A stretch of 64,000 bases of DNA from a phage, in assembly GCA_019326865.1 (NCBI GenBank), contig GCA_019326865.1_4101.1; one strand, given 5' to 3'. Position 1 is the stretch's first letter, and the number at the start of each line of letters is the position of its first letter. The notes below the pieces were generated by a model that made no database searches, had not been told where the DNA came from, and saw only the letters and a program-made list of their open reading frames with translations. This document shows positions 1-64,000 of this stretch, piece after piece. A program made the translations under genes and the position numbers.

Positions 1-36
1 AAAAAAAAACACTGAAATAAAATTAAGGAGAAATAT

Positions 37-396
37 ATGTTAGAAGCTAAACAGGTAATGTCAGGTGAACATCGTGGAACTATTTTTCTAAAAGAAGATG
101 ATGTTGTAAAAATTGTAGTATCTAAAACTTTTTCCGAAGATGATGAAGTACTATTGAGTACTTTTGATGGTGAGGTTCTACGTGATGTACAGATCAAACA
201 TGAACCAGTAATTGAAGGTGGTCAGCATTTGAATGTAAATGTCTTATCTAAAGAACAACTTATTGATGCACAAAATAATCCAGAAAAATATCCGCAACTT
301 ACCATTCGTGTTAGTGGTTATGCTGTTCGTTTCAATTCACTAACAAAAGAACAACAAGATGATGTAATTTCTCGTACCTTTACAAAGGAAATTTGA
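37..396 (+). CDS. grcA: autonomous glycyl radical cofactor (GrcA/YfiD-like)
   Basis: 119 aa; C-terminus [29 protein letters not shown] matches the glycyl-radical loop (RVSGY) of GrcA and the PFL C-terminus; AAGGAG RBS upstream of ATG. Confidence 0.85.
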
Positions 397-722
397 TGGA
401 TTTAAAGCCAATCGTGGTTAACAAATACAAAGAACCGTATGATGTGTACATTGGTCGTGGGTCTAAATGGGGTAACCCATTTACCCATATCAATGATAAA
501 CAGACGAAAGCCGAGTTCATTGTTGCTACAAGGGAAGAATCAATCGAAAAGTTCAGAGAATACATATTTGAACGTATTTCTAATGGCGAAGTTAAAATTG
601 ATGATTTACTTGAATTAGCAGGGAAACGTCTTGGTTGTTTCTGTAAACCAAAATCATGTCATGGTGATGTTCTCGTTGAAATAGTGAGTGCAATACTAGA
701 TGAATTACCAGACGATAATTAA
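393..722 (+). CDS. DUF4326-family protein
   Basis: 109 aa; [15 protein letters not shown] and [13 protein letters not shown] motifs as remembered for DUF4326; start overlaps upstream stop. Confidence 0.55.
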
Positions 723-1179
723 AGATGACCTTATTAATGGTGAGGGGGTGAGATGTTCTCTTTTTGTTAGTGGGTGTAGTCATGGGTGTGCCGAATGCTT
801 TAACGAAGTTGCATGGGACTACCGAAGTGGACAAGAGTTCAGTACTGAAACAATTGATACAATTTTAGCTGAACTCAGTAAGCCGTACATCAGTGGGTTA
901 TCACTCCTTGGTGGAGATCCTCTAATGAAAAAGAACATCGAAACAATTTTAGAATTATGTAAAATTGTAAAAGATACTTATCCAAATAAAACTATTTGGT
1001 GCTGGAGTGGGTATACTTTAGAAGAGATTATGGATAATCATGCCTCTCCAATACTGGAGTACATTGATGTATTAGTTGATGGTAAATTTATTCTTGAAGA
1101 AAAGAATTTAAAATTACCATTTAGAGGCTCTAATAATCAACGTATTCTTCGCAAAGGCGTAGATTATGCATTATCTTGA
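700..1179 (+). CDS. nrdG: anaerobic ribonucleotide reductase activating protein (radical SAM)
   Basis: N-terminus [33 protein letters not shown] closely parallels E. coli NrdG including the Cys cluster. Confidence 0.9.
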   Translation: MNYQTIIKDDLINGEGVRCSLFVSGCSHGCAECFNEVAWDYRSGQEFSTETIDTILAELSKPYISGLSLLGGDPLMKKNIETILELCKIVKDTYPNKTIWCWSGYTLEEIMDNHASPILEYIDVLVDGKFILEEKNLKLPFRGSNNQRILRKGVDYALS

Positions 1180-1208
1180 TATTACAGAAACGTGGAAATA
1201 TATGAAGA

Positions 1209-1231
1209 AGCACCCTTTGGGTGCTTTTTTT
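1209..1231 (+). terminator. intrinsic terminator after nrdG
   Basis: stem AGCACCC/GGGTGCT, 3-nt loop, T7 run. Confidence 0.6.
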
Positions 1232-1279
1232 ATACTATAATAAATACACTATGGATATCTATATAAAAGGGATATATAT

Positions 1280-3979
1280 ATGGCAAATAAAATATATGGT
1301 GGCATTGATGTTACACACAATGTCACAGTAAAAGGTAAGAGAAGTGCTCAGAGCATTAATGATGACGTATTTGATGAAAACGGTAATCTCACAATAGATG
1401 CATATACACAAGATGATATGTTAGAAATGGTTGGTATGTTACCAATTTCTCGTTATGGTACACAAAACTATCTACCTGCTGGTGTTAATGGTACAACAGT
1501 TGGTTCTTCAGAAAATGTGAATTCCAGAAATACAAAATTATTTTTAGAAGATGATAACACTTTAGTAATGTTACGTCCAGGTACTAATGGTAGTACTCAA
1601 GGTGTTTATTATAGTTATATGACCCAAGCAGTAGGTACAACAAATACAAGTCGTATGGTTAATACTACTCGTGCATATAAACCCAATTACTTTGGTGCAG
1701 CATACGCAGTTTATTTGTACCCAAGTAGTAATGATATTACTTGCGGTTTAGTGAGAATGGAGAATACCGATGGTACATATGTTGATAAAGTTTTTGTGTC
1801 AGATAATAATGGTACATTGAATGATGCAATGCACACTGGTATTATTCTATCAGATCATACAGCAGTACAACCTTTTGGTGCAATACAATTTGTTATTCGT
1901 GCAGAAGATGGTGCATTATATTTTTTTAGTTTAGATACACCAAATAATACTCTTAAAATATCCGTTACTAAAGTTACTTTTAATCCAAGTAATAACCCAG
2001 GTGGTGGTACTTATAGTATTACTAGAATTACTGGTTGGACTACAAGAACTTTTTATAATGCAATGATAGCTGATGAGAACATTGTTCCTACGATGAAAAT
2101 AAATTCAACAAATGCCAATGATACTCCATACGTTTTAATCCCAAGCGGTATTATTGGGTTTGGTGTTTATATGACAGATCCAGATTTATATGTTGCACAG
2201 AAATCAGGTACATCTACATTCAAATTTAGATTATGTGGTGATATGTGGATGAGTAATGGTAGATATGACACACGACCACAACATAGTTTTAGTATGACTT
2301 TTGATGTTGCAACGAAGCAATGTGCACTCGATAATATGACAACGACTGCACCTGTTGCTGTTTATGACAATGGTTCTAGCATGAATGCAACTGGACCTTG
2401 CTTGACAACTGACCCATTTTATCTTCATGCAGGTGCACGTAATATTTTCAGTAATTATTGCTATGTTCCATCAACAGGGGATGCGTTTTGTTCATTTTCA
2501 CCAAACCTAGCAGAACCATTGAATGTATCATATGCAAAATACCCACCAAAATCTTTATTTGATTTGATGGATGTTAGAAGTGTGTCAGCAACTAATTTTA
2601 TTAATGGTGTAGTATCACCAAGATTTGGTTCAGCAGTTGGTTCATACCAAGTAGGTGTAGAGTTATTACCAAATAACAGTACTAAACAATATTCAAGACG
2701 TTCTGGTGATGGTCGTTTTTTTCCATCCTATGCTGTTCATAAATCTACACCAAACTTTACATTCAAGTCATTGAGTTATGGTACAGTTCCTGGTTATGAA
2801 CCAACACCTGACCGAAATTTCATAACAACACCAGAATCACGAATTTTTATAAGTTCAATATCTGGTTCAAACGTCACTACTAATGGTGGTGTTTTGGTTG
2901 CTGACATTAGAACATCAACACCAATTAGTTTTGATTATAAAGGTAATGTACTGAATAATGGTACAATCAGTATGTCTCAAGATATAATGAATGCTATTAG
3001 GAATTCAGAATTTGCTAAAGTTGCTGGTTCTTGGGATATATCCCCAGCATCAGTAAAAACATTATCAGTTTTCGTTCCACAACAAACTGATATTCCTGTT
3101 TTCGCCGTTCTTGCTGCAACAACTAATTCCAGAGGACTATATATTCGTATGATTGAATTAGGTGTTAATACAAGAACAGGAGATATTACAACGTGGGCAT
3201 TTAAACGTTTAGTACATGAAAGTGTTCAAGCCCTGGATTACAAAACTGATGCCGGATATTATCTTGATAGTGGAAGTATTGGTATTACTATATATGATGC
3301 TGGTTCTTTTTACTTCATTGGTGGTGGTATTCCAGGTTTCTTTCCTACAGTTGGTAATACAGCTTCACCTTTTTTTCGTGCTACTGTAGATAAAGCAAGT
3401 AAGCAATTTAATAATTTCCATATAGCTGGTTATCGTCCCATCTATGCATTAGACGGTCAACCGTTCGCTTTACCTGGTATTGGATTTGGTATTCTTCAAA
3501 GTATAGATCTTCAAAACAAAACCATTTTTAGAACATATGGTACTACATTAGAAGATTATAATGCATGGACTGATAAAGGGAATCCATTCATTTGCGTTGT
3601 TTCACAAGACGTTGCTCAAGGTTTTATTATATACTTCACCGAAGAGACACCAGTACTGATATCTGGTAAGCACTATACGTTACCAATATCAAATATTGAT
3701 TTAACAAAAGTGAAAGCAAATCCTGCGAATACTACATTTTATGTGTATATTAAATTAGTGCAGGGTATTGCAAAGTATCATATATCAACAACTGAATTAG
3801 CTGAAACTCAGTCAATATTCTGGATTGGTACAGTGAAAACTAATGATTTACAAATAACCGAAATTAATATCGTTAAACGTTCGCGTTTAGATCTGTTTGG
3901 TGCATCCTATGACGCTGCCGGAAGTTCATTCCCAGTTAGTTCTGGTTTTCCTTCAGGTTCTGGCAATGTGAATTGGTAA
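1280..3979 (+). CDS. tail fibre protein, paralog A
   Basis: 899 aa, S/T/N/G-rich; N-terminal LPISRYGTQNYLP module and C-terminal module shared with ORFs at 3990 and 4595. Confidence 0.6.
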   Translation: MANKIYGGIDVTHNVTVKGKRSAQSINDDVFDENGNLTIDAYTQDDMLEMVGMLPISRYGTQNYLPAGVNGTTVGSSENVNSRNTKLFLEDDNTLVMLRPGTNGSTQGVYYSYMTQAVGTTNTSRMVNTTRAYKPNYFGAAYAVYLYPSSNDITCGLVRMENTDGTYVDKVFVSDNNGTLNDAMHTGIILSDHTAVQPFGAIQFVIRAEDGALYFFSLDTPNNTLKISVTKVTFNPSNNPGGGTYSITRITGWTTRTFYNAMIADENIVPTMKINSTNANDTPYVLIPSGIIGFGVYMTDPDLYVAQKSGTSTFKFRLCGDMWMSNGRYDTRPQHSFSMTFDVATKQCALDNMTTTAPVAVYDNGSSMNATGPCLTTDPFYLHAGARNIFSNYCYVPSTGDAFCSFSPNLAEPLNVSYAKYPPKSLFDLMDVRSVSATNFINGVVSPRFGSAVGSYQVGVELLPNNSTKQYSRRSGDGRFFPSYAVHKSTPNFTFKSLSYGTVPGYEPTPDRNFITTPESRIFISSISGSNVTTNGGVLVADIRTSTPISFDYKGNVLNNGTISMSQDIMNAIRNSEFAKVAGSWDISPASVKTLSVFVPQQTDIPVFAVLAATTNSRGLYIRMIELGVNTRTGDITTWAFKRLVHESVQALDYKTDAGYYLDSGSIGITIYDAGSFYFIGGGIPGFFPTVGNTASPFFRATVDKASKQFNNFHIAGYRPIYALDGQPFALPGIGFGILQSIDLQNKTIFRTYGTTLEDYNAWTDKGNPFICVVSQDVAQGFIIYFTEETPVLISGKHYTLPISNIDLTKVKANPANTTFYVYIKLVQGIAKYHISTTELAETQSIFWIGTVKTNDLQITEINIVKRSRLDLFGASYDAAGSSFPVSSGFPSGSGNVNW

Positions 3980-3989
3980 TGGAGAGAAT

Positions 3990-4580
3990 ATGTCTTATAA
4001 ATTTAGAGCAGATGTGGAAGCTTATGCTTCCGTTAAATCACAAGGAAAAAATACTGGGACCACGATAACTGTTCGTTCTGGTAATGTGTATCAAGCTGAT
4101 GCAAATGGGAATGTTGATATACCAGTCATGAGTACAGATGATGTGAATTACATTACCAGTTCGTTTCCGTTATCACAATTTGGACCACTTTACAGTGATG
4201 AACCATTAGGTATTACTTCTGCGGGTTTCAATTTAACTTTCAGCAAAGAATTACCGTTATTCATGGCGGGAGCGGCGTATACCCTCCCAGCAAAAACAAT
4301 AACAGATCCTGGTGTTTCTGGTACTAATATTGAAACACATTATGTATATGTTATATTAGATGTTGGGGTAGCTGACTACCTCATTTCTAAAACTCAACGA
4401 CCTGAAAGTAGTGTTAATATGTACATCGGAAAACTAACAGTTTTCCCAGATGGCATTACAGGGGTCAGTATAAATAAAGTGTCAAGATTTGACAACTTCA
4501 GAGTAAGTTCTACAAAAATTGGTTCAGCTATCCCTATCAGTTCTGGTTCACCAGATGTGAATGGTATGATAGAATGGTAA
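3990..4580 (+). CDS. tail fibre-associated protein sharing the C-terminal module of the flanking fibres
   Basis: 196 aa; C-terminus VSRFDNFRVSSTKIGSAIPISSGSP resembles the C-termini of both neighbours. Confidence 0.5.
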   Translation: MSYKFRADVEAYASVKSQGKNTGTTITVRSGNVYQADANGNVDIPVMSTDDVNYITSSFPLSQFGPLYSDEPLGITSAGFNLTFSKELPLFMAGAAYTLPAKTITDPGVSGTNIETHYVYVILDVGVADYLISKTQRPESSVNMYIGKLTVFPDGITGVSINKVSRFDNFRVSSTKIGSAIPISSGSPDVNGMIEW

Positions 4581-4594
4581 AGGAATATATATAT

Positions 4595-7336
4595 ATGGCT
4601 TCTAGACGAATTATAGGAAACGCAGATATACTAGGGAATTTAAAAATTAATGGAAAGTATGCATTACGTTCCCTTAATGGTGTTCCTGCTGACTCTGCTG
4701 GTAAAATCACTTATCAATATTATGACAAAGCGGAAGTAAATCAGATGTTTGATATGCTTCCAGTTTCAAGGGTAGGTGATCAAGATTACCTACCAATGAG
4801 TATTAACGGAACTTTTGAAGGTGCTTCTTCCTTTTCATTTGCAAAAATAATGCAACCTTGTATCATTGAAAATGATGGTACTGGTGTAATTTTACGTGCA
4901 GGTACAAATGGAAGTTCTTATGGTTACTATTATACTTATATTAAAAATATAAGAGATATAGAAACACTAACTCAAGATAATATAATTACAACCAATACGA
5001 TGTATAGACCGTCTGTGCTACCAAGTACTGATTACATTTATGAATTTTATGGGTCAAATGCATATGAATTACTATTTTGGGAATCAACTGATAGAACATC
5101 ATATTACCTTACATTAACAAATGAAACATTGAATGAATCAGCACACAAGCATTGCAGAATTCCAAAAACAGCAATAACAAATAAACCAATATATGCACAC
5201 ATCGTAAATGATTCAGTTTATATATGGTGTATGGATTCAAGTGTATTGAGTAGTGTTCGCGGGTGTGCATTTATTATATACACAGTACCTTTAACTGCAT
5301 TTAATACTGGTTCAGTTTCTACCGTAACACAGATTGGTGGTTATTCAGGAAGAACTATAAGAGATGCAACATATACTGCATCTAATAATATTCGCGTTTA
5401 TGATAGCTATTCTATTTTAGGTTCAGGTGGTGATGCACTAATAGTATATGATAATGGTGTTTCCAGAATAGATTATTGGGAAAATAACGTATTTAATACC
5501 CAAGCAGTTCTTAGCCCAGATGGTACAAAAATAAGAGTTGCGATCTATCCAGGGTTTCGTGTCTTTACCAAAACAAAAACATCTAGTGTATATGCACTTG
5601 GTATTAGCTTTACATATGATATCAGTACTAAAACAATGACACTTGATGGTTCTGAACGTGGTCCAATCAGAGTATCAGCTAATACATCAACTGGTAGTAT
5701 AACAGTAAGAAACCCGTTTTCAATCAATATGGAAAACTTTACAGGGTTTTATGACGGTGCACTTGGCAACTATGGTTCAATCTGTCAAACTTCTGATGGT
5801 TTTGTTTTCACTACCAAAGCAAGATGGACATCCACACCAACATATGCAGTACAAACATACAAAGTTTCTGGTACACCTTATGATAGTTGGGTCGCTAAAA
5901 CACGTACTGCTAGTAATTTAAAACGTGTCGAAGTAATGCCAGTTTATGGCTCCCCTGTCGGTGAAAACTTAATAGGTGTTCGTTTCGTAGATAAACGTAA
6001 GATACTTGTTGCATGTTCTGGCACTGCTGATGGAATTTCTTATGGTTATGATAGTACAGTTTTTACTGAAATAGGTGAGAATCCGACTTATGTTTATAAA
6101 AACTTGGAACAAAATACCACAATGAATGGTTTTGCACCATCAAGTAATAGACACTATTTAAGTACTGATTACAAATATGCAGGTATGATAACATTGGTTG
6201 ATGCAAATGGAAATGTCAGCACTTATGGTTCTTCGTTAATAGAAGACATCGATAAACCAGCGTATGGAAAATTCGACCCAGTTACAATGGACTTCGACAG
6301 TAATAGATATGAAATTTCAGGAACAACATTATCAAGTATAGGTGATAATGCAATTGCTAAAGCTGGATTGTCTGGAATAACTGATCATAAAACTGTTTTT
6401 TATTATGTACCTGATACTACATATTCTAAATCGATTGCAGTCACTTCTGCATTAAACGGTACTACCAATGTGTGTTATATTATTTTTTCCGAAATATCAT
6501 GTAGTGCAGTTGGTACAAGTGGTACTATAATTTTACGTGGTATTAATGTTGATACAGCAAGATATACATCAATGACGAATACATACCAAATTTCACCAAA
6601 TGAAATGGTCAAACGTTGGGCTGGTATGACGGTTTCTAAGTTTAATGGTTTTAACTACTTAGGCGTGAACATTTTATATGGCATTGATACCCCAGGTTGG
6701 ACTCGTTATCCTAACATGATTGCTAAAGTGAAAAATGGTATTATTTCAAGTCAACGATATATGGAAACAACTTATATTTCAAACGCACAATTTGATATAG
6801 GTACAATTCCAGGGATTGGGTTTGGATATTACCAAATGAACAAAAACGATTATCAAACTAAATCAGTTTTTGCTGTATGTGGTACTACTGAAGCAGATAT
6901 GGATAAACTAATATCTGGTAATGAAACGATATCACAGTACTTAGTTGTTGCTTCACAGGATGTGGCACAAGGGTTTCACGTATACTTTTCACAAGAAGTA
7001 CCAGTTTTCTTGGGTGGAAAGTTTGCAAAGATACCACCGACTATGATAGACTTATCTACCATAAGTACTACACCAGAGAATTCAACATTCTACATATATG
7101 CGGTGATGGATAGAGATACATCCACAGCATCGTATCAGATATCACTACATCAATTATCAGAAACTATGACATCAACATACATTGGTAAGATAGTAACTAA
7201 TAATAATGGTATTGCATCAATCGAGTCTGAAAAAGTTTCCAGATTCTTGCTATACCGTCCAAGTACCCACAGTCGTGGATCTGCTATCCCAGCTAGTTCT
7301 GGGTTACCATCACAATCTGGCTCCCGTTGGAAATAA
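4595..7336 (+). CDS. tail fibre protein, paralog B
   Basis: start moved to second ATG (MASRR...), which carries the same AAAGGRATATATAT-ATG initiation region as the gene at 1280; N-terminal LPVSRVGDQDYLP module. Confidence 0.6.
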   Translation: MASRRIIGNADILGNLKINGKYALRSLNGVPADSAGKITYQYYDKAEVNQMFDMLPVSRVGDQDYLPMSINGTFEGASSFSFAKIMQPCIIENDGTGVILRAGTNGSSYGYYYTYIKNIRDIETLTQDNIITTNTMYRPSVLPSTDYIYEFYGSNAYELLFWESTDRTSYYLTLTNETLNESAHKHCRIPKTAITNKPIYAHIVNDSVYIWCMDSSVLSSVRGCAFIIYTVPLTAFNTGSVSTVTQIGGYSGRTIRDATYTASNNIRVYDSYSILGSGGDALIVYDNGVSRIDYWENNVFNTQAVLSPDGTKIRVAIYPGFRVFTKTKTSSVYALGISFTYDISTKTMTLDGSERGPIRVSANTSTGSITVRNPFSINMENFTGFYDGALGNYGSICQTSDGFVFTTKARWTSTPTYAVQTYKVSGTPYDSWVAKTRTASNLKRVEVMPVYGSPVGENLIGVRFVDKRKILVACSGTADGISYGYDSTVFTEIGENPTYVYKNLEQNTTMNGFAPSSNRHYLSTDYKYAGMITLVDANGNVSTYGSSLIEDIDKPAYGKFDPVTMDFDSNRYEISGTTLSSIGDNAIAKAGLSGITDHKTVFYYVPDTTYSKSIAVTSALNGTTNVCYIIFSEISCSAVGTSGTIILRGINVDTARYTSMTNTYQISPNEMVKRWAGMTVSKFNGFNYLGVNILYGIDTPGWTRYPNMIAKVKNGIISSQRYMETTYISNAQFDIGTIPGIGFGYYQMNKNDYQTKSVFAVCGTTEADMDKLISGNETISQYLVVASQDVAQGFHVYFSQEVPVFLGGKFAKIPPTMIDLSTISTTPENSTFYIYAVMDRDTSTASYQISLHQLSETMTSTYIGKIVTNNNGIASIESEKVSRFLLYRPSTHSRGSAIPASSGLPSQSGSRWK

Positions 7337-7342
7337 TTTTAA

Positions 7343-7370
7343 AGCTCGTCTATTGACGGGCTTTTCTTTT
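7343..7370 (+). terminator. intrinsic terminator after tail fibre gene
   Basis: 8-bp stem (one G-U), loop TATT, T-rich run. Confidence 0.55.
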
Positions 7371-7404
7371 GTGTGTATAATACAAAGAAATATAGGAGGA
7401 AATT

Positions 7405-7968
7405 ATGGTCAAATCATTACTACCACCACCAAAACGACATAAAATCAAAGAAATGAAAGAACAACGCACATTAAAGATGTACAACAACTTAGTTAAGTTA
7501 CTTTGCAAAAGCCCATCACTCAAAGAAGTATTCACAACAGATGATGATCGTAACGCACTTATTGAGATGAAGTATATGCTCAGTAAAACGTCGTTTTATA
7601 AATTTGTTAAAGAATACTCATCTGATCCATTTAGTCCTCGTTGGCGAGTTAAACCAAGAGAATATTTCTTTGGTGGTGCATATACTGATACAATTCAAGA
7701 TACTGTCATTGGTGTTGAGTTTGAAATAGATTATGAACCTAATGGTGAAAATGTATACAATGATAAAAAAATGCCGAGTGAAGATGAAATTTATGTTTAT
7801 GCAAGAAAACAGACAACCTTCAGTTCGAGAATTGCTCTTAATAATTTAGATTCATTTATTATTTTCTATACACGTGTAGGTGTAGATAAAATGGTAACTA
7901 AGCTCAATGAATTATCATTACAACAAAAACAGATTAATGCATACAAAGACATTACAGATTTATACTAA
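7405..7968 (+). CDS. hypothetical protein, tandem paralog family member 1
   Basis: 187 aa; AGGAGG RBS; shares a D-[DH]-[DN]-R...E-x-KY-x-LSK motif block with the next two ORFs. Confidence 0.7.
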   Translation: MVKSLLPPPKRHKIKEMKEQRTLKMYNNLVKLLCKSPSLKEVFTTDDDRNALIEMKYMLSKTSFYKFVKEYSSDPFSPRWRVKPREYFFGGAYTDTIQDTVIGVEFEIDYEPNGENVYNDKKMPSEDEIYVYARKQTTFSSRIALNNLDSFIIFYTRVGVDKMVTKLNELSLQQKQINAYKDITDLY

Positions 7969-7974
7969 TGAGGA

Positions 7975-8496
7975 TTGGATATGTTTTTTGGACAGTTAAA
8001 AAAACCTAACAGTACTTTAATTTGGCATGAAATCATCTTTAAAATTATATCTAAAAGCTACTCACTAAAAGATATTATCAAAACAGATCATGATCGACGT
8101 GTTCTGTTAGAAGCAAAATATAAATTGAGCAAACACCCGTTACTTTCGTTAATCATTGATTACGTTAATGATTATGAATCCAGTCGTTGGAAGTGGGAAG
8201 ACGGAGGTTTATTTCGTGGAAAAACATTCTACGGTGCTGAACGATATGTATTCAGTGATACAGCAAATGATGTTAAGTTTGCTATTAGAAACTTTAACTC
8301 CAAAGAAAATGATTATCTTGAAAGTGGAGTTAAGGTGTATATAGATAATAATAGCAATGTACTTACATATGACGAATCACTAATTATGTTACAAATAATG
8401 CGTGGAGTTGAAAGTGTAAGACACAATCTTACTAAGTTGAAAATCCAGCAAAATGATATACATAATAGACAGAAAATTAAGGGTTTATATAAATGA
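7975..8496 (+). CDS. hypothetical protein, tandem paralog family member 2
   Basis: 173 aa; KTDHDRRVLLEAKYKLSK matches the motif in members 1 and 3. Confidence 0.7.
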   Translation: MDMFFGQLKKPNSTLIWHEIIFKIISKSYSLKDIIKTDHDRRVLLEAKYKLSKHPLLSLIIDYVNDYESSRWKWEDGGLFRGKTFYGAERYVFSDTANDVKFAIRNFNSKENDYLESGVKVYIDNNSNVLTYDESLIMLQIMRGVESVRHNLTKLKIQQNDIHNRQKIKGLYK

Positions 8497-9002
8497 TTTC
8501 ATTTTTCAAAAAGAAAGAAAAAGTTGATGAAACTGGATTAGAATCGTTTCTATGGACTCTTATCATTAAAAAAAGTCCATTGATGAAAGAATATGCTATC
8601 AATGATGCTAATAGAAAAACTATCATTGAATACAAATATGAATTATCAAAATGTGATCCAATTGTTTATCACTTTGCGAAGTACTGTTCTAACAATTTAT
8701 CGGATATCACTATTGAACACGAGTCAGTACCAATGAGTTTTCCTTATGGTGATTGGGTAGATACTTTTGATATTTTTGATGGTTCAAATGGTTTCAGTTT
8801 CTTTTACTCGTCAAATAAAGCAAATGTTCGTATTAAAACAGAGATAGGTTGGACACAGCATAGCTCAAATAAAGAAGATTATAATTTACTAGCTGACGTA
8901 TACCGAAGTGTGAAGAATTCAAAGGATATTGATGAAAGAATTAAAAAGCAAAATCGTATTTCTTTATCACTTGAAACATACAAGTCAAAGTATGGTGGTT
9001 AA
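8493..9002 (+). CDS. hypothetical protein, tandem paralog family member 3
   Basis: 169 aa; NDANRKTIIEYKYELSK motif; 4-nt overlap with the preceding gene. Confidence 0.7.
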   Translation: MISFFKKKEKVDETGLESFLWTLIIKKSPLMKEYAINDANRKTIIEYKYELSKCDPIVYHFAKYCSNNLSDITIEHESVPMSFPYGDWVDTFDIFDGSNGFSFFYSSNKANVRIKTEIGWTQHSSNKEDYNLLADVYRSVKNSKDIDERIKKQNRISLSLETYKSKYGG

Positions 9003-9004
9003 CT

Positions 9005-9406
9005 ATGACTACAGTTGATGATATCTATAGTACTATACGAAATATGAGTACAGATAGAAAAGTATTTGGTGATAAAGAAAAATCTAAGTGTTATGGTATT
9101 GATTCTTTTGATATAATTTCGTATGAGTACAACACGAATGGAAATAGTTCACTGAATATCGTCTGCCCTCGTGACCCAGAAAATAATTTTATGTATGTTG
9201 AAATTAATAATGATGGGATGTTTTTTACAAAAGTTTTCAAAGGTGGTATTAATTACGAACCTATTGAATGTATGAATGAAGAAACTTTCTTTCAAGAAGA
9301 TACAATTATCAATTTAGGTTTTAGTTTTGCGGATTATAAAACATTAGAACATGACTTTAATCGTTATTATAACGGTTTCTTAAAGGAGTTAACAATTTAT
9401 CTATGA
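9005..9406 (+). CDS. hypothetical protein
   Basis: 133 aa ORF in a co-directional packed array. Confidence 0.6.
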   Translation: MTTVDDIYSTIRNMSTDRKVFGDKEKSKCYGIDSFDIISYEYNTNGNSSLNIVCPRDPENNFMYVEINNDGMFFTKVFKGGINYEPIECMNEETFFQEDTIINLGFSFADYKTLEHDFNRYYNGFLKELTIYL

Positions 9407-10635
9407 ATAACCAATATGTTGAACAAACAATAGTGAAACACTTGGCTGGGTCACAAGCCTACGGAACCAGTACACCTGAAAGTGATACTGATTATCGTGG
9501 TATTTTTCTTGCTAATAAAGAATTTATTCTTACGCCATTCTATAAGGTTAAAGAAGTAGCTGATAAAAATGAAGAAGATACCAAATTCTATGAGTTAAAT
9601 CAGTATTTAAAATTATACACTGATGCTAACCCTAATATTCTGGAATCACTATGGGTTGAACCAGAACACATTGTAGAAAGTACTGAGATTTATGACTATC
9701 TTCGTTCATTTAACCAAAAACTTCTTAGTTCTAAGATTGCATTTTCATATACTGGGTATGCATACAACCAGCTTAAGCGTATGTCAAATCATCATGGTTG
9801 GATGGATAAAGAGCGTATTGCTGAAAAACGATTAAATGAGATTTTAGAAGAACACCCAGTCGATGAGGTTATTGCATGGATGTATGATACATTCCCACAA
9901 TATCTTGTTGAACGTTTAGATACATCTAACTTACATCCATTTAATGCTAAAAAGATCGATTTTGAAAAATATATGCGTGATACGTCATTGCAGTTAGTTT
10001 CGAAAAATCCATTAAAGCAATATCATTTTGTAAGATTAGTGCATAACTACACTACTGACAAAATTCTAGATCGTGATTTCAATTTATTGAATTTTAATAA
10101 TGGCTATGAACTAATTCATTACGGAGAAAACATTTTTGCGATTATTAAAAATCCGAATGAAAGCACTATCAACGGTGATGGTTCATTGCGTTATTTTTCT
10201 AAAGAGCGTAGTTCTGAAGAGTTGAAAACCCAACCAGAACTAATTGTAAAATTTAACGAAAAAGAATATCAGGAGAATAGTGAGAATAGAAAAAGTTATC
10301 ATAAATGGAAAGAAAATCGTAATGCAAAACGTGCTATTTTAGAATCAAAACACGGTTACGATTGCAAAAGTGCAATGCATACAATTAGACTTTTAAATAG
10401 TGCAGAAGATGCATTACAAAGTGGTATTATTCAAGTCAAACGTCCAGATGCACAAATGTTGATGGATATTCGTAATGGTAAATGGAAGTATGAAGAAGTC
10501 TTAGAATATTTCGATGATAAAGTACAATACATTCGTGATGTTCTATATAAGAAATCAGTACTTCCCAAAAAACCTAACATCAAGTTAGCATCGAAAATTA
10601 TAATTGATATTCGAGAAATGCAATGGTATAAGTAA
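9403..10635 (+). CDS. predicted Pol-beta-superfamily nucleotidyltransferase
   Basis: N-terminal GSQAYGTSTPESDTDYRGIF fits the [GS]-x(9-13)-D-x-[DE] NTase signature; 410 aa. Confidence 0.5.
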   Translation: MNNQYVEQTIVKHLAGSQAYGTSTPESDTDYRGIFLANKEFILTPFYKVKEVADKNEEDTKFYELNQYLKLYTDANPNILESLWVEPEHIVESTEIYDYLRSFNQKLLSSKIAFSYTGYAYNQLKRMSNHHGWMDKERIAEKRLNEILEEHPVDEVIAWMYDTFPQYLVERLDTSNLHPFNAKKIDFEKYMRDTSLQLVSKNPLKQYHFVRLVHNYTTDKILDRDFNLLNFNNGYELIHYGENIFAIIKNPNESTINGDGSLRYFSKERSSEELKTQPELIVKFNEKEYQENSENRKSYHKWKENRNAKRAILESKHGYDCKSAMHTIRLLNSAEDALQSGIIQVKRPDAQMLMDIRNGKWKYEEVLEYFDDKVQYIRDVLYKKSVLPKKPNIKLASKIIIDIREMQWYK

Positions 10636-10697
10636 TATATGGGTGTAATAGTTATAAAAATTCCATTACACACCAAATCACTTCAGTGATTTATAAC

Positions 10698-10725
10698 TTG
10701 ACATTGAAAAATAATTATGTATAAT
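10698..10725 (+). promoter_or_regulatory. sigma70-like promoter (TTGACA, 16-nt spacer, TATAAT)
   Basis: consensus hexamers read directly; followed at 10727-10756 by a hairpin plus T6 run upstream of the ACP-like gene. Confidence 0.5.
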
Positions 10726-10769
10726 TAGAGAACTTCATATGGAATTCTCTTTTTTATAAGGGTGATAAA

Positions 10770-11171
10770 ATGTTAAATGAACGTATTAAAAATGCACTAT
10801 ATGTATTGAACCAAGAAGTTAATTCTATTCATAAAAGTACTGAGCGATATAAAGTATTACATGAAATTAGACAAGAATTGGAATCTATTAATAAGGGAAA
10901 ATGGGTTCTTGAACGCGAACGAACTATTGTTGAAAAAGCAATTGCAAAATTCATCTCGGAACGTTATGGTAAAATTTCAGAGGAAGATGTACTAATGAAC
11001 TTACATCTTTCACAAACGGAAGTGATGGAGAAATTTCATTTTGATTCATTAGACTGGTTAGAAATGATCATGGAATTGGAAGAAGAATTCAATGTAGAAG
11101 TAGATTTATATTATGAAAAACAAGAAACCAAACTATATGAACTAGCAGAACACATTAAACTAATGATGTAA
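10770..11171 (+). CDS. acyl carrier protein-like protein with N-terminal extension
   Basis: FHFDSLDWLEMIMELEEEFNVEVD parallels the ACP phosphopantetheine-site helix (DSLDTVELVMALEEEF). Confidence 0.6.
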   Translation: MLNERIKNALYVLNQEVNSIHKSTERYKVLHEIRQELESINKGKWVLERERTIVEKAIAKFISERYGKISEEDVLMNLHLSQTEVMEKFHFDSLDWLEMIMELEEEFNVEVDLYYEKQETKLYELAEHIKLMM

Positions 11172-11224
11172 ACATATACCATTATATACTCTAAATAATA
11201 TCATCAACCACAGGAGATATTATT

Positions 11225-11599
11225 ATGAGTATACTAGAAATAATAGTTTCAAACATTCTTATTCCATATTGGAAACCAATTTCTTTTGCATTATTAATTA
11301 GTGGTTCAGCAATTGCGGGTTGGAAAGCTAATACTTATTATACTGGTTATCAAGAAAGTATAGAGCAACAAATAGCCAAAAAAGTTGATATAGCACTTGA
11401 TAAAATGCAACAAGAAAATACAAAAAGCTATCTTGAAACAAAAAAAATTATGGAAGATAATACAAAAGTCATTGAAACAAAGGTTCCTTATATAGTAGAA
11501 CGTGAAGTTTATAAAAATGTTTGTTTAGATGAAGATGGTGTAAAAGTACTGAATGAACTTAAACAAAATTCTAAAGCGGCAAGGAATAAATTCAAATGA
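11225..11599 (+). CDS. putative i-spanin (Rz-like)
   Basis: 124 aa; N-terminal hydrophobic TM segment then charged helical region; overlaps the next gene by 4 nt. Confidence 0.5.
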   Translation: MSILEIIVSNILIPYWKPISFALLISGSAIAGWKANTYYTGYQESIEQQIAKKVDIALDKMQQENTKSYLETKKIMEDNTKVIETKVPYIVEREVYKNVCLDEDGVKVLNELKQNSKAARNKFK

Positions 11600-11904
11600 A
11601 AAAAATGTTAGTACCGTTTATTTCTTTTTTAATTATAAGTGGATGTGCAGAACAAGTAAAAGTACAATCCCCTGCACCAATTAAACAAGAAATTCTGTTA
11701 GAAAGATGTGATGATGACACACCACTACCACAAAAAATTATGATTGACCAAAACGGATTTAAAGGGTATAGTGGGAGTGAAATTCTCAAAGTTCTTACCC
11801 GTTGGGATGCAATCTATAACGAATGTGCATTGAAACATGATGCATTGATCAAAACCATTCGTGATTTACAAGGTAAAGATATTAAAATAAATATCAAGGA
11901 TTAA
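11596..11904 (+). CDS. putative o-spanin lipoprotein (Rz1-like)
   Basis: 102 aa; signal peptide with lipobox LIISGC; further Cys residues; Pro-rich. Confidence 0.55.
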   Translation: MKKMLVPFISFLIISGCAEQVKVQSPAPIKQEILLERCDDDTPLPQKIMIDQNGFKGYSGSEILKVLTRWDAIYNECALKHDALIKTIRDLQGKDIKINIKD

Positions 11905-11905
11905 A

Positions 11906-12517
11906 ATGAACAAATATCATGTTTATTATACAACAAAGTTATCCCTTCTTGATGAATTAAATCACCGAAGTACTAAGATGAAACGTTATACTTTAAATGG
12001 TATTACTTTTCGATATTTCCCACAAAAAGTCCTTACTTTTGTCAAGAATCCAAAATGCGTGGCATGTGGGATTGAAGCCACTGAAGTACGCATTGAACGT
12101 ACATTTAGTTCTGATCCAGTTTATGGTAAACCACATTTAAATGTATATGCGGTATGTGGTCTTTATGAAGTGTTGATGACAGTTGATCACAACCATCTGG
12201 CATCGAAGGGTGGTTGTGATTTAGAGTCAAACTTTAATACTATGTGCTCCAAATGCAATCAACTACGTTCTAATAAAACCGAAACAGTTGATGAGTTTCT
12301 TGAGAAAGTTAAAGATCGTAATCTTCTCCAAGAACATATGAATAAATTCTTTAACGTACAAAAAAAGAAAAATAACATTGACAAGTCGAAACTACTAGAA
12401 GAACGTAGGTTACGTCAAGAATTATGGGAAACAGACCATCTATGGCATGTTCGAGAATTTGGTCGTCATATGAAAGCTTTGAAAAAAGAACAGAAGAAAT
12501 TGAATAAACATGATTGA
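11906..12517 (+). CDS. HNH endonuclease
   Basis: VDHNHLASKGGCDLESNFNTMCSKCNQLRSNK fits the HNH motif (DH...N...C-x-x-C-N). Confidence 0.6.
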   Translation: MNKYHVYYTTKLSLLDELNHRSTKMKRYTLNGITFRYFPQKVLTFVKNPKCVACGIEATEVRIERTFSSDPVYGKPHLNVYAVCGLYEVLMTVDHNHLASKGGCDLESNFNTMCSKCNQLRSNKTETVDEFLEKVKDRNLLQEHMNKFFNVQKKKNNIDKSKLLEERRLRQELWETDHLWHVREFGRHMKALKKEQKKLNKHD

Positions 12518-12530
12518 TATGATATTATAG

Positions 12531-12558
12531 GGACTTGAGTATTCAAGTCCTTTTTTTT
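12531..12558 (+). terminator. intrinsic terminator
   Basis: stem GGACTTGA/TCAAGTCC, loop GTAT, T8 run. Confidence 0.7.
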
Positions 12559-12569
12559 GGAGAAGATAA

Positions 12570-12926
12570 ATGAAATCTAAAATATTTTTACCACAATTAA
12601 TGTGGCATCTAGCAGAGTTAGATGAAGATGATGAATATACTGACTATGGTGCATGGGATGACAGTACTGAAACTTTTAAATCAGATGTAAAATATAAAAT
12701 CATCTGCAATGAAAGCAAAGGGCACAGAAGGTGGACTGAAGAATTTGATCTCGTATTTCTTGACATGAGTACAAATAAGTTTTATCATTGTACTTATGAA
12801 CGAGGTTTAACAGAAGATAGACCAGTACAACCATTCAGTAATGAAACTGATGGTGTTAAGTGCAATGAAGTTTCTGTAACCAGAGAAGAAATTATCACTT
12901 ATCGAACTTTGTGGAAATATTTGTAA
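12570..12926 (+). CDS. hypothetical protein
   Basis: 118 aa ORF. Confidence 0.6.
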   Translation: MKSKIFLPQLMWHLAELDEDDEYTDYGAWDDSTETFKSDVKYKIICNESKGHRRWTEEFDLVFLDMSTNKFYHCTYERGLTEDRPVQPFSNETDGVKCNEVSVTREEIITYRTLWKYL

Positions 12927-12927
12927 A

Positions 12928-13326
12928 ATGCTTAAAGAATTAGATTTTTCAAACTTAGAAATTATCAGTGCTGTAAAAAACATTTCCGATATGGGTGATG
13001 AGAAAGCAGTTCTTGTTACTATTACTTTTGTAAAAGAAAAAGATAGCTATAGCCATTTAACGGGTATTGAAGAACTAATTCATAAAACCAATCTTGAGAA
13101 TGATGGTAAACTCATCAAGCTTCAGGCTTCCTATACGCAAAAAACGTCAAATTTTATAGACCTAAATAATGTAGTCAAGGTGGTATACAATCATCCTGAA
13201 CACACATATAGGAATACGTCAAGAAATGAAAATGTTGCTAACGATTCGAATATTATCGAAGATGTTGAATTCATAAACACAATTTTTGATCGTTGTTCTA
13301 AGGATTTAAAAAAAGTATACATGTAA
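12928..13326 (+). CDS. hypothetical protein
   Basis: 132 aa ORF. Confidence 0.6.
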   Translation: MLKELDFSNLEIISAVKNISDMGDEKAVLVTITFVKEKDSYSHLTGIEELIHKTNLENDGKLIKLQASYTQKTSNFIDLNNVVKVVYNHPEHTYRNTSRNENVANDSNIIEDVEFINTIFDRCSKDLKKVYM

Positions 13327-13329
13327 TGG

Positions 13330-13355
13330 GACATTATATGTTCCAATGATATAAT
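13330..13355 (+). promoter_or_regulatory. extended -10 promoter element (TGATATAAT)
   Basis: TGaTATAAT at 13347-13355; weak -35; same 9-mer recurs at five other sites. Confidence 0.4.
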
Positions 13356-13632
13356 GTATATAGAAAATGACAACGGACATTGAAAAATGGACACTGAGAA
13401 CCTACTTCTCTTGAAAATGTAAAGGATAGATGAGCTTTACCGTTGTAGCGAACAGCAGAAGAAACCTGTTAGAGTACTGGCATTCAAACAAACACGATAT
13501 AAGACCACGAATCACGGCGACACGGCTGTATAAAGAACTCCGATAAGCATACAGAGAGTTCCTAGATAGATGTATAAGGTTCGCACCTTACCAGATTTGC
13601 TAAGGGAGTTCAAGGATTGCGGACGCATTTTT

Positions 13633-13662
13633 TACAAGAAAGTTGCGTCCAAAATTTGAGAA
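13633..13662 (+). repeat. direct repeat copy 1 (TACAAGAAAGTTGCGTCCAAAATTTGAGAA)
   Basis: 28/30 identical to copy at 13785-13814; both preceded by a T-run. Confidence 0.8.
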
Positions 13663-13784
13663 CAAGTACTACTTTGATCGAATAGAGTTAGTACTGAGTG
13701 CTGTTGATGAAAAGACCAGCGACCGTTGCATATGACTGCGATAGAGAGAAACCGAGCAACCCGCTTTCGCTCTCTAATTTTTGG

Positions 13785-13814
13785 TACAAGAAAGATCCGT
13801 CCAAAATTTGAGAA
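13785..13814 (+). repeat. direct repeat copy 2
   Basis: TACAAGAAAGATCCGTCCAAAATTTGAGAA. Confidence 0.8.
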
Positions 13815-13850
13815 ATTCGCAATTCGATAATATCCGATGCCATCATCGTC

Positions 13851-13878
13851 AAGAGAGACTTAATTGTCTCTTTTTTAT
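13851..13878 (+). terminator. intrinsic terminator closing the ORF-free island
   Basis: stem AAGAGAGAC/GTCTCTTTT (up to 9 bp), loop TTAATT, T6 run. Confidence 0.65.
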
Positions 13879-14016
13879 TACCTTCATTCCCCTGCGGGGG
13901 GATGTAATAGTCCTCAACAAATCCCGTCAAGTCTTTAAAGTACATTATCATTTTTAGAAGGAACTAGTTTACGAAGTAAACGCAGTGACTTCTTGAGTTA
14001 CGAGAGAACGAAGTGA

Positions 14017-14445
14017 ATGAGTAACACAACGAAAATATCCGATAAATCTGAATTAACACAAATGTTATTCAAAGAATATTTTGAGTTTCAGATAAAAGAC
14101 GAACATCAATTACCACAGCAATATTTGAAAAGAATTAAAGATCCGTCAATAATTACTAAAGAAACAAATTTTTATAATAGTATTTTGGATTTCGTTAAAT
14201 CAGTTCATACAACAAGACCTATTGTAGTTTTGTTTTTTGATAAATCTATTCCTTTAGTAGTTCCTGAAAATGTAGTTTTTATTTCAGAAACTGATTTAAA
14301 TAACCAAAGTACTGTAAGTAGACTAAGAAATTGCTTACTTGTAGTATGTGATTCTTCGTTGTATAATAACAGAATACTATGGGATAGAAGTAAACGCAAT
14401 GCAATTGCAGAAATGAATCCTGAAGTTACATTTATTATTAACTAA
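14017..14445 (+). CDS. hypothetical protein
   Basis: 142 aa ORF. Confidence 0.6.
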   Translation: MSNTTKISDKSELTQMLFKEYFEFQIKDEHQLPQQYLKRIKDPSIITKETNFYNSILDFVKSVHTTRPIVVLFFDKSIPLVVPENVVFISETDLNNQSTVSRLRNCLLVVCDSSLYNNRILWDRSKRNAIAEMNPEVTFIIN

Positions 14446-14476
14446 ATACCATATAATAACTCTAAGGAGAGATTTT

Positions 14477-14917
14477 ATGGAAAATATTGAAAATTTAAGA
14501 CATGTTATGGATTTTATCATTGATACTGAAGAAGATAATGCTTATGATGAAATCTTACTAACTTTTATTGAAAATAGTTTGTTTTTAAGTTCTGCTGCAC
14601 ATAGCTGGCATTTACAAAGCCGTTTCTACACAAAGCATCTTCAATTGGATGAACTATACAAAGAGTTACCAGAGTACGTTGATGCATTTGTTGAGGGTAT
14701 AATGAATACTCGTGGGGCATTACAGGTAGGTACTGGTAACAGTTATCGATTTACCCACATTGAGGATTGTGTTCCAATTCTTGAAGAGTATTCTAGCCAA
14801 TGTAAAGCAATTCATGCTATGCTCGAAGAGGCAGAAGACTATGGCAGTACTAACACACTAGAAGATATTATGAGTTTTGTCGATGGTGTGCTTTACAAAC
14901 TTAAAGTGTTACAATAA
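14477..14917 (+). CDS. Dps/ferritin-like protein
   Basis: AAHSWHLQSRFYTKHLQLDELYKELPEYVDAFVE parallels Dps HWN...HEMLD...; AAGGAG RBS. Confidence 0.5.
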   Translation: MENIENLRHVMDFIIDTEEDNAYDEILLTFIENSLFLSSAAHSWHLQSRFYTKHLQLDELYKELPEYVDAFVEGIMNTRGALQVGTGNSYRFTHIEDCVPILEEYSSQCKAIHAMLEEAEDYGSTNTLEDIMSFVDGVLYKLKVLQ

Positions 14918-14924
14918 ACTACAT

Positions 14925-14954
14925 GGAGAGCCGTAACGACTCTCCTTTTCTTTT
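14925..14954 (+). terminator. intrinsic terminator
   Basis: stem GGAGAG/CTCTCC, 9-nt loop, TTTTCTTTT. Confidence 0.6.
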
Positions 14955-14965
14955 GGAGAAATAAA

Positions 14966-15583
14966 ATGAAATCTCATGATTTAGCAAAATTACTACTATC
15001 TCAACCAAATCTAGACATTTATCATTATGATGTGGATAGTGAATTGCATTATCAGAATTTTGATAATAAATTAATGGTCACCCCATCTGGTATTTTCACA
15101 ACGGTAAAACCTACATCAGTTTCTGAAAATGTACTTACACCATACGAAACCCCCCTCTTGGGTCATGTACAAATTTTCTTTAAGGATGGTACTATTACTC
15201 CAAAATTGGAGGGTTCATATATTCAAACTGTTCTTAACTTAGAATCTGGGTTGATATTTAACATTCCTTATGAAAAACCAATTGTTTTATTAGGTAAAAA
15301 TCAATCAGCACTATCAGGGAATCAAAATGCTGTTTGGTATACACCCGATGATATTGATTTCATTTCTGTACTGACAGAATATGAACCTAGCACTTGGCAT
15401 GGAACATGGGAAACTATGTCGTATGATGAAGCAATTGAATGTGGTAAAAATTTAGTTAAAATGTTATTTCCACAAAAAGAAGAACTTTCACAAGAACAAA
15501 TTGATTCATTTTCTAAAGATTTTCCTGATTCTGAATTCAATGTAAAAGTATCACCTTCTATGATTGATAAAATTGAAAAATAA
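14966..15583 (+). CDS. hypothetical protein (paralog of ORF at 16319)
   Basis: 205 aa; N-terminus MKSHDLAKLLLSQPNLDIYH resembles MKAKDLAALLMQNPEMEVYH. Confidence 0.65.
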   Translation: MKSHDLAKLLLSQPNLDIYHYDVDSELHYQNFDNKLMVTPSGIFTTVKPTSVSENVLTPYETPLLGHVQIFFKDGTITPKLEGSYIQTVLNLESGLIFNIPYEKPIVLLGKNQSALSGNQNAVWYTPDDIDFISVLTEYEPSTWHGTWETMSYDEAIECGKNLVKMLFPQKEELSQEQIDSFSKDFPDSEFNVKVSPSMIDKIEK

Positions 15584-15589
15584 AAGAGG

Positions 15590-15949
15590 TTGAACATGAG
15601 TGATTATCGCGTAACATCTGGACTAATGGCACGTCTTATTGAAGCAGTTCCTGAAGATGATTATGAAGCTATTTCAGATCGTCTTTTTGAAGCAGATTCT
15701 AAGCTCCATATTACATATGATGGTACATTAATTTACAGTACTGATATTGATATTCCTAGCTATGAATTTGAGATTTCTTTTGGTAGCAAACTAACTACTG
15801 AAGAATTCGCTCGAAAATGTGAGCGTGAAGGGTTGTGTATTGATATTAGTTCAGTTCAGCCATATACATCACTGTGGTATGATGGTACTGATAGTCCAAT
15901 GTCTACTACATCTTTAAAGGATTTTCTAAATGCAAATCAAAAAGATTAA
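15590..15949 (+). CDS. hypothetical protein
   Basis: 119 aa ORF. Confidence 0.6.
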   Translation: MNMSDYRVTSGLMARLIEAVPEDDYEAISDRLFEADSKLHITYDGTLIYSTDIDIPSYEFEISFGSKLTTEEFARKCEREGLCIDISSVQPYTSLWYDGTDSPMSTTSLKDFLNANQKD

Positions 15950-16322
15950 ATTCCACCAGCATTGTTCTATACATGAATGTGATGATTGTGGTATGAACAT
16001 GAGTAACATTTATACAGTTTCCTGTAAAGGATTTAAATTCACTCACGGTGAACCTGCTTATTGTTATGGCACAGAAGAAGGTGATATCGAGGTAGTTCTG
16101 AAAGAATTATTCCAATACTTGCAAAGTTCTGGACATGATGTTACAATGCCCACATATTACGAAGATGATTATGACTCACATATAGAAGAAAATACATATT
16201 ATAATCAATTCGTTCATGGTAATGGTTTTATCACATACCTTCATGTGAATGGTATTGAGGTAAAAACCAAGTACACTAGTGATGATTACGAAAGTGATGA
16301 CTCTATGGAGATTGAAGATTGA
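15930..16322 (+). CDS. hypothetical protein
   Basis: 130 aa ORF, Cys/His-containing N-terminus. Confidence 0.55.
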   Translation: MQIKKIKFHQHCSIHECDDCGMNMSNIYTVSCKGFKFTHGEPAYCYGTEEGDIEVVLKELFQYLQSSGHDVTMPTYYEDDYDSHIEENTYYNQFVHGNGFITYLHVNGIEVKTKYTSDDYESDDSMEIED

Positions 16323-16900
16323 AAGCAAAAGACCTAGCAGCACTGTTGATGCAGAACCCAGAAATGGAAGTGTATCATGAGCACATGCATATTAATGATA
16401 TGTGTGAATCGTACTATTCACCAGAAAATGTGTCTGGAATTGAAATCACACCAAGTGGTGTATTCATCAGTACTGAATATATTGATTTCGATGACCGTCA
16501 AGAAATCAAAACTCCACACAATAAGCCCAGAATCGGAACTATCGATCTGGTATTCCATCAGGAACGTTTAGTTGAGTACGATGAAGACGATGGTTCTATG
16601 GTAACTGATGTTGAAAATGTCGTTTTTCCTTTTTATAACGCATATGAAGACCCAACTACTGGAGAAGATTTCTTCCGTGAGCTATTCGAGGATGGTCAAG
16701 TTTATGGTCAGGATGGTACTGTTTTTGTACTGGACCCTAACTATGTGCCAGATCACAATACATGGCAATTCTATACACCACAAGATGTAATGGAAGTTAA
16801 AGTACTTACGGACATTGACGAAAAATGGAATCCGGTATATACTACAATGACATATGAAGAGGCTAAAAAATACTTCATTTCTAAATTAAACATTACATAA
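16319..16900 (+). CDS. hypothetical protein (paralog of ORF at 14966)
   Basis: 193 aa; shared N-terminal and C-terminal blocks with ORF 14966. Confidence 0.65.
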   Translation: MKAKDLAALLMQNPEMEVYHEHMHINDMCESYYSPENVSGIEITPSGVFISTEYIDFDDRQEIKTPHNKPRIGTIDLVFHQERLVEYDEDDGSMVTDVENVVFPFYNAYEDPTTGEDFFRELFEDGQVYGQDGTVFVLDPNYVPDHNTWQFYTPQDVMEVKVLTDIDEKWNPVYTTMTYEEAKKYFISKLNIT

Positions 16901-16920
16901 TAGTAAGGATTCATAAATTT

Positions 16921-17202
16921 ATGAAAATTGTTGCAAGTGCATGGATGAAACTGACAGATGGTACAACTGCTTTTGAAGATTATGGTTTTGTTGAAAGTGT
17001 TGATGATTTAAAGCGTTTTAAACGTGATAACAGTGATAATGTATTTGAAATTGTATTTACATATCATCACATTTCAAACGATACTGATTATGAACATTAT
17101 TACTATCATCCTGAGTTATTGGAAATCCTTGTATGTGATAATCATCATGAAATTGATGAAAATACAGCTTTGATTATGTTGAGTACCGTATCTCCGGTAT
17201 AA
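16921..17202 (+). CDS. hypothetical protein
   Basis: 93 aa ORF. Confidence 0.55.
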   Translation: MKIVASAWMKLTDGTTAFEDYGFVESVDDLKRFKRDNSDNVFEIVFTYHHISNDTDYEHYYYHPELLEILVCDNHHEIDENTALIMLSTVSPV

Positions 17203-17210
17203 GGAGTAAT

Positions 17211-17690
17211 ATGTATAATCTTATAATTATCCGAGAGCCACATTATAGTGGTGATGAATCAGTAGAGGGTGAGGTTTTAGTATATCAAAGTTATGAATAC
17301 AGTGGGATTGAAACTGAATTAATGGTTTATTTACGTGAGCATTTGTATCTGTATCGCACAGAACCCCATAAACAGTATGGGGATATAATGTTTATCGTAA
17401 CGCATAATGGTACAGTTATTGAACATGTTAATATGACAAATAACATGGATTTTCATAATTACACACAACCTACTAAACCCATAAGTAATAAATTCATTGA
17501 TGTTTATAATGAATTACGTAAGAATGTTTCCAAAAATGATGCATTCTGTACTAATATTAGGATAGAAGAAAGTAAAACAAAAAGGAATCTTATTAAAAAG
17601 TATGAGGAAGAACGTAAAAAAGATCAGGAGATTAAACGTTTACATGAGTTAATGAAGAAATATCCAGATGAGGTTAAAAGTGGCACTTAG
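17211..17690 (+). CDS. hypothetical protein
   Basis: 159 aa ORF. Confidence 0.6.
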   Translation: MYNLIIIREPHYSGDESVEGEVLVYQSYEYSGIETELMVYLREHLYLYRTEPHKQYGDIMFIVTHNGTVIEHVNMTNNMDFHNYTQPTKPISNKFIDVYNELRKNVSKNDAFCTNIRIEESKTKRNLIKKYEEERKKDQEIKRLHELMKKYPDEVKSGT

Positions 17691-18018
17691 AGGTTCAACT
17701 CAATATAAATGCATTACTGAGATCAGGAAGAAAGACGGAACACTAATTGACAGGCAATTAAAACAGGAGTATAAAGACCTAATAGATGTTCTACGAAATG
17801 AAAGTTTTGGTGGTAAGCGTAGACAGAAGATTTATGAATTCATGAAGAATGGTTTGGAAATTCAAGTTAATGGTATTCATTGTACACAAACCAAAAATGA
17901 TCCAGATATTTTACGTCTTTTAAAAGAGGGTAAAATAGAAATGTTTAATGTCCCTATTTCATCCTACGGCAATAGACTAAAATGTAAGCACACATACTTA
18001 AGGATGAAAAATGGGTAA
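17668..18018 (+). CDS. hypothetical protein
   Basis: 116 aa ORF, basic. Confidence 0.55.
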   Translation: MRLKVALRGSTQYKCITEIRKKDGTLIDRQLKQEYKDLIDVLRNESFGGKRRQKIYEFMKNGLEIQVNGIHCTQTKNDPDILRLLKEGKIEMFNVPISSYGNRLKCKHTYLRMKNG

Positions 18019-18595
18019 ATTAGTATATTACTATGGTAGTATGTCCAGTGGTAAAAGCACTCATCTTTTACAAAACGCATATAACCATAAGAAAAATGGA
18101 ATGAAGGTAATTTACTTAACCAGTGCACTTGATGATCGTTATGGAACCGGAAAGATCACTTCAAGAATTGGTATTGAAGCTGATGCTGAAGTAATTCCAA
18201 AAAATGACATTAGTGTTCTTCTTAAAGTTAAAGAAACACTCAATAATGATGTTGACATTAACAGCATTTATGTTGATGAATGTCAATTTTTAAACAGAGA
18301 GCAGATTGACCATTTGGCTGATATTGCCGATAATTATGGTGTTGATGTTTCCTGTTATGGTATTCGAACAGATTTTGAATCTAATCTATTTGAAGGTTCC
18401 CACCGACTTTTTGAAATAGCTGATGATATACATGAACTTAAGAATGTGTGTGAGAATCAGAAGTGTGGGAAAGAAGCTACCATGAATGCACGTATTGTAG
18501 ACAGTACTGAAAAAGTTTTCATTGGTGGTAACGAATCCTATAAAAGTTTGTGTAGAAAATGTTATAAAGAATATATGAGGAATAAAAATGGCTGA
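18011..18595 (+). CDS. tk: thymidine kinase
   Basis: P-loop YYGSMSSGKST and overall type II thymidine kinase layout with C-terminal Cys pairs. Confidence 0.9.
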   Translation: MGKLVYYYGSMSSGKSTHLLQNAYNHKKNGMKVIYLTSALDDRYGTGKITSRIGIEADAEVIPKNDISVLLKVKETLNNDVDINSIYVDECQFLNREQIDHLADIADNYGVDVSCYGIRTDFESNLFEGSHRLFEIADDIHELKNVCENQKCGKEATMNARIVDSTEKVFIGGNESYKSLCRKCYKEYMRNKNG

Positions 18596-18809
18596 TTCAT
18601 TCATGAAACGAGTTTTAACAGATGTTCTATCTGGATTTAAAAAAGCAACTAATATTATTTTCAGTTCAATTGTGATGGTTATTACTGTATTGACATTTTC
18701 TCTAGTGTTACATTTTGTGCCATTCTGGTTAATCTTTATTGTATTAATTGGTCTTCTATGTGCACATGTTTATCATGTTTACAGTGAAATGTTGGATAAT
18801 GACGATTAA
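18588..18809 (+). CDS. small membrane protein (two predicted TM helices)
   Basis: 73 aa, two long hydrophobic stretches. Confidence 0.55.
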   Translation: MADSFMKRVLTDVLSGFKKATNIIFSSIVMVITVLTFSLVLHFVPFWLIFIVLIGLLCAHVYHVYSEMLDNDD

Positions 18810-18817
18810 ATATATTT

Positions 18818-18841
18818 GACCCCACTATGTGGGGTCTTTTT
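18818..18841 (+). terminator. intrinsic terminator
   Basis: stem GACCCCA/TGGGGTC, loop CTATG, T5 run. Confidence 0.65.
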
Positions 18842-18854
18842 GAAGGTAAATTTT

Positions 18855-19298
18855 ATGTACATTGAAGTTGAAACATTCAAACGATTTATTGACATTTGTC
18901 GTCATACTAATCTTATATATTTGGGTCCAGGAGCAAACTTCAGAACTTTATCTTCAATTTTAGGATATACTGAACCATCATGCTTATATTGCGATGGGAA
19001 CATGATTCATCTCACTGATGGTGATTACAATGTTCAGTACATTTCTCAATGTGATTTGTATGTATTAAATACTCCAGAATATAATATTATTATTGAAGAA
19101 CGTACTAAAGATAATTACCCAACCCAATATGTAAGTTGGGATAGAACAGATTGCGTATATGCCACTGGTCCAGTACAGAAACCTATGAACTATCCTACTA
19201 TTCATTTGAATGTTATCCATGATGAATTGAAAGATTACTGTAACAGTATTTCAGATTCGGAAACAAAATACTTTCCTATTATATTTTATAAGGTTTAA
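18855..19298 (+). CDS. hypothetical protein
   Basis: start moved to internal ATG (MYIEV...) because the first ATG lies inside the terminator hairpin. Confidence 0.55.
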   Translation: MYIEVETFKRFIDICRHTNLIYLGPGANFRTLSSILGYTEPSCLYCDGNMIHLTDGDYNVQYISQCDLYVLNTPEYNIIIEERTKDNYPTQYVSWDRTDCVYATGPVQKPMNYPTIHLNVIHDELKDYCNSISDSETKYFPIIFYKV

Positions 19299-19300
19299 TT

Positions 19301-19690
19301 ATGAGATGGCGTAAACGACATACTAAAAGATTTAATACTATAATTAAGAAATATTATTCCCATAAGTTGGATTCAATGATTCTTCAATTAAGAAGTAGTA
19401 TTTTTGACAGGCGTTATCCACAGTGCCTAGAGTCGTACAGTAGGAGGCGTTCCAAGAATGAGTATCAAGTATATCGTTATGATCTATCCGAATTATTTTT
19501 GAATACCCGTGTTTCTGTACCAATCAGACTGTATTCAAGGTCTAAACGAAGTAGAATTCAAGATATTACCTATGGATATCTTATGCTTGATATTGACGAA
19601 TTGAATGAAAAAATTGGTAGAAACTTCAGCACTTTATGTCTGGAAAACCATAATACCATTAAACATATTATAAAAAATTTGGATAAGTAG
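19301..19690 (+). CDS. hypothetical basic protein
   Basis: 129 aa, Arg/Lys-rich. Confidence 0.55.
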   Translation: MRWRKRHTKRFNTIIKKYYSHKLDSMILQLRSSIFDRRYPQCLESYSRRRSKNEYQVYRYDLSELFLNTRVSVPIRLYSRSKRSRIQDITYGYLMLDIDELNEKIGRNFSTLCLENHNTIKHIIKNLDK

Positions 19691-19713
19691 AAGTTTTAGT
19701 GATATAATTGGAG

Positions 19714-20064
19714 ATGAGTATGAAATATATAGATAAAGGTACAGTGGAGACACAGTACTGGAATATTCATATTGCTGGCGATATTAACACAGCAAGAGAG
19801 TATACAAGAAAGTTTGCGTTTAAGTTTGGATTTTGTGTACAATTGATTCCATGTGAATATATCTACACTGGTGGTCTTGAAAGTGGAATTTGTGCTCGTA
19901 TTATTCAATATCCACGCTTTCCTAAAGAAGAAGTGTACCTAAATCGAGATGTACTAAATTACGCTAAGGGATTGGCTGAAGAGTTGTGTCAGAAGAGCTT
20001 CACTATTGAGAGAAATAATGATACAATCTATTACGAAAGTGATAACCCTTTACACAAGAAATAA
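19714..20064 (+). CDS. hypothetical protein
   Basis: ORF with alternative starts TTG 19708 / ATG 19714 / ATG 19720; TGATATAAT element at 19700-19708 immediately upstream. Confidence 0.5.
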   Translation: MSMKYIDKGTVETQYWNIHIAGDINTAREYTRKFAFKFGFCVQLIPCEYIYTGGLESGICARIIQYPRFPKEEVYLNRDVLNYAKGLAEELCQKSFTIERNNDTIYYESDNPLHKK

Positions 20065-20075
20065 AAGGAAACTAT

Positions 20076-20207
20076 ATGAATGGACTAAAAAAGTTTGGTA
20101 AAGATTTTCTACAGTGCATCAAATATACATATGATGCAAATCCAGAAATGACTGCGATTGTAGGTGTATTTATTGTTCTAGTTGTATTAAGTTTCATTAT
20201 GGGGTAA
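20076..20207 (+). CDS. small membrane protein (43 aa)
   Basis: AAGGA RBS; C-terminal hydrophobic helix; fills the gap between neighbours; below the ORF-track size cutoff. Confidence 0.4.
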   Translation: MNGLKKFGKDFLQCIKYTYDANPEMTAIVGVFIVLVVLSFIMG

Positions 20208-20210
20208 CAT

Positions 20211-20414
20211 ATGATTGAAATTAATGCTGATATCTACTGTAGTGCTTTTCCAAATTACTTCATTTATGCATTAAGTACATTTGGTGAAACTGAAGGCGAG
20301 ACGTTTGTTTTAGTAGATAATACTACTTGGTATAAAACATCTAATAAAATTCCTGAAGATGTATTAAACACATATACTCGTATTGAAAATAAGAATCTGT
20401 ACGTAAATTTATAG
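20211..20414 (+). CDS. hypothetical protein
   Basis: 67 aa ORF. Confidence 0.5.
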   Translation: MIEINADIYCSAFPNYFIYALSTFGETEGETFVLVDNTTWYKTSNKIPEDVLNTYTRIENKNLYVNL

Positions 20415-20421
20415 GTAAAAT

Positions 20422-20832
20422 ATGATTGAAATGGAAGGCATTCTGGTGTATGATCCAGACCGTGGAGCTATGAAAAAGAAGAAGGATTTCTGGTTAGTCC
20501 TACAACTTCCATTACAGTTGGTTAGATACTACCAGTACTTCATTCGAACTGACTTACATATTGACATTAAAGACCCACAATGGGGGGCACATGTCAGTAT
20601 TGTTCGTGGGGAAGTGCCACCGAATCCAGAGTACTGGAAAAAGTACCATGGTAAAAAAATCAAAATAAAATTTAATCCTGATATCATACAAGTGAAAGAT
20701 AAAAAGAACCCTGGTTCGTTCTTTATTATAGAGTTTGATGATGAATTTATTGGTCATATTCGAAATGAATTGGGATTACAATCAAAGTTCTTACGTTATC
20801 ACATTACAGTAGGTAGAACTTACTACGATTAG
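20422..20832 (+). CDS. hypothetical protein
   Basis: 136 aa ORF. Confidence 0.55.
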   Translation: MIEMEGILVYDPDRGAMKKKKDFWLVLQLPLQLVRYYQYFIRTDLHIDIKDPQWGAHVSIVRGEVPPNPEYWKKYHGKKIKIKFNPDIIQVKDKKNPGSFFIIEFDDEFIGHIRNELGLQSKFLRYHITVGRTYYD

Positions 20833-20850
20833 TTTTGTGGTAAATATGTC

Positions 20851-20878
20851 TTGACTGACAACAAAAATATGCTATAAT
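20851..20878 (+). promoter_or_regulatory. strong sigma70-like promoter (TTGACT, 16 nt, TGcTATAAT)
   Basis: near-consensus -35 and extended -10; about 120-nt leader before the lysozyme gene. Confidence 0.6.
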
Positions 20879-20998
20879 ACTTAAACACTTGAAAAGAGAA
20901 CGTTTAAGTACTGTAGAAAGTCCGATGAGGCTTTTGCAAAATGGCCTCTTTGCCATCTTTGTGATTGCCCCGTCTTAACAATCAACAAAGGAGGCGTT

Positions 20999-21925
20999 TT
21001 GAAACAAGCGAAAAAAGCACTGAAAACTAAAATTGCCGTAGGCGTATTAGTTTCATCAGCCCTATTCGCTGCTATTGGATTTTATGGTTTTTCACGACAT
21101 GATCATGTACCATCATTAGACGAAAGTCAGGTGCATAATTTAAAACCACAGTTTACTCAAATTCAAAAGCAGGAACTTCCAGTGGTATCAGCACCGAAAG
21201 AAGTTCCAAGCAGCGAGAAACATTATACGGTTCAACCTGGTGATAGTTATTATTCTATTGCTAAAAAGTTTAAGCCTAAAAATGTGCAACTTGAAGAGTA
21301 TGTTATTTTGTTGAAAAATATCAATTTAAATGCTACGCTTCATACTTCTCAGGGTATCTTTATCCCAACAAAAGAGGATTTGAAAAACATATTATTACCA
21401 GATGTGACTGTACTTTTTGATTATACTGATCCAGAAATTGTCAATCACATCAAAGAAGCTGAAGGTTCAATTGAATTTCAGTCAAAGAATAAACGTCGTT
21501 TACTTGGTGGACAAGTTGGTGTATCATATCGTAATTCTAAATTTTATCCATATCGTGATGTAAAAGGTAACTACACAATTGGATACGGACATTACCTTGG
21601 TAGGAATGCTTCTGATGCAAGTAAATATCGCAATGGAATTACTAAATCGCAAGCACATGAACTTTTATTGGCTGATATGGAACGAATTAACAATGATTTA
21701 ATTTTATTATTGAAGAAAAGAAATGCAACAAACCTTACGGTTGAACAACAAAGAATTTTATTTGAGATGGCATTTACTTTAGGTGTTGATAAGTTAAACA
21801 CTTTCAACAAACTATGGAAAAGTGTTGAAAATCAAAATTACAACAAGTTCAAAAAAGAAATTAAGAATTCTCTATGGTATCGACAAGTTGGTAACCGTGC
21901 AGAATTGTTGTTAAGTTCACTCTAA
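20999..21925 (+). CDS. membrane-anchored LysM-domain lysozyme (GH24-like)
   Basis: TTG start after AGGAGG; N-terminal Gly/Ala-rich hydrophobic segment; LysM-like YTVQPGDSYYSIAKKF; YRDVKGNYTIGYGH parallels T4 lysozyme YKDTEGYYTIGIGH. Confidence 0.65.
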   Translation: MKQAKKALKTKIAVGVLVSSALFAAIGFYGFSRHDHVPSLDESQVHNLKPQFTQIQKQELPVVSAPKEVPSSEKHYTVQPGDSYYSIAKKFKPKNVQLEEYVILLKNINLNATLHTSQGIFIPTKEDLKNILLPDVTVLFDYTDPEIVNHIKEAEGSIEFQSKNKRRLLGGQVGVSYRNSKFYPYRDVKGNYTIGYGHYLGRNASDASKYRNGITKSQAHELLLADMERINNDLILLLKKRNATNLTVEQQRILFEMAFTLGVDKLNTFNKLWKSVENQNYNKFKKEIKNSLWYRQVGNRAELLLSSL

Positions 21926-21942
21926 AAAAAGGTAGGTAAATT

Positions 21943-22275
21943 ATGCTAAATCTAAATATTCAAGGCAACGTTGATATCACTCCAGCAATCCAAGATGCTA
22001 TTTACAATGAAGCAAAAAGTCTGGATAAGTACCGTACTTCTTCAGTACTAGACATTGGTGTTCATGTTAAGAAAGAGCATAAAACTCAATATGCTGTAAC
22101 TTTAACTGCTGGTAGTAAATCAGTAACTGCTGATGATGCTGATTTGTATAAAGCAATTGTTGAATCTTTTGATAAGATGGAAACTGTATTCAGTAAAGAC
22201 AAAAGCATTAAATTACACCGCCGAAACCATCCAGAACACCCCGTTCTTGATGATTTGACAGAAAACGAAGAGTAA
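21943..22275 (+). CDS. hpf: ribosome hibernation promoting factor (HPF/YfiA family)
   Basis: MLNLNIQGNVDITPAIQDAI...YAVTLTAGSKSVTADDADLYKAI aligns along its length with E. coli HPF (MQLNITGNNVEITEALREFV...). Confidence 0.8.
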   Translation: MLNLNIQGNVDITPAIQDAIYNEAKSLDKYRTSSVLDIGVHVKKEHKTQYAVTLTAGSKSVTADDADLYKAIVESFDKMETVFSKDKSIKLHRRNHPEHPVLDDLTENEE

Positions 22276-22285
22276 TATATACTAA

Positions 22286-22314
22286 AGGGACAGATTAATT
22301 CTGTCCCTTTTCTT
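22286..22314 (+). terminator. intrinsic terminator
   Basis: stem AGGGACAGA/TCTGTCCCT, T-run. Confidence 0.7.
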
Positions 22315-22328
22315 ATGGAGTTTTAATT

Positions 22329-22724
22329 ATGAATTATTCCTGGATGGAAATTGTAAAATCTATAATATCAACACATGATATGGACTTACCTGAACACCTA
22401 GTTATTAATAGATGGTTCTATCCATATCCAGATAACCGTTGTGTTGGGATTGGATTTTTTATTAATGAAAAATCTCAATATATTGGATTAATTGAAGATT
22501 ATACAAAACCCAACATTGCGTTCTCTATTGAGTTGAATGTAGATCACATAAAATACTACACTAATAAAATGGACGAAGACGATGGTGATGTTATAATTCC
22601 AGCAGAAATAGACGAAGCTTCATTTTTTCAGTTATCATTAATCCATGATGTATCTGATATTACTTATGATAATGTGAAAGACCTTTTTATATTGTACAAT
22701 AAACTGTATAATTACTTTTTATAA
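22329..22724 (+). CDS. hypothetical protein
   Basis: 131 aa ORF. Confidence 0.55.
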   Translation: MNYSWMEIVKSIISTHDMDLPEHLVINRWFYPYPDNRCVGIGFFINEKSQYIGLIEDYTKPNIAFSIELNVDHIKYYTNKMDEDDGDVIIPAEIDEASFFQLSLIHDVSDITYDNVKDLFILYNKLYNYFL

Positions 22725-22737
22725 TGGAGATAAATTT

Positions 22738-22923
22738 ATGGAATATACAATATGTATAGTTATATGTATCATATCCTTACTAGTCGGGGTTGGTGTGATG
22801 ATTTATTGTGATGCAGAACCAAGTACAGAAGCAGGAACAACTATTGAACTTAAGCCTGGTATTAAGGTAAATGATTCATATTGTTACGATCCACATAGTA
22901 ATAAGTATGCGATTTGTCTATGA
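22738..22923 (+). CDS. small membrane protein
   Basis: 61 aa; N-terminal TM helix ICIVICIISLLVGVGVMIY. Confidence 0.5.
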   Translation: MEYTICIVICIISLLVGVGVMIYCDAEPSTEAGTTIELKPGIKVNDSYCYDPHSNKYAICL

Positions 22924-23330
22924 AAAAGTTTGATATTAAACCTATGATTGATGCTATCGAAATTAAATTAAAAAATACTAAAAAGCCAGATAGTACAGGT
23001 TTGTTCTTTAGTTTAGATAAAATGTATTATGAAACACACGTGTCAAGTTATGATAGAACAGGAAATCTCTTCATCCGTACATATAACTTATTTTATAGTG
23101 AAGATGTTTTTATGATAGATATAAATCTGGATGAAAGTATAGTGTTGATGTATATTGAGGATGTTCAATCCACAGAACAACGAAACGGGACTCTTCCTAT
23201 TGCTGCTACAGAGGAAGAGTTTTTGCAATATCAGTTCATTGAGGATACCTTTGGTATTGACTTTGATACATATCAGAGTATAATGAGGGTATACGAACTT
23301 TATGAGGATTATGTGATTGGACGTTACTAA
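22914..23330 (+). CDS. hypothetical protein (paralog pair with ORF at 23317)
   Basis: C-terminal block QYQFIEDTFGIDFDTYQSIMRVYELYEDY resembles QYMFIDDTFSIDYPSFQCILDIHAKYYDR. Confidence 0.6.
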   Translation: MSMKKFDIKPMIDAIEIKLKNTKKPDSTGLFFSLDKMYYETHVSSYDRTGNLFIRTYNLFYSEDVFMIDINLDESIVLMYIEDVQSTEQRNGTLPIAATEEEFLQYQFIEDTFGIDFDTYQSIMRVYELYEDYVIGRY

Positions 23331-23739
23331 AATTCCAAAATTTAATGAAACGTTAAAGTACTTTGCTGAACACGAAATCAGTACTGAAAGACGTGGTTTA
23401 ATTACATATAATCAACATCGTGTTATGTACACTAATAATTTTCAGGGTACTGTTCGTATTAAATATCGTAATGCACTCGAAGACAATGATGAATTGTTAA
23501 TTTTACTAAGAAAAAGTAAGATTGAATTGACATACGTAACTCACCATATTGAAAGTGAGTTGATGTGGCACACCCTATCAAAAAAAGAAGGTTCATTACC
23601 AGTTGTTGATAATGGTCCTGAAACACTTGATCAGTACATGTTCATTGATGATACATTTAGTATTGACTATCCTTCATTTCAGTGTATACTAGATATACAT
23701 GCAAAATATTACGACCGTCTACGTGACAGATTAATTTAA
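23317..23739 (+). CDS. hypothetical protein (paralog pair with ORF at 22914)
   Basis: 140 aa; see paralog. Confidence 0.6.
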   Translation: MDVTKIPKFNETLKYFAEHEISTERRGLITYNQHRVMYTNNFQGTVRIKYRNALEDNDELLILLRKSKIELTYVTHHIESELMWHTLSKKEGSLPVVDNGPETLDQYMFIDDTFSIDYPSFQCILDIHAKYYDRLRDRLI

Positions 23740-23874
23740 TTGGAGGCATTGTGATTACGGTATTAGAAGAAGATTGGGGTGTTTCCGAACAAGGAACTGA
23801 TGAATATGAATACCCAGAATATAAGCCTAAAGGATTCTGGGAACGTCTACGTGATTGGTTGATGGGGGAATAAT

Positions 23875-24987
23875 ATGAAAAAGTATTTGGTTGGAGGTTA
23901 TACGAGAGATCGTTTAATGGGCATCCGTGCAAAAGACAAAGATTATGTCATTGTTGGTGCAACTGAATCCGATATTAAGTACTTGCAAAGTATTGGTTAT
24001 AAGCAAGTAGGCAAGGACTTCCCTGTGTACTTGAGTCCAGAGGGTAATGAACACGCATTGGCTCGTACCGAGCGTAAGACTGGTACTGGATATGGTGGCT
24101 TCGAAGTGAATACAAAAGGTGTAACACTAGAACAAGATCTATATCGCCGTGATCTCACAATCAATAGTATTGCGTATGATCCAGTACTACAGATTCACAT
24201 CGACCCTTATGGTGGGAAAGCTGATATCAAGAACAAAGTACTTCGTCATGTATCAGAACACTTTAAAGAAGATCCATTGCGTGTTCTACGTTTGGCCCGT
24301 TTCGCTACACGTTACTCAGACTTTTCTATCCATGAAAGTACAGAGGAACTTGCTATTGGTATGGTCAATAGTGGTGAATTAGATCATCTTGTTCCAGACC
24401 GTGTTTTTGTAGAATTTGAAAAAGCATTTTCTGAAGAAAAACCTGCAAAGTTCCTTAAGACGCTAAGTAAATTTGGTTATTATGAGAAAGTTTTCAAAAC
24501 ATCTCTAACTAAAAAGAATTTAGACCTAATTGATTATATTTCTGAAAACTGTACTGATGTATATAAGCCATATTTTTTATGGTCAGTACTTCTTGAAAAT
24601 GAAGAAGTAAATAATGATTCAGTACTTAACGGTGCTATTAAAGTTCCAGTTAAGTATGTTAAATTTAGCAATTATATCAAACGTTTCCGTGATGATATCA
24701 AAACATTTCGTAAAAAGACCCCAAATGAAATGGGACAGTTATTACTGGAAATGAATATCAAGAATAACGGTGGTGAAGAATTTCTTTACAAAGTACTGGA
24801 ATATTTCATTCTAAGTAAAGAAATTGATTTAGAACTTGAAGATCTAATTATTAAAGTTTATGATCGATATACTGATGTTGAATTACCTGATATTCAGCAA
24901 TTGGTTAAAGATGGTGAACTAGAAACGTCAGAAATTCGTGATTTTGTTTGTGAACTTCGTTACGAAGCAATCAAACAAATGTTCTAA
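23875..24987 (+). CDS. cca: tRNA nucleotidyltransferase (CCA-adding enzyme, class II)
   Basis: LVGGYTRDRLMG...KDKDYVIVGAT...DFPVYLSPEGNEHALARTERKTGTGYGGFEV...RRDLTINSIAYD parallels the E. coli Cca head domain; 370 aa, no obvious HD domain. Confidence 0.8.
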   Translation: MKKYLVGGYTRDRLMGIRAKDKDYVIVGATESDIKYLQSIGYKQVGKDFPVYLSPEGNEHALARTERKTGTGYGGFEVNTKGVTLEQDLYRRDLTINSIAYDPVLQIHIDPYGGKADIKNKVLRHVSEHFKEDPLRVLRLARFATRYSDFSIHESTEELAIGMVNSGELDHLVPDRVFVEFEKAFSEEKPAKFLKTLSKFGYYEKVFKTSLTKKNLDLIDYISENCTDVYKPYFLWSVLLENEEVNNDSVLNGAIKVPVKYVKFSNYIKRFRDDIKTFRKKTPNEMGQLLLEMNIKNNGGEEFLYKVLEYFILSKEIDLELEDLIIKVYDRYTDVELPDIQQLVKDGELETSEIRDFVCELRYEAIKQMF

Positions 24988-25094
24988 AAATAGTGAGACA
25001 AAAAACCAATAACTGATATAATTATTAGTATCTGAACATCGATTGATGAAAAAGAGATAAGATATGCGTTATAGTTGTGGTATAATATTTTATC

Positions 25095-25496
25095 GTGATG
25101 GTCAGATACTTATCGGACATACAACACGGACAGAAACATTGGGATTTACCTAAAGGAAAAGCAGAGGGCGATGAAACGTTCAAAGAAGCTGCTGTGCGTG
25201 AATGTTTTGAAGAGACAGGATATAAAATCGATGAAGATGATCTTCTGTTTCTTGGTGATGTATCCTATAGAAAGGGAAAAAGGTTGGTTCTTTTCTTTTA
25301 TACTGCTAAAGACAAGCCTGTACCAGATGAATTAGTATGTAAAAGCACTTATACTAATAGATATGGTAAGAGTCATCCAGAATTGGATAAGTTCATGTAT
25401 ATTGATGTACGAGAATGTCAAAAGTATTTGACTGAACGAATGTGTAACAGTATTATAAAAGCTGTTAAAGCTTTTCAAAGAAATAAAAGGAAATAA
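25095..25496 (+). CDS. Nudix hydrolase (N-terminal strand encoded in another frame at 25064-25153)
   Basis: Nudix box GKAEGDETFKEAAVRECFEETGY; GTG start; upstream frame encodes MRYSCGIIFYRDGQILIGHT. Confidence 0.7.
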   Translation: MMVRYLSDIQHGQKHWDLPKGKAEGDETFKEAAVRECFEETGYKIDEDDLLFLGDVSYRKGKRLVLFFYTAKDKPVPDELVCKSTYTNRYGKSHPELDKFMYIDVRECQKYLTERMCNSIIKAVKAFQRNKRK

Positions 25497-25497
25497 T

Positions 25498-25746
25498 ATG
25501 AAAGTTAAAATTTATGGTCGCACGACTGGATGTAAATTTTGTGATACTGCAAAAGCTGTGTGTGAACAAAATAATTTTGATATGGAGTTCATTGATATTG
25601 TTGCTGAAGGTATTGATGGTGCTAAACTATCAGAAATTTGTGGTGAACCAGTTCGTCAAGTTCCACAGATTTTCGTGAATGATGTTTATGTACCAGGTGG
25701 TTGTACTGGATTTATCGAAGGACTTAAAGAAGGTCGTTGGAAATAA
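25498..25746 (+). CDS. nrdC: glutaredoxin (NrdC-like)
   Basis: 82 aa; CKFC redox motif near N-terminus; overall similarity to T4 NrdC layout. Confidence 0.75.
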   Translation: MKVKIYGRTTGCKFCDTAKAVCEQNNFDMEFIDIVAEGIDGAKLSEICGEPVRQVPQIFVNDVYVPGGCTGFIEGLKEGRWK

Positions 25747-25988
25747 TGGATATTGAAAAAGTATCATCTCGTGCAAAACAACTAGCAGATACGTTGGGAG
25801 TAGAGTTTAAAATTCCTGATATCACTATCGCTAAAGAAAAAGCACAGAATAGAATTAATAAGATGAAAGAATATCTATCTAAACAGGAACAATATGATTC
25901 TGCCGTTGAATTTATTGTAAAATCGTTTAGTAAAGATGATATTTTGGCATTCATCAAATATGTGAAGGTTTCTAGTAACCCTAAATAA
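25737..25988 (+). CDS. hypothetical protein
   Basis: 83 aa ORF. Confidence 0.5.
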   Translation: MEIMDIEKVSSRAKQLADTLGVEFKIPDITIAKEKAQNRINKMKEYLSKQEQYDSAVEFIVKSFSKDDILAFIKYVKVSSNPK

Positions 25989-26018
25989 TAATGAAGAACA
26001 AAAGTTCTTCTTAACAAT

Positions 26019-26273
26019 TTGGGAGATACTATTATGCTCAGTTTTCGTGAACAATTAGCAAAAGGTCAAATTAAGACTCAAGCTCAAACTAATATTCCTA
26101 AAAAATCTGCATTTTTGGGAACAATTACGGAAGATGGATATTGTGACTATGATGCACCAGAAGATTCATGGTATATTACAAAAGACACAAAACGCAGTAA
26201 TAGACTTCACAAAAGTACAATAGCCAGAAAGCATCGAAAAGAATTGAAAAAAATTCGTTTCGGTGAAGAATAA
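26019..26273 (+). CDS. hypothetical protein
   Basis: 84 aa ORF. Confidence 0.5.
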   Translation: MGDTIMLSFREQLAKGQIKTQAQTNIPKKSAFLGTITEDGYCDYDAPEDSWYITKDTKRSNRLHKSTIARKHRKELKKIRFGEE

Positions 26274-26286
26274 TAAAATACAAATT

Positions 26287-26316
26287 AAGGACTCTGTAAT
26301 TGGAGTCCTTTCTTTT
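26287..26316 (+). terminator. intrinsic terminator
   Basis: stem AAGGACTC/GAGTCCTT, T-run. Confidence 0.65.
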
Positions 26317-26327
26317 CGGAGAATATA

Positions 26328-26804
26328 ATGATTCATGAACACCGAGGTAATCTGTTTGAATTATTCAGTACTGTTACCGATGATCAAAATGCATTACATA
26401 TTATTGCTCACGGATGTAATGCTCAAGGTAAGATGGGTTCCGGTTTCGCAAAGGAACTAAGGAATCGCTACCCAATGGCATATGATGATTATAAAGCATA
26501 TGAAAAGGAAATGGGATTTCTTAGAATTGGACAAATTGCATATTCAGCAATTAACGATAATTTGATTATTGCAAACTGTATTACCCAAAAAATGTACGGT
26601 AATGACGGTGCTAAATATGTCAGTTATGATGCAATTGACGATGTGTTCAAACATCTAAATTATTTTTGTAAAGTTGATCAAGATGTTCATGTACATTTCC
26701 CGAAAATTGGAGCCGATTTGGGTGGCGGTAACTGGAACGTTATCAAAGAAATCATTGATCACCGACTGGTCAATGCAGAAAAACACTTATACATTCTAAA
26801 ATAA
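26328..26804 (+). CDS. macro domain protein (ADP-ribose binding/processing)
   Basis: HIIAHGCNAQGKMGSGFAKEL and FPKIGADLGGGNW match the macro-domain N-x(6)-G-x-G and hydrophobic-P-x-I-G-x-G signatures. Confidence 0.65.
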   Translation: MIHEHRGNLFELFSTVTDDQNALHIIAHGCNAQGKMGSGFAKELRNRYPMAYDDYKAYEKEMGFLRIGQIAYSAINDNLIIANCITQKMYGNDGAKYVSYDAIDDVFKHLNYFCKVDQDVHVHFPKIGADLGGGNWNVIKEIIDHRLVNAEKHLYILK

Positions 26805-26817
26805 ACAAAAAAAGGAC

Positions 26818-27135
26818 TTGACAAAAATGACTATGACCGTTAAACTACTAAACATCAATAACATTGGCCCAGTACTAGCAGTTCTTCAAACTGATTCTGC
26901 TGAAGCAGTGGTAGTTAACTACCCAGCACAACTAGGTACTGATGAAAATGGTGAAATCATTCTTCGTGATTATCTAGAGTTTGTTAGTATGGAGAAAAAT
27001 GTTATTTTTTATAAATCCAACATTATTAGTGTTAGTGATGCAAACCCTGCATTGGTTGATGCTTATGTTGATGCTATTAAAGCAATCGAAGATACTCCAA
27101 AAGTTTTTGTTCCTGAGAATAAAATTATTCTATAA
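26818..27135 (+). CDS. hypothetical protein
   Basis: 105 aa ORF. Confidence 0.55.
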   Translation: MTKMTMTVKLLNINNIGPVLAVLQTDSAEAVVVNYPAQLGTDENGEIILRDYLEFVSMEKNVIFYKSNIISVSDANPALVDAYVDAIKAIEDTPKVFVPENKIIL

Positions 27136-27149
27136 TAGAGGTATATAAA

Positions 27150-27527
27150 ATGGCTGCTAATGACGTTAAAGTAAAAACTATTCAAGCTATCGTAGTACTG
27201 AAAGATTCAACTCCATCTCCTAAAGAATTGGTAATGGCTGGGATGACAATGCTTCATCAATACAATCCTGAATCACCAAATTATGTTCAAGAATACGAAG
27301 CAAAGCAGTTTAAAGAACATTGGCAGTCATGGATTAAAGATAATGAAATGGAGCAAGTTGTTTATGCTGCTGATGACATTTTCGAATTAGAACAAATTGA
27401 ATATCTAGCAGGTCAACAATCTGTGCCGTTGAGTATCTTCGGTAATGGTGAAGAAGTCTTAGTTCTAGGACCATTCACTGCCGATGTAATTACACACTTA
27501 CTAAGTAATTGTGAAAAAATTGGCTAA
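27150..27527 (+). CDS. hypothetical protein
   Basis: 125 aa ORF. Confidence 0.55.
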   Translation: MAANDVKVKTIQAIVVLKDSTPSPKELVMAGMTMLHQYNPESPNYVQEYEAKQFKEHWQSWIKDNEMEQVVYAADDIFELEQIEYLAGQQSVPLSIFGNGEEVLVLGPFTADVITHLLSNCEKIG

Positions 27528-27790
27528 ATGCTTAAAATTATCAGGATACCGAAACAATACATTGATGTTAAATAATATAAAGTATTGGGTTGATCCATAC
27601 TTTAATAATTCATTGTTAATGTACAGAGATAAAAGTCGAGATTTATACGGAATATATGTTACACAGTTAATATATGCTATAGATTCAGAACATTTTACTC
27701 CGTTGGTATACCTGTACTGTTTGTATAATTCAGAATAAGTATTAGCACCTCTAAATAATGTATATATAAACATTAATGAGGTGCTTTTTT

Positions 27791-28582
27791 ATGTCTTACA
27801 ATTATATGGGTGGAAATCCAGATGCTCCTAACTTTGATCATCGTGAAAAACTGAAAGATGTTATCACTCAAATGTTGGGAGCAGGTGCAGTTGAGGTAGA
27901 AATTACTGATGGTCAATTAGAAATTGCAATTGATAATGCTGTATCAAATTACAGAGCGTGGAGTTCTGCTTCTAAAGAAGAAGCTTTTTTAAATATGAAA
28001 TTTTATGATTCACAATCTGTATATATGCTCCCAACTGAAGTTGAAATAGTTAAAAAGATTTACCGCTATGGTAATGGTTATTTAAGTTCTGGGTCAGGTA
28101 ACAGCGTAGACCCATTCTCATTGGCATTCACGAATACATATCTATTGACGTCGGCTAGGAATGCAGGTGGATATGATCTAACAACTTATGATTTCAGCTT
28201 TCAATTTCAAGAATTGGTTGGTCGTATGTTTGGACGTGAAATTATATTCCAATTTAACCCAATGACTAAGAAACTTATTATTGATCGTGATATTCGCGGT
28301 ACAGAAGAAGTATTACTACATGTGTATCATAATATTCCAGAACCATTATTGTTCCAACGTCAGCAAAGCTACCCGTGGCTTCGTGATTGGGCATTGTCTG
28401 AAGCAATGATTATGCTTGGTCGTAACCGTGCTAAGTTTGCTAGTTTGCCTGGACCACAAGGGACATTTTCAATGGATGGTGATACATTAAGAAATGAAGG
28501 TATCCAATTACAAGAACAACTTAAAGAACAGTTGAAGCGATATAAAGATGGTGGAGAACCACTTGGAATGATTATCGGGTAA
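27791..28582 (+). CDS. putative virion structural protein
   Basis: start at second ATG (MSYNY...) with GAGGTG RBS; position at the head of the structural block; no family recognised. Confidence 0.5.
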   Translation: MSYNYMGGNPDAPNFDHREKLKDVITQMLGAGAVEVEITDGQLEIAIDNAVSNYRAWSSASKEEAFLNMKFYDSQSVYMLPTEVEIVKKIYRYGNGYLSSGSGNSVDPFSLAFTNTYLLTSARNAGGYDLTTYDFSFQFQELVGRMFGREIIFQFNPMTKKLIIDRDIRGTEEVLLHVYHNIPEPLLFQRQQSYPWLRDWALSEAMIMLGRNRAKFASLPGPQGTFSMDGDTLRNEGIQLQEQLKEQLKRYKDGGEPLGMIIG

Positions 28583-28609
28583 ATTTTAAACATTAAAAAA
28601 GAGTACTAT

Positions 28610-30604
28610 ATGAATAATGAAGAATTGAAAAAACTTTTGTTGTCAAAACATATTAATTCATGGGTACATTTATACAAAGGGGACTCTCATGTGAGGGATC
28701 TCCTTTCTGTTTTTGGAATAGAACCAAAAACTGATTTCGAAATATATAAAATTCTATATATGTTCATGAATGATATAACAACAGTTCCAACTGCATATTG
28801 TGGAAAAAAAGCAAGATACAAAAATTATCAAAAAGGATTTTATAAATTTTGTGATGATTATGTAATTAATAAGAAAAATACGTGTAATGTATGCCATGAG
28901 ATGTATTATAAAAATCGAACTAATAAAACAAAATCAACATTAATGAATATGTATGGTGTATCTAATGTATCCCAGATCCAAGAAGTAAAACAAAAGAAAG
29001 AAAAAACTAACATTGAACGTTATGGTGTCTCTACTAATTTACAGACAACAGAATCTAAAGAGAAAATCAAACAAACTAATATAGAGCGATATGGATGTGA
29101 ATATCCAAATCAAAACCCTGAAATATTCAATAAAGTAAAAGAAACAAATTTAAAAAAGTACGGTGTTGAATTCCAAAGTAAAAGAAATGAAGTAAAAGAG
29201 AAAGCCAAAAATACAAATATATTAAGATACGGAACTGAGTATTCTTTATCATCACCGACTATTCGTGAAAAAATCAATAAAACAAATCTTGAACGATATG
29301 GTGGAAACCCACTATCAAATAAATTTATCCAAGATAAAATAAAAAACACCAACACATTGAAGTATAATTCATTTTACCCAATGAGCAATATGAGTGTTCA
29401 GGAAAAAGTTCATAATACCAATGTGGAGAGATATGGTGTAAAACACCCAGCCCAAAATAATTCTATTATTGAAAAAATGAAAGAAACCACAAAAAATAGA
29501 TATGGTTCAGAACATTACTCACAAACTGATGAGTATAAAGAAAAAATGTCATTTGCTCGTCTAGATGAAAGATATAATATAATTGTTGCAAATATTGATA
29601 AAAACTATATTCCATTATTTGAAAACACCGACCTGATGATGAAAGTTAATACAGACGAATACCCATTTTGGTGTGAGTATTGTGATGATTTGTTTTATAG
29701 TAAGTATAAAAATCATAAAGTGAAATGTAAGTGTCAGAAAAATAATGGTCATTCATTGAAAGAGAAAGATTTAGTTGATTATATAAAATCATTAATACCA
29801 AATATGCAAATTATAGAAAATGACCGTTCAGTACTGAAACCTAAAGAGTTGGATGTGTATATCCCTGACCGAAATCTAGCTATTGAATTTAATGGTGTGT
29901 ATTGGCATAATGATGAAAATGTCAATTCCACTAAACATCAAGATAAGGTATTGGATTGTTTAAAACATGGGGTAAATCTTATTCACATTTATGAAGATGA
30001 ATGGGATAACCCATTAACAAATAAAATTATCAAGGAACGTTTAAAGAATAAACTTCTAGTGTCAAATAGAATTTATGCTAGAAAATGTACTGTTAGAAAT
30101 ATAGACAAACAAGTAAGTAATATGTTTACTAAATCACACCATATTCAAGGTGTTGCACAAGCAAGTATTCACATTGGTCTTTATTATGGAAGTGATTTAG
30201 TTGCAGTTATGACCTTTGGTAAATCAAGGTTTGATAAAAACTATGAATATGAATTAATCAGATACTGTTCATCCGGTACAGTTGTTGGTGGTGCATCAAA
30301 ATTACTAAAATATTTTGAAACAGTATATAATCCACAATCATTATTGACATATGCTGATATGGATTGGAGTAGTGGTGATCTTTATACAGTTCTTGGCTTT
30401 GAGTTTGATAGCTATACAGAACCTGGATATTTTTATTATGACCCACAAACACATGAGAGGATTTCACGTCAGAAATGTCAAAAACATAAATTGGTCAAGA
30501 AAGGTCATGATATCAACTTAACCGAGAGACAAATTTGCTGTGAGGTATTGGGATATTATAAGATTTACAACTCTGGTAATATAAAATACACAAAAAAATA
30601 TTAA
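28610..30604 (+). CDS. multidomain protein: Cys-rich N-terminus, nine tandem repeats of about 23 aa, PD-(D/E)XK nuclease-like domain, C-terminal domain of unknown function
   Basis: repeat core K-x-T-N-x-E-R-Y-G occurs nine times; ELDVYIPDRNLAIEFNGVYWH resembles the DUF559/Vsr-like nuclease core. Confidence 0.6.
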   Translation: MNNEELKKLLLSKHINSWVHLYKGDSHVRDLLSVFGIEPKTDFEIYKILYMFMNDITTVPTAYCGKKARYKNYQKGFYKFCDDYVINKKNTCNVCHEMYYKNRTNKTKSTLMNMYGVSNVSQIQEVKQKKEKTNIERYGVSTNLQTTESKEKIKQTNIERYGCEYPNQNPEIFNKVKETNLKKYGVEFQSKRNEVKEKAKNTNILRYGTEYSLSSPTIREKINKTNLERYGGNPLSNKFIQDKIKNTNTLKYNSFYPMSNMSVQEKVHNTNVERYGVKHPAQNNSIIEKMKETTKNRYGSEHYSQTDEYKEKMSFARLDERYNIIVANIDKNYIPLFENTDLMMKVNTDEYPFWCEYCDDLFYSKYKNHKVKCKCQKNNGHSLKEKDLVDYIKSLIPNMQIIENDRSVLKPKELDVYIPDRNLAIEFNGVYWHNDENVNSTKHQDKVLDCLKHGVNLIHIYEDEWDNPLTNKIIKERLKNKLLVSNRIYARKCTVRNIDKQVSNMFTKSHHIQGVAQASIHIGLYYGSDLVAVMTFGKSRFDKNYEYELIRYCSSGTVVGGASKLLKYFETVYNPQSLLTYADMDWSSGDLYTVLGFEFDSYTEPGYFYYDPQTHERISRQKCQKHKLVKKGHDINLTERQICCEVLGYYKIYNSGNIKYTKKY

Positions 30605-30610
30605 TAAAAA

Positions 30611-30639
30611 GACTCCTACATGGGGTCTTTTTTCTTTTT
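30611..30639 (+). terminator. intrinsic terminator
   Basis: stem GACTCC/GGGGTC (one G-U), long T-run. Confidence 0.6.
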
Positions 30640-30642
30640 CTG

Positions 30643-30651
30643 TGATATAAT
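30643..30651 (+). promoter_or_regulatory. extended -10 element TGATATAAT
   Basis: exact 9-mer; directly after the terminator and upstream of ORF 30679 and the dNMP kinase gene. Confidence 0.4.
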
Positions 30652-30678
30652 GTTAATATTAATAGAAGAGAATATATC

Positions 30679-30948
30679 ATGAATGATAATATAAATGTAA
30701 TGTATAACAGATATCGTTGTGGGAAACCAACGCTTGATTATGAATCCACGGAAAAGTACTGGAAATTTATAAAAGATTCAATAGTAGATGTCTTCGGTAG
30801 AGATCGTATAAATGCGTGGGCCAGTATATATCGTGATGAGCACGGAGAAACATTTTTCATTACTTATGTTTCTGTTTATAATAGTAACGAATCAATAGTT
30901 AAATTGCTTCAATGTTTGGTGGGGAAGGATTTGATTGTATTGGAATAA
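30679..30948 (+). CDS. hypothetical protein
   Basis: 89 aa ORF. Confidence 0.5.
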   Translation: MNDNINVMYNRYRCGKPTLDYESTEKYWKFIKDSIVDVFGRDRINAWASIYRDEHGETFFITYVSVYNSNESIVKLLQCLVGKDLIVLE

Positions 30949-30965
30949 TTTCATGGAGAAATATT

Positions 30966-31592
30966 ATGGAAAGACAAATAATCGCAATTAATGGAACAAT
31001 AGGAAGTGGAAAAGATACTTTTGCACAAACATTTATTGAAAATGGATATACAAAAATGTCATTTGCCACTAATTTAAAAGACTCAGTATCTTCTATTTTT
31101 GGGTGGGATCGTGAAATGCTTGAGGGAACGACTAAGGAAAGTCGCATGATTCGTGAAAAACCGGATAAGTACTGGTGTGAAAAATTGGGGCGTGATGATG
31201 TATCTCCTAGATGGGTATTACAAAATTACGGTACTAATATACTACGTAAGTATTTTCATAATGATATTTGGGTATTCAGTTTAGAAAAATCTATGCAAGA
31301 AGTAAATGGAAATATCATCATCACTGATTGTCGTTTTCCTAATGAATTAAAAATGATTAGATCTCAACATGGTACTATTATTGAAGTGCAACGTGTACTT
31401 CCACATTGGTATGGATTGGCGGCATCTTATAATAAAGGAAATATTAAAATTAAACCAGTAGAACTTGAATCAGTACATGAATCTGAGTGGGCGTGGATTG
31501 GAATAAACAAACCTGATATAATTATTCATAATAGCAGCACACTAGATGACTTACATCAAAAAGCAATGGCGATTATTTATTCTAATATGTAA
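30966..31592 (+). CDS. deoxynucleoside monophosphate kinase (T4 gp1-like)
   Basis: start moved to MERQ with GGAG RBS; P-loop INGTIGSGKDT parallels T4 gp1 LSGVKRSGKDT. Confidence 0.7.
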   Translation: MERQIIAINGTIGSGKDTFAQTFIENGYTKMSFATNLKDSVSSIFGWDREMLEGTTKESRMIREKPDKYWCEKLGRDDVSPRWVLQNYGTNILRKYFHNDIWVFSLEKSMQEVNGNIIITDCRFPNELKMIRSQHGTIIEVQRVLPHWYGLAASYNKGNIKIKPVELESVHESEWAWIGINKPDIIIHNSSTLDDLHQKAMAIIYSNM

Positions 31593-31689
31593 AATATAAA
31601 CAATAAAGACTTGTCATTTAGATCCTTCAATAAATAAGATTATACGAATATATAATTCGAACAACCAATTATTTTTGGAGGATTTTAAT

Positions 31690-34353
31690 ATGGCAGGAGA
31701 TCTACTCTCACCTGGCGTGTCTATCTCAGTAACTGATAACAGTATGAGTACTGCTGCTGCTCCAGGCACAGTACCACTATTTGTAATTGCTACTGCTGAA
31801 GACAAACTTGTTCCTGGTAGCAATGCAATTGCTGTAGGGACTACTAAAGCAAATGCAGGAAAACTACAGCTTTTGACATCACAGAAAAGCTCACTTGATA
31901 CCTATGGTACACCAATTTTCCAAACGAATAACGGTTCTGTTGTTCAGGGAGATGAACTAAACGAATATGGTCTACATGCAGTATATTCTTATCTAGGTAT
32001 TACTAATCGTGCGTATGTGATTCGTGCTGATATTGATCTAGCACAACTAGCACCAAGTGCACAAGCCCCAACAGGTCCAGTATCTAATGGCACGTTGTGG
32101 TTGGATACAGCACAATCACAAGTTGAGGCATATGTAGCTAAGAAAGACAACCCTAGTAGTTTTTATGATTGGCAACTTAAACCAGTTACTATTGTAAGTG
32201 CAGAAGAAATTGAGGATGTAAGTTTAGTAGGTTTGAATGTTGATGATTTGGTTCTACGTTATAAACCAAGTAATGGTCAGATGCTAATGTATAAACGTTC
32301 TGCTTCTGGTTTGGTGCAAATGGAAACTTACCTATCACCAATCAACAAAGTTCCAGTAGGCTCCACTGTGGAGAAAGGTAACATTTGGATTCGTGATGGA
32401 TATACCCAAAATGGCTCAAACTATTTTGGTACTCGTTTTGTTATTAAACGTTATGCATCTTTAACTCAAGTTTGGAATATTGTACCAGCATTTACTGGTA
32501 ATTCATTCCAAGAAATTGAAGCGAAAAGTGGTGTTCTAAACAATAGTTATATCGCATCTCGCTTTGATGATGATAGCAAAAGTTTCACTTTTTATATTCA
32601 AAGTGCAAAACTATCAACAATTAGTGCTCCTGCTTTGCCATTAGGTGAAACCATTATTGAACAAGCAGGTGATGATAGTTATATGATTTTTACTTATTTG
32701 AACAAATCTGTTAAAGTTCTAGCAGTACCGAACGGTGGTGTTATCAATACACAAACTATCATCAATAATCTAAATTCCAATGCTGAAGTAATTAACGATG
32801 GTTTTAAATTCAAACGTGAAACTAATGGTGGTTTGGTTATTACCAACACTAAAGGGTACAGTTTCAAAATTACCCAAAGTGGTGATGATATTTTTGCAGC
32901 AGATGAGCTACAAAAACTAACTGTAAACAGTAACAACTACTCCCAAATCAATCTTAAAAACTTCCGTGTTAGTTATGAAGTACCACGTAATATCGCAAAA
33001 GATGGTACATTATGGTATAATTTTGGAAACTCTGATAATTTAAATGTTACTTTGTATGTAGCTGATGTAGCAAACGACAAATGGGAACTTGTTCAAGACG
33101 AAAACAAATATGTACAAGTCGATGAGCCAGCAGCAGATCGTACAATTTGGGTATGCCCTCTTTCACAAGGTATCGATGGATACGAATTCTATCGTAATGT
33201 CGATGGTGAATGGGTTAAACTTGACAATACAGATCAAAGCACATTAAATGGTATGGTTTTCCATGACTTTAATACTCCATCAAAAGTTCCCGCTGCTGCA
33301 TTGTATCAAAATGGTATGTTGGCAGTAGACTTAGGCAATACTGAAGGTGTTGTTAAGAAAATGGTTAATGGAAAATGGGAAGTTGTTAGTGGTGTAAGTA
33401 TTGATGGTGCTGGTTTGTTTGGTCGTGCTGCACAACGTCAACTTGTCGTCGAAGCACTGGCAGCAGTTATTGTTGGTAATGATGAAATTCGTTCCGAATT
33501 TATTGATTTCAATCTAATTTGTGTACCTGGTTATGTTGAAACTCTAGCTGAATGTGTAACTTTAAATACAGATCGTAAAGAAACTGCATTTATCGTAACT
33601 GACGTTCCTGCACGATTGGACCCAACTGGTAATGGTAGTGCTGTTCAGAAATGGGCTACTAATGCTAATAATGCACCAAGTAATGGCCCAGTTGGTAGAA
33701 CAACTGCATATGATTATGCAGCCCAGTACATGGGGTGGTGTCTAAGTACAAACGTAGATGGTATGGAAGTTGCTGTACCAGGAAGCACTATTGCAATGCG
33801 TACTTATGCATATAGTGATAGCGTTAGTTATGTGTGGTATCCACCTGCTGGTACAACTCGTGGCGTTGTGACTAATGCTGCAAGTACTGGTTTCATTAAT
33901 AGTGAAGGTGAATATCAACCAGTTGTATACAATCAAGGCCAACGTGATGTTATGTATACAAACAACATTAACCCAATTGCAATGCGTCCGAATCGTGGTT
34001 TACTTGTGTATGGAGATAAAACGCTATCTGCTAATCAAACATCAGCACTAAGCCGCGTTAACGTCGCACGTTTAGTTGTTTATATTCGTCGTCAACTTGA
34101 AATTATTTCTGAACCATTCCTATTCCGTTTGAATACCCCAAGTACTCGTCAGGAATTCAGTGGTGTAGTTAATAGTTTCTTGGCAGAAATTGTTCAACAA
34201 CAAGGTCTATATAATTTCGCAGTAGTTTGTGACGAAAGTAACAACACTTCTGAACGTATTGACCGTAATGAACTTTGGATGGATATTGCAATCCAACCAA
34301 CCAAGTCTATTAACTTCATATACGTACCAATTCGTATTGAAAAGACTCAATAA
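31690..34353 (+). CDS. tail sheath protein (T4 gp18-like)
   Basis: start at MAGDLLSPG with GGAGG RBS; LLSPGV N-terminal signature and about 890 aa as in contractile sheath proteins. Confidence 0.8.
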   Translation: MAGDLLSPGVSISVTDNSMSTAAAPGTVPLFVIATAEDKLVPGSNAIAVGTTKANAGKLQLLTSQKSSLDTYGTPIFQTNNGSVVQGDELNEYGLHAVYSYLGITNRAYVIRADIDLAQLAPSAQAPTGPVSNGTLWLDTAQSQVEAYVAKKDNPSSFYDWQLKPVTIVSAEEIEDVSLVGLNVDDLVLRYKPSNGQMLMYKRSASGLVQMETYLSPINKVPVGSTVEKGNIWIRDGYTQNGSNYFGTRFVIKRYASLTQVWNIVPAFTGNSFQEIEAKSGVLNNSYIASRFDDDSKSFTFYIQSAKLSTISAPALPLGETIIEQAGDDSYMIFTYLNKSVKVLAVPNGGVINTQTIINNLNSNAEVINDGFKFKRETNGGLVITNTKGYSFKITQSGDDIFAADELQKLTVNSNNYSQINLKNFRVSYEVPRNIAKDGTLWYNFGNSDNLNVTLYVADVANDKWELVQDENKYVQVDEPAADRTIWVCPLSQGIDGYEFYRNVDGEWVKLDNTDQSTLNGMVFHDFNTPSKVPAAALYQNGMLAVDLGNTEGVVKKMVNGKWEVVSGVSIDGAGLFGRAAQRQLVVEALAAVIVGNDEIRSEFIDFNLICVPGYVETLAECVTLNTDRKETAFIVTDVPARLDPTGNGSAVQKWATNANNAPSNGPVGRTTAYDYAAQYMGWCLSTNVDGMEVAVPGSTIAMRTYAYSDSVSYVWYPPAGTTRGVVTNAASTGFINSEGEYQPVVYNQGQRDVMYTNNINPIAMRPNRGLLVYGDKTLSANQTSALSRVNVARLVVYIRRQLEIISEPFLFRLNTPSTRQEFSGVVNSFLAEIVQQQGLYNFAVVCDESNNTSERIDRNELWMDIAIQPTKSINFIYVPIRIEKTQ

Positions 34354-34360
34354 AACACAA

Positions 34361-34387
34361 AGGGAACCTCGTGGTTCCCTTTTTTAT
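34361..34387 (+). terminator. intrinsic terminator after sheath gene
   Basis: stem AGGGAACC/GGTTCCCT, loop TCGT, T7 run. Confidence 0.75.
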
Positions 34388-34741
34388 TATTTAAAATTAA
34401 ATATATTATCTATTAATCACACTTTTTGGATATATTATGGAAGAAATACTCAAAAAAACATTACAAGAAGTTAGTAACACCGTATCAACACAGGCTGAAT
34501 CATTATTAATATTAAAAGCATTTATGGAGAATTTAGAACATTGTCGGTATTATTTGTGGTTATACTGTATACACAAATGGTAAATGGTCTATTGGAATAA
34601 ATTATATAGATTATAAACAAACTAAAAAATACTTGTATTGTGTTAATATAGATTGGTTCCCATGTTAATGACATACTTGAATAAAAGTATAAGTAATCGA
34701 TAAATAAAATAAAGATGTCATTCCATGATAGGAGAATATAA

Positions 34742-35428
34742 ATGGCTACAATGCTTGATCGATATGGCGTGCCGCTGGCAGGTGGTGGTCGTATCTCTAT
34801 GAAACAACCGAAGGCAAAATATAAATTTCGTGTCATTTTCTTTGGTTTCGGTACTAATGATGATGGTAATATGATTACACTAGACACTAATACCGTAGGT
34901 GCAGTATCGGTATCACATGAAAACGTTACTGTTCATAGTTATAACAGTTCTGCACACTATAAAGGTAAGTACACATGGGATACTATTGAAATTGCTTTCC
35001 GTGATTCAGTTGGTAATGCTTCTGCTAAAGCACTATATAACCAAATGCGTAAAGAATTTAACTATTATAGTCAAGAATCACGTATGACCGATTCTCAATT
35101 CAAGTTCGAAATGTGGATTCAAGAACTTGATGGCTCTAATAGTGAAAATACGTCAAACCTGTTTGAAGGTACATTAAGTACTTGGGTATGTCAAGGTTGC
35201 TTTATTGAATCTAGTAACTTTGGTGATTGGGACTATTCTTCAAGTGATGCACAAGTCATTTCTATGACAGTACAACCTGATGGGTGTGCCAAGTTGGGTC
35301 CAAACGGTGAAGCATTTGGTGATGAAGTTAGTGGTTTCGGTAATCCATCAACAGCTACTTCTATTTCTGGTGCACAAACTAATATTAGTAGCACTACACT
35401 ACCAGATAGTAATTTCTATGAAAAATAA
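34742..35428 (+). CDS. putative tail tube protein, paralog 1
   Basis: immediately downstream of the sheath gene; N-terminus YGVPLAGGGRISMKQPKAKYKFRVIFFGFG paralogous to the next ORF. Confidence 0.5.
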   Translation: MATMLDRYGVPLAGGGRISMKQPKAKYKFRVIFFGFGTNDDGNMITLDTNTVGAVSVSHENVTVHSYNSSAHYKGKYTWDTIEIAFRDSVGNASAKALYNQMRKEFNYYSQESRMTDSQFKFEMWIQELDGSNSENTSNLFEGTLSTWVCQGCFIESSNFGDWDYSSSDAQVISMTVQPDGCAKLGPNGEAFGDEVSGFGNPSTATSISGAQTNISSTTLPDSNFYEK

Positions 35429-35447
35429 TTTCATTTAAACTTAATAT

Positions 35448-35476
35448 AGCCTCGAATCATTTCGAGGCTTTTTTTA
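35448..35476 (+). terminator. intrinsic terminator
   Basis: stem AGCCTCGAA/TTCGAGGCT, loop TCAT, T7 run. Confidence 0.75.
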
Positions 35477-35520
35477 TGCTAAATAAAGTATAATACCTTA
35501 TAAAATAAAAAGAGGTTGCT

Positions 35521-36297
35521 ATGGCAAATAACATGATTAATAAATATGGGGTTCCTTTACCATCAGGGCGTAATAGATCTATGCTACAACCAAAAGCAAA
35601 ATACAAGTTTCGTGTTATTGTATATAATTTCGGTACTGAAATAAATGAACGAGATCACATTGCACTTGATGTGGATAAAATAGATAGACCTACTGTCACA
35701 TTTAGTACACATAAACTGTATCAATTTACTACAAATACATCATATATTGGCAGTTATGATTGGGAACCAATCACATTATCGATCCGTGATTCGGTTGGTA
35801 ACGCTTCTGCAAAAGCATTATCTAGACAGTTACAAAAACAACTTGACTTTCAACGTAGAATAACATCAAGAAGAGTTCATGACTATGGTTCATATAAATT
35901 TGGATTAGTTATACAAATGCTTAGTGGACGTAACTCTGATGATACATTAGATAATTTGGGTAGAGATACATTAGTTGATGCATCCACCGCAGCAACAAAT
36001 AATACTGGATTGGTTAATGCTGTCGATCAATTTATAGGTGGTTCGTCTTATAATAGTGCTGGTGTCATGGAATACTTTGTTTTAACGGGATGTGTTATAC
36101 AAAACATAACATATGACTCTCTTGATTATAGTTCAAGTTCACCAGTTGAAATGGTAGTAACAATAAAACCAGATAACTGTATACAATTTGATAACATTGA
36201 AGAAATGTATAGTACCAGAATAAATTCTCTTTTACCTGAAAATGTCAATCAAGGATTAGATATCATTGATCGTGTTTTTGGTAATGTTGGATTTTAA
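35521..36297 (+). CDS. putative tail tube-family protein, paralog 2
   Basis: YGVPLPSGRNRSMLQPKAKYKFRVIVYNFG and SIRDSVGNASAKAL shared with paralog 1. Confidence 0.5.
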   Translation: MANNMINKYGVPLPSGRNRSMLQPKAKYKFRVIVYNFGTEINERDHIALDVDKIDRPTVTFSTHKLYQFTTNTSYIGSYDWEPITLSIRDSVGNASAKALSRQLQKQLDFQRRITSRRVHDYGSYKFGLVIQMLSGRNSDDTLDNLGRDTLVDASTAATNNTGLVNAVDQFIGGSSYNSAGVMEYFVLTGCVIQNITYDSLDYSSSSPVEMVVTIKPDNCIQFDNIEEMYSTRINSLLPENVNQGLDIIDRVFGNVGF

Positions 36298-36308
36298 GGA
36301 GATGATGG

Positions 36309-37403
36309 ATGAGTGATTTTTTTGATTCATTTGTCAGTACTGGCACAAGTATTGTAAATGGGGTTGTTGATAATATAGAAATAGTAAAAGACCCTGCATT
36401 CAAAAACTATAATGCTGCTCAACGTGTTTTTGGAACAGCAGGTGAAATGGGTTTTTCATTTTATAATTTACCTAAATTTAAAAATAGTTTTATAATTGAA
36501 TTTGTGTTAACTCCTTTTGCAAAAAACTTTATTAAAACTCAATTACCAGACACACATACTGGTTTTGACGTTAATAATGTATCATGTTTTGTTAAAGATG
36601 TTACATTACCAAGCTTTTCATTTAATATTGAAACAGTCAATCAATATAATAAAAAACGATTAGTTACTGGAGACATAGTTTATAAACCAAGTAATGTGGT
36701 TTTTTATGATACTGTTGATGGTGCTGGGTACTTATTATTGGATGCATATAGAAAGTTTTATTATGGTGATTTCTTTGATAAAAATCCCCAATCGTACCGT
36801 AATGATGTTCTAAGTACACCTGATAACTTTAATGGTTTGGGGGGTAACTGGGGTCGTTCCGTTATGAACAACGGTAATTATGATAACCAATACTTTTTTA
36901 AATCAATTAATATATATGAAATTGATAATGAAACATACACAGTACATAATATGATAAACGTATTCATCGAAGATGTACAGTTAGAAACTAAATCTATGGA
37001 AAGTGAAGCAGAACCGTCTGTTATTTCTTTAACTATGAGATACGAAGCATGTAACAACTTTGGACCTGATGGATATTTGAGTATTAGTGTACCTTCAATG
37101 GAGATTGCACATTTGATTACAAACACAGAAGGACTTGGTGTTAGTGGTTTCTTCAAATATTTTGGTGAATTGGATGATAAAACAACAGGAATAGAGACAG
37201 TTGGCAAAATTATCCGAGCAGGTACGTCAGTTAGTGATATAATCAGTAGTGTTGATGATATATTGCGTGGGGACACTACACCTGACACTATTAGAAACAT
37301 CGGGGCGGCTGTAACCAGAGGTTCTAATGCTATTGGATTTGGTAGTGTTGTGTCTGAAGCAAGTTCTAAATTTGGACTTGGTAATATACTAGGAGATTTC
37401 TAA
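36309..37403 (+). CDS. putative virion structural protein
   Basis: 364 aa ORF in the structural block. Confidence 0.5.
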   Translation: MSDFFDSFVSTGTSIVNGVVDNIEIVKDPAFKNYNAAQRVFGTAGEMGFSFYNLPKFKNSFIIEFVLTPFAKNFIKTQLPDTHTGFDVNNVSCFVKDVTLPSFSFNIETVNQYNKKRLVTGDIVYKPSNVVFYDTVDGAGYLLLDAYRKFYYGDFFDKNPQSYRNDVLSTPDNFNGLGGNWGRSVMNNGNYDNQYFFKSINIYEIDNETYTVHNMINVFIEDVQLETKSMESEAEPSVISLTMRYEACNNFGPDGYLSISVPSMEIAHLITNTEGLGVSGFFKYFGELDDKTTGIETVGKIIRAGTSVSDIISSVDDILRGDTTPDTIRNIGAAVTRGSNAIGFGSVVSEASSKFGLGNILGDF

Positions 37404-37475
37404 CACACATTTCGTGGAATATTGAAATGTTTAGAATTAAATATTGTTAAATTAATAAAATCAAAAGGTATATAA

Positions 37476-38486
<1,011 letters not shown>

Positions 38487-38515
38487 CTAAAACATCTATT
38501 TAATGGAGTTATTAA

Positions 38516-39052
38516 ATGAACAAGCTACAACAAATTCTAACACAAAATAAGCCTGTATATGAATATCGTGTCAAATTTGCATTTGAGCCTAGTGCTGAAC
38601 AATTGAGTAAAGTAACGCAACGTCTTGTTGATCGTTATGATGCTTTTGAAGTTGGGGCGTTAAAGAAAACAATTTTTATGGAAAAACCACTAGATTTTTA
38701 TGAACTTGATTGTGGTGAAATTTGGATGTTTGATTTTAAATGCAATCGTGGTGTACAGTCTAATGTACTAATGTATGAAATTGGAAATCTTCTATCTGTC
38801 ACCGAAGCACTTATTCGTGTTCGTAATAAAGATGAACCTCGTCAAATTGAAATGACTGATTTGGAAGATGATATTGATTTTGATGATATCGATGAACCAA
38901 TTATCGGGGTGGATTTTGGGAAACCAGAAGACAGTTATGATTTAGCAGGACAAGAACGTGCTGATACAGCAGTTTCTGATGCAATTGATGCATTTACAAA
39001 AGACAATAAATACTCTCAATATATGAGTGCTGGTTTTGGTAAAAAGGATTAA
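38516..39052 (+). CDS. hypothetical protein
   Basis: 178 aa ORF. Confidence 0.55.
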   Translation: MNKLQQILTQNKPVYEYRVKFAFEPSAEQLSKVTQRLVDRYDAFEVGALKKTIFMEKPLDFYELDCGEIWMFDFKCNRGVQSNVLMYEIGNLLSVTEALIRVRNKDEPRQIEMTDLEDDIDFDDIDEPIIGVDFGKPEDSYDLAGQERADTAVSDAIDAFTKDNKYSQYMSAGFGKKD

Positions 39053-39055
39053 CAC

Positions 39056-39607
39056 ATGAGTATACTTAATGAAATGTTAGACTATGATGACAAAGAGTTA
39101 AACGAGGCTCGCCCATATAGTCGTTCACAAAGTGCTATTGATAGTGCTAAAGGTAAAGTGAAAGGTTTTTTTGGTAGTGGGCAAATTGAACAAGGTGCAC
39201 AAGAAGTTGGTGCTGAAGCGAACAAGTTGTGGGCTGAGTTTAAACGATATGTAGGCCGCAAATATGGAAAAGCACAGCCAACAGTACCTTACGCTGATGT
39301 TGCACAGTTTTTTAAAGGGAACAATCTTGATATTAAATACTTGGGTAATAATACACGTCGTTCTTTTACACCAAAAGATGTAGGTACTGCTTTATTAAAC
39401 GCTGCTCGTGATCTAATGAATGACTATCGTGACCAACAAGGCGAGGAAGAACGTTCTGAACCACAACAGTCACAGCGTACTGCACCAGAACAGCAAGAAC
39501 AGCCAGCACAACAAGAACAACCAAAAGCACAAGGTTCCAGTATCCCTGATGCTCTACAAAAATTAAGTCCAGAGCAACGCGACCAACTGTTACGTATGCT
39601 TTCTTAA
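39056..39607 (+). CDS. hypothetical protein with Q/E-rich C-terminal segment
   Basis: 183 aa ORF. Confidence 0.55.
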   Translation: MSILNEMLDYDDKELNEARPYSRSQSAIDSAKGKVKGFFGSGQIEQGAQEVGAEANKLWAEFKRYVGRKYGKAQPTVPYADVAQFFKGNNLDIKYLGNNTRRSFTPKDVGTALLNAARDLMNDYRDQQGEEERSEPQQSQRTAPEQQEQPAQQEQPKAQGSSIPDALQKLSPEQRDQLLRMLS

Positions 39608-39620
39608 GGAGAATCAACGC

Positions 39621-41126
39621 ATGGATAATTTTTTCAGTACTGAAACTGTCACCGTTCCTAATGGTTATGTATATACGTCACATACTGGTGCAAAATATGT
39701 ATTTCTTGAAGGATTCTGGTTTAATGACAGCAACATGTTAATGGTAGACCCTAGAAAATACCCATCCATGTACGCAAGTGCTCGTCAACAAATTGTCGAG
39801 CATAATCTAGCCTCAAATGAATATAAGATTGGTAAAAAATATATTGTTGAAGGTAAAGAGTGTACATTTATTGGTGAAAACCGTTTCAAAACAAAAGATG
39901 GAATTCTGCTGTCTGAAAATGAAATCATCACAGAATTAATGGCAGATGATCATCGTGTATATAACGTTTCAAAAGAAACACTCCAAAAAGAATGGAATGC
40001 ATTAAAATTTTACATTCTTCCTCCCTATGCTGATGATATATCAATTCCAGCAGGTATGGAAATTAGTGGTTTTAAGTTTGTTCCAAAGAATCACCGTTTT
40101 GTCGATATGAAATCAGGCAGACCAGTTGATCCAGCAATGACCCGCAAGCTATCCGATGAAGGCATACGTATTGCTCGTCAGTTAGCTTCAAAAAACAAAC
40201 TAATTCCAATCAAATCAACTTTAGTTCAAGGTAATACACGTTGTGAGTGGAATGGTAAAGACTTTTGCGATAACGATGGTAATGTGGTAATTCCAGAACA
40301 AAATGCACATGCAATTATTAAGGCATATCAGCAATTTGTTAATGATAACCCAAGTGATTTTCCTACATTGACGGGCGAACAAGACCACAGTGAACAACGT
40401 TTTGGTTCAGGTGAAAAGCCACAACAATCAACACAACCTGTTAAACAGCCTGTATTTGCAACCAAAGAATCAATCAATGAAGCAGACGAAGAAATTGAAG
40501 AATTTGAAAGTATTACAGTACCTGATGGTTATAGAATGACTTCTTCTAAAGGAAAAACATACACTAAGAAAAACAACTTGTGGTATGATATTGACAGCAA
40601 AAAGCAACTTAACACTAGTGCTTCTAAAAGTGTTGAAAGAGCAGCCCAACGTGATATTTTCCGTCATAACAACTCTGGTGCTATGAAAATTGGAACAAAA
40701 GTTAAATCCAAACAAGGTAAAGAATATTCTTATGTTGGTGGTGACCGATTCATTAGTGCTGATGGTAAATTTATTCCGAAAGCAACCGCAGCTAAATTAC
40801 TTGCTAAGTACAATGACGAGAAAGAAGATGTAAAACCAGATAATTCTAGTACTGATCAAATTCAATCAAAAGAAGAACCTAGGAAAGAACCAGAATCTGA
40901 ACAAAAACCAGACGAAGTTTCTGGTTCAGAAACTAAATCTGAAACAATTGCTGGTGATGACGTACAATCATTAGCTTCTAAAATCAAAGAGTCACCTTAT
41001 GCTAAAAAAATCACAGTTCTTTTAACTCGTGGTGATGAGGTTTCTCTACTTGCTGCTGATATTCTACTTTCAGGCAAAAAGGATGAAACAGTGCAAATTT
41101 TAAAATCATTAAATAATAATGATTGA
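39621..41126 (+). CDS. hypothetical protein
   Basis: 501 aa ORF. Confidence 0.6.
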   Translation: MDNFFSTETVTVPNGYVYTSHTGAKYVFLEGFWFNDSNMLMVDPRKYPSMYASARQQIVEHNLASNEYKIGKKYIVEGKECTFIGENRFKTKDGILLSENEIITELMADDHRVYNVSKETLQKEWNALKFYILPPYADDISIPAGMEISGFKFVPKNHRFVDMKSGRPVDPAMTRKLSDEGIRIARQLASKNKLIPIKSTLVQGNTRCEWNGKDFCDNDGNVVIPEQNAHAIIKAYQQFVNDNPSDFPTLTGEQDHSEQRFGSGEKPQQSTQPVKQPVFATKESINEADEEIEEFESITVPDGYRMTSSKGKTYTKKNNLWYDIDSKKQLNTSASKSVERAAQRDIFRHNNSGAMKIGTKVKSKQGKEYSYVGGDRFISADGKFIPKATAAKLLAKYNDEKEDVKPDNSSTDQIQSKEEPRKEPESEQKPDEVSGSETKSETIAGDDVQSLASKIKESPYAKKITVLLTRGDEVSLLAADILLSGKKDETVQILKSLNNND

Positions 41127-41148
41127 TAACTAAAAGGATTTATTTAAA

Positions 41149-42129
41149 ATGGCTAAAAAAATTAATGAAGCACAAGTTAAAATCGATATCGCAGGTTTAG
41201 AATCTGATGATTTGGAAACACTATCCCGTATGTTAGCTCTTGCTGGTCAAGCTGAACGTCAAGACCCTGTGGTTGCTGCTCCAGTATCATCTATTGGGTC
41301 TATGGCTCCATCTCTACCACCTATTGCACCACTAGATCTTGATTCTATTAGTGCCGAAAAAGAAATTGGTGGAATTGAAACTTCAGTTGAAGATCCATTG
41401 GCAGCAGCAGTTGATGGTCTTTCCGCTGATGATGGTGATTTTGGTGCTGACACCGATGAAGTTGGTATTGATGCTGAATTTTCAGAACCAGGCGTAGAAG
41501 GTGAAGAAGATTTTTCTCTTGACCTTAGTGGTCAACCTCAACTAGAATCAGTTGAAGAAGACGACGATGAGGAAGAAGAAATCATCGAAGAAGAATTCGA
41601 TTTTAGTCGTATGCTATCTCTTGCTGGTATTAACGAAGAAGAAGACGACGATTTTTCCGTAGAGGGTAATACTGCTACTGATAGAGAAATGAAAGATACT
41701 CAATTTCTACCAGATCTAAGTATCTCTGAAGATGAAGAACCATCTGACAGTACTGATTATGGTCCATATAATACTGAAGTTGATGCAGTTCGTGATGGTC
41801 AACTTAAGACTAATGGTGTTGAAGGTGATCATTTTGTTGTAATTGCGAAAGGGAACCAGTTTTATTGGAGACGTGTTGTAGATGAAGATGTTGACAATCG
41901 TCCAGAACCAGAGTATTATGACAATGAAGGAAACGAAAATCGCGTTCATAAATTTGAACCAAAATCTCCAGGTACTGCATTAGGAGATAACCCACTCAAT
42001 GTTAATGAAAGTGAAGAAGATGATTCACCAGAAGGTAACACTGACTTGGAAGATGACTCTGATGAAGAAGTAGAAGATATTTTCGAAAGTCTCCAAGAAA
42101 AATATAAAAAATTTTTAGGAGACAAATAA
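41149..42129 (+). CDS. highly acidic protein
   Basis: 326 aa with long D/E runs such as SVEEDDDEEEEIIEEEFDF. Confidence 0.6.
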   Translation: MAKKINEAQVKIDIAGLESDDLETLSRMLALAGQAERQDPVVAAPVSSIGSMAPSLPPIAPLDLDSISAEKEIGGIETSVEDPLAAAVDGLSADDGDFGADTDEVGIDAEFSEPGVEGEEDFSLDLSGQPQLESVEEDDDEEEEIIEEEFDFSRMLSLAGINEEEDDDFSVEGNTATDREMKDTQFLPDLSISEDEEPSDSTDYGPYNTEVDAVRDGQLKTNGVEGDHFVVIAKGNQFYWRRVVDEDVDNRPEPEYYDNEGNENRVHKFEPKSPGTALGDNPLNVNESEEDDSPEGNTDLEDDSDEEVEDIFESLQEKYKKFLGDK

Positions 42130-42130
42130 T

Positions 42131-42526
42131 ATGCAATATAATTATCGTGAACTAGTTGAAGCGTTGGACGAAATCACCGGACGAGATGAAGAAGGAAGTT
42201 TTTCCGTTGAAGTTGATTCCGATGTTGTAGCAATTGATGTTCTTAAAGATATTACCAAATGTCTCGTTGATATTGTTGATAAGATTAAATCTGGTGAAGA
42301 TCAAAAAGAAATCGTTGATAAACTACAAAAAGCATGTGACATTTTGTCTGACATTCGATATAATGATGAAAGTACTGAAGTCGATGATGATGAAGTGATG
42401 GAAGCTATTGCTGGATGTTTTGGAACTGAAGGTATGGGTCCAACGATTGACAAAGATGGCGTACAGCACTATAATGAACCAGATGCACCATCTTATGCTG
42501 CACGCCAAGGTTATGTTGGAGACTAA
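42131..42526 (+). CDS. hypothetical acidic protein
   Basis: 131 aa ORF. Confidence 0.55.
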   Translation: MQYNYRELVEALDEITGRDEEGSFSVEVDSDVVAIDVLKDITKCLVDIVDKIKSGEDQKEIVDKLQKACDILSDIRYNDESTEVDDDEVMEAIAGCFGTEGMGPTIDKDGVQHYNEPDAPSYAARQGYVGD

Positions 42527-42531
42527 AATAT

Positions 42532-42912
42532 ATGTTTCCTGTACCATCACATAACAGTACTGAATATCAAAATGATGTACTTTCCAAAGTTAGGGAAGTA
42601 CATGAATCAGATTCAGAAATAACAGACCGTATGCTTCTGATGTCAATTTTTGAAAATTTCAGAACTGGCGGTGGTTTACGTCTTAGCAAGTTTGGGTATG
42701 GAATTTGTAAAGAAAATAATCTTTATGAATTTACAAAAATCCCCTTGCAAAGAGAATTTAAAAGTTCTATAATGTTTACATCACTTGACAGAATATGTAC
42801 TTCACCTTATTATGTTGAAGGTCAGTACATATATCTGACAGATGCAATGATAATAACTGAATTAACATTGTGTTGTGATGATTTTAAACAATTATTTTCT
42901 ATTCATATGTAA
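42532..42912 (+). CDS. hypothetical protein
   Basis: 126 aa ORF. Confidence 0.55.
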   Translation: MFPVPSHNSTEYQNDVLSKVREVHESDSEITDRMLLMSIFENFRTGGGLRLSKFGYGICKENNLYEFTKIPLQREFKSSIMFTSLDRICTSPYYVEGQYIYLTDAMIITELTLCCDDFKQLFSIHM

Positions 42913-42924
42913 GAAAAATAAATG

Positions 42925-42952
42925 TTGACAAGATAGAATGATGTGATATAAT
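42925..42952 (+). promoter_or_regulatory. sigma70-like promoter P1 (TTGACA, 16 nt, TGaTATAAT)
   Basis: consensus -35 and extended -10; duplicated about 100 bp downstream. Confidence 0.6.
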
Positions 42953-43027
42953 AAGCATCAGACATAAAGTTTTCAAGCGACACAAGATGTGAGTTTGAAA
43001 AAAATAAAAAAAAGTGATTGACAAGTT

Positions 43028-43055
43028 GAAACGATGTGATATAATGTTCACATCA
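43028..43055 (+). promoter_or_regulatory. sigma70-like promoter P2 (TTGACA, 16 nt, TGaTATAAT)
   Basis: near-identical copy of P1; A-tract immediately upstream. Confidence 0.6.
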
Positions 43056-43215
43056 AGGCAGCAAAGAGATTTACCTTTTTAAACACACGGATGATTCATG
43101 AAGTAATAAAGGAACTGATAAGTTAAATTATTTTAACACAGTTCCTTTACTTTTGCCCACGGATTGGCTATAATAGAAACTTAAACGATTTTATCCAACA
43201 AAAGGAAATATATAC

Positions 43216-44541
43216 ATGACTACTCAAAACGATATCCTGAATGTTAAACTGACTCCAAAGAAAGCTAAAGAAGCAATGGCACTAGCTGACATGATTCAAG
43301 ATAGCCTGATGATTTGGGGTAGCCCAGGTATCGGTAAGTCTGCAATTGCTCGTCAATACGCTGATGAAAATTACCCTCTGCGTAAAGATAACGAAGCTAA
43401 AATCGAGTTCATGAAACAACAAATTGAAGCTGACCCTGAAAATGCTGATCAGCTACGCCGTGAACTGGCTGCATTTGAAGCTAAACTAATCGACCAAGAT
43501 ACTAACTTCATCGATTTCCGTTTGTCTCAAATTGAACCAAGTGACCTCCGTGGTATCCCTGTACCAGAGAAGCTTTTCCGTAAAACTGACGGTTCTCTTC
43601 TCAAAGAATCTGAGCTTGCTGAAGCAAAAGATTATGTTGCTGAAACTGCTGTAGTTTGGGCTGCACCTAAAGTGCTGAAATTGCCAGAAGATTGGAAAGG
43701 GGTTATTCTGTTTGACGAAATTAACTCTGCAATGCCAATTGTTCAGGCAGCGTCTTATCAGCTAATCCTCGACCGTTGTGTTGGTGAGATGAAGCTACCT
43801 AAAACTGCACTGATTCTTGCAGCAGGTAACCGTGAAACTGATGGCGGTGTAACGTTCTCACTGGCTACACCACTACGTGACCGTATGACACACATTGAGA
43901 TGATTCCTTATCATCAAGATTGGATTAACGATTATGCAATTGGTAAACGTTTGAACCCAGCAACTGTTGCGTTCATCAACAACACAGGTTCTAAGTACTT
44001 TAACACTCTTAGCCCACAAGATCCTTCTCACAGTGGTGGTACTTCTCCACGTTCATGGGAAGCTGTAGCACGCTACGAAGATCTCAAGAAAACTAAGACA
44101 ATTGATAAAGAAGTGTTCCGTGCAATGATTGCTGGGCGTGTAGGTGAAGGTGTAGCAACTGAATACATTGAGTACGTTGATAACGTTGCTAAACTACCAG
44201 ATACTATGTCTATTCTGTCTGGTGAAATCAAAGATATCGATGCAACTCTTGATATTTCTGCGAATTATTTTATTACTTTGAACTTGGTTTATAAAATTAT
44301 CGACCTGTTCAATGAGAAGCAAGAACAACGTCTACCAGTGGAAGAATGGGGTAAACTGTGCAACAACTTCATTACCTTCCTTGACCATAACTTCTCTGCA
44401 ACTCAAGCAGAACTGGCAGTTCTGGCAATTCGCACCATTACGCTTCATAAGGTTGCGATTTCCATTAAAGATGTACCAGCGTTTAAAGATTTTATCGCTA
44501 AGTACTCTGAACTAGTTCGTAAAGCACGCTCTCTTGGGTAA
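43216..44541 (+). CDS. MoxR-like AAA+ ATPase
   Basis: Walker A GSPGIGKS, Walker B ILFDEINSA, single AAA module; 441 aa. Confidence 0.75.
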   Translation: MTTQNDILNVKLTPKKAKEAMALADMIQDSLMIWGSPGIGKSAIARQYADENYPLRKDNEAKIEFMKQQIEADPENADQLRRELAAFEAKLIDQDTNFIDFRLSQIEPSDLRGIPVPEKLFRKTDGSLLKESELAEAKDYVAETAVVWAAPKVLKLPEDWKGVILFDEINSAMPIVQAASYQLILDRCVGEMKLPKTALILAAGNRETDGGVTFSLATPLRDRMTHIEMIPYHQDWINDYAIGKRLNPATVAFINNTGSKYFNTLSPQDPSHSGGTSPRSWEAVARYEDLKKTKTIDKEVFRAMIAGRVGEGVATEYIEYVDNVAKLPDTMSILSGEIKDIDATLDISANYFITLNLVYKIIDLFNEKQEQRLPVEEWGKLCNNFITFLDHNFSATQAELAVLAIRTITLHKVAISIKDVPAFKDFIAKYSELVRKARSLG

Positions 44542-44562
44542 TTAACAAAGAGTGGTTGACAA

Positions 44563-44591
44563 GAAGGATACGATATAGTATCCTTCTTTTA
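44563..44591 (+). terminator. intrinsic terminator
   Basis: perfect 9-bp stem GAAGGATAC/GTATCCTTC, loop GATATA, T-run. Confidence 0.7.
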
Positions 44592-44615
44592 TCTTAACTA
44601 AACGAGGAAATATAC

Positions 44616-46040
44616 ATGTCGGATAACAAATCTTCATCTAAGTTTAATGAAGTATCACCAGAACTCCAAAAGGAATGTCAAGATCGATTGGTTCTGGCTC
44701 GTACATCTTTGATGTTAACTGCTCCGTTCTTTGGTGTTTTGGCTTCGCGTTTACGTCCTGTTCCTAATAATACATGGTGTCGTACACTAGCAGTTGATGG
44801 GAAACATTTATTCTACAATGTAGAATTTGTTATGGGCATCCAAGATCAATCTAAAAAGAAAGAGTACGAAGATGCTATTCGTGAAAAACATCCAGAGGTT
44901 ACTGATGAACAATTAAAAGAAATGACAGAAGGTCTGACAGATGAAAACCTCATTGCAGTGATTTGTCATGAAATTTTGCATTGTGCTTACGACCACTTCC
45001 TTCGTCGTGGAATGCGTGATCCACAACGATACAATCGTGCAGCAGATTATGCAATTAACCAAATTATTGTCCGTGAGAAAATTGGAAAAATCCAAAGCTC
45101 ATGGTTATATGATAAAAAATATGAAGGAATGACCGCTGAAGAGATTTATATTCTTCTGGAAGATGAAGAACAAAAAGAAGAAGGTGAAGGGAACGGTCAA
45201 CCACAAAGCGGTGGTGGTGAAGGTGAAGGTAAAAATCGCGGAACTTTTGGTGATATCAAAGATGGTAAGGGTAAACCAAAAGGTACAACAATTGACCAAC
45301 ATGACGTTCCACAAGAAGGCCAAGACGGTGGTTCAAGTGAACAGCAAAAACGCGATTATATGGATGATTTCAAAACAGCAATGATGAATGCTGCACGTGC
45401 TGGTGGCACACCAGCAGAAATCGCTCGTATGATTAATAACTTCAAAGAACCAAAGATTGATTGGCGTTCTAAACTTCAACGCACTCTTCGTAGCTGGTTG
45501 AAGTCTGATGCAACTTATCAAAATCCAGCACGTCGTTCATGGGGTGCAGGTTTTGGTTCTAATGGTTCATTTTATGGTAATCCAATTTATCCAGGGATGA
45601 AACCAGATGATGATATTGATATTGCAATTGCACTCGATGCTTCTGGTTCTATTTCCGAAGACATGCTTCGTGATTTTATTAGTGAAGTTCTTGGTATCAC
45701 TAAACAATTTAAACAGTTTAAAATTCGTATCATGACATTTGATACTGAAGTTTATACTGTAAAAGATTACAAAACTGGTGAAGAACGTAAGATTCTGGAA
45801 TATCCAGTAAAAGGTGGTGGTGGTACTGACTTTGAAGCAGTATGGGTTCATATGAAGAATGACAACTATAAGCCTAAACAGCTTGTAATGTTTACTGATG
45901 GTGAACCGTGGCAGTCATGGGGTGATCCTAACTACTGTAAAACACTGTTTGTGATTCACAGTAACCCAAATAAAGTTGCACCATTTGGTGAAACAGTACA
46001 CTACGAGTATGAAGCAGACAAAAAACGTCAACGTAGTTAA
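44616..46040 (+). CDS. VWA-domain protein with N-terminal HExxH metallopeptidase-like domain
   Basis: HEILH zinc-binding-type motif; MIDAS motif DASGS in IAIALDASGSISEDM; 474 aa. Confidence 0.7.
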   Translation: MSDNKSSSKFNEVSPELQKECQDRLVLARTSLMLTAPFFGVLASRLRPVPNNTWCRTLAVDGKHLFYNVEFVMGIQDQSKKKEYEDAIREKHPEVTDEQLKEMTEGLTDENLIAVICHEILHCAYDHFLRRGMRDPQRYNRAADYAINQIIVREKIGKIQSSWLYDKKYEGMTAEEIYILLEDEEQKEEGEGNGQPQSGGGEGEGKNRGTFGDIKDGKGKPKGTTIDQHDVPQEGQDGGSSEQQKRDYMDDFKTAMMNAARAGGTPAEIARMINNFKEPKIDWRSKLQRTLRSWLKSDATYQNPARRSWGAGFGSNGSFYGNPIYPGMKPDDDIDIAIALDASGSISEDMLRDFISEVLGITKQFKQFKIRIMTFDTEVYTVKDYKTGEERKILEYPVKGGGGTDFEAVWVHMKNDNYKPKQLVMFTDGEPWQSWGDPNYCKTLFVIHSNPNKVAPFGETVHYEYEADKKRQRS

Positions 46041-46052
46041 GTACTAAATAAT

Positions 46053-46084
46053 GAGAACGGAAATTTTCCGTTCTCTTCTTTTAT
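46053..46084 (+). terminator. intrinsic terminator
   Basis: stem GAGAACGG/CCGTTCTC, T-run. Confidence 0.7.
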
Positions 46085-46087
46085 AAG

Positions 46088-46116
46088 TGAGACAACTCAC
46101 AAAAATATGATATAAT
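46088..46116 (+). promoter_or_regulatory. extended -10 promoter (TGaTATAAT)
   Basis: exact 9-mer at 46108-46116, weak -35. Confidence 0.4.
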
Positions 46117-46151
46117 AGTTATTGTACCAATATACATGGAGAGTATTAAAA

Positions 46152-46397
46152 ATGGAACAAGAAAATAATCAAATTCAACTAACCCTTCTAGACCTAATCA
46201 ATGCAGCAAAAATCATGGAAGCTGCTGTTGCCCGAAATACATTTAAAGTTGAAGAACTCGTGGATGTTTCCCCAGTTGTCGCCAAATTTGTTTCTTTTGC
46301 AAATGAAGCACTTGAAGATATTAAAGCTCAAGAAGACGCTGCTAAAGAAGAATCTGAATCACAAGATATTAAAGCTCAAGAAGATAAAGGAGAATAA
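46152..46397 (+). CDS. hypothetical protein
   Basis: start moved to MEQENNQ with GGAGAG RBS. Confidence 0.55.
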   Translation: MEQENNQIQLTLLDLINAAKIMEAAVARNTFKVEELVDVSPVVAKFVSFANEALEDIKAQEDAAKEESESQDIKAQEDKGE

Positions 46398-46399
46398 TT

Positions 46400-47056
46400 A
46401 TGGCAGCTATTCGTCATGTTGGTGTAATGCGTAATACAGGTTCACGTGTTTTTGTTGTTTGGCGTTCACTACCAGATGATCCTGACCACTGCCTTATTGT
46501 TTATCGTGATTCCTTACCAGAAGCATATGTTCATGCAGTAACTGATATTGTGATGGGTCATGGTCAATCAAACATTGATTTGTGGGAAGTAATGCATAAA
46601 ATTGGTTACCTGGATGGTCGTAAAATGCTAGATGTACTACACAATATGCAACATTTACGTCGAGTTCGCACTTGTGATATTGATATGCATACTGGTGGTA
46701 ATAATAAAATTTCTCTTGATGTTCTAAACAAAGCATTAGATGAAAATCAAGCGAAAGTACAAGAAGATGGTAAAGTAAAAGACTTTAACCCATTTAACCC
46801 ACAAGAAGTAGACACAAAAGTGGAAGAAGCAACTATTGTTGAACAACTTATCTCTGACGCTAAAAAATATGAAAAACTTGCCCAAGAGCACTATGAACGT
46901 GCATACAATTTAGAGCCAAGTTTGCGTCCACAGACACAAGTTGTTGAGCAACCGAAAGACAGTAAGACCATTTATCTAGAAATTCCAGAAGGTATTTCAC
47001 AGACTAAAGCTATTGAGAAAGTAAAACAACTATTTGCAGAACGTAAAGCAAAATAA
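46400..47056 (+). CDS. hypothetical protein
   Basis: 218 aa ORF. Confidence 0.6.
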   Translation: MAAIRHVGVMRNTGSRVFVVWRSLPDDPDHCLIVYRDSLPEAYVHAVTDIVMGHGQSNIDLWEVMHKIGYLDGRKMLDVLHNMQHLRRVRTCDIDMHTGGNNKISLDVLNKALDENQAKVQEDGKVKDFNPFNPQEVDTKVEEATIVEQLISDAKKYEKLAQEHYERAYNLEPSLRPQTQVVEQPKDSKTIYLEIPEGISQTKAIEKVKQLFAERKAK

Positions 47057-47059
47057 AAT

Positions 47060-47653
47060 ATGACAAAGAATGAATTAGATGAAGCAATTAAAGGTTTATC
47101 TAATGTATGTTTTAGTGGCGGGGCAGCAGGTGCTGACCGCCTTTTTTCTATCTATGCAAAAAATAATGGATTTGAAGTTATTAATTTTTCATTCAAAGGT
47201 CATGTGCATAGTGTAGATGAAAGTACTATATTAGAAATACCACCCAATATTCTATCTGATATTTCTATATTAAATCAACTAAATATTGCATGTTACTCGT
47301 TACAGCGAAAAGTTCCAAAGCCTGGCTCCTATGTTTATAATTTACTTGCAAGGAATAGTTATCAGATACTTAATACAGAAAGAATATATTGTATTGCAAA
47401 TATCACATCACCAACTAAGGTAAGTGGTGGTACTGCATGGGCAGTACAGATGTATATGGATTCAGTTGAAAATCCTGAAATTTATTGTTATGATATGAAT
47501 TCACGTTCTGTGTTTTACTTCGACACAGTTCTGAAAGAGTTCAAACAATCATTAGTGGTTCCACCACCACATGGTAACTGGACTGGTATTGGTTCACGCA
47601 ATGCCACAGAAAAACATATGCAACATTTTATTACATTTTTCAAGGAAGTATAA
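47060..47653 (+). CDS. Rossmann-fold protein of SLOG/DprA-like type (tentative)
   Basis: FSGGAAGADRLF glycine-rich motif near the N-terminus and later VSGGTAWA. Confidence 0.35.
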   Translation: MTKNELDEAIKGLSNVCFSGGAAGADRLFSIYAKNNGFEVINFSFKGHVHSVDESTILEIPPNILSDISILNQLNIACYSLQRKVPKPGSYVYNLLARNSYQILNTERIYCIANITSPTKVSGGTAWAVQMYMDSVENPEIYCYDMNSRSVFYFDTVLKEFKQSLVVPPPHGNWTGIGSRNATEKHMQHFITFFKEV

Positions 47654-48582
47654 TGAAACAACTACAAGAACTATATCAAAAAATTCTAGATGAAGGCGTA
47701 GAAAGCGTTGACCGTACTGGTGTTGGAACAATTAAACTTATTGGTCAACAAATGCGTTTTGACCTTAAAGATGGTTTCCCAGCCGTGACGACAAAACGTC
47801 TAGCTTGGAAAGCAATGACTTCAGAATTACTATGGTTTATTGAAGGTTCCCATGATGAACGTCGCCTTTGTGAAATTTTGCATGGAACTCGTGATACAAA
47901 AAAGAAAACTATTTGGACAGATAATTATCTAAATCAAGGTGTTGCTCTTGGTTATACTGATGGTGAGTTGGGTCCAGTGTATGGTAAGCAATGGCGTGAA
48001 TGGGAAGATTATAAATTTAGTTCCAGAACTGAAGAAATTCAAGAATTAAAAGATAAAGGATACAAAGTTATCGATTATACTGGTTCACATGGTGTTGTTA
48101 TGAAACGTACAACTGACCAATTACAGGAACTAATCAAAGGTATAAAGTCCGATCCATATGGTCGTCGCCACATTCTAAGTGCATGGAACGTTGGTGAGCT
48201 TGATGATATGACGTTACCACCTTGTCATAGCTTTGTGCAATTTTGTGTAGTACAAGGGAAACTAAGCTGCATTCTACATCAACGCTCCGCTGATCTTTTT
48301 TTGGGAGTTCCATTTAATATCAGTAGTTACTCACTACTAACTCATATGATTGCACAAATTACTGGTTTAGATGTTGGTGAATTTATTTGGAATGGTGGTG
48401 ATTGTCACATTTATAAAAACCACGTTGAACAAGTAAAAGAACAACTACTGCGAGAACCCCGTGAATTACCTGAATTGTGGCTTGATCCTACAATTACTAA
48501 TATTGAAGATTTCACAATGGATTCTTTCAAATTAGTGAATTACAACCCAATGCCAACAATTAAAGCACCGATGGCTGTATAA
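47653..48582 (+). CDS. td: thymidylate synthase
   Basis: LPPCHSFVQFCVVQGKLSCILHQRSADLFLGVPFNISSYSLLTHMIAQ contains the catalytic Cys region and conserved ThyA blocks; ORF uninterrupted. Confidence 0.9.
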   Translation: MKQLQELYQKILDEGVESVDRTGVGTIKLIGQQMRFDLKDGFPAVTTKRLAWKAMTSELLWFIEGSHDERRLCEILHGTRDTKKKTIWTDNYLNQGVALGYTDGELGPVYGKQWREWEDYKFSSRTEEIQELKDKGYKVIDYTGSHGVVMKRTTDQLQELIKGIKSDPYGRRHILSAWNVGELDDMTLPPCHSFVQFCVVQGKLSCILHQRSADLFLGVPFNISSYSLLTHMIAQITGLDVGEFIWNGGDCHIYKNHVEQVKEQLLREPRELPELWLDPTITNIEDFTMDSFKLVNYNPMPTIKAPMAV

Positions 48583-48584
48583 AC

Positions 48585-48614
48585 GAAAAGGGAGAACATC
48601 AGTTCTCCCTTTTT
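48585..48614. terminator. bidirectional intrinsic terminator between td and the minus-strand fibre gene
   Basis: stem GGGAGAAC/GTTCTCCC flanked by an A-run upstream and T-run downstream. Confidence 0.75.
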
Positions 48615-48615
48615 A

Positions 48616-50886
48616 TTATCTAATTGTTACCAATGTTCTTCCGTCGAAACGTACATCAGGAGTTGAAGGTATACTGAACACTACGTTAGTGCCGTTAAAC
48701 GTCACGCTATCGACCTCAACACGAGTATAGACCCCAGGACTAACCTGTTCCTGTATCTCTGCTGTGACGATGTTTGAGGCTGTTACAGTAAGGGTGTAGT
48801 AATTACCACTTAATACCCAAGATGAAATGGTAAATGCATCGGTTCTTACTGAACCTGAACCAATTGGAACCCATTGACCTTGAACTTTTTGCATTGAAGT
48901 ACGCTCGGTATTGGAGTATGCAATCATACCATCAACACCGACAGAGTTATCAATAGTAGCTAGTACTGGTAATTGAATACCATATCTATTGAAACGTGTT
49001 CTAATAGTTCCATTATCATAGATACTTACATCAGCATAATCACCCATTGAAAGTTTCAAATCTGAATCAACTAATTGCATTGTACTTTGATTAGTAGGGC
49101 TTTCTAACGTAATTATTCCATTTGCCAATAAGCTTAAGTTTTTAAATTTATTCGAAACACCATTAAATGTCGTATTAGCATTGAAAGTACTCGTGCCATT
49201 AACTACTATTGTGTTTTCTGCGGCTGCACCTAATATAGTATTACTTTGAACAATCAAATTACCACTTGTAGTAATATTAGTAGCTGTAGTATCACCATTT
49301 AATTTTGTATTAGCATTGAAAGTACTAGTACTATTAACTACTAATGTGTTTGTAGCGTTGTCACCTAATATAGTATCACTTTGAACATTCAAATTACCAC
49401 TTGCAGTAATATTAGTTGCTGTAGTATCACCATTTAATCTACTTGTACCATCAACTACAATATTACTATTAAATTTTGTATTAGCTTTAAAAGTACTAGT
49501 ACTATTAACTACTAACGTGTTTGCTGCGGTGTCACCTAATATTGTATTGCTTTGAACATTCAAATTACCACTTGCAGTAATGTTACTAGCTGAAGTATCA
49601 CCAATTAATCTACTTGTACCATCAACTACGATATTACCATGAAAATCGCTTTCACCGTTTTTAAATTCAACTTGTACTGAATACATAGAACTAAATGAAA
49701 TTATATTACTACTTGCACTTATACCAACATTAGTATTAGTTGGATTATCGAAGTGTAATATTGGAGTTAATGCTGGTGTTGTTGTTGTTTGATAGAGTGT
49801 TAGTGATGAGTTGTTAATTCTCACACGTTCATTTCCAGCAGTACTAAATCCAATAGCATCATCAGCAGGATGAAAAATACCAGTATTAGTATCAGACCAT
49901 TTATCAGGATCATTTCCAGGATTACTTGTTGGGTCGAATGGCTTATTATTAAATGCAATCGCTGGGGCAGAAGCACTCCCATATATAACACCAAAACGCC
50001 CAGACCCTATTGTACCGTCATCGTACATTGAATCGCCTGTTCTACGTAAACATTCAATTACAACATTATCTATGGAAGTTTGAACTGTACCAGCATTAGT
50101 TCTGAATTGGCGATTATTTGCAATCATAATAGTGTTATCATATAACACAGAAGCTGCTGAAATACTTGTTCTAGATTGGCGAAGGCGTATGTTTTTATCT
50201 TCAGTAATAATAATCCAGTCACCATCAGATAGTGCTGTTTGATTCATTGGTACACCGGAAGCAAACGGCTTAGTTAAATCATCATCAGTTACCAAATTAA
50301 CAAGTCCACTATGTCCCTCACTAGGGATAGAAGTTGAAATAATTCTCGCAAAAGCGTATGTTACTAGCTTTTCACCCGATATATTTGGGTTAGAATCAAC
50401 ATAATATAAAATTTCAACCCAATTCCCTTGCCCAGTTGGGTTGGTTGGAGTAAATGTAACAGGGCTTGTTTTTGGTTTATTCGCTTCAAAATGTGCTTGG
50501 GCGGCATCCATAATACCACGCACAACATAATAATCACCACTAAGTGATGATGATGGTGCAGGTAGTGGGCTTTGGGCTAACGGTGGGTCAATATCATCTG
50601 GAATTGGATTATATGTACCAACAAACTGTAAACCGCTAGTTACTGAGTCTGGTAATTGAGATGTGAGAAGTTTACCATTTGCATCTAAGTTAGCGAAACG
50701 CCTATATGCCATTGAACCATCTTCAAAATCCAGAACGCCCTCAAACGATTTCCATTCTTTATTGTATCTAATCATCCCTGATCTTATTACATCAGCGGTT
50801 TCTTTTGATGGTGCTTTTGGTAATTCTAAAAAAGATTTACTATCAATAATTACACCACCATCACCTCTAATTCGATTTATACTCAT
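48616..50886 (-). CDS. tail fibre protein with internal tandem repeats
   Basis: 756 aa; repeated NANTKFNSNIVVDGTSRLNGDTTATNITASGNLNVQS-type units. Confidence 0.65.
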   Translation of the reverse strand: MSINRIRGDGGVIIDSKSFLELPKAPSKETADVIRSGMIRYNKEWKSFEGVLDFEDGSMAYRRFANLDANGKLLTSQLPDSVTSGLQFVGTYNPIPDDIDPPLAQSPLPAPSSSLSGDYYVVRGIMDAAQAHFEANKPKTSPVTFTPTNPTGQGNWVEILYYVDSNPNISGEKLVTYAFARIISTSIPSEGHSGLVNLVTDDDLTKPFASGVPMNQTALSDGDWIIITEDKNIRLRQSRTSISAASVLYDNTIMIANNRQFRTNAGTVQTSIDNVVIECLRRTGDSMYDDGTIGSGRFGVIYGSASAPAIAFNNKPFDPTSNPGNDPDKWSDTNTGIFHPADDAIGFSTAGNERVRINNSSLTLYQTTTTPALTPILHFDNPTNTNVGISASSNIISFSSMYSVQVEFKNGESDFHGNIVVDGTSRLIGDTSASNITASGNLNVQSNTILGDTAANTLVVNSTSTFKANTKFNSNIVVDGTSRLNGDTTATNITASGNLNVQSDTILGDNATNTLVVNSTSTFNANTKLNGDTTATNITTSGNLIVQSNTILGAAAENTIVVNGTSTFNANTTFNGVSNKFKNLSLLANGIITLESPTNQSTMQLVDSDLKLSMGDYADVSIYDNGTIRTRFNRYGIQLPVLATIDNSVGVDGMIAYSNTERTSMQKVQGQWVPIGSGSVRTDAFTISSWVLSGNYYTLTVTASNIVTAEIQEQVSPGVYTRVEVDSVTFNGTNVVFSIPSTPDVRFDGRTLVTIR

Positions 50887-50929
50887 TTAAATATTTCCTC
50901 AGAATAGATTATATATGATGTATTTATTT

Positions 50930-50965
50930 TAGATAAAAGAAAAGGCCAAGTATAAACTTGACCTT
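50930..50965 (-). terminator. intrinsic terminator (minus strand)
   Basis: imperfect 10-bp inverted repeat AAGGCCAAGT/ACTTGACCTT with A-run on + strand (U-run on minus transcript). Confidence 0.5.
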
Positions 50966-50970
50966 GAAAA

Positions 50971-51750
50971 TTATTTAGTACGTTCAGGTATATCAATATC
51001 TTCATATACCCAACTCGCAGCTTGTTGTGCTTTATAAATTGCGTTAGGGTCAGAATCATCAACTGCATCAATTGCTTCACATTGTTTATCACAATCAGAA
51101 AATAGTTTTTCAACCATTGCAAGTGATTCAGTATATAGTTGTGTCATTTCTTCCGCTGTTAGTTTTACTATAGCATCATCAAGAATAATAGTAACATTTT
51201 CAGCACCAGATACAACTTGTGTATAATAATTAAGAAGCATTTGGCGACCCGCAAGATCTGTATTATAACGATGTTCTTTGAATACATAACCAGCATTAAT
51301 TCGATTAGTACGTTCTGATAAAGTTCGTTCTTTCAAATCTTTTTTCACATCGGAAATTGGTACATCGACATAATTGTATGTTTTAAGTACAGTCAATGCT
51401 TTGTATTCACCAGTTGCATCTTCTAAAAATTCAACGACTGGTTGTTTTTCATCTTTTAATCTAATATATTCCAATGGTTGACCATTCTTGTTTATATTGC
51501 CTACATTTTTATACTCTAACCACCAAAAACCTTCTTCTTTTCTCACCTCATCATTTGGTTCCACTGGAGAACCATCATAACTGGAAATACCATACAAAGT
51601 TCTAATATCGCTATAAAGATAACGATAGGTCTGTGAATCATCTGGAATTGCACCAGGGCGTTCTTTAAGACCTTTAACACCGATTGGGTTTGAGATGATA
51701 CTACCCAATTCATAGTTTTCCTTTGAATTACCTTTCACATATGTGAACAT
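50971..51750 (-). CDS. hypothetical protein (tail fibre-associated?)
   Basis: 259 aa ORF between two fibre genes; GAGGTAG RBS. Confidence 0.6.
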   Translation of the reverse strand: MFTYVKGNSKENYELGSIISNPIGVKGLKERPGAIPDDSQTYRYLYSDIRTLYGISSYDGSPVEPNDEVRKEEGFWWLEYKNVGNINKNGQPLEYIRLKDEKQPVVEFLEDATGEYKALTVLKTYNYVDVPISDVKKDLKERTLSERTNRINAGYVFKEHRYNTDLAGRQMLLNYYTQVVSGAENVTIILDDAIVKLTAEEMTQLYTESLAMVEKLFSDCDKQCEAIDAVDDSDPNAIYKAQQAASWVYEDIDIPERTK

Positions 51751-51815
51751 ATAACTACCTCACTTGTTACGATGGTGTCACCCAAGTAAGGTGACACCTT
51801 TTATTTTAATTATTA

Positions 51816-54800
51816 TTAAGCAGTACGTTGAGCAATAAACATATCTGCTACTGAACTTACACCATCATAAATTACCTGATAGATAGTTACAGAGTTTGCA
51901 GTTTTGTTAAGTGTTCCATCAACTACAGCATATGTACCATCGGTAGTAAAGTTTCTATTACCAGTTGCATCTTGTTTAACATAAATGTATACTGACGATG
52001 CTTTACCACCACCAATTAGACCAGTAATAGGTGCTAGTGTTGTATCTTGATCAAGTGTGATAAAGTATACGTTGCTAGTCCCGTCAGGTGTCCAAGTACC
52101 AGATGGTGCAATAACAGAAGAAGTTACTTGATTTGGGATAACATCATATTTTTTGGTAGTTACTTTTGTCGTAGTGAAGTCTGCGTTGGTTGTAGATAAA
52201 TGTCCTGTTACAGTTACACCTTTGTCAAATACCGCATTTTCTTTGAAAGAAGATGTTGCATTAACAGTTAATGTATCAGAATCAGCATCACCTAACACAA
52301 CACTGCCATTTGCTGTCATTAAACCAGTAACAGTTAGCGTACCACCGATTGTTGCTTCACCAATTACAGATGCACTAGCAAGTGTAGCTGCACTAGATGT
52401 TGTAATAGTGGTAACAGTAGCGTCTTCAAGTGTGATGTTTGATGCTGTTAATTTACCATCAACCGTTAGGCTACCAGTAACATTTGCACCCGCTGACATG
52501 GTTACTGCTCCACCAAATGAACCTGTGGTAGTAACTTCAAGTGTATTACCTTTAAGTAATTTAGTTGCAGTTATATTTTCACCAGCAGTAATACTAGTAC
52601 CAGCAGCAACACCATTGGTTGCAGTTAGGGATTTAACGGATACATCAGAGTTTGATTGGTTAAGTGTAGCGTTTAGAGTGCCTGTTACAGTGAAGTCACC
52701 GTTGTTAACTACGTTACCGTTGATTGTTAAGTTATTATTTTTAGAACCAACATCACCGATGGTTGCAGATTTAGAAATCAATTCTGCACCAGATGTAATG
52801 TTACCTGCGGCACTAATGGTGTTAGCTGCATTAACTGCATAAGGTTCAATAGTTTGTCCACTAACATCGATATCAGCATTAATACCACCATCTACACGCA
52901 AAGAACCAGCAATGTAAGTGTTAGGGAAAATTTGAACAGTTTCTGTGTGTTCACCAACCTGTGTACCAATAATAACATTTGATCCAGTTTTTACTAAACC
53001 TTCAGATGTTATTGCACCCACAGTTGTTGTACCAGTAACGTCTAGTCTGCCACCAACTGTAGCGTTATTAGTTACTTTTAACGCAACATCTTCACCATTG
53101 ATAGTCATTGATGGTACAGATGCGTTTCCAGTAACATCTAGTGTTCCACCAATAGTTGCATTACCATCAGAATGTAAAGTTTTTGTAACAGAAAGACTGT
53201 TTGCAATTACATCCGCACCAGTCAAATCCAATGCACCTGGTGTTAATGTACCAGTAATGTTAACATTATTATCAAAGGTTGCTGCACCAGTAACATCTAG
53301 GGTAGAGCTAAATGTACCAGAAGTTGCAGAGATTGCACCAGATTCAAGTGAACCAACAGTGGTTTTTCCAGTTACACCTAGTGTACCGCCAACTGTTCCA
53401 TTTGTTGTAACTTCTAGTGTTCCAGTACTTAGATCTTTTGCTGTCACTTTGCCAGATGCGTTAATGGTTGTTGTTGTAACACCACCACTTAGAGTGCTTG
53501 CCCCAGTAACACTGAGTGTTTTTGCTGCACTAACGCTGTTTACAGTAAGATCAGCACCTGATAGGTCTAATCCACCTTCAGGAATAAAATTACCCTTAAC
53601 TGTTAGCTGTTGAACAGTACTGTCACCAGTGACATCTAGTGTAGAAGCAGTTAGACCACCATTCAGACTTGTTTCCCCAGTAACATCTAGTGTAGTTGTT
53701 ACAGTTGCACTGTTAAGAGTGGAGATACCGGAAATATTAGCACTTTGTGCAGTGATTGAGCCTTTATCAACTTGTACATCACCAGAAACAACTTTAATAC
53801 CACCAGCACTAACTGTTAGTTTTTCAGCAGTGTTCAAAGTACTTGAAATTGTTGTTGCACCAGTTAAGGTTGTAGTTCCAGCTACACTCATGTTTCCAGA
53901 GATAGATGGATTGCCTGTAATGTCACCAGTAGTGAGAACCAATTCAGTACCTACAGTAGTAGAACCAGTACTTTCTAATGTTACACCGACAATATTTGCA
54001 GATTTAAGGTCAATGGAGCCATCAACAGTCAAGTTGCCATGTACTGTTGCATCACCGAGTGAATTTAATGATTTCACAGAAACATCAGTTTTACTAAGGT
54101 CAATTACACCAGCAGTAAGTGTTCCAGATACTGCCAAATCACCAGTAATTGCTGTATTTTTCGTAATAGATACAGTTTCTGTTCCTGACGTAATTGAGCC
54201 AACAGTAAGTACACCACCAATGGTTGCATTGTTAGTTACAGTTAACGCTGTTTCTTCACCAGATAGTGTTAAAGAAATACCATTCATTTCACCAGTAATA
54301 TTTGCAGATGCCGCAGATATATCGCCAGCAACTACCGCATTTGTTGCGTTTAGAGTTGTTGTAGCAATTTCAGTACTTTTCACTTTAGGAAGTGCGTTGA
54401 TACCATCTTTACTATTAACTGTAATAATACCAGAACTTGTTAGAGATTTAACAGAAACATCTGCACCACTTAAGTTTACTGTTCCAGAAACAACTAGATC
54501 GCCACCAATATTAGCACCTTCTGTTGTAGTGATTGATTTTGCATTAACTTCAGTTTGGCTCAAATCAATTGTACCAGGTGATACAGTTCCAGAAACAGTA
54601 AGATTACCAGTAATGGTGGTATCATTAGAAATAGATACACCATCATCATTGCTAATTGTTGGGGTTTCAATAGTAACAGCTTTAACTTTACCTGAAGAAG
54701 TCATATCAGCAACAGTTGATGTACCAGTAACCTTTAGATTAGTAATATTTGCAGTAGTTGAACCAAGTGTAGTAATCGTACCATCAGTACTTTCTAGTTT

Positions 54801-57317
54801 AGGAAGAACACTGGCAATAGAAGATTCATTACTAACAATTGCACCAGTACTGGTTAGCGATTTTGCAGTTACATCAGCATTAGTAAGATCAACAGTTCCA
54901 TTAACGGTTAGATCTCCCCCGACTGTTGCACCAGCAGTAGTAGTAATTGAATTAGCATTAACATCTGCTTTAGTTAGATCGATTGAACCTGGAGTGATAG
55001 AGCCACTTACTGTTAGATCGCCAGTTACTTTTGTATTATTAGCAATTGTAATTCCATTTTCATTGGAAATATTAGGAGTCACCAATGAAGGTGTAGTAGT
55101 TTCGCCAGATACAGTTAATGTTGTACCAACTAATACACTTGAGCTTGTGTAAACACTTGATAGATTAGATGGTCCAGTTACGTGAAGTTCATCTGCATTA
55201 GCAGTTGTTACAGTTGCAGTTGTACTTTTAAGTACTGGTAGTACGTTTTCGGACACACTATCATTACTTTTAATAACACCAGAAGTAGTAAGTGATTTAA
55301 CATTAAGTTCGGCTTCTGATAAATCAAAAGAACCTTTAACTACTAGGTCACCACCAACTGTTGCACCAGCAGTAGTAGTAATTGAATTAGCATTAAGGTC
55401 GGCAGCACTTAAATCTAGTGAACCAACAGTTAAGCTACCAGTGATATCAACATTTTCTGTAAAGTTTGTATTACCACTAATAGTTGGGGCAGTTAAACTC
55501 GTTGCAGTGATATTAGTACCTTTGATTGTTTCACCACTTAATGTACCACTAGCAGTGATAGTTGGTGCGGTAACTTCGGTAGATGCACTAATTGTTGGTG
55601 CGGAAACCGAAGTTGTACCAGTAATAACACCAGAACTTACTGAACCAGCGGATAATGCACCAGAAAGAGTTGCAGTTGTTCCAGTAATATCACCAGTAAC
55701 AGTTAGTGCTCCACCAACAGTAGTATCACCTGTACTTTCCAAAGTTGCACCTTTGACATGTTCGGCTGCCACAACTGATTTTGGTGTTAAATCTTGTCCA
55801 CTAACGTCAACGGTTAAACCAGTTACTTTACCAGTGAAATCAACATCATTAAGAATTGCCTTACCACCAACTTGTAGGAATGGTGTACTTGGGTCTTGTG
55901 TTTCGTTACCTGTAATTGTTAGATAATCTAATTTGTTTAGACCATTACCAGTAATACCATATGTTGATAGTGATGCATTGCCAAATGTTGCAGTTTTAAG
56001 AACTTTCAATGTAGCTGGAGAAACCAACTCAGATTGAACTTCATTCGGTAAAATAACAGTTGGTCGTTGTTCTGGTGTAGTATATGCAAAACCGAGTTTA
56101 ACCGCTGGGTCTTGACTATTTTTACCTAAACTGATAGATTTGAAAGTTGCAGTACCGTTTAAACCAGTAATATTAGAACCTAGTGTAACACCACCCACCA
56201 ATGAAGTAGTTCCTGATACATTCAATGTGGTTGCATTAATATCATCCAACTGGAATTCGCCACCAAGAAGACCAGAAACATTAATGTTATTAAAATTAGC
56301 TGTGCCAGTACTTTCAATATTTGGGATAGTTGCAGTACCAGTAACTTCAAAATCAGCAACTTTAGTTTTACCTTTTTTTACTTCTAGAAGTGGTGTGTCT
56401 GGTGATTGAGTATCGTTACCAGAAACAGTTAGATAATCTAATTTGTTTAGACCATTACCAGTAATGCCATAGGTTGGCAATGATGCATTACCAAATGTTG
56501 CAGATGTCAAAACAGTCAATTTTGCTGGTGACATTAGTTCAGATTGAATTTCGTTTTGTAGAATTACAGTAGGACGCTTATCAGGAGCACTATAAGGGAA
56601 ACTTAGTCTAAAGGTTTGTGATTCAGAGTTAGATCCAATACGTATGTCTTTAAATGTAGCAGTGCTATTAATACCAGTTACATTAGCACCAAAAGTTACA
56701 GAACCTTTTTGGTTAGATGCACCAGTAACGTTCAATGTTTCAGCATTCAAATCAGAAAGATTAAACTCACCGCCCAGTGTACCATTAATGTTTACATCGT
56801 TGAATTCAGCAGTACCAGTACTAGTAATATCAGTTGCAGACACAGTTGTGATTTCTGCGGAATTAGCAGTAATTTTATCAAAAGCAGCAGTTGTGCCAAC
56901 ATCAGCAGTTAAGTTACCTTTAAGTGTTGTTACTCCATCAACTTCTAAGCTTTTTACTTTAGTTTCTTGTAGTGCTGTTGAACCCGCAGTTTGTGTCAAA
57001 TTACCACCAACTGACATAGTACCGTTGAATGTAGCATTTGCATTGATTGTTGCTGTATCAGAATCACCATCTGCACTACCGATAGTAGTGTTACCTTTAA
57101 CATCAAGACCACCACTTAATGTTGCTTTTCCAGCAACATCTAATGTGGATGTAATATTGGCAGTTTCGGTTTCAATGGCAGTAAAAGTTGCATTTGTGAA
57201 AGATATACTCCCATTTACAGTTAGGTTATTCTTGAATACAGCATTCCCTTTGACTAAAAGATCCTTACCAACCGTACCAGTACCAGTAATATCCAAGTCA
57301 GTTTTTATTGAGTACAT
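51816..57317 (-). CDS. giant tail fibre/adhesin-like protein (1833 aa)
   Basis: T/G/S/N-rich with pervasive short repeats; in fibre cluster. Confidence 0.7.
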   Translation of the reverse strand: MYSIKTDLDITGTGTVGKDLLVKGNAVFKNNLTVNGSISFTNATFTAIETETANITSTLDVAGKATLSGGLDVKGNTTIGSADGDSDTATINANATFNGTMSVGGNLTQTAGSTALQETKVKSLEVDGVTTLKGNLTADVGTTAAFDKITANSAEITTVSATDITSTGTAEFNDVNINGTLGGEFNLSDLNAETLNVTGASNQKGSVTFGANVTGINSTATFKDIRIGSNSESQTFRLSFPYSAPDKRPTVILQNEIQSELMSPAKLTVLTSATFGNASLPTYGITGNGLNKLDYLTVSGNDTQSPDTPLLEVKKGKTKVADFEVTGTATIPNIESTGTANFNNINVSGLLGGEFQLDDINATTLNVSGTTSLVGGVTLGSNITGLNGTATFKSISLGKNSQDPAVKLGFAYTTPEQRPTVILPNEVQSELVSPATLKVLKTATFGNASLSTYGITGNGLNKLDYLTITGNETQDPSTPFLQVGGKAILNDVDFTGKVTGLTVDVSGQDLTPKSVVAAEHVKGATLESTGDTTVGGALTVTGDITGTTATLSGALSAGSVSSGVITGTTSVSAPTISASTEVTAPTITASGTLSGETIKGTNITATSLTAPTISGNTNFTENVDITGSLTVGSLDLSAADLNANSITTTAGATVGGDLVVKGSFDLSEAELNVKSLTTSGVIKSNDSVSENVLPVLKSTTATVTTANADELHVTGPSNLSSVYTSSSVLVGTTLTVSGETTTPSLVTPNISNENGITIANNTKVTGDLTVSGSITPGSIDLTKADVNANSITTTAGATVGGDLTVNGTVDLTNADVTAKSLTSTGAIVSNESSIASVLPKLESTDGTITTLGSTTANITNLKVTGTSTVADMTSSGKVKAVTIETPTISNDDGVSISNDTTITGNLTVSGTVSPGTIDLSQTEVNAKSITTTEGANIGGDLVVSGTVNLSGADVSVKSLTSSGIITVNSKDGINALPKVKSTEIATTTLNATNAVVAGDISAASANITGEMNGISLTLSGEETALTVTNNATIGGVLTVGSITSGTETVSITKNTAITGDLAVSGTLTAGVIDLSKTDVSVKSLNSLGDATVHGNLTVDGSIDLKSANIVGVTLESTGSTTVGTELVLTTGDITGNPSISGNMSVAGTTTLTGATTISSTLNTAEKLTVSAGGIKVVSGDVQVDKGSITAQSANISGISTLNSATVTTTLDVTGETSLNGGLTASTLDVTGDSTVQQLTVKGNFIPEGGLDLSGADLTVNSVSAAKTLSVTGASTLSGGVTTTTINASGKVTAKDLSTGTLEVTTNGTVGGTLGVTGKTTVGSLESGAISATSGTFSSTLDVTGAATFDNNVNITGTLTPGALDLTGADVIANSLSVTKTLHSDGNATIGGTLDVTGNASVPSMTINGEDVALKVTNNATVGGRLDVTGTTTVGAITSEGLVKTGSNVIIGTQVGEHTETVQIFPNTYIAGSLRVDGGINADIDVSGQTIEPYAVNAANTISAAGNITSGAELISKSATIGDVGSKNNNLTINGNVVNNGDFTVTGTLNATLNQSNSDVSVKSLTATNGVAAGTSITAGENITATKLLKGNTLEVTTTGSFGGAVTMSAGANVTGSLTVDGKLTASNITLEDATVTTITTSSAATLASASVIGEATIGGTLTVTGLMTANGSVVLGDADSDTLTVNATSSFKENAVFDKGVTVTGHLSTTNADFTTTKVTTKKYDVIPNQVTSSVIAPSGTWTPDGTSNVYFITLDQDTTLAPITGLIGGGKASSVYIYVKQDATGNRNFTTDGTYAVVDGTLNKTANSVTIYQVIYDGVSSVADMFIAQRTA

Positions 57318-57394
57318 TTATACCCTCCATTATAACCTTGTTAATATGTATATATTTAGTTTTATTCGTTTGTTAACTAATAATTTGTCAAAAT

Positions 57395-57436
57395 AAAAAA
57401 CTGGGCTTATTTAGAATAAGCCCAGTTTCATTTTTC
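57395..57436. terminator. bidirectional intrinsic terminator
   Basis: 11-bp stem CTGGGCTTATT/AATAAGCCCAG flanked by A-run and T-run. Confidence 0.75.
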
Positions 57437-58334
57437 ACTTACCAGAGATAACAATCTTCCCGCTGAATGTAACATCAGAAGTAAAGATCACATCACCAGC
57501 ATTGCTAATTTGTGTACCTGTTATCACCAATTCAAATGGTGATGACGAAACACTACCAGGTATCTTATTTGCATAAATCGAAACATACAAATTTTCTGGT
57601 GATTGTTTATGTTCAGATGCTGGAATTGTGATGGTGAACTCATCTTTATTAGAAATCCAATCAGCTTGGTTTACCAATTTACTATAAGGTGCTGTCATTG
57701 TTGTTGCTCCTATAATGTTTACTATAACATTTTCATAATCCGTAATTTTTCCAATTACATCGATTGTAATATCACCAGTACCGCTTACTACTACAGAGGT
57801 TTGAAATACGGAATCCAATGTTATACTACCAGGAGGATCACCCTGTAGTTGTACCATGATATCAGGCCCACGCCCATGTACAGATGCTGGAAGGGTGTAT
57901 GTGTAATGGTCGGTAGTATCTGAAACTAATGTAAATGAAGATACTGGTATAGTTTCAGTTGTTACATATGGACTATCAGTTTCATGTGAACTACCTTTGA
58001 ATGATTTCCAAATACCAAGATCTTTAATATAAATTTGAAGAACATTAGTTTCATCAACTAAAAAATACACATCACCATCTAACCCAATAGTTTCATCCGG
58101 TGCACTGGTTCCACGCAAAATACCAGAACTCCCACCACCACTATATGCGTTTAGATATCCTAACGTAACCAGGTGTGTGTTAGCGGTCGGTTCACCTGCT
58201 GAAATTGGAAGAAGTTTTGTTCCTGAGTAGTTTTGTATTTGCACAACACTACCATTTGTGGTAATCTGTGCACCATTCTTCCCAAGAATGAAGGACTTCT
58301 TCATGGTTCCTTCTAAATTAGAAAAAACTGCCAT
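57435..58334 (-). CDS. tailspike/tail fibre protein sharing N-terminal module with ORF 58351-60492
   Basis: N-terminus MAVFSNLEGTMKKSFILGKNGAQ resembles MAVFSNFEGTMKPKMILGKNGAS. Confidence 0.6.
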   Translation of the reverse strand: MAVFSNLEGTMKKSFILGKNGAQITTNGSVVQIQNYSGTKLLPISAGEPTANTHLVTLGYLNAYSGGGSSGILRGTSAPDETIGLDGDVYFLVDETNVLQIYIKDLGIWKSFKGSSHETDSPYVTTETIPVSSFTLVSDTTDHYTYTLPASVHGRGPDIMVQLQGDPPGSITLDSVFQTSVVVSGTGDITIDVIGKITDYENVIVNIIGATTMTAPYSKLVNQADWISNKDEFTITIPASEHKQSPENLYVSIYANKIPGSVSSSPFELVITGTQISNAGDVIFTSDVTFSGKIVISGK

Positions 58335-58350
58335 TTTAATTTAATCTCCT

Positions 58351-60492
58351 TTATGGTAGGGTTATGTACGTTACTGGTTGGGCGGCTTTTAATGATGCAC
58401 CAGCGGCAGTTGCTGTTATGATGGGATCTGCAATATCAATTCTATATACGTTATTAACAACATATACTGCACGAGTTATATACGTTTTCAAATCATCACC
58501 ATTTTCTCCAGCACCAGATATGATGATCTCAGTTCCCGCCGCTTTTGCATATTGGTTATCACCCCATGACACACCCAATGCTTCTATGTACGTTTGTCCT
58601 ACTACCGTTTGTCTAATTGTGTCATATTTTCCAAAAAATGAACCACCCACTGTTACAATATATTTTCCACCTGATTTTTTATGTATAATCGTTCCTTCTG
58701 GGAAGTATCTTCCACCAGGGAAAGTATCATATGGAATATAATATTGTTCAACTACAGGTATTAGTACTGGGCCACGATGACCAGTACCGTCAATAGCAGT
58801 TGTTACTTTAAAATTATTAGATGATTGGTCGATTCTATCTACATACATTTTAGAAAAACTATATTTTGAAACATTACAATCATCTTGAACAACACAGTTA
58901 GTCCAATTAGTATAAGTATATTTAGAGCGAGTATACATTCCCCCACCCTCACCTTCAGTGGAAAGGTGTTGTCCTATTACATCTAATTCTTTTGTTCTGA
59001 TATCACTAAACTTAGATGAAGATGGTAGACCACGCCAAAGAATTTTAGAACAAGTGATATTACTTAATTCTGTACTATTCAGCCAATTATCAGAACCAGA
59101 AGTATAAACGAATACGGAAGACTCTGGTATATAGAGATTGGAAATTTTAAAGTTTCTAGGTGGTCCAGCAAATCGACCAGCAGTTACCCCCCAGTTAATA
59201 GATACCATACGGTTTGTGATTGTAGGATCATTAAGTAAATGTCCGGTTAAACCATCAATTACAAACTCTTTTGAGCCATAAGTTATCACACCAGCAGTTG
59301 TTAATCCTGTACCAACAGAAATTAAAGATGATGGGTACACCTCATTGTCAAGTATTTTGAAATCCATCCCCAATTCGACATGGATGCATTGTCTAACATT
59401 ATAAAGTCTATTATTCTTAATAACAAAGTTTCTAACATATTGAGTATCAGGGGCATCCAAATCATAAGGACCAGAACCAGCTACACCGATACCAATACCC
59501 CAGTTTGAAAGCGGGATTGGTGCATCAGAGCCATCAACATTTTCAATTATATTACCTTCGATCACAAAACCATCAGGATAATGTGAGTTAATAACGTTCA
59601 ATTCAATTGCATCCCCGTAGATATCATGAATGTGGTTATATGAATAACGACCAACTTTCATTTTCTCACCAGTACCCTGTTGGAGAACGCCATATTTGCA
59701 TTTAGTCATTTCATTAAAGCAAAAATCAATTGTACCTGGTTGAGTCATACCTTGCATCAAAAACGCAGCAGTACTGGTAATGTTTATAAATTTATTAAAA
59801 TAAAATTTACCATCCCCACCAAAGAATTTCAAATAACATCCAGTAAGTGTGGTGAATTGAATTTGTGAATTAATAACGGATATCATAGTACCACCATTAC
59901 CAGTAATAGTGCCACCAAACCAAGTTACATCTTCCAAATATACTGCTTTTTTGATACGATAATTACCACCTGCTTGAATTTGTATTTTATTTTCTTTGGC
60001 ATAAGTTGCACACAAATTTACAGCTTCAGTGTCATCGGTTTCCCCATCTCCTTTCGCACCAAATTCTTCTGGTGTTATATAGAACTGTGCTTGTTGAACT
60101 GTGCCACCAGTAATAAGGCCAATGAAATCACCACCATTTTTACTTGATAGTACTTTTTTATTAATGTATAGTGATTTAATCCATGTGCCATTTGTTTTTA
60201 CGAAAATATCAACAATACCATCTTCATCAATTTGAAAATAAGTGTTATTGTTTTTTCCAATATCGCCAGACGGTGGTTGAACGCCAAATAAGGCATTTGG
60301 ATTATCTTCAAGGTATCTAACATTAACTGCTGAATCTTGGTCTGATGGTGTTCCTATCTTTAGTGGTAGGAACTTTTCACCGAGATAATCTTTTATCGAT
60401 ACGGAATCATTGACGAAATTTATCGAAGCACCATTTTTACCCAATATCATTTTTGGTTTCATGGTTCCTTCAAAATTAGAAAATACTGCCAT
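58351..60492 (-). CDS. tailspike with pectate-lyase-type beta-helix domain (putative depolymerase)
   Basis: FGAKGDGETDDTEAVNLCATYA is the hallmark start of pectate-lyase-superfamily beta-helix domains. Confidence 0.65.
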   Translation of the reverse strand: MAVFSNFEGTMKPKMILGKNGASINFVNDSVSIKDYLGEKFLPLKIGTPSDQDSAVNVRYLEDNPNALFGVQPPSGDIGKNNNTYFQIDEDGIVDIFVKTNGTWIKSLYINKKVLSSKNGGDFIGLITGGTVQQAQFYITPEEFGAKGDGETDDTEAVNLCATYAKENKIQIQAGGNYRIKKAVYLEDVTWFGGTITGNGGTMISVINSQIQFTTLTGCYLKFFGGDGKFYFNKFINITSTAAFLMQGMTQPGTIDFCFNEMTKCKYGVLQQGTGEKMKVGRYSYNHIHDIYGDAIELNVINSHYPDGFVIEGNIIENVDGSDAPIPLSNWGIGIGVAGSGPYDLDAPDTQYVRNFVIKNNRLYNVRQCIHVELGMDFKILDNEVYPSSLISVGTGLTTAGVITYGSKEFVIDGLTGHLLNDPTITNRMVSINWGVTAGRFAGPPRNFKISNLYIPESSVFVYTSGSDNWLNSTELSNITCSKILWRGLPSSSKFSDIRTKELDVIGQHLSTEGEGGGMYTRSKYTYTNWTNCVVQDDCNVSKYSFSKMYVDRIDQSSNNFKVTTAIDGTGHRGPVLIPVVEQYYIPYDTFPGGRYFPEGTIIHKKSGGKYIVTVGGSFFGKYDTIRQTVVGQTYIEALGVSWGDNQYAKAAGTEIIISGAGENGDDLKTYITRAVYVVNNVYRIDIADPIITATAAGASLKAAQPVTYITLP

Positions 60493-60504
60493 TGTGACAC
60501 CCCC

Positions 60505-61632
60505 TTAAATATTATCTTGAATAGGTTGGACCGGAGCTTGCCACGAAAGAGTACAAATAATTTCCATTTTACCATAAGGACTGTTATTTACTGAATCATT
60601 GAATACACATGAAATAATTTCATCTACATCTGAAACTTCATGATTTGTTTCATTAACGATAAAACGCATCTGGTGATTAATATCAAAGTAGGATGTTGGT
60701 GCAATGACTGTACCACCAATATTTTCGTTGGCTTCACCACCAAAACGAACAAACATATCGGTCACAGGAAGGGAGTAAGGTTGAAGAATATTTACATCAA
60801 TATTTGAAACCACATAACCCGCCGGACAAGTTCCTATAACTAATAGTGCGTTTGTCCATGAACGGTCAATAATATTTCTTATAGAAATTGTATCTTTACC
60901 TGGTGCACCCGGTTCACCTTGCTTACCTTGAATACCTTGTGGACCTTCTTTACCACGGAATAAAATACCACTACTCCATTCTTTTGATGGTGGGGTGGTA
61001 GTTGTTACTTCATCCACATAATAAAGCTTACCATCAGTGTTGTTATAGAAACAATAATCAATTGGGAGGTTTTCAATACTTGGAAATTGATCACCACTAC
61101 CATCAATATGAAAACGACCACGTGGACCTTGCTCACCACGGAAAGGAATACCATCACTCCATGTAGCTGTTACTTTTTGATAAAAATATAGTTTACCATC
61201 TTGTGTATTGTAAAATGTATAGTTATCAAAAAGACCAGAACTTGGAAAAGTAGTCCCTGCACTATCGATATGAAAAGGCTTACCAGCTTCACCAGTATCA
61301 CCTTTACCAAATTCTACACTAATCCATGTACTGGTTTGTTCTTGTGCATCATTTGATTTAAAATACAAAGTACTTGTGTTATTTGCCAAACTAAGGTAGC
61401 ACCAACCAAGTTGTTCACCAACTTTAAATTTGTCAGATGGTACTTCAAAACCAATCTCATTTGGATAAAAGTTCTTACCATTCTCACCATTCTGTCCGAC
61501 CACAAGACCCAAATCTTGAATTGTATTATCTGTATAGGTTACAATTAAATGACCAGCAGCATTAATAACTAGACTTTTGATGCCGGAGTTATTACATGAA
61601 CCACTGGACCCATTGTTAAATGTAATTGTCAT
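60505..61632 (-). CDS. collagen-like repeat-containing tail fibre protein
   Basis: G-X-Y runs: GEQGPRGRF, GKEGPQGIQGKQGEPGAPGKD. Confidence 0.65.
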   Translation of the reverse strand: MTITFNNGSSGSCNNSGIKSLVINAAGHLIVTYTDNTIQDLGLVVGQNGENGKNFYPNEIGFEVPSDKFKVGEQLGWCYLSLANNTSTLYFKSNDAQEQTSTWISVEFGKGDTGEAGKPFHIDSAGTTFPSSGLFDNYTFYNTQDGKLYFYQKVTATWSDGIPFRGEQGPRGRFHIDGSGDQFPSIENLPIDYCFYNNTDGKLYYVDEVTTTTPPSKEWSSGILFRGKEGPQGIQGKQGEPGAPGKDTISIRNIIDRSWTNALLVIGTCPAGYVVSNIDVNILQPYSLPVTDMFVRFGGEANENIGGTVIAPTSYFDINHQMRFIVNETNHEVSDVDEIISCVFNDSVNNSPYGKMEIICTLSWQAPVQPIQDNI

Positions 61633-61741
61633 ATTATTTCCCTTTTATGAGTTAATGTCATATACCAATATTTATCAGTACAAAATACATTTCGCCGCCA
61701 TTAATAAATAAATGAAAGTTCACTACTAAAAGGGCTTAACA

Positions 61742-62239
61742 ATGGCATTAAGATCAAAAAACTTTCTTTTTAAAAGAAAAACAAAAGATGGTTCATGGCA
61801 AGATTTTCCTGAATCCGATAGTTGGTATCCAGCTAATCTGGATTATCTTTGGAATGAACAAACATTACCACTGGCAAGTGGTGGCTACTATGGTAGCACT
61901 ACTGGGTTGCATACCATTTCATTTACACTACGTAATTTTATTGGTAGAATTTATGTATTAGCAACATTAGCTAGTAATCCAACAGACGATGATTGGTTCC
62001 CAATTAAATTCACTGAAAGTTGTAAATATTATCTTGAATTTACTGATATGGTTATTTTAAATCCAAACGGTGGTGATTTAATTAGACAACAAGGAACTAC
62101 TGGAACATTTGCTGAAACAGTAATAGGCAACTTTACATATATTAAAGTTGGTATTGATCGTGATTATATTAGTAAGTACCCGTCTGATGTACAAAAAAGT
62201 TTAGCGGGTAAGTTAGAACAAATTTTAATTAACTACTAA
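61742..62239 (+). CDS. hypothetical protein (structural?)
   Basis: 165 aa ORF after divergent intergenic region. Confidence 0.55.
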   Translation: MALRSKNFLFKRKTKDGSWQDFPESDSWYPANLDYLWNEQTLPLASGGYYGSTTGLHTISFTLRNFIGRIYVLATLASNPTDDDWFPIKFTESCKYYLEFTDMVILNPNGGDLIRQQGTTGTFAETVIGNFTYIKVGIDRDYISKYPSDVQKSLAGKLEQILINY

Positions 62240-62248
62240 GGATTAGAA

Positions 62249-62857
62249 ATGAAATTAGAAGCAGAACAACCAAAACTATTTGTTAAAGGTCATGTCCTAA
62301 TTACCGACGTTACTGATCCATCAAATCAAAAGGTCGTTTTAGATAAATCTAACGCTATTCACCCAGAAAATATGAGTACTGCGATTGCTAATTCTTTAGC
62401 ATATAATCAAGATAGTACCAGTATTCCTATTGGTTCAATTAGCGAGATGCGTTTTGGTAATGGTGGTACTGTAGTGTTAAGTACTGGGCGTGTCACTTAC
62501 AAAAAACCACGTGTAACTTCATTTGGTGGTTTGTATTCACAAACATATTTAAAAAAAATTAACCCTAGAATCACTGCTGGTATTGATTCACAATATAATA
62601 ATATAACAACGGTACATATCCCAGGACAATCATATACTGACATTGTGTGCATTTGTACTCTTGGTTTAGGTGAACCATCAGATCAAGGCGTAAGTTCAGG
62701 TACAAGTATGGATGGTACTTATGTGTTTGATGAATTGGGTCTATATACTGATGGTGATAGCGGTATTCCGTTAACACATATCATTTTTCACCCAGTTGAG
62801 AAAAGTGCAAACCGTGTGTTGCAAATTAAATACACAGTTCGTGTACAACTACAATAA
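62249..62857 (+). CDS. hypothetical protein (structural?)
   Basis: 202 aa ORF. Confidence 0.55.
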   Translation: MKLEAEQPKLFVKGHVLITDVTDPSNQKVVLDKSNAIHPENMSTAIANSLAYNQDSTSIPIGSISEMRFGNGGTVVLSTGRVTYKKPRVTSFGGLYSQTYLKKINPRITAGIDSQYNNITTVHIPGQSYTDIVCICTLGLGEPSDQGVSSGTSMDGTYVFDELGLYTDGDSGIPLTHIIFHPVEKSANRVLQIKYTVRVQLQ

Positions 62858-62869
62858 TGGGGTCAAATA

Positions 62870-63970
62870 ATGAGTATAAGTTATACAATTTATAGAAGTA
62901 ATGGTAGTGTTTATGCTACTATTCCAAATAATGTTATTCTGGGGCCAAACCAACCAGGAAGTAATCCAGTTCCGTTAAATTTCGTTGGCAGGAATAAAGT
63001 AAGTTACGGGCAAGCATGGAATGAAAACTTTTTACATTTAGTTGAGAACTTCAGTTCAGCTTCTGCCCCACGCGGGAACGTTAAAGGACAACTTTGGTAC
63101 AAAAATGCTGGCAGTACTGGTGAATTGTTGATATCATTAGTAGATAATGCCAGACAACCAGTAGATGTTGCAAGTGAAGCTGAGTGGGCTTCTATTCCCA
63201 TGATTACAGTGTTCAATACCGTACCGGATGGTGAAAATAGCGTCATGGGTCGCATGGTATTAACTAGTAATGGTGACTCACTTCGTGTATTAATGAAAAA
63301 CAAAGAATGGCGTGAAATCCAAACATCACGACCAGAGAACAAAGAATATTCATCATTATTGGATATTAATTATGATAATGGAAAAAAATACATCGAGTTC
63401 ACACAAAATGATAGTACCAAGCCCATTGCATATTTTAACTTAGGCGGCACTTCTCAAGTAGATACTAACAACTGGACAACCTTAACTAATGGTACTGGTG
63501 TATTTGAATTCGGTAGTAACTATTTTTATGAATTAAAAATTATGATTAGAGAGGTAAATGATTCATCTGGTGAAATTGTCTCAATTCCATACAACTCCAA
63601 AACATTTTTTATTAAAGGACAATTTTATGTAGATAATCAAGGAACTTTTGTTCCTGGTTCAGTTGGGGCAAGTCAAATGCCAGATCCACGTAGAATTACA
63701 CAGTTAGAATCAATTAAGGACGTTATCACCAGTACTCGCCCGAACTGGGACGTGAATATTGTTATTAATGGGGTTGATCCATCTCTACCTAATCCTAATG
63801 GTACATCCAAAGCAGACTATGAAAGCTGGGTTATCAACTCACTAAACTCAAATAAAAACTTAGGTTTTAGAGTAGATGGAAGTATTGGTAATCTTGCTCC
63901 AGGTGAATCTGTGAAGCTTCAAGCATCAGTTCTATTAAATATTACAGGTATTCCAATTATTGGTGTGTAA
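62870..63970 (+). CDS. hypothetical protein (structural?)
   Basis: 366 aa ORF. Confidence 0.55.
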   Translation: MSISYTIYRSNGSVYATIPNNVILGPNQPGSNPVPLNFVGRNKVSYGQAWNENFLHLVENFSSASAPRGNVKGQLWYKNAGSTGELLISLVDNARQPVDVASEAEWASIPMITVFNTVPDGENSVMGRMVLTSNGDSLRVLMKNKEWREIQTSRPENKEYSSLLDINYDNGKKYIEFTQNDSTKPIAYFNLGGTSQVDTNNWTTLTNGTGVFEFGSNYFYELKIMIREVNDSSGEIVSIPYNSKTFFIKGQFYVDNQGTFVPGSVGASQMPDPRRITQLESIKDVITSTRPNWDVNIVINGVDPSLPNPNGTSKADYESWVINSLNSNKNLGFRVDGSIGNLAPGESVKLQASVLLNITGIPIIGV

Positions 63971-63975
63971 AAAAA

Positions 63976-63998
63976 AGGAGCCACTTGGCTCCTTTTTT
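63976..63998 (+). terminator. intrinsic terminator
   Basis: stem AGGAGCC/GGCTCCT, loop ACTT, T6 run. Confidence 0.7.
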
Positions 63999-64000
63999 AA

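Follow-up and report, generated by a model that had tools for sequence, protein, structure and literature searches.

The first gene of the window, by which we mean the whole 64,000-nt stretch of phage DNA analysed, encodes a small protein that is probably a phage autonomous glycyl-radical cofactor, an orthologue of bacterial GrcA (YfiD) and of T4 Vs.6 (Y06I), likely to repair the pyruvate formate-lyase (PFL) of the host with the help of the host activase PflA. The phage GrcA family has been known since 2001 and the finding, while correct, is in this respect ordinary; the literature searched yielded nothing relevant on phage GrcA beyond T4 Y06I. What goes further is the location of the gene, which lies in one unit with a DUF4326 gene and nrdG (Table 1).

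Table 1. Features at the start of the window, with positions counted from its first nucleotide
Feature	Position	Strand	Details
In-frame TGA stop	13..15	+	24 nt before ATG37, same frame; read from the sequence
Shine-Dalgarno AAGGAG	25..30	+	6 nt before ATG37; same site annotated as ribosome-binding site in UE-S1
grcA-like gene	37..396	+	119 aa; GrcA/YfiD/T4 Vs.6 (Y06I) family, autonomous glycyl-radical cofactor
RVSGY glycyl-radical loop	307..321	+	Gly94 codon 316..318, equivalent of PflB Gly734 and GrcA Gly102 (alignments)
DUF4326 gene	396..722	+	108 aa; Pfam PF14216 1.7e-24, phrog_464
nrdG, class III ribonucleotide reductase activase	700..1179	+	159 aa; TIGR02491, Pfam Fer4_12
Intrinsic-terminator-like hairpin GCACCC-TTT-GGGTGC with T7 run	1204..1231	+	fold -16.6 kcal/mol, z = -5.4

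That the ORF is a stand-alone GrcA-like gene, as the first-pass annotation had proposed, is borne out by its own AAGGAG sequence, by the TGA codon upstream in the same frame, because of which the ORF can not extend further upstream without splicing, and by its matches in Pfam, the PDB and phrog_1209. The product matches Pfam Gly_radical (PF01228) at 1e-17, with 65 bits against a cut-off of 22, and phrog_1209 over its full length at 2e-51, while the PDB search returned PflB at 1.6e-30 and GrcA (6OWR) at 1.4e-29. Judged from sequence, the profile and sequence matches of this ORF and of the DUF4326 and nrdG ORFs lie far beyond chance, and the fold to be expected of the grcA-like protein is already answered by its identity to the solved structures of PflB and GrcA.

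Among eight aligned members of the family the residues of the RVSGY loop are invariant in all eight, as are 36 columns of the alignment altogether, and a 14-residue glycine region of the window protein aligns to that of PflB at Gly734 and of GrcA at Gly102. This loop had initially been described as unlike that of NrdD, the class III reductase itself, which does not hold, since the Asteriusvirus NrdD reads RRVSGYL and so contains the same pentapeptide. The assignment to the PFL type comes instead from the flanks: in a comparison limited to sequence, 49 of the 61 C-terminal residues are identical to E. coli PflB, including 21 of the 26 that begin with the radical glycine, against 9 of 30 identical residues when the surroundings of the glycine are compared with the phage NrdD.

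The similarity to PflB (PDB 1H16 and others) amounts to 66% identity over residues 669-758, with Gly734 and its loop included. Full-length pyruvate formate-lyase is an enzyme of about 760 aa with a ten-stranded barrel and the catalytic residues Cys418/Cys419; unlike PflB, the window protein has neither this barrel nor these cysteines, and of the 744 positions in the full-length PFL profile TIGR01255 its match spans 673-743 only, with a score of 94 bits (cut-off 994). Given its 119 aa and the missing barrel and cysteines, the name "pyruvate formate-lyase", under which relatives are deposited in GenBank, including a UE-S1 protein 100% identical to the one described here, is a misnomer, and the gene of the relatives should properly be named autonomous glycyl radical cofactor (GrcA/Y06I family).

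The best NCBIfam match is the GrcA equivalog TIGR04365 (1.7e-36), with a score (125.3 bits) that lies below the equivalog cut-off of 170. The same profile gives 151 bits for T4 Vs.6, 123 for the GrcA of a T5-like phage, 135.5 for the copy in an Erwinia phage and 234 for E. coli GrcA; as the biochemically validated T4 protein and other phage copies all score below the cut-off, it leaves out the whole phage subfamily. In the alignment to this profile residues 25-118 correspond to profile positions 30-125, and no similarity to bacterial GrcA, as represented by the profile, was detected in residues 1-24. According to PMC8683613, the N-terminal region of YfiD matters for activation, and with residues 1-24 of the phage protein unmatched the choice of activase could therefore differ.

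Among the closest known proteins is T4 Vs.6, which has 120 aa, is 58% identical along its whole length, the N-terminal QxxxGxHxGTI...ARIIVSKTFxED region included, and belongs to the same phrog_1209; besides vs.6, T4, a virulent coliphage, carries nrdD and nrdG as well. The differences are that the T4 gene lies in the vs/regB/denV region, far from nrdG, and that the C-terminal 61 residues of Vs.6 are identical to E. coli GrcA at 59 positions, whereas the window protein is about equidistant from PflB and GrcA (47/61 for the latter). E. coli GrcA, which is likewise small and stand-alone, is 50% identical overall, with a 13-residue stretch of the glycine loop and the GGQHLNVNV strand conserved in the window protein; apart from the profile score and the N-terminus, it differs in that the host gene is monocistronic and located beside ung, as opposed to an nrd operon in the phage. 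In the account given in PMC8683613, which cites Wagner et al. 2001, YfiD and T4 Y06I are activated by PFL-AE (that of the host in the case of Y06I) and rescue PFL cleaved by oxygen.

Modelled on these characterised homologues (YfiD and T4 Y06I), the action of the phage protein would be as follows. In a micro-oxic host, activated PflB would be cut by oxygen at its radical Gly734; the phage protein, a duplicate of the C-terminal glycyl-radical domain of PflB, would have the radical put on its Gly94 by host PflA and, once activated, would dock into the cleaved PflB and restore catalysis. The flow from pyruvate to acetyl-CoA and formate, and thus ATP production, would in this way be kept up during infection.

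The DUF4326 product scores 86.7 bits with PF14216 (cut-off 25), shares 92-99% identity with the compared Asteriusvirus orthologues (92.6% with that of phage A4), all of which begin MDLKP, and has no relative of solved structure in the PDB at E <= 1; its family has been predicted to comprise enzymes of the rhodanese-phosphatase superfamily acting on ADP-ribose derivatives (PMC9503650). The earlier observation that this gene overlaps both of its neighbours was accurate, as the ATG start used in relatives overlaps the stop codon of the grcA-like gene by 1 nt and the other end overlaps nrdG by 23 nt. An alternative TTG start at position 393 would give an overlap of 4 nt with the grcA-like gene. 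The nrdG product scores 194.9 bits with TIGR02491 (cut-off 126.1) and matches Fer4_12 at 7e-52, has its radical-SAM cysteines in the arrangement C26-x3-C30-x2-C33 (CX3CX2C), and shares its MNY start with relatives.

The grcA-DUF4326-nrdG unit, predicted to be co-transcribed, ends at the hairpin that follows nrdG. This hairpin was missed by the terminator scan because its stem runs into the T-run, and folding was used in its place; in UE-S1 the corresponding site carries a terminator annotation and was picked up by the scan. A promoter scan was uninformative, with 6 sites in the window against 6.3 expected from shuffles and 12 against 18 in UE-S1.

The source of the window is a 121Q-like jumbo coliphage, an Asteriusvirus. 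A complete nrdD lies directly upstream of the grcA-like gene in its closest relatives (UE-S1, which is 96.9% identical to the window over positions 2..1146, TH47, ph0011 and A4), in agreement with the original suggestion that nrdD may be located before position 1. In UE-S1 this nrdD stops about 175 nt ahead of the start codon of the grcA-like gene. The NrdD encoded there (about 601 aa) has its own zinc ribbon, RRVSGYL glycine site and stop codon, matches T4 NrdD at 8e-167 and keeps the NCC and PMGCRSF motifs; in TH47 its gene is interrupted by a GIY-YIG ORF. The predicted co-transcription with DUF4326 and nrdG, together with the place just after nrdD, suggests that grcA is part of a module for anaerobic dNTP synthesis in this lineage.

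Homologues of the GrcA family were found in 1597 phage records, many of them already annotated as GrcA, and the hosts of these phages (Escherichia, Salmonella, Klebsiella, Aeromonas, Vibrio and Erwinia) are facultative anaerobes. Linkage to the nrd genes is uncommon: nrdD or nrdG was nearby in only 7 of 80 sampled phage grcA loci, the other 73 having no nrdG within 8 kb. The order nrdD-grcA-...-nrdG is common to the three jumbo-phage groups sampled; an Erwinia Eneladusvirus and a 345,809-bp contig from IMG/VR show it, with proteins 64-74% identical to that of the window. The Erwinia phage differs in that nrdD is followed by three additional ORFs and nrdG is preceded by an ORF other than DUF4326. 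Divergence from the Erwinia phage is congruent across the genes, with identities of 72.5% for NrdD, 72.4% for NrdG and 63.6% for GrcA. Aeromonas phiAS5-like phages, which are T4-like, also have grcA linked to nrdDG, in the different order nrdD-nrdG-grcA-nrdC-nrdH and with 43-47% identity; in these phages the linkage arose separately.

Two reasons for the location of grcA may be put forward. One is co-expression under low oxygen; the other is that formate made by PFL would serve as the reductant of a class III ribonucleotide reductase of the T4/E. coli type, formate being the reductant of NrdD of the E. coli, T4 and L. lactis type (PMC4493059). We infer the formate rationale from these relationships and regard it as plausible, though the 73 of 80 phage loci unlinked to nrdDG count against it. 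That the place of grcA within the nrdD-nrdG operon reflects real functional coupling, through formate supply for the class III reductase, cross-activation by NrdG or both, seems to us unlikely; under the first form, host PFL would be repaired to secure the obligatory reductant of the phage enzyme.

Cross-activation taken by itself, meaning that the grcA-like protein would be a substrate of the phage NrdG instead of or besides host PflA, is doubtful, though it would make phage PFL repair independent of the host activase. It would fit with the presence of both genes in one operon with a single terminator, with linkage to nrdG in two gene orders (jumbo phages and Aeromonas phiAS5-like phages) and with the RVSGY shared by the two proteins, as an activase tuned to RRVSGYL might accept RVSGYA. 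Outside this pentapeptide, however, the surroundings of the glycine differ as described above, T4 Y06I is activated by the PFL-AE of the host and its gene is distant from nrdG, and the large majority of phage loci have no nrdG in the vicinity. A T5-like phage has grcA and nrdD but lacks nrdG over the 57 kb examined, grcA is present in 288 Salmonella phage records as opposed to 126 with nrdG, and no consistent difference was found between the NrdG proteins of grcA-positive and grcA-negative Asteriusviruses, with TH47 being grcA-positive yet having the 156-aa type of NrdG. The first-pass annotation had taken the adjacent activase to suggest that the phage maintains glycyl-radical enzymes during infection. 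Such upkeep is the accepted reading for T4 Y06I (Wagner et al. 2001, as cited in PMC8683613), and this part of the claim stands; the neighbouring NrdG is probably not the cognate activase, given the use of host PFL-AE by Y06I, the linkage of only 7 of 80 loci and the T5-like phage.

Purifying selection acts on the grcA-like gene, with an overall dN/dS of 0.11-0.13 (against ph0011 and A4), unevenly distributed between its halves. The N-terminal half, which diverges from bacterial GrcA, evolves faster (dN/dS 0.15-0.6), and this, along with the retained activase recognition motif RVSGYAV, would be in keeping with a decoy or modulator soaking up PflA or occupying PFL, by which host fermentation would be redirected or damped. 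Such a role is nevertheless very improbable, since within the genus the C-terminal half is under very strong constraint (dN/dS 0.01-0.07) that extends over the whole PFL-fitting domain, as do the invariant columns, and not over the motif alone, and since the T4 homologue, in the cited account, restores PFL activity.

Even less probable is a protein that replaces the glycyl-radical domain of the phage NrdD after oxygen cleavage in place of that of PFL. The position of the gene between nrdD and nrdG and the RVSGY motif common to both proteins would be in line with it, and the existence of spare parts for other glycyl-radical enzymes has been speculated upon by authors in the field (PMC8683613). 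Against this, a forced alignment with the C-terminus of NrdD gives 25% identity, compared with the 49 of 61 residues shared with PflB; the grcA-like protein has, by its translation, no cysteines and hence no CxxC...CxxC zinc ribbon of the NrdD type ahead of the glycine loop; its closest homologues, T4 Vs.6 and GrcA, work on PFL; and the family also occurs in phages in which the gene lies away from nrdD. The missing zinc ribbon, the 25% identity and the complete nrdD of the relatives also rule out a C-terminal fragment or exon of NrdD.

The weakest alternative, regarded from the outset as the one that would undo the reading of a stand-alone gene, takes the ORF for no more than the C-terminal part, as an exon or fragment, of an nrdD or pfl gene that is split and runs beyond the start of the window, and it can be effectively dismissed. 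In its favour, the window begins only 36 nt before the ORF, leaving the upstream gene outside, introns and homing endonucleases are known to accumulate in the nrd genes of large phages, and nrdD of TH47 is itself broken by the GIY-YIG ORF. Against it speak the in-frame TGA, the separate ribosome-binding site, the nrdD that is whole in all four relatives, where it has a glycine site and a stop codon of its own, and the conserved N-terminal domain that the protein has in common with T4 Vs.6, itself stand-alone; Rfam introns were found neither in the window (gathering thresholds) nor in the TH47 locus (E <= 0.01).

As regards the origin of the gene, about 33 of 38 Asteriusvirus records do not contain it, which indicates that it is dispensable. 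A recent insertion into Asteriusvirus is less likely than ancestral presence followed by loss, in view of the same gene order and the congruent divergence in Eneladusvirus and the 345.8-kb contig. In an alignment of grcA-positive and grcA-negative junctions the gene is either cleanly there or gone without a remnant, and the C-terminal tail of NrdD differs, so that recombination is also involved. Recent capture from the host is rejected, as identity to E. coli grcA at the DNA level is about 71% over 172 nt, in the 3' half alone, and no E. coli genome holds at least 80% of the grcA-like query.

To our knowledge, the GrcA-type "spare part" is the only such repair system for a radical enzyme, and the gene described here, probably a host PFL repair factor, adds a further lineage of large coliphages to its carriers. 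This supports the view that phages of gut facultative anaerobes invest in host fermentation at oxic-anoxic interfaces. Only the recurrent linkage of grcA with nrdD and nrdG goes beyond textbook knowledge; it suggests a testable chain leading from PFL repair through formate to anaerobic dNTP synthesis, and offers a natural system in which to ask if the activase of a ribonucleotide reductase can also work on a glycine loop of the PFL type.

Three closely packed plus-strand genes fill the opening 1.2 kb of the window. Their profile matches are all unambiguous, and together with their signals they bear out the first-pass annotation of a GrcA-like ORF lying two genes upstream of nrdG. The nrdG product scored 195 bits against the NrdG equivalog TIGR02491 (cut-off 126). 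The intervening DUF4326 gene overlaps both neighbours, as had been described: its ATG at 396, the start in relatives, overlaps the preceding TGA of the grcA-like ORF by one base (an alternative TTG start at 393 gives a 4-nt overlap), and the overlap with nrdG is 23 nt. The UE-S1 counterpart of the closing hairpin is an annotated terminator, also detected by a terminator scan. Neither tRNA nor tmRNA genes were detected by ARAGORN across the 64-kb window, and every Rfam family stayed below its gathering score there.

Genes and signals at the start of the window
Feature	Position	Strand	Remarks
In-frame TGA	13..15	+	upstream of grcA-like ORF
AAGGAG	25..30	+	precedes grcA-like ORF
grcA-like ORF	37..396	+	119 aa; Gly_radical match 1e-17
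DUF4326 gene	396..722	+	DUF4326 match 1.7e-24
nrdG	700..1179	+	Fer4_12 match 7e-52
Strong hairpin and T-run	1204..1231		-16.6 kcal/mol, z = -5.4; closes grcA-DUF4326-nrdG unit

The best hit of the 119-aa protein was the NCBIfam GrcA equivalog TIGR04365 (1.7e-36), at 125 bits and thus below the curated cut-off of 170 bits, a threshold that leaves out the phage subfamily: the T4 protein, which has been validated biochemically, also falls short of it at 151 bits, as do the copies from T5-like and Erwinia phages. The protein also matched phage family phrog_1209 along its whole length (2e-51), residues 669-758 of E. coli PflB in the PDB (1.6e-30) and the GrcA NMR structure 6OWR (1.4e-29). Its last 61 residues are identical to PflB at 49 positions and to GrcA at 47, and from the radical glycine onward 21 of 26 residues agree with PflB, while the region around the glycine shares 9 of 30 residues with phage NrdD, essentially RVSGY alone. 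The earlier contrast between this RVSGY and an NrdD-type loop does not hold, as NrdD of the relatives also carries RVSGY; the motif is therefore no discriminator, and the PFL-type character of the ORF sits in its flanks. The UE-S1 protein, 100% identical, carries the database name "pyruvate formate-lyase"; this is a misnomer, as the protein spans no more than the final ~10% of PFL. Recent capture from the host was rejected (DNA similarity to host grcA of ~71%, over 172 nt only).

Homologues were found by tblastn in 1597 phage records, including T4-like phages (57.5% identity for T4 vs.6, whose product is Y06I), T5-like phages (67% across the C-terminal 90 residues), the Erwinia jumbo phage pEa_SNUABM_12 (64%) and Klebsiella, Enterobacter, Aeromonas and Vibrio phages, many already annotated as "autonomous glycyl radical cofactor GrcA". 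To our knowledge, YfiD and Y06I are still the only validated spare parts. According to Andorfer et al. 2021 (PMC8683613), who cite Wagner et al. 2001, PFL activase installs the glycyl radical of both, and both restore the activity of oxygen-cleaved PFL. Extrapolating activation and PFL rescue from these homologues to a gene whose identity, autonomy, conservation and synteny are directly observed, we consider it probable that the ORF is a phage spare part of the GrcA/Y06I type, which would be activated by host PflA, dock into oxygen-cleaved host PflB and so sustain fermentative acetyl-CoA and formate output during low-oxygen infection, its gene being expressed along with those of the anaerobic ribonucleotide reductase.

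Megablast assigns the window to the genus Asteriusvirus (121Q/PBECO4-like jumbo coliphages of ~350 kb), with UE-S1 as the top match (window 2..1146, 96.9% identity). Within this genus the grcA-like gene is an indel, present in ~5 of 38 records (UE-S1, TH47, ph0011, A4 and one more), and in 121Q and vB_Ec-M-J nrdD is directly followed by DUF4326, without grcA. The order nrdD-grcA-DUF4326-nrdG is found in an IMG/VR contig of 345,809 bp (GrcA 74%, DUF4326 81% and NrdG 74% identical) and recurs with extra ORFs in Erwinia Eneladusvirus (NrdD 72.5%, NrdG 72.4%, GrcA 63.6%); this congruent divergence points to the position of grcA being ancestral, with later loss in most Asteriusviruses. The NrdD C-terminal tail reads …NSRPFNKGKQ[A/D]EVIQRI… in grcA-positive phages (L001, L002, which is UE-S1, and L010) and …SSRGFNKGKQQECCERIQHK in grcA-negative ones (L003 and L012, the latter vB_Ec-M-J), a difference suggesting that the presence/absence boundary falls within the 3'-terminal part of nrdD and that recombination is involved.

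Across phages such linkage is the exception. Aeromonas phiAS5-like T4 relatives have another linked order (nrdD-nrdG-grcA-nrdC-nrdH); at only 7 of the 80 IMG/VR loci does nrdD or nrdG lie no more than 8 kb from grcA. T4 vs.6 is located in the vs/regB region and T5-like grcA among tRNA genes, and in the T5-like genome examined nrdD is ~26 kb from grcA, and the 57 kb that were checked lack nrdG; among Salmonella phage records, grcA is found in 288 and nrdG in 126. Because linkage is rare and grcA is found without nrdG, a general dependence of phage grcA on phage NrdG is unlikely. Cross-activation of the spare part by phage NrdG is a doubtful reading, given that most phage grcA loci lack nearby nrdD or nrdG and that the T4 precedent is host PflA, which is the activase to be expected here by analogy.

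Nei-Gojobori comparison with ph0011 and A4 gave a dN/dS of 0.11-0.13 for the whole gene, 0.01-0.07 for the C-terminal half and ~0.15 for the N-terminal half, and 36 columns are invariant in an alignment of eight distant family members, E. coli GrcA among them. Strong constraint thus covers the entire glycyl-radical domain, beyond the activase recognition motif, which fits a part shaped for the PFL active site and makes it very improbable that the protein merely serves as a decoy for PFL or PflA or modulates them. Even less probable is a spare part serving NrdD instead of PFL.

That nrdD might lie upstream of position 1 holds for the relatives, though the gene is not visible in the window itself: it is directly upstream of the grcA-like gene and complete (~601 aa) in UE-S1, TH47, ph0011 and A4 (4/4), with a full-length match to T4 NrdD (8e-167), NCC and PMGCRSF active-site motifs, a CxxC...CxxC zinc ribbon, and its own glycine loop (RRVSGYL) and stop codon. 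This rules out, for practical purposes, what would have overturned the first-pass annotation, namely that the ORF is a split gene's C-terminal exon, and Rfam detected no intron in the window (gathering thresholds) or the TH47 locus (E <= 0.01).

In UE-S1 (4862..5035, running into window 1..36) a 175-nt spacer with two hairpins, which may serve as an internal terminator or in regulation, separates the nrdD stop from the grcA start; the window holds just its last 36 nt. It is typical of the UE-S1/TH47/window subgroup, with only 9-11 nt there in ph0011 and A4.

In TH47 (MT446416.1, flagged UNVERIFIED) nrdD (80..2371) is broken between GRFNLG and VVSINLP by a ~1.1 kb insert carrying a 279-aa GIY-YIG and HTH homing-endonuclease-like ORF (624..1463); Rfam found no group I intron in it at E <= 0.01, which leaves an unrecognised intron or a "gene in pieces" reductase as the two readings. 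Two further ORFs are absent from the window: one of 328 aa in TH47 (3221..4207) between DUF4326 and nrdG, with a treble-clef zinc-finger match (DUF4379), and one of 396 aa in vB_Ec-M-J (3304..4494, minus strand) between nrdG and a large structural gene, a further indel at the module edge. The nrd module has the appearance of an insertion hotspot for mobile DNA. Downstream, an 899-aa protein (1280..3979; phrog_3573, no Pfam hit) and a 196-aa protein (3990..4580) have similar tails, …SSGFPSGSGNVNW and …SSGSPDVNGMIEW respectively, and resemble paralogous modules of a fibre or structural kind; a ph0011 orthologue bears a doubtful "T5orf172" note.

DUF4326 directly precedes nrdG in the Asteriusvirus relatives and the IMG/VR contig, an unrelated ORF taking this slot in the Erwinia phage. 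No solved-structure relative of the window gene was found at E <= 1; Iyer and Aravind predicted that the family belongs to the rhodanese-phosphatase superfamily and that its enzymes act on ADP-ribose derivatives (PMC9503650, PMC7824862). The "NrdA-like" label in some GenBank records and one PHROG appears unfounded.

As a whole, the initial finding is correct and its interpretation broadly right, though the gene family is already known and widely annotated in phages; only the recurrent nrdD/nrdG linkage, with the formate-supply hypothesis it suggests, is modestly new. PFL is the cell's formate source. NrdD of the relatives is of the T4/E. coli type, which uses formate as reductant (PMC4493059), and a supply of PFL-derived formate to NrdD may be the reason for the linkage of grcA to the nrd genes.

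Follow-up and report, generated by a model that had tools for sequence, protein, structure and literature searches.

The window analysed here is a 64,000-nucleotide stretch of phage DNA (contig GCA_019326865.1_4101.1). Three open reading frames on its plus strand, designated A, B and C, lie end to end at positions 7405–9002 and are followed by ORF D and a gene for an RlaP-family nucleotidyltransferase. The features of the region are as follows.

7341..7364, plus strand: intrinsic-terminator-like hairpin found by sequence scan, with a 10-pair stem followed by a T-run; it ends the upstream cluster of fibre-like genes.
7353..7381, plus strand: near-consensus sigma-70-type promoter (TTGACG, 17 nt, TATAAT; 11/12 matches).
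7394..7399, plus strand: Shine-Dalgarno sequence AGGAGG, 5 nt upstream of the ATG of paralog A.
7405..7968, plus strand: paralog A, 187 aa, subfamily 1 (phrog_18641), dN/dS 0.15.
7981..8496, plus strand: paralog B, 171 aa from the ATG at 7981, subfamily 1 (phrog_18641), dN/dS 0.19.
8493..9002, plus strand: paralog C, 169 aa, subfamily 2 (phrog_7868), dN/dS 0.10.
9005..9406, plus strand: ORF D, 133 aa, acidic (pI 4.4) and strongly conserved, phrog_22376 (unknown function), 2 nt after the stop codon of C.
9403..10635, plus strand: RlaP-family Pol-beta nucleotidyltransferase (PF10127; Pfam E = 9e-16; phrog_388), last gene of the unit.

The window is AT-rich (GC about 0.30–0.35) and contained no detectable tRNA or Rfam elements. 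A DNA search with nucleotides 7000–9500 retrieved 36 phage records at 86–97% identity (32 Escherichia and 4 Salmonella), of which UE-S1 and ph0011 were the closest to the window. All of the inspected records with a genus assignment were Asteriusvirus, and record sizes ranged from 310 to 386 kb. The window belongs to this genus (the 121Q/PBECO4/G17 group), whose members are RaK2/121Q-like jumbo coliphages with myovirus morphology. A common gene order, nrdD, nrdG, fibres, the A–C array, RlaP, spanins and HNH, was found in all of the RaK2-like genome contexts examined.

The ORF listing bore out the three plus-strand reading frames at 7405–9002 that the original prediction had described, and their tight head-to-tail spacing can be stated exactly: A and B are separated by 12 nt, B and C share a 4-nt ATGA overlap, and C and D are separated by 2 nt. 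Of the predicted lengths of 187, 173 and 169 aa, the first and last stood, while the second needs revision. It assumed a start at TTG 7975; the start of B is likely the ATG at 7981, giving 171 aa, because that codon is preceded by GAGGA at 7970–7974 and all of the GenBank relatives annotate a gene of 516 nt.

Homology among the three proteins was examined by pairwise and profile methods. BLASTP aligned A with B over their full length (174 residues, 30% identity, E = 1e-16), whereas the matches of A with C (E = 1e-5) and of B with C (7e-5) covered the N-terminal 50–70 residues. In Smith-Waterman comparisons against 1000 shuffled sequences, z values were 24.3 (A–B), 6.5 (A–C) and 5.2 (B–C), and in each case the observed score lay above that of every shuffle; ORF D, next to the trio and used as a control, gave z<1. 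Against PHROG profiles, A and B matched phrog_18641 (E = 3e-74 and 1e-80) and C matched phrog_7868 (2e-57), in each case over the full length. Because B also matched the PHROG of C from end to end (E = 2.9e-12), C is a full-length relative. No fourth copy was found within the 64-kb window by either pairwise or profile search. Compositional similarity alone, which was to have overturned the original prediction, did not account for z values of 5–24 and BLASTP E values down to 1e-16, and the homology stands. We conclude that A, B and C are true paralogs and real, selected genes.

The original prediction had also noted a shared motif. The block is present in A, B and C; its first element, given as D-[DH]-[DN]-R, was drawn too narrowly, since C reads D-A-N-R. 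From the alignment, the family signature is D-x-x-R-[RK]-x-x-I-x-x-K-Y-x-L-S-K, located in an N-terminal domain in which it was found in all three paralogs; its second element is a Tyr, at the C-terminus or close to it, that never varies. Residues D36, R39, K46, Y47 and S50 (numbering of B) are nearly invariant across the alignment. An AlphaFold2 model of B, made with a 28-sequence alignment, was confident (pLDDT 88.6, pTM 0.79) and placed helices at residues 15–23, 29–32, 36–50 and 55–63, four strands within 70–121, and one helix at 130–169. The model and the alignment predict a common three-part architecture, in which a helical N-domain of basic character is followed by a beta sheet that varies and then by a C-terminal helix ending in Tyr. 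The N-terminal 65 residues are basic in 15 of 16 members (pI 8.9–11.3). Conservation was highest in the N-domain (2.13 bits per column) and lowest in the middle (1.35), where the beta-sheet region varies in sequence and in length (54–84 aa); the C-terminal helix is fixed at 41–42 aa.

Searches for a function or a known fold gave no supported match. A Pfam scan of 28 members yielded nothing beyond ten single-member matches, which we judged to be noise. Neither a whole-family profile nor an N-domain profile matched any PDB sequence, and comparison of the B model with the PDB gave no significant fold match. Among known architectures, the head-plus-stalk folds (XRCC4/SAS-6/PAXX; LolA/NTF2-like half-barrels), in which a long helix comes after a beta sheet, are among the closest. 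With PADLOC the sole match was a weak one of A to DUF2290 (E = 0.001), absent in B and C; a match of B to ribosomal protein S14, at 16 bits, fell far below the cut-off of 187 and was treated as noise. Among the general Pfam and PHROG libraries, which are not specific for anti-defence proteins, no functional match pointing to known anti-defence homologs was found for A–C. The earlier statement that the family has no recognisable function was thus upheld, in that neither Pfam nor NCBIfam gave a supported match and the PDB gave none of significance, whether sequences or folds were compared.

The family is small and restricted. An exhaustive profile search of 1.84 billion cluster representatives recovered only 30 proteins, of 46–209 aa and mostly full-length. 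The ten clusters whose members were checked came from metagenomic contigs of 0.7–356 kb, and their sole named member was from a phage. A word-indexed protein search with B as the query returned only proteins that were at least 84% identical. Orthologs are present in over 40 phage genomes, and every RaK2-like phage examined carries one to four copies. By tBLASTn and profile scans, there are three in Asteriusvirus and in Salmonella phage Munch, two in the Alcyoneusvirus phages RaK2 and Muenster, four each in GAP32, CBB and Yersinia phage fHe-Yen9-03 (Yen9-03), and one or two in metagenomic relatives. The PHROG catalogue lists phrog_18641 and phrog_7868 as separate families, both of “unknown function”, with members including 121Q gp502–504, RaK2 ORF001/002 and GAP32_146/148/150/151. 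The cross-match of B to phrog_7868 and a joint profile, which missed no copy in the named phage loci to which it was applied, instead point to a single superfamily that split long ago into two branches. Its members are restricted to jumbo phages of the RaK2-like kind. In a neighbour-joining tree the A/B-type branch lay apart from the C-type branch, at least one member of each subfamily was kept in all six of the named-phage lineages placed, and the A/B split came before the window lineage and phage A4 parted. The retention of both subfamilies across RaK2-like genera and the age of the A/B split indicate that the array is old and not the product of a recent tandem burst. Two sets of candidate relatives were rejected. 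Profile-profile comparison gave probabilities of only 0.2% and 5% that ORF D and the RaK2 ORF004-type protein, respectively, are hidden family members, and T4 nrdC.1–10 and mobD.1, tried because RlaP is a homolog of T4 NrdC.11, had no similarity to the family.

Upstream of the array lie three ORFs of 899, 196 and 920 aa, which encode fibre-like virion proteins. The phAPEC6 ortholog of the ~900-aa proteins, gp323c, was detected in virions by mass spectrometry, and CBB_148/149 are annotated as structural; in CBB only the ~900-aa proteins carry such an annotation. The fibre-like genes are preceded by ATAAATA at 1240–1246, a late-type motif reported for CBB and GAP32 (PMC5259590). The hairpin at 7341–7364, which carries a terminator annotation in G17, Munch and Muenster, separates these genes from the array, and the −35 hexamer of the sigma-70-type promoter lies inside it, in the loop and 3' arm, with the TATAAT at 7376–7381. 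This composite of terminator and promoter is kept in nine phages (ph0011, G17, Ecwhy_1, UE-S1, A4, Turkey5, Munch, GAP32 and Yen9-03), and in Yen9-03 the −35 and −10 signals are annotated at the equivalent place. The following strong promoter is downstream, at 10698–10725. In each genus examined, the genes ahead of the array encode fibres or tailspikes. In Muenster, which belongs to the genus of RaK2, the upstream genes are annotated as SP6-, phi92- and P1-like tail fibres and are not of the ~900-aa family, and the array is kept. The original prediction placed the three genes directly after the tail fibre genes. This is correct as to position; however, a terminator and a promoter intervene, and the link is positional only. 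The virion mass-spectrometry table of phAPEC6 lists gp314c, gp315c and gp323c, and gp316c–gp321c, which include RlaP, D, C, B and A, are absent from it.

Downstream, paralog C is followed by ORF D, which is unrelated to A–C and for which the structure model was unreliable (pLDDT 49). ORF D is joined by an ATGA overlap to the RlaP gene, whose product is homologous to T4 NrdC.11 (E = 3e-14) and carries the G-S...D-x-D motif of Pol-beta nucleotidyltransferases. This operon partner was absent from the original prediction. A-B-C-D-RlaP forms a single conserved, tightly packed gene string behind the sigma-70-type promoter. The family was found upstream of RlaP and on the same strand in 19 of 19 loci, namely those of the window, ph0011, G17, phAPEC6, Ecwhy_1, UE-S1, A4, Turkey5, RaK2, Muenster, Munch, GAP32, CBB, Yen9-03 and five metagenomic contigs. 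On one of these contigs (L022) RlaP is present and frameshifted in the assembly; on the most divergent one (L019) a family member directly abuts RlaP. In GAP32, CBB and Yen9-03 the string also includes a gene for the tRNA-His guanylyltransferase Thg1, flanked by family copies, and further genes with no relation to the family (a DNA methyltransferase, DUF4326) are scattered through the array. RlaP adds one or two NMPs to damaged RNA 3' ends and, in vitro, makes over-damaged tRNA functional again (PMC12776372), and it has been predicted to act in RNA repair in jumbo phages (PMC7824862). Within the ph0011 stretches that match the operon and most of the window (all except a short stretch at the window start), no RNA ligase, kinase/phosphatase (Pnkp), RtcA or RtcB is annotated. 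Well downstream of the operon, ph0011 has annotated genes for a CCA-adding enzyme, a macro-domain protein and a peptidyl-tRNA hydrolase.

Selection was estimated as dN/dS by the Nei-Gojobori method for five close genomes, and as pN/pS for each domain with phAPEC6 added (six genomes). The dN/dS values were 0.15, 0.19 and 0.10 for A, B and C, 0.05 for RlaP and 0.26–0.30 for the fibre genes. Every domain of A–C had a pN/pS below 0.3. The three genes are under purifying selection among close relatives, and the averaged estimates, which would miss positive selection limited to single sites of the variable beta region, contain no diversifying signal. The idea of “diversifying” tandem paralogs in the original prediction was not sustained by the dN/dS check among close relatives. 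Anti-defence genes often bear the signature of an arms race, from which such short-range purifying selection differs.

At longer range the pattern is different. Between the window and A4, identity was 34–37% for A–C, 61% for D and 87% for RlaP; A–C thus diverge far faster than their neighbours. The fibre trio of the window is 89–99% identical to that of ph0011 and A4 and only 40–55% identical to that of UE-S1 and G17. Comparison of the window with UE-S1 gave 95–100% identity for A–C and 40–53% for the fibres, whereas comparison with A4 gave the reverse, with 89–94% for the fibres and the low values above for A–C. The region is therefore mosaic, and the A–C alleles assort independently of the fibre alleles.

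Our preferred reading, to which we assign a probability of roughly 0.4, is that A–C are early, cytoplasmic, non-virion accessory proteins that take part in the conflict between host and phage, the RNA damage/repair axis being the most plausible setting; the N-domain would be a binder and the variable sheet would confer specificity. Going by promoter type only, the unit would be transcribed early by host RNA polymerase; no transcriptome for the RaK2-like clade was found in the literature, and searches by locus tag and accession found nothing on the A–C proteins. The sigma-70-type promoter, the absence of the proteins from the virion proteins reported, and the fast long-range divergence fit host-interaction or counter-defence genes. 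The conserved N-domain may provide a shared binding function, with nucleic acid or a common partner as its ligand, and the variable beta sheet may determine the target. The RNA-damage/repair axis is suggested as the likeliest setting by the operon partners, because RlaP extends damaged RNA 3' ends and Thg1, in the sister genera, repairs tRNA 5' ends. In that setting A–C could neutralise host RNA-cleaving effectors, or could recruit damaged tRNA or RNA to the repair enzymes. No homology was found that ties A–C to RNA or to any defence system, and the N-domain matched no nucleic-acid-binding fold. The adjacency to RlaP is weak functional evidence, because all of the loci come from one phage clade whose genomes are collinear throughout. 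A more specific and doubtful form of the proposal is that the family is a clade-specific partner of RNA-end repair enzymes with a new fold. Its two subfamilies would form a heteromer that senses damaged tRNA or delivers it to RlaP or Thg1, or that blocks defences of the anticodon-nuclease type, with the beta region again giving specificity.

The same genes could instead encode generic early host-takeover or counter-defence proteins with targets outside RNA repair, next to RlaP merely through inherited synteny. We regard this as the main rival, possible though somewhat unlikely. The identical gene order in all of the RaK2-like contexts examined would be expected of such synteny, the DNA methyltransferase and DUF4326 genes interspersed in GAP32, CBB and Yen9-03 are in keeping with it, and A–C evolve far faster than RlaP. 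It accounts less well for the persistence of translational coupling and a single promoter across genera, for the member that abuts RlaP even on the most divergent contig, and for the occurrence of two distinct RNA-end repair enzymes, RlaP and Thg1, in the string of the family. A role as DNA- or RNA-binding regulators, in which an HTH-like N-domain and oligomerisation through the C-terminal helix would tune early or middle expression of phage or host genes, seems improbable. The N-domain is basic, C had a weak match to the C-terminal part of an HNH endonuclease PHROG family (E = 0.02), and the stretch K-Y-x-L-S-K-x-T-L-Y looks like the segment of TetR/resolvase-type HTH motifs that forms the turn and the recognition helix, a likeness that we treat as a lead only. 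Against this, Pfam found an HTH family in none of the 28 members, and the N-domain profile retrieved no HTH protein from the PDB.

The position of the array behind fibre or tailspike genes in each genus examined raises the question of whether A–C help the ~900-aa fibre-like virion proteins to assemble, as chaperones or as accessory factors, and chaperones would likewise be expected to be missing from virions. Known fibre chaperones (T4 gp38/gp57A and the Tfa type of lambda and Mu) share with A–C a small size, a location directly 3' of fibre genes, and absence from virions. They differ in that A–C are set off by a terminator and served by a separate early-type promoter, with the late-type ATAAATA in front of the fibre genes instead, and in that there is no similarity of sequence or fold. 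The strongest argument against a fibre-specific chaperone role is the independent assortment of alleles, since A–C do not co-vary with the fibres in the comparisons with UE-S1 and A4. In addition, Muenster keeps the array behind different fibre genes, and the copy number of one to four does not track the number of fibre genes. We therefore disfavour this role and consider it very improbable. Lastly, an AT-rich genome and Lys-rich proteins could produce compositional similarity or spurious ORFs. That explanation is refuted by the z values, by composition-adjusted E values as low as 1e-16, by the full-length profile matches, by the low dN/dS, by the confident AlphaFold model and by the orthologs in over 40 phage genomes.

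Our favoured assignment of A–C to the RNA damage/repair axis can be compared with described RNA-repair systems. Like other RlaP neighbourhoods (PF10127; T4 NrdC.11; the bacterial RtcB-RlaP-RtcA operons), the unit contains RlaP, to which sister genera add Thg1; unlike them, it has no annotated ligase, kinase/phosphatase, RtcA or RtcB. The described systems have no counterpart of A–C, and the genes beside nrdC.11 in T4 are not homologous to them. The sequences themselves were already known, having been deposited in GenBank and PHROGs as hypothetical proteins. What is new is the merger of two PHROGs, the fold without a match, the definition of the operon and its promoter, the association with RlaP and Thg1, and the evidence against a link to the fibres.

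Therapeutic use of RaK2/121Q-group jumbo phages is under development, although no function is known for about 80% of their genes. The present results detach this trio from the fibre genes beside which it is usually drawn, and assign it to a conserved, apparently early-type operon that it shares with RlaP, an RNA-repair enzyme whose biochemistry was not worked out until 2025. If this association is not functional, the trio would be one more fast-evolving family of early accessory proteins. If it is functional, the trio would offer a handle on how large phages respond to RNA-cleaving defences and on the role of RlaP in infection; and should the proposed heteromer acting as a repair partner prove to be right, A-B-C-D-RlaP would be a previously undescribed phage operon for counter-defence against RNA damage.

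The two sides of the junction at window 7336-7405, between the fibre-like virion protein genes and A-C (the three tandem paralogs of a function-unknown family), form a recombination mosaic. The fibre trio of the window was 89-99% identical to that of ph0011 and A4 and 40-55% identical to that of UE-S1 and G17, whereas A-C were 95-100% identical to their counterparts in UE-S1 and only about 35% identical to those in A4. Because the trio and A-C have opposite identity patterns, we place a breakpoint at the terminator/promoter element. At 7341-7381 terminator and promoter are fused into one element: the −35 hexamer occupies the hairpin's loop and 3′ arm, the terminator T-run forms the spacer, and TATAAT comes next. 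This composite is kept in nine related phages from several genera.

Features in and around the gene string, by window coordinates
37-396, separate glycyl-radical-domain ORF (119 aa), after nrdD
393-722, DUF4326 ORF, next after it
1240-1246, ATAAATA, upstream of ORF 1280-3979
1280-7336, three genes for fibre-like virion proteins (899, 196 and ~913-920 aa)
within 7341-7381, −35 hexamer TTGACG
9005-9406, ORF D (133 aa, pI 4.4)
10698-10725, sigma-70 promoter, perfect (12/12), preceding the ACP-like gene
10770-11171, ACP-like gene
11225-11904, i-spanin/o-spanin pair after the ACP-like gene (o-spanin lipobox LIISGC)
11906-12517, HNH endonuclease, after the spanin pair

ORF D, which lies between C and the nucleotidyltransferase gene RlaP, is strongly conserved, with 58-98% identity over its ten known clusters and 52 invariant columns; it is missing in GAP32, CBB, and Yen9-03. 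A search for a Pfam match to ORF D gave none, and its structure model was unusable (pLDDT 49).

In G17, phAPEC6, A4, and Turkey5 an additional pair of fibre genes separates RlaP from the ACP-like gene; this pair is absent from the window, ph0011, UE-S1, and Ecwhy_1 (window 10636-10769 compared with L002 12538-15956, L004 11241-14655, and L012 11660-15078). RaK2, GAP32, Munch, and Yen9-03 have, immediately after RlaP, another small family of paralogs whose C-termini end in ..DY.CGY (L003 3113-4031, L008 10269-11670, and L009 9592-10483); the window lacks this family. In the window the DUF4326 gene follows the glycyl-radical-domain ORF; GAP32, CBB, and several metagenomic relatives instead have it within the paralog array.

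Within the fibre-like trio, the C-terminal ~120 residues of both large proteins recur on their own as the 196-aa protein (phrog_26864 and the C-terminus of phrog_3573), and the motif G-S-x-x-P-x-S-S-G-x-P closes all three proteins. The upstream ATAAATA, preceded by a terminator hairpin (~1208-1232), agrees with the motif that has been reported for late promoters of structural genes in CBB and GAP32, and suggests that the fibre-like genes are late and the A-RlaP unit early.

Follow-up and report, generated by a model that had tools for sequence, protein, structure and literature searches.

A phage member of the RlaP nucleotidyltransferase family with an additional middle domain in an Asteriusvirus-type jumbo coliphage

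Introduction

The best-described RlaP enzymes are bacterial. PfRlaP and PaRlaP add one or two NMPs to RNA 3'-OH ends, as reported in a preprint that is not peer reviewed (bioRxiv 10.64898/2025.12.29.696909). The bacterial enzymes leave DNA acceptors unextended and proteins unlabelled, work better with Mn2+ than with Mg2+, and label rRNA-, tRNA- and fragment-sized RNAs with little NTP specificity, with a preference for cleaved-tRNA 5' halves over the natural 3' end of a tRNA; a crystal structure of PfRlaP is also described (bioRxiv 10.64898/2025.12.29.696909). In the same study, NrdC.11 of phage T4 is entered as a protein of 'unknown function' and falls in cluster 5 of the sequence network drawn for PF10127 (bioRxiv 10.64898/2025.12.29.696909). 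A survey published in 2021 found that the distribution of RlaP mirrors that of RNA ligases, and predicted that the RlaPs of jumbo phages replace, ahead of ligation, the nucleotides that cleaved tRNAs have lost (PMC7824862). In the literature on nrdC.11, we found no functional study of the gene. T4 is the classic tRNA-repair phage.

Here we analyse a nucleotidyltransferase (NTase) gene in a 64-kb stretch of phage DNA (contig GCA_019326865.1_4101.1), hereafter the window, which comes from an Asteriusvirus-type jumbo coliphage whose closest relative is UE-S1. A first-pass annotation made from the letters alone had described the product as a minimal Pol-beta-type NTase, either RNA-repair-associated or nucleotide-signal-generating, with a substrate that could not be told from sequence, and had drawn attention to the acyl-carrier-protein (ACP)-like gene next to it.

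Results

The gene occupies positions 9403..10635 of the plus strand, an ATG-initiated open reading frame of 410 codons plus stop whose product begins MNNQYVEQTIVKHLAGSQAYGTSTPESDTDYRGIF. Its assignment to the Pol-beta superfamily is borne out, well above chance level, by profile searches: PF10127 (RlaP) matches the protein with 58.7 bits against a Pfam gathering cutoff of 23 (E 9e-16) and is the only Pfam family at E<=1, and the same family is present in 776/776 database homologs. The match to the phrog_388 nucleotidyltransferases, the family to which the protein actually belongs, is full length (E 2.6e-76). PF10127 covers only residues 12-131, corresponding to profile positions 23-144 of 249, and in every phage-clade member tested the profile reaches the NTase half alone, because an insert separates the two domains of the enzyme. 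The second domain was recovered by comparing profiles. [quoted passage not shown] These comparisons place the product of the window gene, as a phage representative, among the RlaP enzymes, the RNA-ligase-associated Pol-beta nucleotidyltransferases. What the analysis shows is membership across both conserved domains, conservation of the catalytic residues, the architecture, and the co-occurrence of Rnl1 and Pnkp in the genus. The gene is of an ordinary kind, already annotated as "nucleotidyltransferase" in relatives, and is unusual only in its extra middle domain.

Scans of the protein against NCBIfam and against PADLOC, CD-NTase models included, gave no match, and PDB sequence searches, one with the protein alone and one with the profile of its family, returned nothing at E<=10; the PfRlaP crystal structure was absent from the PDB search matches. 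A Foldseek search of the PDB yielded weak, generic NTase matches only, at E 1e-2 or worse. Three candidate identities were set aside. A CD-NTase or cGAS-like enzyme has neither a PADLOC nor a Pfam match in its favour, and CdnC and CdnE reached a Foldseek probability of <=0.04. A CCA-adding enzyme would be expected to match the PolyA_pol/CCA families of Pfam, which were absent, and phage UPEC06 encodes a separate CCA-adding enzyme beside its NTase homolog. Membership in the HalB sequence family was rejected, as no PDB chain was matched by profile.

The N-terminal Pol-beta NTase domain (9403..9795, plus strand; residues 1-131) is delimited by the Pfam RlaP alignment and by an AF2 model of the protein (pLDDT 91.5), in which it shows the expected alternation of strands and helices (E9-15, H16-20, E30-35, E51-54 and E60-64). 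The N-terminal signature noted at first pass is genuine, though its spacing is x(10) rather than x(9), which lies within the canonical range of 9-13: it reads G16-S17-x10-D28-x-D30 (9448..9492, plus strand). The likely third metal-binding carboxylate is D59 (9577..9579, plus strand), at the start of strand E60-64; E64 aligns to Ser in T6 NrdC.11, whereas D59 aligns to Asp. Conservation of the active-site carboxylates had been proposed as the check on the original assignment, and G16, S17, D28, D30 and D59 are invariant in all 42 homologs, down to ~40% identity, and kept in both T6 NrdC.11 and the bacterial (Deinococcus) RlaP.

The description of the enzyme as minimal has to be abandoned. The protein has three parts, namely the NTase core, an insert of ~170 residues and a HEPN-like C-terminal helical domain, and at 410 residues it departs from the compact two-domain build (~250-300 residues) typical of RlaP. 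The C-terminal domain (10303..10632, plus strand; residues 301-410) lies in a region, residues 286-409, that is all-helical in the AF2 model. It contains the motif D320-C321-K322...H326...R329 (10360..10389, plus strand), which is conserved among homologs; D320, K322, H326 and R329 are invariant in the 42 sequences. Pfam searches with the isolated C-terminal 125 residues, and likewise with the middle insert alone, found nothing significant.

The middle insert (9796..10302, plus strand; residues 132-300) is clade-specific and absent from bacterial RlaP. It consists of a helical part (residues ~135-205), confined to the ~410-residue jumbo-phage type, followed by a small, conserved beta-sheet domain (residues ~205-285). 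The middle domain is confidently folded in the model, a relative among solved structures was not found, and it appears to be restricted to the phage NTase clade.

Two kinds of variation among homologs bear on the function of the enzyme. In at least eight homolog clusters, an insertion of ~330 residues separates D320 from C/T321, with the junctions GYD|CY and GN|[CT]K; LAGLIDADG_3 was detected at E<=0.01 in 5/8 of these clusters, and in one of the five the match exceeds the Pfam cutoff. The repeated occurrence of inteins at this site points to a functional importance of the D-x-K motif in the helical domain. Five clusters of homologs carry a C-terminal extension. In both of those scanned with Pfam, it contains an RNase T/DEDD 3'-5' exonuclease (E 1e-22); the remaining three have similar sequence in the extension region. 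The independent exonuclease fusions speak for an NTase that acts on a polynucleotide 3' end. Both RNA and DNA are substrates of DEDD exonucleases. One exonuclease-fusion homolog adjoins genes for Nmad3 and NADAR.

Within the window, no gene for a tRNA, an RNA ligase or Pnkp was found, and no Rfam family was detected. A block encoding Rnl1 and Pnkp is, however, present in 36/36 of the Asteriusvirus-type genomes found, including UE-S1, and we infer from these relatives that the window's own genome carries it too. In the two genomes in which both positions were available, with the gene order taken from phage 121Q, about 39 kb (37-40 kb) separate the NTase gene from Rnl1/Pnkp. Phage 121Q, inspected up to 250 kb, also has a tRNA cluster. 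The RNA-ligase neighbourhood typical of RlaP, which the Deinococcus homolog has, is missing from the window, and no RNA ligase lies next to the homologs in six other phage lineages examined. Other RNA-processing genes do occur nearby in some relatives: Serratia phage BF encodes Thg1 3 kb upstream of its NTase homolog, and UPEC06 has a CCA-adding enzyme 2 kb from its homolog and a SerRS-like gene in the vicinity. The inspected third of the UPEC06 genome holds a 113-residue 'RNA ligase 1' open reading frame and no full ligase.

The NTase gene is packed tightly with four small upstream open reading frames (7405..9406, plus strand), the first three of which are paralogs. The last (9005-9406, plus strand; phrog_22376) shares an ATGA with the start of the NTase gene. 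Ahead of this group lies a likely promoter, TTGACG-17-TATAAT (7353..7381, plus strand), so called from an 11/12 match to the consensus, with a terminator-like hairpin (7341-7364) just before it. Between the NTase gene and the ACP-like gene is a perfect sigma-70 consensus promoter, TTGACA-16-TATAAT (10698..10725, plus strand; 12/12); the window contains four such perfect sites against 0.11 expected, all on the plus strand. As a predicted promoter, this element marks a unit boundary and provides the ACP-like gene with a promoter of its own. The NTase gene appears to close a unit of five genes with a host-type (early) promoter, a unit that excludes the ACP-like gene. Neither downstream of the NTase stop codon (z -1.27) nor in the leader of the ACP-like gene (z -0.76) were hairpins better than those of shuffled sequence, and we therefore make no claim for a terminator or an attenuator at either place.

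The ACP-like gene itself (10770-11171) lies directly downstream, as the first-pass annotation had it. Its identity rests on a PP-binding match exactly at the Pfam cutoff (E 4.8e-4) and on a phrog ACP match (1.2e-7). The adjacency is real; a functional meaning could not be demonstrated. Three genes separate the pair in 121Q and four in Serratia phage BF, and in the T4-like, rV5-like, Vibrio jumbo phage and metagenomic lineages examined the homologs have no ACP gene nearby. Because of the perfect promoter between the two genes and the variable genes between them in relatives, a functional link is unsupported, and we rejected the pairing.

Discussion

We consider an RlaP-type RNA-end nucleotidyltransferase that serves phage tRNA repair to be the best explanation of the gene, with a probability of roughly 60%. 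The acceptor, the number of nucleotides added and the role in tRNA repair are all predicted by analogy with the bacterial enzymes. Two divalent metals, preferably Mn2+ as in the characterised relatives, would be held by D28, D30 and D59, where they would bind the NTP and, at the broken end of an RNA, activate the 3'-OH, so that one or two nucleotides could be added without a template. The RNA end would sit between the NTase core and the HEPN-like C-terminal domain, in a cleft lined by the conserved residues R306, R310, K322, H326, R329, R347 and R357. In this way, the enzyme might rebuild the nucleotides trimmed from cleaved tRNAs by host RloC-type anticodon nucleases, after which the phage Pnkp and the Rnl1 ligase, encoded elsewhere in the genome, would reseal a usable tRNA. 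The presence of the homolog NrdC.11 in T4 speaks for this explanation, as do the Rnl1/Pnkp block of the genus, the RNA-end enzymes encoded near some homologs, and the exonuclease fusions. Against it stand the insert, which could change acceptor specificity, and the fact that the NTase gene is not operonic with Rnl1/Pnkp, whose co-occurrence is taken from relatives. Also to be weighed against it are a Pfam match confined to the NTase half, a best PDB structural neighbour, HalB, that makes DNA oligomers, and the activity of DEDD exonucleases on DNA. Of the two options offered at first pass, RNA repair is the one that fits membership in RlaP/PF10127. The view that the substrate cannot be told was too pessimistic, given that bacterial RlaP members act on RNA 3'-OH ends and that a role for the jumbo-phage enzymes has been predicted (PMC7824862).

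The exonuclease fusions and the broad labelling by the bacterial enzymes, which accept rRNA-, tRNA- and fragment-sized RNAs with little NTP specificity, would also suit an enzyme that acts on RNA 3' ends for another purpose, such as upkeep or rebuilding of tRNA 3' termini together with exonucleases or CCA-adding enzymes, or tailing of host or phage RNAs that alters their stability. The RNase T-type fusions and the CCA-adding neighbour in UPEC06 fit 3'-terminal turnover equally well, and the phage gene is not operonic with a ligase. We nevertheless regard such a role as unlikely, since the bacterial enzymes favour cleaved-tRNA 5' halves, association with RNA ligases is what defines the family, and Rnl1 and Pnkp occur in both the genus and T4. 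A shift of the clade to DNA, whether as a terminal transferase adding (d)NMPs in replication, recombination or end protection or as a maker of HalB-like DNA oligomers, is more doubtful still. The best PDB structural neighbour, HalB, does synthesise DNA oligomers, and the DEDD exonucleases found as fusions also act on DNA. Bacterial RlaP, however, does not extend DNA acceptors at all; the likeness to HalB is at the level of the fold (15% identity, with no profile match to PDB chains and no PADLOC match), and a replication-module neighbourhood was seen in just one lineage.

Fold similarity to HalB, and the general knowledge that phages manipulate nucleotide immune signals, a theme of the 2021 survey (PMC7824862), could be taken to favour the signalling option of the first-pass annotation, in which the enzyme would make a cyclic or linear oligonucleotide messenger or mimic one, as a decoy, so that a host defence such as Hailong stays off. 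That option found no support: PADLOC, including its CD-NTase models, gave no match, neither HalB nor cGAS-type enzymes are related to it in sequence, the biochemistry of the family is acceptor-dependent RNA extension rather than de novo oligomer synthesis, and the exonuclease fusions fit end-processing better. We hold it to be very improbable. The least probable reading is transfer to a protein, with AMPylation of the kind known from DrrA, GlnE and MNT, or to a small molecule, with a metabolite adenylylated in the manner of KNTase; the ACP-like protein might even be the target. The matches that suggest it are generic and concern the shared fold, an NTase joined to a helical domain, at 7-16% identity. 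Bacterial RlaP leaves proteins unlabelled, and the ACP-like gene has its own promoter, with 3-4 unrelated genes between the pair in 121Q and BF and no ACP near the T4-like, rV5-like, Vibrio jumbo phage and metagenomic homologs examined.

If the tRNA-repair role is correct, the gene would be the third part of a phage tRNA-repair kit, alongside Pnkp and Rnl1, in T4 and in jumbo coliphages, and would explain how these phages cope with nucleases that both cut a tRNA and remove a nucleotide, damage that simple religation cannot fix. The repair idea has already been published (PMC7824862; bioRxiv 10.64898/2025.12.29.696909), and the window provides a further example rather than a new concept. Our additions are modest: the middle domain, the exonuclease fusions, the recurrent inteins at the D-x-K motif, and the setting aside of the ACP-like neighbour. 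We infer that the ~170-residue insert is a substrate-recognition or docking module. It is a tentative and rather doubtful suggestion that the middle domain acts as a specificity module and gives the phage clade a function that sets it apart from bacterial RlaP. It might dock on a particular broken tRNA and so influence the choice of nucleotide to be restored, or it might direct the enzyme towards another kind of polynucleotide end, for example DNA or the RNA of a defence system. Were the specificity-module reading true, the clade would represent a dedicated phage counter-measure to nucleotide-excising, RloC-type anticodon nucleases. Counter-defence against such nucleases has, to our knowledge, been proposed and never demonstrated.

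Among known systems, there is a general likeness to the kanamycin, aminoglycoside and lincosamide NTases and to MNT-HEPN, in which a Pol-beta NTase likewise precedes a helical bundle of HEPN-like type. The likeness is at fold level only (Foldseek E>=1e-2, TM ~0.2-0.3), and the acceptors of the kanamycin-type and MNT enzymes, antibiotics or a toxin protein, differ from those of RlaP. Hailong HalB (PDB 9dbh), which makes oligodeoxyadenylate for its partner channel HalA, is the best structural neighbour in the PDB at 15% identity; it has no sequence-profile relationship to the phage NTase, which has no PADLOC match. Bacterial RlaP, encoded in rtcB-rlaP-rtcA operons (PfRlaP/PaRlaP of Pseudomonas) or in the D. 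gobiensis arrangement Hen1-RlaP-RlaP-Pnkp, has the same G-S...D-x-D...D set, and by analogy the same chemistry is predicted for the phage enzyme, a non-templated addition of 1-2 nucleotides to an RNA 3'-OH. It differs in that it lacks the ~170-residue insert and is encoded in a ligase operon.

NrdC.11 of T4/T6, a 336-residue NTase of the early region, is a phage gene like the window's, in a genome that, going by T4, also carries Rnl1 and Pnkp. The two proteins are homologous over 274 columns that comprise the NTase and C-terminal domains (hhalign 98%), and both regions contain genes for thymidine kinase and a 'starvation-inducible regulator'. Identity is, however, ~29% and confined in that figure to the N-terminal domain, and the middle domain is not detectably shared (hhalign 0.4%); judged by these alignments, NrdC.11-type and window-type NTases are distinct sister clades. 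The closest likeness is to the other phrog_388 members, from Vequintavirinae, Alcyoneusvirus, Eneladusvirus, Vibrio jumbo phages and a Lak phage. Some carry inteins or a C-terminal 3'-5' exonuclease, and those of ~350 residues are without the ~60-residue helical sub-insert (residues ~135-205) of the ~410-residue type, but they have the same three-part architecture, including the beta-sheet middle domain.

A conserved RlaP-type nucleotidyltransferase

The open reading frame at 9403-10635 (plus strand) starts with ATG and encodes a 410-residue nucleotidyltransferase (NTase) whose N terminus (...HLAGSQAYGTSTPESDTDYRGIF) is the one quoted in the first-pass annotation. Its start codon overlaps the stop codon of the preceding ORF as ATGA, and AAGGAG lies 13 nt 5' of the start. 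The Pol-beta signature reported there is present, with the spacing corrected to G16-S17-x(10)-D28-x-D30, one residue more than the x(9) claimed. A spacing of x(10) falls inside the canonical Pol-beta range. The protein matches PF10127 (RlaP) with 58.7 bits (E = 9e-16; gathering cutoff 23) and, over its full length, phrog_388 'nucleotidyltransferase' (E = 2.6e-76). A search of 5.8 billion proteins found 776 homologs, every one flagged PF10127; judged from these matches, the signature is no chance motif.

In an alignment of 42 homologs, reaching down to ~40% identity, G16, S17, D28, D30 and D59 are invariant, as is a C-terminal block comprising W302, R306, N307, R310, E314, D320, K322, H326, R329, R347, D349 and R357. 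A profile comparison with the phage homolog T6 NrdC.11 (98%, 274 columns) revealed that G-S, D-x-D and D59 are kept. The position of E64 is a serine in NrdC.11, leaving D59 as the third carboxylate. The active-site carboxylates, on whose conservation the first-pass annotation had made its proposal depend, are thus conserved in the 42 homologs and in T6 NrdC.11, and the NTase observation stands.

The Pfam alignment is confined to the NTase half of the RlaP profile (positions 23-144 of 249), as it is for T6 NrdC.11, UPEC06 and other phage-clade members. The second half was tested through a plasmid search with the N-terminal domain, which led to a Deinococcus gobiensis gene within a Hen1-NTase-NTase-Pnkp operon, the classical bacterial RNA-repair cassette. 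Both NTases of that operon match PF10127 along their whole length (6e-42 and 2e-50). Against the first of the two, the phage family profile gives an alignment with 99.4% probability (E = 2.1e-21) that spans residues 12-131 and 306-405 of the query and takes in KHxMHxxRLL and LPxxP; the Deinococcus protein has nothing facing residues ~135-305. The window protein thus has the two domains of a canonical RlaP, separated by an insert of ~170 residues, and it almost certainly belongs to this family. The comparisons establish that membership extends to both conserved domains, that the catalytic residues are intact and that the architecture has three parts.

Escherichia phage UE-S1 matches the window region at 98.8% identity, and ph0011, slurp01 and others do so at 91-92%; these close relatives are all Asteriusvirus-type jumbo coliphages of ~350 kb. 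The ortholog is already labelled 'nucleotidyltransferase' in 121Q (gp506; 96% amino-acid identity), ph0011 and slurp01. By tblastn, relatives occur in 1,223 phage records, with full-length representatives in Klebsiella K64-1 (73%), Serratia BF (56%), ~145-kb Vequintavirinae-type phages (32-43%) and a Lak phage; similarity to NrdC.11 of T4-like phages is N-terminal only (~29%).

Middle insert, intein-like insertions and exonuclease fusions

The insert has no Pfam match. Modelled alone, it folds confidently (pLDDT 90.8). NrdC.11 shows no detectable counterpart of it, and when 1.84 billion representative proteins were scanned exhaustively with HMMER, just 72 clusters contained it. Most full-length matches occupy the same internal position in NTase-sized proteins; RlaP was present in every long match given a Pfam scan, which covered part of a set that includes short fragments. 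The alignment places an extra helical sub-insert of ~60 residues (~135-205) in the ~410-residue jumbo-phage type, which the ~350-residue members lack. We speculate that the insert could act as a substrate-recognition module.

At least eight homolog clusters (P0121, P0123, P0124, P0128, P0129, P0150, P0165 and P0094, outside the window; 680-763 residues) carry an insertion of ~330 residues exactly between D320 and C/T321. The site lies in the invariant G-Y-D-[CT]-K-H motif, equivalent to window 10360-10368. With a slash marking the boundary, the junctions read GYD/CY... and ...GN/[CT]KHAMH, the pattern being Cys1 ... Asn followed by Cys or Thr at +1. LAGLIDADG_3 is matched at E<=0.01 in five of the eight, one exceeding the Pfam cutoff. 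By these features the insertions look like inteins, and their lodging in the invariant D-x-K motif indicates that the motif is functionally critical. The window's own gene is intein-free.

Five further clusters (P0162, P0168, P0179, P0176 and P0184, at loci L015-L017; 528-674 residues) extend C-terminally beyond a complete NTase. Pfam, applied to P0162 and P0168, identified their extensions as RNase T/DEDD 3'-5' exonucleases (PF00929, E ~1e-22); those of the other three resemble them in sequence. At L017, Nmad3 and NADAR genes come after the fusion gene. On the metagenomic contig L011, an RCC1/WD40 gene adjoins the NTase homolog; ~14 consecutive paralogous RCC1-repeat genes occupy the minus strand of 121Q at 117-131 kb (L005), outside the window.

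Transcription unit and ACP-like neighbour

The NTase gene is the last of five tightly packed genes (7405-10635) behind a near-consensus sigma-70 promoter (7353-7381, plus strand; TTGACG-17-TATAAT), which follows a terminator-like hairpin (7341-7364). The first three of the five, tandem ORFs of 187, 173 and 169 residues (7405-9002, plus strand), are mutual paralogs (25-32% identity) that have a '...D.DR..L.E.KY.LSK' block in common. A perfect promoter (10698-10725, plus strand; TTGACA-16-TATAAT) separates the NTase stop from the ACP-like gene. The window holds four perfect sigma-70 consensus sites (TTGACA-N16-17-TATAAT), where chance would give 0.11. All four are on the plus strand, and the other three (42447-42475, 42925-42952 and 43018-43045) are grouped inside 600 bp at ~42.4-43.0 kb. 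The four are probably strong host-RNAP (early) promoters. A small hairpin with a T-run (AGAGAACTTCATATGGAATTCTCTTTTTT; 10726-10758, plus strand) before the ACP-like start is weak (-6.7 kcal/mol, z -0.76) and probably insignificant.

The ACP-like gene (10770-11171, plus strand) encodes 133 residues, including an N-terminal extension of ~70, and is called ACP in phAPEC6, Sharanji and Serratia BF. Its PP-binding match covers the D-S-L helix only (residues 91-113) and scores 20.8 bits, exactly the Pfam cutoff. A 134-bp spacer (window 10636-10769) is all that separates it from the NTase gene in the window, UE-S1, ph0011 and slurp01, whereas 121Q-type genomes have ~3.5 kb there (in 121Q three genes, gp507 and the tail-fibre genes gp508 and gp509; L002:2534-6104), an indel polymorphism within the genus. 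Serratia BF has four intervening ORFs. The NTase...ACP-spanin order is thus old synteny among these jumbo phages, the filler between the genes varying and their promoters being separate. In the lineages examined outside this group, NTase homologs have no ACP with them; we find no grounds for pairing the NTase functionally with the ACP-like protein. An HNH endonuclease gene (11906-12517, plus strand; phrog_23285, E = 9e-126) is a possible mobile homing endonuclease; the small genes around it carry Rz-like spanin and structural-protein annotations in relatives.

Proposed function in RNA-end repair

As cited in later work, Burroughs and Aravind derived the name RlaP from the association of the enzyme with RNA ligases. 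Iyer et al. (2021; PMC7824862) describe it as the most prevalent nucleotide-restoring NTase among jumbo phages, with a distribution mirroring that of RNA ligases, and predicted that it restores, before ligation, nucleotides lost to nucleases such as RloC. Two Pseudomonas RlaPs extend RNA 3'-OH ends by one or two NMPs (or dNMPs), prefer Mn2+ and the 5' half of cleaved tRNA, can partially rescue aminoacylation of tRNA missing a nucleotide, and are inactive on DNA and protein; the same preprint lists T4 NrdC.11 as a member of unknown function (Carruthers, Fatma and Huang, December 2025; bioRxiv 10.64898/2025.12.29.696909).

From this biochemistry and the fusions, we propose that the window protein would lengthen RNA 3'-OH ends by one or two nucleotides in a metal-dependent reaction that needs no template; comparative genomics and the literature suggest that this would serve repair of tRNA damaged by host nucleases before ligation by Rnl1. 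We give the full scenario a probability of about 60%. RNA-end tailing for another purpose is considerably less likely. DNA-end or HalB-like activity is improbable: the Pseudomonas enzymes are inactive on DNA. The first-pass annotation had left the substrate open between RNA repair and nucleotide signals, and its interpretation is supported in part; signal generation or mimicry appears very unlikely. Least probable of all is nucleotidylylation of a protein (the adjacent ACP-like one included) or a small molecule, since the add-and-trim fusions argue for a polynucleotide 3' end as acceptor.

The NTase is a member of a known, recently characterized family, annotated in sister genomes and with its phage role already predicted in print. 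The residual novelty lies in the clade-specific middle domain, which has no known fold relative, and in the exonuclease fusions and intein site of homologs.

No tRNA or Rfam match was found within the 64-kb window, and no RNA ligase adjoins NTase homologs in the other phage lineages examined. Serratia BF has a Thg1 gene 3 kb upstream of its homolog (L018 212-982), and UPEC06 has a CCA-adding enzyme 2 kb away and a SerRS-like gene fragment (L014 13935-14513, 18836-19945), hinting at loose tRNA-maintenance clusters in these unrelated lineages. The 121Q genome has an Rnl1-type RNA ligase (gp438) and the end-healing enzyme Pnkp (gp443) ~37 kb upstream of its NTase gene; its tRNA cluster is elsewhere. 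Matches to the Rnl1-Pnkp block occur in 36 Asteriusvirus-type records, among them UE-S1 (where the block is ~39 kb from the NTase), which establishes co-occurrence in the genus. The genus therefore resembles T4 in possessing Pnkp, Rnl1 and an RlaP-type NTase together; the three genes do not form an operon.

Follow-up and report, generated by a model that had tools for sequence, protein, structure and literature searches.

The window, by which we mean the whole 64,000-nucleotide stretch of phage DNA that was analysed, contains a gap between the ORFs at 12928-13326 and 14017-14445. As the first-pass annotation had stated, + strand ORFs of 60 aa or more are missing from this gap, where the longest reaches 58 aa (13781-13957). 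An 87-aa ORF on the - strand (13688-13951), absent from that annotation, is neither conserved in relatives nor matched to any Pfam or PHROG family. The raised GC content that had been estimated by eye was confirmed, with values of 0.41-0.43 over 13400-13900 against 0.25-0.33 in the flanks. The gene order is a DUF7325 gene, the RNA element described below and a Dps-like gene; the neighbours also include a gene without assigned function and, 0.8 kb upstream of the element, a gene encoding a free-standing HNH endonuclease of 203 aa. The genes on either side are complete, and no other copy of the element was found within the window by blastn or nhmmer. Two transcription signals were recognised:

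13328-13355, + strand: sigma-70-type promoter, with a -35-like GGGACA (13328-13333), a 16-nt spacer and the extended -10 TGATATAAT (13347-13355)
13851-13878, + strand: intrinsic terminator, with stem 13851-59/13866-74 and loop UUAAUU, then a U-run

The promoter scored 10/12 with a TG extension in a promoter scan; promoter-like sites numbered 8 in 1.7 kb against 7.5 expected by chance. We take this promoter as real because it recurs, at a constant distance, before nearly all homologous copies: the arrangement (T)GGGACA...TGnTATAAT precedes most of the 40 copies, and also the copy in an E. coli island, with the same spacing to the RNA. Its conserved position bears out the extended -10 that had been picked out initially, and transcription is predicted to start near 13362. 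The hairpin and T-run noticed in the same reading were seen in the sequence and in the minimum-free-energy fold, were not listed by a simple terminator scan, and showed compensatory changes in 5/5 inner (upper, loop-adjacent) pairs of the stem across homologues (helix 18). This terminator, at which transcription is predicted to end, is present in about three quarters of the copies and absent from some (e.g. L025, L030, L036 and pEa19). The locus thus has two properties of a free-standing sRNA-type gene, its own promoter at a conserved distance (an extended -10 in nearly all copies) and a 3' stem-loop with a U-run, which a minority of copies lack. Terminator, promoter and a 5' hairpin together support the RNA being its own transcription unit.

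Covariation and the predicted fold

Alignment with relatives, a check proposed in the first-pass annotation, revealed covariation. A model of 97 pairs was evaluated on an alignment of 40 sequences, with slid-partner and shuffle controls. Standard pairs were formed in 86.8% of pair cells, compared to 41.6-44.7% for the slid controls, and the covariation score was 0.392, compared to 0.160 for shuffles (0/500 reached the observed value) and 0.07-0.115 for slid controls. Compensatory double changes were found in 65 of the 97 pairs. G-U cells outnumbered A-C cells (372 vs 118), indicating that the + strand carries the RNA. The model comprises at least 16 conserved helices, two pseudoknots and about 80-100 invariant or near-invariant nucleotides in the joining strands, and compensatory mutations maintain the fold across about 50 diverged copies. 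As judged from the alignment, the RNA fold is under purifying selection. The covariation, the G-U strand asymmetry and the conserved promoter and terminator strongly support the reading of this locus as an ncRNA. Of the three options offered initially, this one stood, whereas a small-peptide locus or coding remnant and a decayed mobile element did not. The parts of the predicted fold up to the terminator are:

13378-13389, + strand: 5' hairpin CAUU-GAAA-AAUG with a GNRA tetraloop, read from the sequence
13398-13607, + strand: 5' domain, helices Ha-Hf with near-invariant joining strands
13408-12/13422-26, + strand: Ha, with the conserved loop GAAAAYGUA
13434-36/13447-49, + strand: Hb, 5' domain helix
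13452-56/13525-29, + strand: Hc, 5' domain helix
13466-69/13514-17, + strand: Hd, surrounding a variable region
13535-40/13556-61, + strand: He, 5' domain helix
13575-80/13585-90, + strand: Hf, 5' domain helix
13608-13663, + strand: variable stem Hg (13608-11/13660-63), carrying module 1 (first direct repeat, 13628-13662)
13665-13695, + strand: hairpin Hh (13665-70/13690-95 and 13671-75/13684-88), with loop 13677-13683 providing the 5' strand of pseudoknot PK1
13699-13703/13717-13721, + strand: hairpin Hi (helix 11)
13721-13768, + strand: conserved core, consisting of GACCGUUGCA, the 5' strand of Hj (13737-41) and then hairpin Hk
13725-29 with 13756-60, + strand: pseudoknot PK2, GUUGC with GCAAC in the loop of the next hairpin (Hk)
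13744-48/13764-68, + strand: hairpin Hk, with the near-invariant 15-nt loop AAACNGRGCAACCCG
13771-13813, + strand: stem Hl (13771-74/13810-13), carrying module 2 (second direct repeat, 13780-13814)
13817-13828, + strand: continuous 3' strand, of which 13817-21 closes Hj (with 13737-41) and 13822-28 closes PK1 (with 13677-83)
13835-13848, + strand: small hairpin Hm, CGAUG/CAUCG (helix 16)

The 5' hairpin is kept in position in every copy and differs in sequence (e.g. CAAGGAUUGUCCUUG, AUGCAGAAAUGCAU and CAGGGAGC..GCUCCCUG). Within the 5' domain the joining strands G.UGAG, AGAAGAAAC, CAAUGCGGC, GAUAGACAUAUAAGG and CUAAGGGAG are nearly invariant; Hb, Hc and Hd are 99-100% paired in the alignment, and Ha, Hc and He have compensatory changes in 4-5 pairs each. 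The Hg region folds in this phage as GGACGCA/UGCGUCC (13621-27/13644-50). In GAP32-type copies the whole Hg insert is swapped for a simple GCCA-GAAA-UGGC hairpin, and other copies carry a partial module. Further along, double changes were found in 11/11 stem pairs of Hh and in 4/5 pairs of Hi, which is 94.7% paired. Hk, already noticed as a second hairpin at 13743-13775, is paired in 100% of the 40 sequences. Helix 15 (Hl), whose inner helix is UUUUGG/CCAAAA (13779-84/13801-06), is 97.8% paired with double changes in 4/4 pairs.

PK1, which joins a hairpin loop to a distal strand, is 98.9% paired with double changes in 7/7 pairs; its variants across copies include UCGAAU/AUUCGA, UUGUAU/AUACAA and UUCAUG/CAUGAA. 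PK2 is invariant in the 40-sequence set and shows compensatory changes in diverged orthologues at locus 1, with C-G changed to U-A in six phages and, in the RaK2 orthologue, G-C changed to U-A together with U-A changed to C-G. Hj is 99% paired. The model's weakest helix is Hm, with 69% pairing, little covariation and an alternative pairing (13836-38/13848-50) in RNAalifold. Neither the alignment nor RNAalifold gave convincing covariation for a helix between the 3' tail and the 5' domain.

The two repeats had been described as tandem. They are indeed repeats (35 nt, 89% identical, at 13628-13662 and 13780-13814); the copies are interspersed at a spacing of 152 nt rather than tandem. Module 2 is missing from the copies beside the endonuclease VII and baseplate hub genes (endoVII-hub paralogues). 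From the comparison of copies, the repeats are duplicated, dispensable peripheral hairpin modules, present or absent by copy, and not a coding remnant with the peptide TRK[LI]RPKFE as had been proposed. The small ORFs listed alongside that proposal do exist, and hypothetical proteins are annotated here in some GenBank records, which would favour a locus whose functional product comes from an ORF of 29-58 aa or from the - strand ORF of 87 aa that some of these records annotate. Against this, every small ORF on both strands is broken by stops or frameshifts, even in the closest relatives that have diverged, JNE01 (86% identity) and A4 (79%) and also across 121Q copy 2, GAP32, Hallingskeid and 7t3; indel lengths are not multiples of three, the substitutions are ones that preserve base pairs, and no Pfam or PHROG match was found. 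With no frame conserved among relatives, we give a peptide product almost no credence.

Conservation continues past the terminator:

13885-13932, + strand: post-terminator segment, consisting of the G/C hairpin Ho (CAUUCCCC-UGCG-GGGGGAUG, 13885-13904) and the tail AAUAGUCCUCAACAAAUCCCGUCAAG
13933-14025, + strand: 3' extension, with its layout kept across copies
13967-13981, + strand: hairpin guuua-CGAAG-uaaac of the extension
13979-88 and 14007-16, + strand: two AACGNAGUGA motifs
13997-14025, + strand: hairpin GUUAC...GUAAC, whose loop holds the ATG of the next gene (14017)

The post-terminator segment is near-invariant in all copies regardless of downstream context; it is not coding, since indels shift the reading frame, and its motifs did not recur elsewhere in the window beyond chance. 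Hairpins with covarying stems and a C-GNA-G cap occur at 0.77 per extension, compared to 0.03 per 200 nt elsewhere in the window. The conserved segment and hairpins beyond the terminator fit poorly with a simple terminated sRNA and would suit a cis or DNA-level role. We conclude that 13328-14025 (+ strand) is a self-contained structured-RNA gene, the predicted transcript of which would measure about 520 nt, extending to about 660 nt where polymerase reads through.

Known RNA families and distribution of the RNA

The Rfam search suggested initially was run, and the result is an ncRNA without a known family. No match was obtained at gathering thresholds when the whole window was searched with Rfam 15 (4227 models, including OLE, GOLLD, ROOL, HEARO, raiA, group I/II introns, RNase P, tmRNA, 6S, riboswitches and small ribozymes). 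With E-values of up to 10 over 13200-14150, only four chance-level snoRNA/lncRNA matches appeared, with 17-24 bits against thresholds of 45-80. ARAGORN found no tRNA or tmRNA genes in the 64-kb window, in keeping with the earlier failure to fold a cloverleaf. No published description of this RNA was found in the literature searched, and there was no homology to ncRNA001 or ncRNA002, the RNA-seq-defined transcripts of the related phage PA5oct. Nor did the literature searched yield RNA-seq from any RaK2-like phage.

Several known classes were considered and rejected. A group I or II intron does not fit flanking genes that are complete and unrelated between copies, and neither Intron_gpI nor Intron_gpII matched. 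The hammerhead ribozyme has the invariant core CUGAUGA ... GAAA flanking stem II; CAGAUGAG-[Hb]-CGAA looks alike, but the alignment shows free variation where C3, U4 and A13 would be. The needed positions likewise vary or covary as Watson-Crick pairs in the hammerhead-like reading of GAUGAG...CGAA and in a T-loop-like reading of the UCGAAU loop. Type III toxin-antitoxin systems of the ToxIN kind have RNA repeats of about 36 nt in tandem, with a terminator and the gene for an endoribonuclease toxin behind them; here there are only two repeats, 152 nt apart and inside a larger fold, and the downstream genes are diverse. For a CRISPR or TIGR-type array, two repeats are again too few, the element's most conserved part lies between them and effector genes are lacking. 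An omega RNA (IscB/TnpB) or IS110 bridge RNA was rejected because no such gene is adjacent to the RNA and other copies have other neighbours.

The RNA was found in 72 RaK2-like phage records, and its homologues were detected by nhmmer with E-values of 1e-53 to 1e-151. Each genome carries at least 2-4 copies, 2-4 being the number that match the search pattern, which diverged copies escape; in 121Q the second copy lies at 326.5-327.3 kb. The syntenic locus (DUF7325 gene, RNA, Dps-like gene) was present in every RaK2-like genus checked and is kept in GAP32, RaK2, 7t3, Hallingskeid, Yen9-04, BF and EJP2; paralogous copies occupy further loci outside it. At one of these, the endoVII-baseplate-hub locus conserved in many genera, the RNA is convergent with downstream genes, which lie on the opposite strand. 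The genes that follow the RNA vary from copy to copy, and no fixed downstream partner gene was found. By these comparisons the RNA is ancient in RaK2-like jumbo phages.

Intact copies were also found in rare mobile islands with defence genes in E. coli (strain LR-29-1, NZ_AP027515.1 3478976-3479465) and Silvania. These copies retain 81-92% of the pairs and differ from the window by 16-20 double changes; unrelated genes follow at 0.7 kb, recombinase genes lie nearby, and the proteins flanking the E. coli copy have no jumbo-phage homologues. On this evidence, the RNA has moved as a complete unit, from promoter to 3' extension, into defence-gene islands of Enterobacteriaceae (E. coli and Silvania). 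Pattern matches in GC-rich contigs (L045, L046, L049, L069, L095, L104, L106-L110, L112 and L114-L116) were treated as chance: most lack any other family motif (L045, L046, L049 and L069; the L104-L116 set by nhmmer), those in L046 and L069 lie inside long ORFs, and L095 clusters with L046.

The presence of the element at several loci in each genome and, in bacteria, in islands close to recombinase genes, together with HNH or endonuclease VII genes near some of the loci, could point to a mobile or selfish element without ORFs, intact or decayed, that moves among loci and genomes and has the direct repeats as termini or scars. Each locus is nevertheless syntenic across genera, and the copies are therefore old and vertically inherited. 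Target-site duplications and terminal inverted repeats were not found, both repeats lie inside the fold as optional hairpins, Rfam gave no intron, omega-RNA or HEARO match, and no transposase, RT, TnpB or IscB gene is adjacent. We regard this explanation as highly improbable, and the decayed element proposed in the first-pass annotation is at odds with an element that is intact and syntenic in all RaK2-like genera checked.

Possible roles and closest known systems

The explanation that we favour, and consider probable, is that 13328-14025 forms a gene of its own, encoding a large ncRNA with extensive structure that would act in trans. Host sigma-70 RNA polymerase would start at about 13362 early in infection; most transcripts would end at the terminator (about 516 nt), and some would read through into the conserved 3' extension. 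The architecture suggests that the RNA would act as a folded molecule, either as a protein-binding scaffold of an RNP or as a ribozyme-like or self-assembling RNA, in a mode that may resemble the one thought to apply to OLE, GOLLD and ROOL RNAs. Because no protein gene travels with it, the RNA probably acts with host factors or alone. Besides the conserved sequence past the terminator, two observations count against the trans-acting RNA: several paralogues kept at set places in the genome could point to a cis function that depends on position, and most copies have same-strand genes downstream, with the next start codon of the window inside the last hairpin.

The latter arrangement raises the question of a cis-acting leader that, on the nascent transcript, would control downstream expression by processive antitermination (put/nut-like) at its own terminator, or translation of the following gene by means of the 3' hairpins. 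The order of promoter, structured RNA, terminator, conserved segment and same-strand gene in the window and most contexts is consistent with such a leader, as is an ATG for ORF 14017 that falls inside the loop formed by hairpin 13997-14025; some copies lack the terminator and would allow read-through. In addition, CGCUCUCUAA and a GAAAG-capped hairpin in the window's subfamily loosely recall, in our comparison, lambda boxA/boxB. This nut-like reading was rejected, as the boxA-like string is confined to one subfamily, is absent from other paralogues and lies inside covarying helices. The endoVII-hub paralogue, found in many genera, faces opposite-strand genes and hence cannot be just a leader for them. 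The genes downstream of different copies are not related to one another, the island copies have unrelated genes at 0.7 kb, and known antiterminator RNAs are 70-120 nt, whereas this RNA exceeds 500 nt. We consider a leader function quite unlikely.

A replication-origin element, which we also regard as unlikely, would involve a promoter-driven structured transcript like ColE1 RNA II or the T4 oriF/oriG transcripts. A persistent RNA-DNA hybrid near the U-run and G6 tract would prime the leading strand, primase or helicase would be recruited by CGAAG-capped hairpins folding in the displaced + strand, and several copies per 350-kb genome would be several origins, with the islands carrying one for replication by an infecting phage. 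The span of about 520 nt from a sigma-70 promoter to a hairpin and U-run followed by an invariant G-run may be likened to RNA II, the copies have fixed, syntenic positions, conserved sequence with cGAAg hairpins extends past the terminator, and these phages have genes for a T4-like replisome and RNase H. Mini-hairpins of the d(GCGAAGC) type occur in the origins of ssDNA phages. T4 oriE lies near the T4 hub genes, and one copy of the RNA adjoins a baseplate hub gene. Two pseudoknots and about 100 invariant nucleotides, however, exceed by far the constraint that an R-loop would impose. At the two copies examined, GC skew tracked gene orientation without inflection, which is weak evidence against an origin. 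The islands lack obvious replication genes and their flanking proteins lack jumbo-phage homologues, and neither an iteron array nor an AT-rich unwinding element marked beyond the genome average was present.

To return to the trans-acting RNA, the fact that virulent phages and defence islands share it suggests a part in phage-host conflict, on the basis of two chromosomal contexts, the E. coli and Silvania islands. A more specific proposal, which we put forward tentatively and lean against, is that the RNA represents an undescribed class: a large double-pseudoknotted RNA that matches OLE, GOLLD and ROOL, or a large ribozyme, in size and conservation, is an ancient, multi-copy core component of all RaK2-like phages, is kept intact in defence islands, and would be catalytic or self-assembling in phage-host conflict. 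An RNA of this kind would be needed by the phage and would serve the islands as their decoy or sensor.

To our knowledge, few bacterial or phage RNA classes exceed 500 nt with complex conserved folds (rRNA, RNase P, group I/II introns, OLE, GOLLD, ROOL and a few others). Those large RNAs with a worked-out function are catalysts or cores of major RNP machines. OLE RNA (RF01071) resembles the RNA described here in its length of about 600 nt, its many conserved helices joined by highly conserved single strands and its independent expression, which is predicted in our case. In the OLE literature it is argued that RNAs of such size and conservation mostly serve as RNP cores or ribozymes (PMC11332333, PMC12054373). 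The two differ in that there is no sequence or structure match (Rfam) and that OLE is single-copy in Bacillota and tied to OapA/B/C proteins and membranes, whereas the present RNA is multi-copy in AT-rich enterobacterial jumbo phages without a linked protein gene. GOLLD and ROOL are likewise large (about 580-800 nt), ornate, often borne by phages or prophages and provided with their own promoters. They form RNA-only multimers by self-assembly in cryo-EM (10.1101/2024.12.08.627333). GOLLD and ROOL differ in giving no Rfam match here, in their hosts (Lactobacillales, and rumen and lake metagenomes) and in being usually single-copy and often beside tRNA genes, which are absent in this window.

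Other comparisons are more distant. ColE1 RNA II and the T4 origin transcripts share a structured transcript of about 550 nt, a sigma-70-type promoter and a 3' G-run, with several sites per genome in T4, but have no homology to this RNA, the fold of which is far more constrained. HK022 put and lambda nut are promoter-proximal structured RNAs with an intrinsic terminator directly after them; they are 70-120 nt and always head an operon, whereas the present RNA is five times larger and has one conserved convergent paralogue. The phi29 pRNA, a structured RNA encoded by the phage, acts in trans within a phage machine and forms oligomers by loop-loop pairing; it is 174 nt, single-copy, restricted to phi29-like phages and without similarity to this RNA, so that a packaging role here would be pure speculation.

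Copies of the RNA take up 2-4 kb of each phage genome and have been conserved since the RaK2-like genera diverged, and their presence in islands of two enterobacterial genomes points to an important, undescribed part of jumbo-phage biology. The spurious "hypothetical protein" calls over these loci in many GenBank records can be corrected. As the RNA is present in cultivable phages of E. coli, Klebsiella and Salmonella (e.g. 121Q, PBECO4, RaK2 and GAP32), genetics, structure probing and cryo-EM can be brought to bear on it directly.

The intergenic interval and its conservation as nucleotides

The element studied here (window 13328–14025, + strand) occupies the gap between the ORFs at 12928–13326 and 14017–14445. 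As the first-pass annotation had reported, 13327–14016 is free of + strand ORFs reaching 60 aa and GC is raised; the measured GC fraction was 0.41–0.43 in the element versus 0.25–0.33 in its flanks. The extended -10 and the hairpin plus T-run noted at its two ends were also recovered, as a promoter-like site at 13328–13355 and a hairpin plus U-run at 13851–13878, and a tRNA was absent, in agreement with the earlier failure to fold a cloverleaf. Eight promoter-like sites were found versus 7.5 expected; one match alone is not significant. The direct repeats were present as two 35-nt copies (13628–13662 and 13780–13814) with 89% identity, but they are interspersed, 152 nt apart, and not tandem as had been described.

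By blastn, the interval and its flanks were 95–99.6% identical to the Asteriusvirus jumbo coliphages UE-S1, PBECO4 and 121Q, which have genomes of about 350 kb and belong to the RaK2-like jumbo-phage group. The equivalent gap in 121Q lies between gp515, a DUF7325 family member labelled 'structural protein' in the record, and gp517, which is followed by the Dps-like gene gp518. Matches were found in 72 phage records, all RaK2-like, from phages of Escherichia, Klebsiella, Salmonella, Erwinia, Yersinia, Cronobacter, Pectobacterium, Serratia and Xanthomonas. Identity beyond the genus was 65–73%, and most records carried no annotation under the match.

Small ORFs on both strands, including an 87-aa - strand ORF that adds to those listed previously, were without exception interrupted by stop codons or shifted out of frame in JNE01 (86% identity) and A4 (79%), as well as in copies further diverged. 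The 87-aa ORF had no Pfam or PHROG match. As all small ORFs of the window are broken in relatives and this ORF has no family match, the proposal that TRK[LI]RPKFE in the repeats is a coding remnant is unsupported. Short hypothetical proteins annotated over the RNA loci in many records are very probably spurious; the reading frames annotated over the GenBank loci are not conserved. Those lying atop RNA loci include 121Q gp516, RaK2 ORF014w and ORF245, 7t3_0349–0351 and 0445–0447, Hallingskeid CDS0412–0414 and 0500–0502, and fHe-Yen9-04 g159–g160 and g347–g348, and the proteins at these named loci are probably spurious.

A folded RNA with a double-pseudoknot core

Copies were gathered by motif pattern from GenBank phages, IMG/VR and metagenomes and clustered at 93% identity. 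Alignment A3 contained 40 cluster representatives chosen for retained anchoring motifs. RNAalifold analysis of an initial set of 23 sequences yielded 60 pairs, 35 with compensatory changes. A model curated by hand, with 19 helices and 97 pairs in total, was scored on the 40-sequence alignment.

Scores of the RNA model, slid partners and column shuffles
Standard pairs among pair cells: model, 86.8%; slid partners, 41.6–44.7%; column shuffles, 72.8%
Covariation score: model, 0.392; slid partners, 0.07–0.115; column shuffles, 0.160 (0 of 500 reached 0.392)
Pairs changed on both sides: model, 65; slid partners, 29–39; column shuffles, 49.8

The alignment of related phages that had been suggested as a check for covariation gave 65 pairs with changes on both sides among 40 sequences. 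Pair cells of the model contained 372 G-U and 118 A-C combinations, an excess indicating that the + strand is the one that folds, which matches the direction of the promoter and terminator. From the covariation and this strand asymmetry we conclude that the noncoding RNA option of the first-pass annotation is strongly supported and that the element specifies a structured + strand RNA, with the following features.

13328–13355, + strand: promoter with extended -10; transcription would start near 13362
13378–13389, + strand: 5' hairpin with GAAA tetraloop
13398–13607, + strand: 5' domain, helices Ha to Hf, with near-invariant joining strands
+ strand: variable stem Hg, bearing repeat 1 (13628–13662)
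13677–13683, + strand: 7-nt loop of hairpin Hh, pairing with 13822–13828 as pseudoknot PK1
+ strand: hairpin Hi, between Hh and the core
+ strand: core GACCGUUGCA, then Hj, then Hk with the 15-nt loop AAACNGRGCAACCCG
13725–13729 and 13756–13760 (Hk loop), + strand: pseudoknot PK2, GUUGC with GCAAC, by complementarity
+ strand: stem Hl, bearing repeat 2 (13780–13814)
+ strand: small hairpin Hm, between Hl and the terminator
13851–13874, + strand: terminator hairpin, then U-run
+ strand: almost invariant post-terminator hairpin CAUUCCCC-UGCG-GGGGGAUG, then tail ..CCUCAACAAAUCYCGUCA
13967–13981, + strand: C-GNA-G-capped hairpin of the 3' extension, which comes after the post-terminator segment and also contains AACGNAGUGA motifs

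In the 40-sequence alignment PK1 was 98.9% paired and all seven pairs covaried, with variants such as UCGAAU/AUUCGA, UUGUAU/AUACAA and UUCAUG/CAUGAA. PK2 was invariant across this set; in diverged orthologues it showed compensatory changes, C-G to U-A in six phages and both G-C to U-A and U-A to C-G in RaK2. Together with PK1, these changes indicate that the core is a double pseudoknot. Each direct repeat is a module at the periphery of the RNA, made up of a hairpin plus tail with the consensus (G)UACAA-NNNAG-UUGUR-UCCAAAAUUUGAG. Depending on the paralogue, the module occupies the first site, the second, both or neither, and in GAP32-type copies a plain GCCA-GAAA-UGGC hairpin replaces it at the first site.

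Elsewhere in 121Q the element profile matched through its promoter alone, at 27372–27414, 5253–5294 and 44755–44799 of L097 (1–50 kb) and at 188–223 and 23894–23934 of L098. The promoter of the RNA therefore belongs to a general phage class, (T)GGGACA...TGnTATAAT.

The post-terminator segment was almost invariant and present in every copy. The C-GNA-G-capped hairpin, whose stems covary, occurred 0.77 times per extension versus 0.03 per 200 nt in background sequence; within the window, post-terminator motifs did not occur elsewhere beyond chance. The terminator hairpin was missing from about a quarter of copies. Given these copies and the conservation past the terminator, there may be two RNA forms, about 516 nt long when terminated and about 660 nt when transcription reads through. 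In the extension's last conserved hairpin (13997–14025), the loop contains the start codon of ORF 14017–14445 (phrog_35272), beside a AACGAAGUGA motif, a placement that could couple translation of this ORF to the RNA.

Copies and synteny in RaK2-like phages

The window copy is the only one in the 64-kb window by blastn and nhmmer. Genome-wide, the strict pattern identified two copies each in 121Q, RaK2 and BF, three in one metagenomic genome and four in a Hallingskeid-like genome. The second 121Q copy (326,533–327,296) is flanked by the genes for endonuclease VII and the baseplate hub, and its orientation is convergent to that of the hub operon. DUF7325 homologues were present in 70 RaK2-like records, and a diverged RNA copy directly 3' of this gene (locus 1) was found in 7/7 other phages checked (GAP32, RaK2, 7t3, Hallingskeid, Yen9-04, BF and EJP2), with nhmmer E-values of 1e-53 to 1e-85. 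These phages represent the other RaK2-like genera plus EJP2, itself labelled Asteriusvirus. The Dps-like gene came next in RaK2 and BF, those with informative downstream annotation. Judged from this synteny, the window copy did not insert recently, locus 1 being kept across the seven phages. Other paralogues, namely the endoVII-hub copy and those after GAP32_343 and upstream of a Dam methylase gene, were also syntenic across genera.

Locus-1 copies of other genera (L117–L123) form a separate subfamily with GACCGUUGUA..GUAGUA..GGACAACCCGCC. The Asteriusvirus locus-1 copy looks closer to the other paralogues, perhaps a trace of gene conversion between paralogues. The RNA is preceded at 0.8 kb by a gene for a free-standing HNH endonuclease (phrog_23285; window 11906–12517), and an HNH gene is also found upstream of the syntenic locus in RaK2, 7t3 and Hallingskeid (L118, L119, L120). 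Two genes downstream (14477–14917) is a Dps/ferritin-like 'starvation-inducible DNA-binding protein' gene (DUF5856, phrog_858), whose synteny with the RNA locus is kept across genera.

Pattern matches in GC-rich contigs (L045, L046, L049, L069, L095, L104, L106–L110, L112 and L114–L116) were rejected as chance; most lacked any other family motif, those in L046 and L069 were inside long ORFs, and L095 was so classed solely by likeness to L046. Full-length copies were seen on two genome-collection contigs, one in a Clostridium sp. UBA10317 bin (L101, 2.8 kb), probably a mis-binned phage fragment, and one in Enterobacteriaceae RIT714 (L100, 299 kb), which may be a jumbo-phage contig in a bacterial assembly.

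Possible function and copies in bacterial islands

Rfam 15 contained no matching family, and no description of this RNA was found in the literature. The related phage PA5oct has published noncoding RNAs (PMC7318152); two of the four, ncRNA001 and ncRNA002, were compared and are not homologous. The closest analogues of the RNA by size, pattern of conservation and link to phages are OLE, GOLLD and ROOL; it belongs to none of these classes. On these grounds we consider that it represents a new class of large structured RNA. Our confidence is high that the RNA is real and moderate to low for any particular function.

The RNA has its own promoter, a strongly constrained fold and no linked protein gene, and its conserved endoVII-hub paralogue, which faces the hub operon, cannot serve as a leader for the adjacent genes. 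We infer from this combination a folded RNA that most likely acts in trans. A cis-acting leader or antiterminator, one of two main rivals, is consistent with most genomic contexts but at odds with the convergent paralogue and with the size of the RNA. The other, an origin primer RNA of the ColE1 RNA II or T4 ori type, would account for the multiple copies at fixed positions, the G-run and the conserved sequence past the terminator, yet leaves the depth of structural constraint unexplained. At the two copies examined, GC skew tracked gene orientation, had no inflection and did not discriminate between these models. A trans-acting RNA would be transcribed early by host RNA polymerase and might scaffold an RNP, behave like a ribozyme or self-assemble.

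One copy each, with 75.8% identity, was present in 2 of 5,426 complete E. coli genomes. In LR-29-1 (NZ_AP027515.1) it lies within a 1.4-kb gap free of annotated genes, in an island of about 10 kb (L102 7900–18300) between ffs (the SRP RNA gene) and ybaA. This island also carries an IS3-disrupted tyrosine integrase, a serine recombinase and a trio (DuOB, DUF488 and mSLOG/DUF4326) that matches the PADLOC candidate defence system PDC-M45. In Silvania hatchlandensis (L099, 189–10803) the RNA lies between genes for a large serine recombinase and a CI-like repressor, in an element that also encodes DarT, an ADP-ribosylglycohydrolase and a UvrD-like helicase. On inspection, the E. coli island copy proved to have kept a promoter of the phage type, as well as the two modules, terminator and 3' extension, and nhmmer aligned the Silvania copy over the same profile span, from promoter to extension. 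The two copies retained 92% and 81% of model pairs, respectively, with 16–20 compensatory differences from the window. Three flanking proteins of the E. coli island (318, 257 and 150 aa) had no jumbo-phage homologues, and the RNA therefore appears to have moved as a unit. That virulent phages and defence islands alike carry the RNA suggests that it takes part in phage-host conflict.

An ADP-ribosylglycohydrolase gene is a recurrent neighbour, being found in the Silvania element and 0.1–0.4 kb after several phage copies (L006, L016, L024, L026 and L028), sometimes with a gene for a small acidic protein (MITAICE...) in between.
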